Translations under genes and position numbers: made by a program | Shown: positions 1 to 7,403 of the stretch, one piece after another | Numbering within the stretch: position 1 is the first letter of the stretch | Layout of the letters: each line of letters starts with the position of its first letter | IMG/VR virus record: IMGVR_UViG_2706794698_000012 | From: a virus | Lineage: Duplodnaviria; Heunggongvirae; Uroviricota; Caudoviricetes | Reading direction: 5' to 3' (one strand) | Length of the DNA: 7,403 nucleotides | The notes under the pieces: model-generated | What the model was told of the DNA's origin: nothing | The model's input: only the letters and a program-made list of their open reading frames with translations | The model's database searches: none

Positions 1-558
1 AAACTTTTTGACACCTCGATTCCCCCGGGGGGGATTTAGGGGGGGATCTGTTTTTAGATCTTTATCTGTATCTTTATTAGTTGCCTTTGTGTTGACATCA
101 TGTTCAAACACCACTTCAACATCTGTTTGAACACCTGTTAAATTTCTCTCTTGTTTTGTTTGAACATCTGCTTCCTTTCTGCTTCTTCTGGCCTGAACAG
201 ATGCTTTTCCTGCGGCTGATTTTTTGGTTAATTTTTCCCTGACTGATGCCAGATCTTCCTCAATCCGAAGATGCACCCATTCCTCGCCGTTATCGCAAAA
301 AAACTCCTGCAAGGATGGTTCAACATCAGCCCATCGCTCGTTAGTCAGACGGGCAATTTTTGCCAGCCTGTTTTTAGGTATTGGCTTTCCTGTTTGCCAG
401 TAATTGAACATCAGCAACAAATACGCACCATGCTCCTCTGCTGACAAATGCATGGTGTCAGCCAGGTAATCAGCTATGTACAGTTGCATGTATGGTAATG
501 CGGCCATAATTGCCCCGTATGATGCTGCCCGGTGGCTTAGAATAAGCACAAACAGCAT
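1..558 (-). CDS. ydaU: Rac prophage protein YdaU, N-terminal 186 codons (3' end lies beyond window start); putative lambdoid replication-initiation (O-like) protein
   Basis: Minus-strand ATG at 558..556 sits 12 nt downstream of the ydaT stop. I translated the frame by hand and it is open to position 1 (558 nt = 186 codons, no stop). It begins MLFVLILSHRAASYGAIMAALPYMQLYIADYLADTMHLSAEEHGAY and ends in the window with ...DLKTDPPLNPPRGNRGVKKF, which I recognise as Rac YdaU. Absent from the ORF track because it is truncated by the window edge. The replication role is inference. Confidence 0.85.
   Translation of the reverse strand, partial: MLFVLILSHRAASYGAIMAALPYMQLYIADYLADTMHLSAEEHGAYLLLMFNYWQTGKPIPKNRLAKIARLTNERWADVEPSLQEFFCDNGEEWVHLRIEEDLASVREKLTKKSAAGKASVQARRSRKEADVQTKQERNLTGVQTDVEVVFEHDVNTKATNKDTDKDLKTDPPLNPPRGNRGVKKF
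101..170. repeat. Iteron-like array: three copies of TGTT-NN-AACA (101-110, 124-133, 157-166) and a 14-mer TGTTTGAACA(C/T)CTG repeated at 124-137 and 157-170
   Basis: Read directly from the sequence. Located inside the ydaU coding region; adjacent segment 44-80 is AT-rich with two GATC sites and ATCTG/ATCTTT repeats. Candidate replication origin by analogy with lambda ori inside gene O. Confidence 0.4.
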
Positions 559-570
559 GGAAACTTTTGC

Positions 571-993
571 TTAATGAACAATGACAGAATCGTCGGAAGA
601 CCCGCCGCCGCTGAAATGCGCTTTCCGGTAAACGGCTTGGACTGCATCATCATGCGCATCAATTGCCGTACTTAACGCTTCCTGCGCCGCCAGTAATGCA
701 CGGCGTTCCAGGGTATCGAAGATGCAGAGTCGGTGACGCAGCTCGCGCGGAAGGATTGCCAGAATTGCTGGGATCAGCTTCTGAATTTTTTCTCTTTGCG
801 TTTTCGTTTCACCTTTCAACCAACGGTGATAGATATTCTGCTGATTATTCCAGTCCTTGCCTGGTACCAGGGGCAATTCGCCGCCCCCCTGGCGCAGATA
901 TTCTTCAGTAATGGCATTGGCTACCCATGCCTGCCCTTTTTCGGCTGCCAGGGCTAACAACACTGACTCGATGTGCTCATGCTTGATTTTCAT
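571..993 (-). CDS. ydaT: Rac prophage protein YdaT (140 aa)
   Basis: Complete ORF in the track (140 aa, MKIKHEHIESVLLALAAEKGQAWVANAITEEYL...). Its ATG (993..991) overlaps the ydaS stop (992..990) in an ATGA arrangement, indicating translational coupling. Confidence 0.9.
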   Translation of the reverse strand: MKIKHEHIESVLLALAAEKGQAWVANAITEEYLRQGGGELPLVPGKDWNNQQNIYHRWLKGETKTQREKIQKLIPAILAILPRELRHRLCIFDTLERRALLAAQEALSTAIDAHDDAVQAVYRKAHFSGGGSSDDSVIVH

Positions 994-1244
994 GAATCAA
1001 CTCCCATCAGCTTTTTCGTAGTAGTTTTATTTCTGCCAATAGTTAAAATTACATCAGCAGAAAATAATCCGTTTGATGCATGAGCGATTTTTTCAGCGTA
1101 ATTTGTTTCGCCGGTATATTCTGTGCGAGGCAATTTTCCGTTATCCATCCATTTGTAGATTGCTCTTTGGCTGACACCACAAACGTCGGCCACAACAGAA
1201 ACGCGAACAGTTTTGATTACATCTTCAAGTGTTTTCTGGTTCAT
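990..1244 (-). CDS. ydaS: Cro-like HTH DNA-binding protein YdaS (84 aa from ATG 1244; the track ORF extends to an upstream ATG at 1316, 108 aa)
   Basis: ATG at 1244..1242 is preceded by GAGGG (plus 1249-1253) at 4 nt spacing. Product MNQKTLEDVIKTVRVSVVADVCGVSQRAIYKWMDNGKLPRT... contains a helix-turn-helix. The 1316 start is disfavoured because it would lie only 7 nt from the divergent racR ATG and has no Shine-Dalgarno. I recall a 98-aa annotation, but no start codon exists at that position here. Confidence 0.8.
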   Translation of the reverse strand: MNQKTLEDVIKTVRVSVVADVCGVSQRAIYKWMDNGKLPRTEYTGETNYAEKIAHASNGLFSADVILTIGRNKTTTKKLMGVDS

Positions 1245-1323
1245 ATCACCCTCACAATGTGAACTTTGAGTACATGCTATAACAGAACTGACAGTACATT
1301 CAAGAGTGAATATCATTGAACTT
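1245..1323. promoter_or_regulatory. Divergent racR / ydaS control region (79 bp) with repeated GAACT-N3-AGTACA elements; putative operators and divergent promoters
   Basis: Sits between divergent repressor-like (racR) and Cro-like (ydaS) genes. AGTACAT occurs at 1269-1275 and 1293-1299 (24 bp apart), each preceded by GAACT (1261-1265, 1284-1288). No Shine-Dalgarno upstream of the racR ATG. Operator and promoter assignment is inference. Confidence 0.5.
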
Positions 1324-1833
1324 ATGGTTCATGAAGATAAAGCGCGTAAAGAGTTCGCCAGTAGGCTTGCGCTAGCCTGTGAAAACGCTGGTTATGAACA
1401 ACATGGAAGGCAGGCAGAAATTGCCCGTCGAATGAAATTAACACCAAAAGCGGTTAGCAAATGGTTTAATGGCGAAACAATTCCTCGCCGAGAGAAATTA
1501 AGGGAATTAGCAACACTCATTGGAACAACACCANNNNNNNNNNNNNNNNNNNNNNNNNNNNNNNNNNNNNNNNNNNNNNNNNNNNNNNNNNNNNNNNNNN
1601 NNNNNNNNNNNNNNNNNNNNNNNNNNNNNNNNNNNNNNNNNNNNNNNNNNNNNNNNNNNNNNNNNNNNNNNNNNNNNNNNNNNNNNNNNNNNNNNNNNNN
1701 NNNNNNNNNNNNNNNNNNNNNNNNNNNNNNNNNNNNNNNNNNNNNNNNNNNNNNNNNNNNNNNNNNNNNNNNNNNNNNNNNNNNGCTTCACTTTATCCCA
1801 TCTCATTTTTTTACACACAAAATGTACTTATAG
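1324..1833 (+). CDS. racR: Rac prophage repressor RacR (CI-like HTH repressor); 3' portion masked, true stop uncertain
   Basis: ATG at 1324 (track ORF starts at GTG 1306). Visible product MVHEDKARKEFASRLALACENAGYEQHGRQAEIARRMKLTPKAVSKWFNGETIPRREKLRELATLIGTTP contains an XRE-type HTH. The frame runs into the N block 1534-1784; the first in-frame stop after the mask is TAG 1831-1833, but the post-mask translation (LHFIPSHFFTHKMYL) looks non-coding, so the real stop is probably inside the mask. Confidence 0.7.
   Translation: MVHEDKARKEFASRLALACENAGYEQHGRQAEIARRMKLTPKAVSKWFNGETIPRREKLRELATLIGTTPXXXXXXXXXXXXXXXXXXXXXXXXXXXXXXXXXXXXXXXXXXXXXXXXXXXXXXXXXXXXXXXXXXXXXXXXXXXXXXXXXXXXLHFIPSHFFTHKMYL
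1534..1784. other. Masked block of 251 N
   Basis: Run of n characters; hides the racR 3' end and part of the racR-ydaG spacer. Confidence 1.
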
Positions 1834-1862
1834 TACTTTACATCAATGAACACAAAGTACAT
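1822..1862. promoter_or_regulatory. Candidate second operator cluster downstream of racR: inverted pair ATGTACT (1822-1828) / AGTACAT (1856-1862), plus 5-bp-arm palindrome GTACT-TAT-AGTAC (1824-1836)
   Basis: Same heptamer as in the racR-ydaS region, here as an inverted pair in an AT-rich segment upstream of ydaG. TATATA-like -10 candidate at 1863-1868. Function is inference. Confidence 0.3.
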
Positions 1863-2036
1863 TATATACCTACCAACCCACCCCGCCCCACAGAACGCAG
1901 GGCAATACTTCGAGTTACCAGGCAGTGGTCAGGGGTTAAGTAGCCAGCCCGAGGCGTATGAACATGACGGCAGGGTTCAGATTTTGCAGTGCAGCAGGTT
2001 TCAGTTCCGCCACCCGGCGTTAAGGGGAGAGATAAG

Positions 2037-2171
2037 ATGGTGCATTACGAAGTAGTTCAGTATTTGATGGATTGTTGCGGTATCACTTACAACCAGGCTG
2101 TGCAGGCTTTACGCAGCAACGACTGGGATCTCTGGCAGGCAGAAGTCGCTATACACAGCAACAAGATGTGA
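2037..2171 (+). CDS. ydaG: Rac prophage small protein YdaG (44 aa)
   Basis: ATG 2037 preceded by GGGGAG (2024-2029). Product MVHYEVVQYLMDCCGITYNQAVQALRSNDWDLWQAEVAIHSNKM, stop TGA 2169-2171. Lies within the longer GTG-initiated track ORF 1989..2171. Confidence 0.75.
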   Translation: MVHYEVVQYLMDCCGITYNQAVQALRSNDWDLWQAEVAIHSNKM

Positions 2172-2181
2172 GATTCGCAAA

Positions 2182-2337
2182 ATGCAAAAAATCGACCTCG
2201 GCAACAACGAATCCCTGGTGTGCGGCGTGTTCCCCAACCAGGATGGAACGTTCACTGCCATGACGTATACCAAAAGCAAAACATTTAAAACCGAAACTGG
2301 TGCGCGCCGATGGTTGGAGAAGCACACAGTAAGCTAA
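2182..2337 (+). CDS. ydaF: Rac prophage small protein YdaF (51 aa)
   Basis: Not in the track (under 60 aa). ATG 2182-2184 to TAA 2335-2337 gives MQKIDLGNNESLVCGVFPNQDGTFTAMTYTKSKTFKTETGARRWLEKHTVS. Weak Shine-Dalgarno. Its stop overlaps the stop of convergent sieB. Confidence 0.7.
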   Translation: MQKIDLGNNESLVCGVFPNQDGTFTAMTYTKSKTFKTETGARRWLEKHTVS

Positions 2338-2822
2338 CGATTAAAACGTCTACTCCTGCTGTTCCAGAATAACTTCATAAAATGGGAGTATTTTTCGGTG
2401 ACGAGATAATAAGAACAGTTTGCGCTATCACTCTGATGTTGAATGATGCCCTTCCGTTCTAATTTTTTCATAACCGGGTTACGGCAAGGAGAAGTGATAA
2501 TAAGATTTCCTGTTTTAAGGAAATCTTTAAATACAGCGATTTCTTTCTCAGATAAACGAAGCAATACTCGTTGCTCTGGTAGTAATGAATAATGCTTTTG
2601 AATATGTGCTCGCAATCTTGAGAAGGAAATGGCGACCACGAAAGAAAAGGCAAAAACGATAATCTGAAAGAGCCAAGGTATTTCAGTATAAGCATTGAAT
2701 GCGACAGTAAACTCTTTCGGTATCAGCCAGAGAGTGAGACCAAAAATGATAATCGTATACATAAGTATTTCGAGTGGCTCGTTAGCAAAAAGTTTCAACA
2801 ATGGAGTAAATACATCCAACAT
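2334..2822 (-). CDS. sieB: Superinfection exclusion protein B (162 aa, two predicted transmembrane segments)
   Basis: ATG at 2822..2820 inside the longer track ORF 2334..2945. Product MLDVFTPLLKLFANEPLEILMYTIIIFGLTLWLIPKEFTVAFNAYTEIPWLFQIIVFAFSFVVAISF... has two hydrophobic stretches near the N-terminus. Recognised as Rac SieB. Confidence 0.9.
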   Translation of the reverse strand: MLDVFTPLLKLFANEPLEILMYTIIIFGLTLWLIPKEFTVAFNAYTEIPWLFQIIVFAFSFVVAISFSRLRAHIQKHYSLLPEQRVLLRLSEKEIAVFKDFLKTGNLIITSPCRNPVMKKLERKGIIQHQSDSANCSYYLVTEKYSHFMKLFWNSRSRRFNR

Positions 2823-3040
2823 ATCAATAACTCTCAACTGTAAGGGTATTGAAATGTTAACACAAGCTCTCGCTGTAGGGGTATAGCCGAGACCACCGAA
2901 GCCCGGAGGTGGTGAAATAAAACCGGGCACAACACGAAGGCGCATTTCCGATATCCATAAAGAGTCGGTCTTGTCTGTTAAATTTAAATGGTGGGAGTGC
3001 GCCTCCGGTTGTAAATAACGACATTGCTGTGTGTAGTCCT

Positions 3041-3088
3041 GGCGGCATCAGTTTTTTTCTTGAAGTTCGGCTGATGTCCGCCCTTTTT
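3041..3088 (+). terminator. Putative intrinsic terminator: stem GGCGGCATCAG (3041-3051) / CTGATGTCCGCC (3071-3082, one bulged T), 19-nt loop, then C + TTTTT (3084-3088)
   Basis: Inverted repeat followed by a T-run, read from the sequence. Orientation is + because the T-run follows the stem only on that strand. The loop is long for a canonical terminator, so confidence is modest. Confidence 0.35.
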
Positions 3089-3263
3089 AAAGTGAATTTT
3101 GTGATGCGGTGAATGCGGCTAAGCGCACGTGGCACAGTTAAAAGTCATGTTAGTCCTTATTGGTTTGGGTGGGAAAGCCGACTGTAATTGTTAACTGGTT
3201 GCAGTCACCTGGAGGCACCAGGCACCGCATCAACAAAGTTCATTTGTAAAAATGGAGATAATT

Positions 3264-3485
3264 ATGATTGCACATCACTTCGGAACTGATGAAATACCAC
3301 GTCAGTGTGTGACTCCTGGCGATTATGTTCTTCATGAAGGCCGGACATATATTGCCTCGGCAAACAATATTAAAAAGCGAAAACTATATATTCGTAACCT
3401 GACCACAAAAACATGCATTACTGACCGCATGATTAAAGTCTTCCTCGGTCGTGATGGTTTACCTGTAAAGGCGGAGTCATGGTGA
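3264..3485 (+). CDS. kilR: Rac prophage killing protein KilR (73 aa; FtsZ / cell-division inhibitor)
   Basis: ATG 3264 preceded by GGAGA (3254-3258) at 5 nt spacing; the track ORF starts at an upstream ATG 3252 without a Shine-Dalgarno. Product [73 protein letters not shown]. Confidence 0.9.
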
Positions 3486-3655
3486 TGACTAAGAAAATAA
3501 AATGTGCTTACCACCTTTGCAAAAAAGACGTTGAAGAAAGCAAAGCTATTGAAAGAATGCTTCACTTCATGCACGGGATTTTATCAAAAGACGAACCGAG
3601 AAAATATTGCAGTGAAGCTTGTGCCGAAAAAGACCAGATGGCACATGAACTTTAA
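3485..3655 (+). CDS. ydaE: Rac prophage small protein YdaE (56 aa) with C-x4-C ... C-x3-C motif
   Basis: Not in the track (under 60 aa). ATG 3485-3487 overlaps the kilR TGA (3483-3485) as ATGA; stop TAA 3653-3655. Product [56 protein letters not shown]. Confidence 0.8.
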   Translation: MTKKIKCAYHLCKKDVEESKAIERMLHFMHGILSKDEPRKYCSEACAEKDQMAHEL

Positions 3656-3729
3656 TTAATTGACTATTCGAAACTGAATTTATGCCAGAAATGGCAGGTA
3701 TTCGCTCAACCTTAATTAAGGAGAAAAAC

Positions 3730-4005
3730 ATGATTACCAATTATGAAGCCACTGTTGTAACTACCGATGACATTGTTCACGAGGTGAATCTGGAAGGAAA
3801 GCGCATTGGCTACGTAATTAAAACAGAAAATAAAGAAACCCCATTCACTGTGGTTGATATCGATGGTCCATCAGGCAACGTAAAAACACTTGATGAAGGT
3901 GTCAAAAAAATGTGCCTGGTGCATATCGGAAAGAATCTGCCCGCANNNNNNNNNNNNNNNNNNNNNNNNNNNNNNNNNNNNNNNNNNNNNNNNNNNNNNN
4001 NNNNN
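3730..4005 (+). CDS. racC: Rac prophage protein RacC; 3' end masked, end coordinate estimated from a recalled 91-aa length
   Basis: ATG 3730 preceded by AAGGAG (3718-3723). Visible product MITNYEATVVTTDDIVHEVNLEGKRIGYVIKTENKETPFTVVDIDGPSGNVKTLDEGVKKMCLVHIGKNLPA runs into the N block at 3946. The track ORF begins at an upstream ATG 3682 without a Shine-Dalgarno. Confidence 0.7.
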
Positions 4006-4196
4006 NNNNNNNNNNNNNNNNNNNNNNNNNNNNNNNNNNNNNNNNNNNNNNNNNNNNNNNNNNNNNNNNNNNNNNNNNNNNNNNNNNNNNNNNNNNNNNN
4101 NNNNNNNNNNNNNNNNNNNNNNNNNNNNNNNNNNNNNNNNNNNNNNNNNNNNNNNNNNNNNNNNNNNNNNNNNNNNNNNNNNNNNNNNNNNNNNNN
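3946..4196. other. Masked block of 251 N
   Basis: Run of n characters; hides the racC stop, the racC-recE junction and the recE start codon. Confidence 1.
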
Positions 4197-6616
4197 TTGA
4201 ATCGACCTGTGCCACTCTGGACTACCTGATCGTTAAGTCAGGTAAAAAACTGAGCAGCTATTTTAAAGCTGTTGCCACGAATTTTCCTGTCGTTAATGAC
4301 CTGCCCGCTGAAGGTGAGATCGATTTTACCTGGAGTGAACGCTATCAACTCAGCAAAGACTCCATGACATGGGAACTAAAACCGGGAGCAGCACCAGACA
4401 ACGCTCACTATCAAGGCAATACCAACGTCAACGGCGAAGACATGACTGAGATTGAGGAGAATATGCTACTCCCAATTTCTGGCCAGGNNNNNNNNNNNNN
4501 NNNNNNNNNNNNNNNNNNNNNNNNNNNNNNNNNNNNNNNNNNNNNNNNNNNNNNNNNNNNNNNNNNNNNNNNNNNNNNNNNNNNNNNNNNNNNNNNNNNN
4601 NNNNNNNNNNNNNNNNNNNNNNNNNNNNNNNNNNNNNNNNNNNNNNNNNNNNNNNNNNNNNNNNNNNNNNNNNNNNNNNNNNNNNNNNNNNNNNNNNNNN
4701 NNNNNNNNNNNNNCGGTGCTAATGCTGGCGGCGGAAACCTCACCGATCGCGGCGAAGGTTTCGTACACGATCTGACGTCACTGGCGCGGGACGTAGCCAC
4801 TGGCGTACTGGCCCGTTCAATGGATCTGGACATCTATAACCTTCATCCGGCACACGCTAAACGCATTGAGGAAATTATCGCTGAAAATAAACCGCCCTTT
4901 TCTGTTTTCCGCGACAAATTCATCACCATGCCTGGCGGGCTGGATTATTCCCGCGCCATCGTGGTTGCGTCCGTAAAAGAAGCACCAATTGGGATCGAGG
5001 TCATCCCCGCGCACGTCACTGAATATCTGAACAAAGTACTGACTGAAACCGATCATGCCAACCCTGATCCGGAAATCGTGGATATTGCCTGCGGTCGCTC
5101 CTCTGCCCCGATGCCGCAGCGAGTAACAGAAGAAGGAAAACAGGATGATGAAGAAAAACCGCAACCATCTGGAACAACGGCAGTTGAACAGGGAGAGGCT
5201 GAAACAATGGAACCGGACGCAACTGAACATCATCAGGACACGCAGCCGCTGGATGCTCAGTCACAGGTAAATTCTGTTGATGCGAAATATCAGGAACTGC
5301 GGGCAGAACTCCATGAAGCCCGGAAAAACATTCCATCAAAAAATCCTGTCGATGCCGATAAATTGCTTGCTGCATCACGTGGTGAATTTGTTGACGGAAT
5401 TAGCGACCCGAACGATCCGAAATGGGTAAAGGGGATCCAGACTCGCGATTGTGTGTACCAGAACCAGCCAGAAACGGAAAAAACCAGCCCGGATATGAAT
5501 CAACCTGAGCCAGTAGTGCAACAGGAACCGGAAATAGCCTGCAATGCCTGCGGCCAGACTGGCGGGGATAACTGCCCTGACTGTGGTGCGGTGATGGGCG
5601 ACGCAACATACCAGGAAACATTCGATGAAGAGAGTCAGGTTGAAGCTAAGGAAAATGATCCGGAGGAAATGGAAGGCGCTGAACATCCGCACAATGAGAA
5701 TGCTGGCAGCGATCCGCATCGCGATTGCAGTGATGAAACTGGCGAAGTCGCAGATCCCGTAATCGTAGAAGACATAGAGCCAGGTATTTATTACGGAATT
5801 TCGAATGAGAATTACCACGCGGGTCCCGGTGTCAGTAAGTCTCAGCTCGATGACATTGCTGATACTCCGGCACTGTATTTGTGGCGTAAAAATGCCCCCG
5901 TGGACACCACAAAGACAAAAACGCTCGATTTAGGAACCGCTTTCCACTGCCGGGTACTTGAGCCGGAAGAATTCAGTAACCGCTTTATCGTAGCACCTGA
6001 ATTTAACCGCCGGACAAACTCCGGAAAAGAAGAAGAGAAAGCGTTTCTGAGGGAATGCGCAAGCACAGGAAAAACGGTTATCACTGCCGAAGAAGGCCGG
6101 AANNNNNNNNNNNNNNNNNNNNNNNNNNNNNNNNNNNNNNNNNNNNNNNNNNNNNNNNNNNNNNNNNNNNNNNNNNNNNNNNNNNNNNNNNNNNNNNNNN
6201 NNNNNNNNNNNNNNNNNNNNNNNNNNNNNNNNNNNNNNNNNNNNNNNNNNNNNNNNNNNNNNNNNNNNNNNNNNNNNNNNNNNNNNNNNNNNNNNNNNNN
6301 NNNNNNNNNNNNNNNNNNNNNNNNNNNNNNNNNNNNNNNNNNNNNNNNNNNNNNNNNNNNNNNNNNNNNCAGTGACGGTTATGAAGCACAGTTTGGAGTG
6401 CAGCCAACTTTCGTTTTTCTGGTTGCCAGCACAACTATTGAATGCGGACGTTATCCGGTTGAAATTTTCATGATGGGCGAAGAAGCAAAACTGGCAGGTC
6501 AGCTGGAATATCACCGCAATCTGCGAACCCTGGCTGACTGCCTCAATACCGATGAATGGCCAGCTATTAAGACGTTATCACTGCCCCGCTGGGCTAAGGA
6601 ATATGCAAATGACTAA
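4016..6616 (+). CDS. recE: Exodeoxyribonuclease VIII RecE; start codon masked, start coordinate estimated
   Basis: A single frame carries ...[32 protein letters not shown]... (from 4199), [53 protein letters not shown]... and the C-terminus ...[20 protein letters not shown], stop TAA 6614-6616. The frame is the same on both sides of the N blocks 4488-4713 and 6103-6369. Start 4016 assumes the recalled 866-aa length; my recalled racC-recE spacing would instead put it near 4107, so the true start is anywhere in 4006-4196. The track start at 3890 is rejected because it overlaps racC. Confidence 0.85.
4488..4713. other. Masked block of 226 N inside recE
   Basis: Run of n characters; recE frame is preserved across it. 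Confidence 1.
6103..6369. other. Masked block of 267 N inside recE (C-terminal nuclease region)
   Basis: Run of n characters; recE frame is preserved across it. Confidence 1.
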
Positions 6617-7403
6617 GCAACCACCAATCGCAAAAGCCGATCTGCAAAAAACTCAGGGAAACCGTGCACCAGCAGCAATTAAAAATAACGACGTGATTAG
6701 TTTTATTAACCAGCCATCAATGAAAGAGCAACTGGCAGCAGCTCTTCCACGCCATATGACGGCTGAACGTATGATCCGTATCGCCACCACAGAAATTCGT
6801 AAAGTTCCGGCGTTAGGAAACTGTGACACTATGAGTTTTGTCAGTGCAATCGTACAGTGTTCACAGCTCGGACTTGAGCCCGGTAGCGCCCTCGGTCATG
6901 CATATTTACTGCCTTTTGGTAATAAAAACGAAAAGAGCGGTAAAAAAAACGTTCAGCTAATCATTGGCTATCGCGGCATGATTGATCTGGCTCGCCGTTC
7001 AGGTCAAATCGCCAGCCTGTCAGCCCGTGTTGTCCGTGAAGGTGACGAGTTTAATTTCGAATTTGGCCTTGATGAAAAGTTAATACACCGCCCAGGAGAA
7101 AACGAAGATGCCCCTGTTACCCACGTCTATGCTGTCGCAAGACTGAAAGACGGAGGTACTCAGTTTGAAGTTATGACGCGCAAACAGATTGAGCTGGTGC
7201 GCAGCCAGAGTAAAGCTGGTAATAACGGGCCGTGGGTAACTCACTGGGAAGAAATGGCAAAGAAAACGGCTATTCGTCGCCTGTTCAAATATCTGCCCGT
7301 ATCAATTGAGATCCAGCGTGCAGTATCAATGGATGAAAAGGAACCACTGACAATCGATCCTGCAGATTCCTCTGTATTAACCGGGGAATACAGTGTAATC
7401 GAT
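6609..7403 (+). CDS. recT: Recombinase RecT (single-strand annealing protein), first 265 codons; 3' end beyond window
   Basis: ATG 6609 overlaps the recE stop by 8 nt; AAGGA Shine-Dalgarno at about 6596-6600. Product [106 protein letters not shown]... is open to the window end. Not in the track because it is truncated. Confidence 0.95.

Follow-up and report, generated by a model that had tools for sequence, protein, structure and literature searches.

A putative lambda-like replication origin inside ydaU of the Rac prophage and a related repeat in DUF1376 prophage genes

We analysed a 7,403-nucleotide stretch of prophage DNA (referred to as the window) and propose with good confidence that its positions 22–165, together with an outlying site at 318–324, constitute the replication origin of the ydaU-ydaV module. 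This origin would be organized like that of phage lambda and is very probably oriJ, the origin of the Rac prophage. Sequence comparisons support the reading of the element as a lambda-type origin that would work with a different initiator DNA-binding domain and with short iterons phased at about 11 nt.

Beyond Rac, we consider it probable, although with less assurance, that the DUF1376/YdaU proteins are a widespread class of prophage initiators that is uncharacterised in the accessible literature. These proteins would carry the origin in their own genes, as a palindromic 7-bp iteron (CC-GTTSAAC-GG) that recurs every 11 bp in two clusters, at distances of about 183 and about 364 nt from the gene start, ahead of an A-rich simple-sequence tract. 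Such a code in the DNA would be constant across alpha-, beta- and gamma-proteobacterial prophages down to an N-domain identity of about 30% and would constrain both the choice of codons and the peptides of the linker.

This reading would give the long-known, poorly localised oriJ of a model organism base-level coordinates. It would also provide DUF1376, a domain common in proteobacterial prophages, with a testable function, which is origin binding by a predicted winged helix. The consensus iteron and the layout could be used to annotate origins in related temperate phages, and the element would clearly exemplify how a DNA code and a protein code can overlap. The understanding of lambdoid replication is left unchanged.

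Organization of the element in the Rac replication module

The window represents an E. coli Rac-type prophage in reverse orientation. The 5' part of ydaU occupies positions 1–558 on the minus strand and is cut by the left window edge, so that it encodes the DUF1376 N-domain and the linker but only the beginning of the C-terminal domain. To its right lie ydaT (571–993) and a small HTH gene (990–1244), then a divergent repressor gene and the region of sieB, kilR, ydaE and racC, and recE (3890–6616). Four stretches of the window are masked with N (about 1540–1790, 3950–4200, 4490–4740 and 6110–6370); the repressor gene and recE are both partly affected. Directly after ydaU, outside the window, follows ydaV, which encodes an IstB/DnaC-like ATPase (PF01695, E = 1.7e-20; phrog_50, "DnaC-like helicase loader"). 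The gene order is that of an early operon, leading from cro/cII-type regulators via ydaU to a DnaC-like loader.

The annotated start of ydaU is an ATG at 558 (285 aa), whereas the homologs support the ATG at 507 (MAALPYMQ...) as the conserved start; the 17 extra N-terminal residues that result from the ATG at 558 are absent in every distant homolog. All offsets in ydaU (+n) given below are counted on the coding strand from the conserved ATG at 507.

Positions 1–1300 of the window are 100% identical to strain 2013C-4538, and positions 1–999 are 99.3% identical to K-12 Rac. The ydaU part (1–560) aligned with K-12 Rac without any difference. Homology to K-12 Rac ends near 999, and the positions of ydaS and racR (window about 1000–1850) hold different HTH regulators, indicating that this strain combines the same replication module with a different allele of the immunity region. 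The RefSeq annotation has no origin feature in the ydaU region.

Along the gene, the element (window 22–165) consists of five phased GTT-N1-2-AAC sites, an A-rich tract and a C/G-run motif, in this order. An earlier note on this DNA had described three TGTT-NN-AACA cores inside ydaU and a longer repeat around two of them. We found the cores as TGTTCAAACA at 101–110 and as TGTTTGAACA at 124–133 and 157–166, and the longer copies extend to 124–138 and 157–171. The three cores are the only exact matches to TGTTYRAACA in the whole window and all lie within 66 nt. By chance, 0.059 such matches would be expected (first-order Markov model, 6408 unmasked bases), and the probability of the clustering is about 4e-9, an analytical estimate for a pattern that was picked post hoc. 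While the features listed in the earlier note are all present, they turned out to be a subset of the array, which comprises at least five phased sites.

Site A (158–165) reads GTTTGAAC on the plus strand, corresponding to GTTCAAAC on the coding strand at +342, an offset at which a clade of 58% identity carries an exact GTTGAAC. The same plus-strand sequence, GTTTGAAC, is found at site B (125–132; coding GTTCAAAC at +375). Site C (114–120) is CTTCAAC on the plus strand and GTTGAAG on the coding strand at +387. Site D (102–109) is inverted relative to A and B, with GTTCAAAC on the plus strand and GTTTGAAC on the coding strand at +398, and lies in a different reading frame. Site E (91–96) is degenerate, with GTTGAC on the plus strand (coding GTCAAC at +411). 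Another degenerate site is located in phase between A and B (137–143; GTTAAAT, coding ATTTAAC) at +364, which is the best-conserved site position across the ydaU family. As iterons, the Rac copies are therefore short and partly degenerate. The five well-formed sites are spaced by 33, 12, 11 and 13 nt and would therefore all point to the same side of the helix. The array covers codons 115–139 (numbered from the conserved start) and thus falls into the inter-domain part of YdaU, as had been supposed from the sequence alone. An upstream auxiliary site at 318–324 (+183) is an exact copy of the family consensus, GTTCAAC. It is located in the part coding for the N-domain (peptide DVEP) and is the third-best weight-matrix (PWM) match in the window.

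The A+T-rich tract (46–90; +417..+462) directly adjoins the array and is transcribed after it. It is A-rich on the coding strand, contains short GATA/GATC repeats and represents a candidate DNA-unwinding element. The motifs that had been listed for this stretch could be located, namely GATC at 45–48 and 57–60, ATCTG at 46–50 and 64–68, and ATCTTT at 58–63 and 70–75. Its AT-richness was likewise confirmed, with a G+C content of 25–33% over 41–100. The 25% at 51–90 is tied with 1011–1050 for the lowest 40-nt value in a scan of window 1–1400.

GATC occurs 23 times in the window, which is the level expected by chance, and the two sites in the tract are unremarkable on their own; they gain meaning solely from the comparison of homologs. 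In Enterobacterales homologs, 27 GATC sites were counted in the tract (+400..+500) where 5.4 were expected (about five-fold), compared to 8 versus 6.3 expected in Pseudomonas-like loci and 5 versus 9 expected in Achromobacter and Bordetella loci. The enrichment in Enterobacterales alone would be consistent with a role linked to Dam in enteric hosts. Unwinding regions that are AT-rich and contain clusters of GATC are also known from P1 oriR and from the 13-mers of oriC; in the Rac-type tract, GATC is clustered in Dam-positive hosts alone. One stretch of the tract, GATCTGTTTTTAG at 45–57, differs from the oriC 13-mer consensus GATCTnTTnTTTT by two mismatches. This weak match is the single one at that stringency in the tract, and matches of its quality are no rarity in the window (9 versus 3.7 expected).

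The C/G-run motif (22–45) reads CCCCCGGGGGGG-ATTTA-GGGGGGG on the plus strand and C7-TAAAT-C7-G5 on the coding strand, where it encodes the peptide PPLNPPRG. It contains a CCCCCGGGGG palindrome and forms the left border of the shared C-terminal module; after the motif (window 45–22), the peptide KKFDPL opens the C-terminal domain. A motif of the C5-TAAAT-C5 type after the AT tract is also present in the O genes of phage EcoS-673R7 and of Gifsy-1 and in many homologs. In one IMG/VR contig (L058), the C7-TAAAT unit occurs twice at the equivalent of window 22–45, as a 12-nt duplication, which indicates that the motif varies by slippage. Additionally, the plus strand at 27–45, GGGGGGGATTTAGGGGGGG, fits the pattern G3-N1-G3-N5-G3-N1-G3, and a G-quadruplex could possibly form here on the template strand beside the AT tract. 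All four proline codons of the C/G-run are CCC, the arginine codon is CGG and the first glycine codon is GGG. CCC, CGG and GGG are rare codons in E. coli.

Relation of the ydaU element to oriJ

Diaz et al. in 1979 and Potrykus et al. in 2000 are said to have treated oriJ as a genetically defined origin of Rac, the latter working on oriJ-based plasmids. In later work, Rac was stated to have an active origin, oriJ (PMC3945230), and a transient peak of Rac copies was observed after induction (PMC11014345). The genes ydaU-W are derepressed on silencing of racR (bioRxiv 10.64898/2026.09.06.749655). While oriJ as a genetic entity has long been known, its anatomy and the family-wide iteron are absent from the accessible literature. 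The accessible papers contain no placement of oriJ at base resolution and no description of the ydaU repeats or of DUF1376 as an initiator.

The element described here and oriJ belong to the same prophage and both lie in the Rac replication region, and the sequence of the segment is identical to K-12 Rac. The ydaU element was the sole origin-like structure that we found in the Rac replication module. It is most likely oriJ.

It is unlikely, but the strongest of the alternatives, that the element is a decayed relic which is structured like an origin, in which the array is too degenerate to fire and the oriJ activity resides elsewhere, e.g., in ydaV. Recent papers describe Rac as replication-defective, and the published primers "framing oriJ" (PMC3945230) map inside ydaV (L166:11283-11437), about 650–800 bp away from the array (L166:12091-12165). 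However, the ydaV stretch at the primers has neither such a repeat array nor an AT-rich tract, its G+C content being 50–58%, and a 150-bp qPCR amplicon near the origin would report the local copy number equally well. The sequence of the sites can also be read in favour of decay. The Rac sites are variants of the family consensus, with either a two-base centre (GTTCAAAC) or one mismatch, and a weight matrix built from the sites of relatives failed to single out the Rac array in the window (3 matches per 100 nt; 73 of 300 shuffles scored as well). The matrix misses the array because its sites carry the extra centre base or the mismatch, and the case for the Rac array rests on positional orthology and phasing. 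Rac lineages differ at sites A, C and E. By contrast, this strain and K-12 show no difference at sites B and D or in the AT tract, all of which have been kept in the Rac-SA53 lineage. Both ydaU and ydaV are intact, and the rise in Rac copies after induction is also at odds with a dead origin.

In some E. coli and Shigella copies, IS-like ends break the element. They are located a few bases after site D in E. coli ECMA0423 (L089) and Shigella flexneri (L090) and inside the AT tract in a third locus (L062). This suggests either that the tract is a hot spot for insertions or, in line with decay, that some lineages have an inactivated origin.

Comparison with the lambda origin and Gifsy-1 O, and a proposed mechanism

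The iterons of lambda are annotated at +348..+432 of gene O with the AT-rich tract ACACAAAAGACACTATTACAAAAGAAAAAAGAAAAGAT directly after them, and the Rac array spans +342..+416. The offsets of the array and the AT tract within the gene therefore match the annotated lambda origin within a few bases, which bears out the analogy with lambda that had been drawn in the earlier note. In both systems, the origin lies within the initiator gene between the DNA-binding N-domain (predicted in YdaU) and the C-domain, with the repeats starting about 345 nt into the gene. An A-rich tract of 40–45 nt follows the array in both, and the two tracts show some resemblance and can be aligned (lambda ACACAAAAGACACTATTACAAAAGA, Rac ACACAAAGGCAACTAATAAAGA). 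Both also have a loader gene downstream and an operon under the control of an immunity repressor.

The two systems differ in their protein components, with DUF1376 in YdaU in place of Phage_rep_O in lambda O, and the DnaC/IstB-like YdaV in place of lambda P. They also differ in their repeats. Lambda has four annotated iterons of 18 bp, with 20–24 nt from start to start; the Rac sites are palindromic cores of 7–8 bp at distances of 11–13 nt. Unlike lambda, Rac has an extra upstream site and a C/G-run motif after the AT tract.

The earlier note had suggested a comparison with the iterons of lambdoid phages. The O gene of Gifsy-1 has classical iterons and shares the right half of the Rac element. 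Unlike in YdaU, its N-domain is PF04492 (E = 1.5e-30) and its array consists of six lambda-like iterons, ATCCCCGAAAACGGGGAT (18-mers). After these iterons, Gifsy-1 O continues as Rac does, with C5-TTTAAT-C5 and KFDPL behind an A-rich tract that can be aligned with that of Rac; a loader gene of the same type is located downstream. The C-terminal domain is shared between the Gifsy-1 / 933W-type O genes and YdaU with 47% identity. Taken together, the layout, the gene order, the conservation at the DNA level and the shared right half support the interpretation of the element as a putative lambdoid origin.

These comparisons also bear on the possibility that the sites bind YdaU for a function other than initiation, e.g., autoregulation of the operon, copy-number handcuffing or incompatibility, with unwinding starting elsewhere. 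Plasmid iterons often double as control elements, and a second cluster of sites is present inside the part coding for the N-domain. We nevertheless regard this as very improbable, as it is the conserved order of array, A-rich tract and C-run at the offsets of the lambda origin that defines a lambdoid origin, and window 1–200 holds no promoter-like or terminator-like site and no Rfam family. The absence of such sites and of an Rfam family also led us to reject an explanation at the level of a transcript or RNA.

In Pfam, YdaU matches PF07120 (DUF1376) alone (E = 2.7e-26, residues 22–104 of 285 aa). Numbered from the conserved start, this match ends at residue 87, a modelled long helix ends at about 124 and the shared C-domain begins at about 156. 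The N-domain is predicted to be a winged helix. It does not belong to PF04492 (Phage_rep_O); YdaU would work like an O protein, yet it is outside the lambda O family by its N-domain. PHROGs lists YdaU as "primosomal protein" and its C-terminal half as "replication initiation O-like".

Some homologs are annotated as DnaT / primosomal protein I; for YdaU, the relationship of the C-domain to DnaT is too weak to be used. This YdaU has no match to PF17948, and it reached 15 bits with the NCBIfam DnaT model, compared to a cut-off of 201. PDB chains of DnaT gave weak matches to YdaU (E = 0.003–0.01), and a profile search with the C-domain did not recover them. The link to DnaT is clear solely for the alternative C-domain of Rac-SA53, which is PF17948 (E = 1.5e-18).

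For the element as the origin of the ydaU-ydaV module, we infer the following course of events from the anatomy, the positional identity with lambda, the DNA conservation in the family, the module boundaries and the predicted fold, which are the directly established parts. Transcription from the RacR-repressed early operon would proceed through ydaS-ydaT-ydaU-ydaV. The winged-helix N-domain (DUF1376) of YdaU would bind the GTT-N1-2-AAC sites, and, with the sites being 11–13 nt apart on one face of the helix, the bound YdaU would form a nucleoprotein array. Strain from this array would open the adjacent A-rich tract, and the C-terminal domain of YdaU would recruit the DnaC-like loader YdaV together with host DnaB onto the opened DNA. 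In enteric hosts, the GATC sites of the tract may tie firing to Dam methylation or SeqA.

Conservation of the repeat across DUF1376 prophages

A plain protein search with YdaU returned identical E. coli sequences alone, and a profile search was needed to obtain diversity. A scan of viral contigs gave mostly near-identical copies of Rac; the useful diversity came from a genome scan with one genome per species, which resulted in 80 loci from gamma-, beta- and alpha-proteobacteria, 67 of them non-redundant. In the 67 non-redundant loci, exact GTTSAAC was found 75 times at +300..+480 and 27 times at +180..+240. The flanks contained 34 copies in about 4 kb per locus, corresponding to an approximately 50-fold enrichment at +300..+480, a statistic that treats related sequences as independent and whose P values are thereby overstated. 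Neighbouring sites are most often 11 nt apart (60 of 89 intervals), followed by 22 nt (9 intervals) and 33 nt (3 intervals), and the arrays of the family comprise 2–5 sites at 11-nt spacing. In Pseudomonas and Bordetella phages with 32–44% identity, a simple A-rich repeat follows GTTCAAC/GTTGAAC arrays that lie about 350–400 nt from the gene start. In the same phages, the homolog is located after cro/cII-type genes and before a DnaC-like loader.

Within Rac, a single reading frame holds four of the five sites, with the peptides DVQT, GVQT, DVEV and DVNT (D/G-V-x-T), and the AT tract encodes a K/D/T-rich linker. Rac alone is therefore ambiguous as to whether the repeat is one of DNA or of peptide, and it is the relatives alone that exclude a peptide repeat. 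Among 77 exact linker sites in non-Rac loci, the codon phases are distributed 32/21/24, both orientations occur and the encoded peptides (RST, VE, PLN, VQ) are unrelated, indicating that the repeat is a DNA element. The tract behaves in the same way: its peptide changes from TDTDTD to NQNQNQ, EEKRREE or KDTDKDLK, while the coding strand stays A-rich. The +183 cluster encodes a conserved peptide, VE..LNEFF, and the codons that create the motif are preferred there over their synonyms, far beyond their use in the rest of the loci, with GTT in 23 of 24 cases (0.29 expected) and TTG in 21 of 24 (0.16 expected), counted over related sequences as if they were independent, which again overstates the P values. 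One locus (L117) retains the same DNA motif at this position with a different peptide. The earlier note had named a peptide motif that is not conserved at the DNA level in homologs as an observation that would speak against an origin; what we found is a core that is kept across frames at 30–45% protein identity. It is hence extremely improbable that the repeats arose as a by-product of coding for a repetitive, low-complexity protein linker and have no role as DNA, given that the heptamer occurs in three frames and both orientations at 11-nt spacing.

The modules of the gene can be separated by homology. In a tblastn search of phage genomes, some genomes shared residues 1–139 of YdaU alone and others residues 156–268 alone, the kind of mosaicism that is typical for O genes. 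The points at which homology between Rac-like copies breaks off are clustered at window 45–53 and at 9. The breakpoints at 45–53 indicate that the array and the AT tract move with the N-domain as one unit, separately from the C-domain.

The type of repeat co-varies with the N-domain, as GTTSAAC, AACCCAG, CCGTAG and lambda-type repeats are each associated with different N-domains. The O gene of Escherichia phage vB_EcoS-673R7 (L167:1370-1520) has a third type of N-domain without a Pfam match, and GTAAC/GTTAC repeats precede the same A-rich tract, C5-TAAAT-C5 and the shared C-domain. In an N-domain subfamily with the signature HIGDY...YRRLLDLYY, AACCCAG repeats take the position of GTTSAAC. Five loci of this kind (L148, L150, L153, L162 and L163; HIGDY...EDGAYRRLLDLYY) contain up to 9 copies of AACCCAG, both direct and inverted, at +330..+470, and a CCCAAT-type simple repeat follows these copies. 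Another five loci (L112-L114, L116 and L118) have the first half of DUF1376 followed by a different middle domain, which is GIY-YIG/T5orf172-like (compared with P0224, which has PF10544 and PF13455). There, CCGTAG/CTACGG arrays replace GTTSAAC at about +400..+480.

Follow-up and report, generated by a model that had tools for sequence, protein, structure and literature searches.

Organization of the locus

The window, by which we mean the whole 7403-nt stretch of viral DNA that was analysed, contains two divergently transcribed genes of the helix–turn–helix (HTH) class, separated by a 79-bp intergenic gap (1245–1323), the length given in the preliminary description of this DNA. The genes and the block in which they lie are as follows.

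990–1244, minus strand: cro-like gene, 84 aa, ATG at 1244, stop codon at 990–992, Shine–Dalgarno (SD) sequence GAGGGTG upstream
1324–1746, plus strand: cI-like repressor gene, 139 aa in unmasked copies, end inferred to within 3 nt in a run of N (1535–1784)
1000–1870, no strand: immunity cassette (cro-like gene, OR, cI-like gene, OL/PL), 871 bp, replaced as a single block relative to K-12 Rac

The two genes had been named racR and ydaS, but their products match the CI and Cro proteins of phage HK022 instead. The Cro-like protein, for which RefSeq gives the same 255-nt CDS in an unmasked sister locus of 13.2 kb (L001), is 62% identical to HK022 Cro (45/73 residues, E = 2e-34), whereas only 18 HTH residues can be aligned with K-12 YdaS, six of them identical. 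Similarly, the DNA-binding domain of the repressor is 47% identical to that of HK022 CI (47/99 residues, E = 6e-32), and its recognition helix, TPKAVSKWFNGE, differs from the HK022 helix, TPKAISKWFNGE, by one conservative residue; with K-12 RacR it has only a 33-residue HTH stretch in common (12/33 identical). The gene names are thus to be corrected to those of an HK022-type cI/cro cassette. A repressor CDS running to ~1833, as the N-masked reading frame suggests, was rejected: the unmasked copy encodes 139 aa and ends at ~1743–1746 within the N run, and the downstream pair of sites described below therefore lies ~80–120 bp past the stop codon.

At the DNA level, blastn finds 99% identity to K-12 Rac at 1–999 and 1871–3300 and no match in between, while HK022 matches at 70% over 1074–1484 and at 82% over 1806–1866. 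The surroundings are those of Rac, with ydaU and ydaT on one side and ydaG, ydaF, sieB, kilR, ydaE, racC, recE and recT on the other, as judged by DNA identity, Pfam and RefSeq. The cassette occurs in 1049 of 5426 complete E. coli genomes (~19%), O157:H7 EDL933 included, and with its sites intact in the sequenced phages Tritos and vB_EcoS-673R7. In the literature on the CP-933R repressor, on HK022 together with Rac and on leaderless 933W, we found no description of it.

Five repressor-type dyads underlie the AGTACAT repeats

The preliminary description had drawn attention to the heptamer AGTACAT, and its coordinates are exact: 1269–1275, 1293–1299 and 1856–1862 on the plus strand and 1822–1828 on the minus strand, with no fifth copy in 7403 bases. 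The two copies in the divergent region are indeed 24 bp apart, with GAACT before each (1261–1265 and 1285–1289). Four copies compare with 0.47 expected in the window, a number reached in 0 of 200 dinucleotide shuffles; L001 has the identical four copies and no others, and the statistic is weaker there (1.0 expected, with 2/200 shuffles reaching four). However, the direct repeat is not the actual unit. Each AGTACAT is the right half of a 13–17-bp inverted repeat, (AT)G-W-AC-N5-GT-W-C(AT), and the heptamer's final two bases belong to the less constrained positions of this dyad, 1275 being variable in four haplotypes. The core of this dyad, GWAC-N5-GTWC, occurs five times in the window (at 1261, 1285, 1318, 1824 and 1848) against 0.15 expected, and none of 200 shuffles reaches five. 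All five cores lie inside the cassette and so move together with the repressor gene, and the 13.2 kb of L001 contain no further core elsewhere. The sites, which we name after their lambdoid equivalents, are listed here.

1259–1275: OR1-equivalent operator, GTGAACTTTGAGTACAT, core 1261–1273 at -63 from the cI ATG, holds the first AGTACAT
1283–1299: OR2-equivalent operator, CAGAACTGACAGTACAT, core 1285–1297 at -39, holds the second AGTACAT
1316–1332: OR3-equivalent operator, TTGAACTTATGGTTCAT, core 1318–1330 at -6, across the repressor ATG (1324)
1822–1838: OL2-equivalent operator, ATGTACTTATAGTACTT, palindromic core 1824–1836, holds ATGTACT, homologous to the oL site ATGTACTATTGGTACTT of X16093
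1846–1862: OL1-equivalent operator, ATGAACACAAAGTACAT, core 1848–1860, holds the fourth AGTACAT

Two upstream sites had been proposed, but OR has three: the additional dyad at 1316–1332, which spans the repressor ATG, had been overlooked because it contains no AGTACAT. The centres of the OR sites are 24 bp (OR1–OR2) and 33 bp (OR2–OR3) apart. Downstream of the repressor, the palindrome GTACTTATAGTAC at 1824–1836 stands as described, whereas the ATGTACT regarded as a separate flanking element is the palindrome's own left arm (1822–1828). OL1 and OL2 are 24 bp apart, likewise in HK022, S9-5, Omnitron and Tritos. Seen in this way, the AGTACAT words would be the halves of five predicted phage-repressor sites of a type long known from HK022.

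In the unmasked sister loci, the stretch from the repressor stop to OL2 and the region ~330 bp beyond OR hold no core dyad that might serve as an OL3 or O_FR equivalent; as the window itself is masked at 1535–1784, an extra dyad in that run is excluded via these loci only.

Promoters and correspondence with HK022 and lambda

Three promoters can be placed relative to these sites.

1276–1303, minus strand: putative PR-equivalent promoter, -35 TTGAAT (1303–1298), 16-nt spacer, TGt and -10 TATAGC (1281–1276)
1288–1316, plus strand: predicted PRM-equivalent promoter, CTGACA-17-TATCAT, 10/12 matches in the promoter scan
1837–1865, plus strand: predicted PL-equivalent promoter, TTTACA-17-CATTAT, 9/12 matches in the promoter scan

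The loosely described heptamer thereby gives way to three predicted promoters and five operators of defined position. The PR equivalent would read into the cro-like gene, ydaT and ydaU, with a start expected near 1269 on the minus strand; a consensus scan missed it because its -10 hexamer, TATAGC, does not end in the conserved T, and its hexamers are position-for-position homologous to pR of X16093 (TTGACT-16-CATAAT). OR1 lies just downstream of the predicted -10, and OR2 overlaps the -35 of PRM as well as the spacer and -35 of PR. On the other side, the PL equivalent is homologous to pL of X16093 (TTTACA ... CATCAT), and its hexamers hardly vary across 29 OL haplotypes. OL2 abuts or overlaps the PL -35 and OL1 overlaps the spacer and -10. 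The predicted start, at ~1871–1873, falls exactly at the cassette edge, and transcription would proceed into ydaG (2037–2171) and ydaF (2182–2337). The earlier suggestion of promoters towards ydaT–ydaU and into ydaG–ydaF is thus borne out at the level of predicted layout.

The observation that the repressor ATG lacks an SD sequence was also correct on reading the sequence upstream of 1324. Since the PRM -10-like TATCAT (1311–1316) ends 7 nt before this ATG, a leaderless repressor mRNA is predicted, starting at 1323/1324. A TAnnAT hexamer stands at equal distance from the ATG in 8/8 compared relatives; relatives in the Pasteurellaceae have an SD sequence before the repressor.

The GenBank entry for HK022 (X16093) annotates three oR and two oL sites together with pR and pL, and the dyads and hexamers of the window occupy the same positions. 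Both share the operator dyad itself, the OR cores at -63, -39 and -6 with the last one holding the ATG, a pair of OL sites with 24-bp spacing around TTTACA ... CATYAT, and the order cro ← OR → cI → OL/PL →. The OR1 core has the position of the cro-proximal oR site of X16093, the -39 position of the OR2 core is common to HK022 and the loci of 13 other species, and HK022 oR3 matches the 15-bp OR3 site, TGAACTTATGGTTCA, letter for letter. Nevertheless, there are distinguishable differences between the two regions. The first is the repressor tail, which is DicA-like and helical in the window and a Peptidase_S24 domain in HK022. The second is the distance between OR and OL, which is ~560 bp in the window, whereas the HK022 cores are ~830 bp apart by our measurement and ~700 bp in PMC8053113. 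In addition, nothing in the window corresponds to the additional site that HK022 has 330 bp beyond OR, and the genes that follow PL are ydaG and ydaF of Rac rather than nun.

The likeness to the lambda OR/OL arrangement noted in the preliminary description appears right in substance, as the sequence has the order OR, repressor gene, OL seen in X16093. As in lambda, PR and PRM diverge from three operators, a second operator set covers PL beyond cI in the same direction as cI, and the cI start codon lacks an SD sequence. Unlike in lambda, there are two OL sites rather than three, OR2 and OR3 are 33 bp apart, the PRM -35 lies inside OR2, and the repressor has no autocleavage domain. Owing to the absence of rexAB genes, the immunity region is also shorter than that of lambda. 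No similarity between the operator sequences and those of lambda was seen.

Proposed control circuit

Taken together, the sites and their enrichment, the homology and positional identity with HK022 and the constraint on the half-sites (see below) lead us to interpret 1000–1870 as a lambdoid immunity cassette of HK022 specificity that replaces racR–ydaS of K-12 and carries five predicted operators, three in OR and two in OL; we put the probability of this reading at about 0.85. Binding, the order of occupancy, cooperativity, OL–OR looping and the start sites are what we infer from it. Dimers of the 139-aa repressor would bind the dyads through the HK022-like HTH. Occupancy of OR1 and OR2 would block PR and with it the cro-like gene, ydaT, ydaU and beyond, and occupancy of OL1 and OL2 would block PL, silencing ydaG and ydaF and probably the genes on to kilR, racC, recE and recT. 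At high repressor concentration, filling of OR3, which holds the ATG, would turn off the leaderless PRM transcript. The Cro-like protein would be expected to use these sites too, but towards lytic growth. For HK022 CI itself, cooperative binding to OR and OL (Carlson & Little, 1993, as cited in PMC8053113) as well as OL–OR looping (PMC8053113) have been reported.

Conservation of the sites among relatives

Conservation in related prophages was examined in 39 species-representative genomes with a homologue of the CI N-terminal domain (40–100% identity), and it bears out the recurrence of the motif. At least two exact cores lie within 95 bp upstream of the repressor ATG in 38/39 loci, a core crosses the ATG in 30, and an exact 24-bp-spaced pair follows the repressor in 13, against a background of 0.10 cores per kb in the same survey. 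The dyad positions are identical in relatives with 40–75% repressor identity. Within the flanks examined, neither a strict nor a one-mismatch OL pair was found in Klebsiella phage 2b, Salmonella SI8 and phi24B, the OL of which would be either farther off or more degenerate.

Among 82 close loci, anchored at 1797 and hence independently of the operator pattern, 3 of 40 core half-site columns are variable compared with 31 of 104 non-core columns (Fisher p = 0.003, only indicative because the 82 loci are not independent samples), and variation in the N5 spacers is free (9/25 positions). The half-sites, as read from these alignments, are therefore under selective constraint.

This pattern bears on the most serious alternative, namely that the sites, although descended from genuine HK022-type operators, are now non-functional relics because the prophage is defective, either unoccupied or occupied without consequence. 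Rac-like elements are usually defective, and the predicted PR -10 (TATAGC) is poor. Relics would not, however, be expected to show half-sites depleted of variation beside variable neighbouring bases and spacers, nor would 1047 of the 5426 complete E. coli genomes be expected to keep the repressor and Cro reading frames intact. The cassette is also present with intact sites in sequenced phages such as those named above, and the analogous repressor module of K-12 Rac is active and essential (PMC5700373). We regard decay of this kind as unlikely.

The downstream pair as DNA or RNA element

A further alternative concerns only the downstream palindrome and heptamers, which could be an RNA element – a terminator or stabilizing hairpin ending the repressor transcript – rather than PL operators. 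GTACTTATAGTAC could fold into a 5-bp hairpin followed by TTTACAT, it lies ~80 bp past the repressor stop and is transcribed in the same direction, and conserved arms around a variable centre fit a stem–loop as well as an operator. However, the stem is just 5 bp and mainly A–T, and the terminator reading is unsupported because a scan of 900–2400 found no terminator-like site. Conservation is just as strong at the second site, GAACACAAAGTAC, which as RNA would have A facing A and hence lacks self-complementarity. Moreover, the dyad is also present in the divergent region, which is not transcribed, the two downstream sites lie across -35 and -10 hexamers where pL is annotated in HK022, and 13 distant species show the 24-bp spacing as well. 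An RNA element is thus improbable, even more so than decay of the sites. As for other RNA signals, the 169-nt PL leader (1872–2040) gave no indication of a put- or nut-like antitermination RNA, its fold being no more stable than shuffles (z = +1.3), and Rfam at the gathering threshold, applied to the window, L001 and Tritos, found no match in the window and RalA, sok and DicF only in the longer loci.

Comparison with K-12 Rac and other prophages

The preliminary description had taken RacR or YdaS as the controlling protein, a view that would make AGTACAT a RacR word. The slot is that of racR–ydaS in Rac, with flanks 99% identical to K-12 and equal gene order and orientation. Nevertheless, neither orthologue is present, the similarity of the two proteins to RacR and YdaS being confined to the short HTH stretch. 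The K-12 RacR operators, footprinted and predicted, follow WTAGGC-n3-GCCTAW (PMC9638921). This dyad is at chance level in the window, with one two-mismatch match, inside coding sequence, against 1.7 expected, and the window dyad is in turn absent from 5.5 kb of K-12 Rac. The sequence thus already contradicts control by a K-12-type RacR, which we consider highly improbable. Still weaker is the notion that the repeats are short A/T-rich words arising by chance in A/T-rich intergenic DNA, a near-negligible prospect which the modest heptamer enrichment in L001 might suggest but which the strong dyad-level statistic and the identical positions in distant relatives contradict.

The HK022-type cassette and the K-12 racR–ydaS–ydaT module (PMC5700373, PMC9638921, PMC11879457), despite occupying the same chromosomal and prophage slot between near-identical flanks, have mutually exclusive operator sets and repressor and Cro families unrelated beyond the HTH. 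In both, the repressor and Cro-like genes diverge and an operator lies across the repressor ATG, and the CII-like ydaT gene and the YdaT box of K-12 are kept in the window. A leaderless repressor promoter has been reported for the K-12 module. We find six RacR-type dyads in K-12 Rac, all at OR or OL positions; K-12 Rac would thus have its own OL/PL, apparently undescribed so far, with the candidate promoter TTGACA-17-TATAGT, the racR–ydaG intergenic region in question lying at about 1419620–1419680 of NC_000913.3. Such a pair would explain why ydaF, ydaG, kilR and racC rise 40–70 fold when RacR falls (PMC6765115; bioRxiv 10.64898/2026.09.06.749655). The paaR2–ydaS–ydaT region of CP-933P (PMC8630535) and dicA–dicC of Qin offer further parallels, with a similar slot, OR-type repeats and a PL/OL analogue, which in CP-933P has been demonstrated experimentally (PMC8630535). 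However, the CP-933P recognition repeats are of the GTTTAGTAA type, unlike the window dyad, and the window has no toxin–antitoxin pair behind the repressor.

Architecture of the repressor and implications

The C-terminal S24 domain of lambdoid CI proteins mediates dimerization, pairwise cooperativity and looping. In Pfam searches, HK022 CI has this domain (Peptidase_S24, 2.6e-19), whereas the 139-aa repressor matches HTH_3 only and no Peptidase_S24 was found. The dimerization, cooperativity and looping of HK022 are therefore not simply transferable. The repressor instead follows the short DicA-type plan, in which an HTH_3 domain is followed by a helical C-terminal tail (~55 aa) and a peptidase domain is lacking: it is 29% identical to K-12 DicA over 112 aa, tail included (E = 5e-15), and its alignment to almost the whole of the NCBIfam DicA subfamily model reaches 56.8 bits, which, lying below the curated cut-off of 101, indicates DicA architecture rather than membership of the DicA subfamily. 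A PDB sequence search with the repressor found only the P22 C2 N-terminal domain (E = 0.006). The protein annotated as 'CI repressor' in phage Tritos is 100% identical to it. We tentatively propose, while thinking it rather doubtful, that a DNA-binding domain of HK022 specificity has been combined with a non-cleavable DicA-type tail, giving an SOS-blind repressor that still runs the full set of OR1–3 and OL1–2; pairwise cooperativity, and possibly OL–OR looping, would then have to come from an entirely different oligomerization domain.

For the approximately one-fifth of E. coli that carry the cassette, EDL933 included, the results obtained with K-12 RacR – its operators, the C-protein cross-talk and its essentiality – should not be carried over. 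The cassette predicts that kilR, recET and other genes would be jointly de-repressed upon loss of the repressor. Should the combination of HK022 domain and DicA tail prove true, its presence in ~19% of complete genomes could make much of E. coli immune to phages of HK022 immunity.

Gene order and borders of the cassette

ORFs, Pfam domains and the RefSeq annotation of a sister locus (L001, NZ_CP023366; 99.8% identical to the window) identify the window as a segment of an E. coli Rac-like prophage in the orientation opposite to that of K-12.

Features of the window (coordinates, strand, description)
1-507, minus: ydaU'
571-993, minus: ydaT
990-1244, minus: cro-like gene (84-aa HTH protein)
79 bp: gap between the divergent cro-like and HTH_3 genes
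1259-1275, 1283-1299, 1316-1332: predicted operators OR1, OR2, OR3
1303-1276, minus: predicted PR, TTGAAT (1303-1298), 16 nt, TGt-TATAGC (1281-1276)
1288-1316, plus: predicted PRM, CTGACA-17-TATCAT
1324 (start), plus: HTH_3 gene (repressor)
1822-1838, 1846-1862: predicted operators OL2, OL1
1837-1865, plus: predicted PL, TTTACA-17-CATTAT
2037-2171: ydaG
2182-2337: ydaF
after ydaF: sieB (minus), then kilR, ydaE, racC, recE, recT

The window is 99% identical to the Rac prophage of K-12 MG1655 at 1-999 and 1871-3300, and DNA similarity is absent in between. This cassette of 871 bp resembles coliphage HK022 DNA (70% at 1074-1484 and 82% at 1806-1866). Its right border (1870/1871) coincides with the predicted PL start (about 1871-1873) and its left border (999/1000) with the cro stop and the ydaT start; the cassette thus extends from PL to the cro end, as a classical 'imm' block does. 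The names racR and ydaS, used for its divergent genes in the preliminary description, do not apply, since similarity of the encoded proteins to RacR (12/33) and YdaS (6/18) is confined to a short part of the HTH.

A perfect box for the CII-like YdaT, TTGATT-TTCATG-AATCAA, lies at 983-1000, exactly at the left edge, where it covers the stop codon of the cro-like gene (990-992) and the first codon of ydaT (991-993, minus strand). It matches the CP-933P consensus TTGATT-N6-AATCAA (PMC9986795), whereas K-12 has TTGATT...AATCAT at this position. The cro-like gene may contain a PRE-like promoter, analogous to K-12 PracR4 (PMC11879457).

Predicted operators and promoters

The heptamer AGTACAT, singled out earlier, indeed occurs at 1269-1275, 1293-1299, 1822-1828 (inverted) and 1856-1862, with no further copies in the window (0.47 expected; none of 200 shuffles reaches four), and the 24-bp spacing, GAACT prefixes, 79-bp intergenic distance and palindrome at 1824-1836 are all as first given. 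The heptamer is not the constrained unit, however: with the flanks read, every AGTACAT is the right half of a dyad, and the T that ends the first heptamer (1275) is variable in four haplotypes. The dyad core GWAC-N5-GTWC occurs five times in the window (1261, 1285, 1318, 1824 and 1848) against 0.15 expected, a count reached by 0/200 shuffles; extended by two bases per side, the sites read ATGWAC-N5-GTWCAT. The fifth site (1316-1332) had been overlooked because it spans the ATG at 1324 and has GGTTCAT in the place of AGTACAT. The fully unmasked L001 (13.2 kb) has the same five cores and zero additional ones.

In the GenBank record of the HK022 nun and immunity region (X16093), oR is annotated with three sites and oL with two, along with pR and pL. 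Oriented as the window and counted from the cI start codon, HK022 has cores at positions -63, -39 and -6, and two more, 24 bp apart, follow cI; these are the window offsets. The 15-bp OR3 site, TGAACTTATGGTTCA, is identical in both, while OL reads ATGTACTATTGGTACTTTACATTAATGAACTTTAAGTACATCAT in HK022 and ATGTACTTATAGTACTTTACATCAATGAACACAAAGTACATTAT in the window. The proposed lambda OR/OL-like layout therefore stands as regards operators on both sides of the repressor gene, at HK022 positions, but not with K-12 RacR as the binder.

PL was predicted by a consensus scan and falls on the annotated HK022 pL; OL2 adjoins its -35 element and OL1 overlies its spacer and -10 element. The predicted PR falls on the annotated HK022 pR (TTGACT-16-CATAAT) and is the weakest of the promoter inferences, since its -10 element lacks the final T. 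PRM, predicted by a promoter scan, ends 7 nt ahead of the ATG; a Shine-Dalgarno (SD) sequence is absent, and a TAnnAT hexamer stands at the same distance from the ATG in 8/8 compared relatives. These three observations support, short of proof, the earlier suggestion of a leaderless repressor mRNA.

Repressor and Cro-like proteins

The 3' portion of the HTH_3 gene is masked by an N run (1535-1784). The repressor of L001 has 139 aa (6365-6784), which places the gene end at about 1743-1746 and not at 1833 as the masked ORF implies. Over its first ~100 residues the repressor shares 47% identity with HK022 CI (E 6e-32), the recognition helices being TPKAVSKWFNGE and TPKAISKWFNGE, respectively; the 84-aa protein shares 62% with HK022 Cro (E 2e-34). 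The repressor tail is DicA-like: the protein has 29% identity to K-12 DicA across 112 aa, tail included, with the NCBIfam DicA model scoring 56.8 bits, under its cut-off of 101. The repressor is a chimera of an HK022 CI-like N-terminal domain and a DicA-like C-terminal part of ~55 aa (LNPRQKIIIDLLDELPDSETD... in the repressor, LSPKELELLELFNALPESEQD... in DicA); this domain swap is a mildly interesting feature of a widespread cassette. As Peptidase_S24 is absent, the repressor is probably not RecA-cleavable, and given this and the DicA-like tail, HK022-like dimerisation, cooperativity, looping and induction mode cannot be assumed.

The sequenced phage Tritos encodes an identical repressor, annotated 'CI repressor'. 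Its record gives Cro as a 108-aa ORF (L004 3167-3493) with an ATG inside OR (corresponding to window 1316). This call is probably wrong, since an SD precedes the 84-aa start (corresponding to window 1244), which agrees both with the RefSeq annotation and with HK022 Cro. Between the repressor ATG and OL2 the window has 500 bp, but L001, Tritos and most IMG/VR relatives have 497 bp and two have 498 bp; a 3-nt length difference is thus concealed in the N run (compared with L001 6576-6822), and may represent an additional codon or an indel in the 3' UTR.

Proposed working

All functional statements on the cassette derive from homology and sequence statistics. HK022 CI is reported to bind OR and OL cooperatively and to loop them (PMC8053113). 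By homology, repressor dimers on OR1+OR2 and OL1+OL2 would silence PR and PL, OR3 across the ATG would confer negative autoregulation on a putatively leaderless PRM transcript, and Cro would act at the same operators. GenBank has contained the HK022-type operator family and its arrangement ever since sequencing of the HK022 immunity region, and the general OR/OL logic is textbook, shown again for CP-933P; a literature search found no description of this particular cassette.

Conservation

Cores at -63/-39/-6 recur in Salmonella S9-5, Citrobacter Omnitron, Klebsiella 2b and HK022, and the 24-bp pair with TTTACA between the sites in Tritos, S9-5, Omnitron and HK022; phi24B and SI8, whose 933W-type regions are more distant, retain -62 and -6. 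An alignment of the N-terminal domains of seven CI proteins, used to scan a single genome from each species, yielded 39 usable loci (40-100% identity) from Enterobacterales, Pasteurellaceae and one Pseudomonas. Within 95 bp upstream of the ATG, 38 of them carry two or more exact cores and 23 carry three or more; a core crosses the ATG in 30/39, and an exact 24-bp pair follows within 1.6 kb downstream in 13/39, against a background of 0.10 cores per kb elsewhere. In an alignment of 82 near-identical loci (IMG/VR, L001, Tritos), anchored independently of the operators, 3/40 core half-site columns vary compared with 31/104 other non-anchor columns (Fisher p = 0.003, only indicative as the loci are related); the N5 centres vary at 9/25 positions. 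The expected conservation of the motif in related prophages is thus borne out.

The cassette is widespread, being present in 1049/5426 complete E. coli genomes. That the sites are dead relics is unlikely in view of the constrained half-sites, the genes intact in 1047 genomes and the presence of the cassette in sequenced phages. The downstream palindrome is also unlikely to act as an RNA hairpin or terminator: OL1 lacks self-complementarity, the dyad recurs in OR, which is untranscribed, and a sequence scan of 900-2400 found no terminator-like site. The positional conservation rules out repetition by chance.

The first repressor codons (ATG GTT CA.) double as the right half of OR3 (window 1318-1332 and relatives), and the N-terminus MVQ/MVH is conserved across Enterobacterales homologues, apparently through constraint of the operator on the coding sequence. 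In Pasteurellaceae homologues, the three sites have moved to about -82/-58/-25, an SD (AAGGTGA) is present and the N-terminus is MIT/MIS.

Other cassettes in this kind of slot

The target of K-12 RacR is WTAGGC-n3-GCCTAW, from footprints and comparison (PMC9638921). With up to two mismatches, it occurs six times in 5.5 kb of K-12 Rac, four of them at the racR-ydaS region. This word and GWAC-N5-GTWC are mutually exclusive between the window and K-12 Rac, and K-12 RacR as the binder of the window sites is excluded on sequence grounds.

The other two K-12 dyads, TAGGCTATGCCTA and TAGGTAATGCCTA, lie 25 bp apart downstream of racR, in the racR-ydaG intergenic region (2627-2668 of NC_000913.3 1417000-1422500), immediately before homology with the window resumes; a near-consensus promoter between them, TTGACA-17-TATAGT, reads into ydaG. 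We predict that they form an OL/PL analogue. The RacR papers examined place operators only in the racR-ydaS region and call the RacR regulon and ydaFG uncharacterised (PMC9638921, PMC11014345). When RacR falls, ydaF, ydaG, ydaE, racC and kilR rise 40-70 fold (RNA-seq, PMC6765115; bioRxiv 10.64898/2026.09.06.749655), an induction of ydaFG, kilR and racC that the predicted pair would explain. A PL/OL analogue has been shown experimentally in CP-933P (PMC8630535). Judged from K-12 Rac, CP-933P and the window, the slot as a rule holds a repressor gene with operators of its own on either side, and the operator word differs from cassette to cassette.

K-12 Qin has the same layout (1350-1435 and 1860-1935 of NC_000913.3 1646500-1649500): TTAGC/TTAGT-type repeats lie between dicC and dicA and recur after dicA around CTTGACC...TAATCT, ahead of ydfA, a DUF1391 homologue of ydaF.
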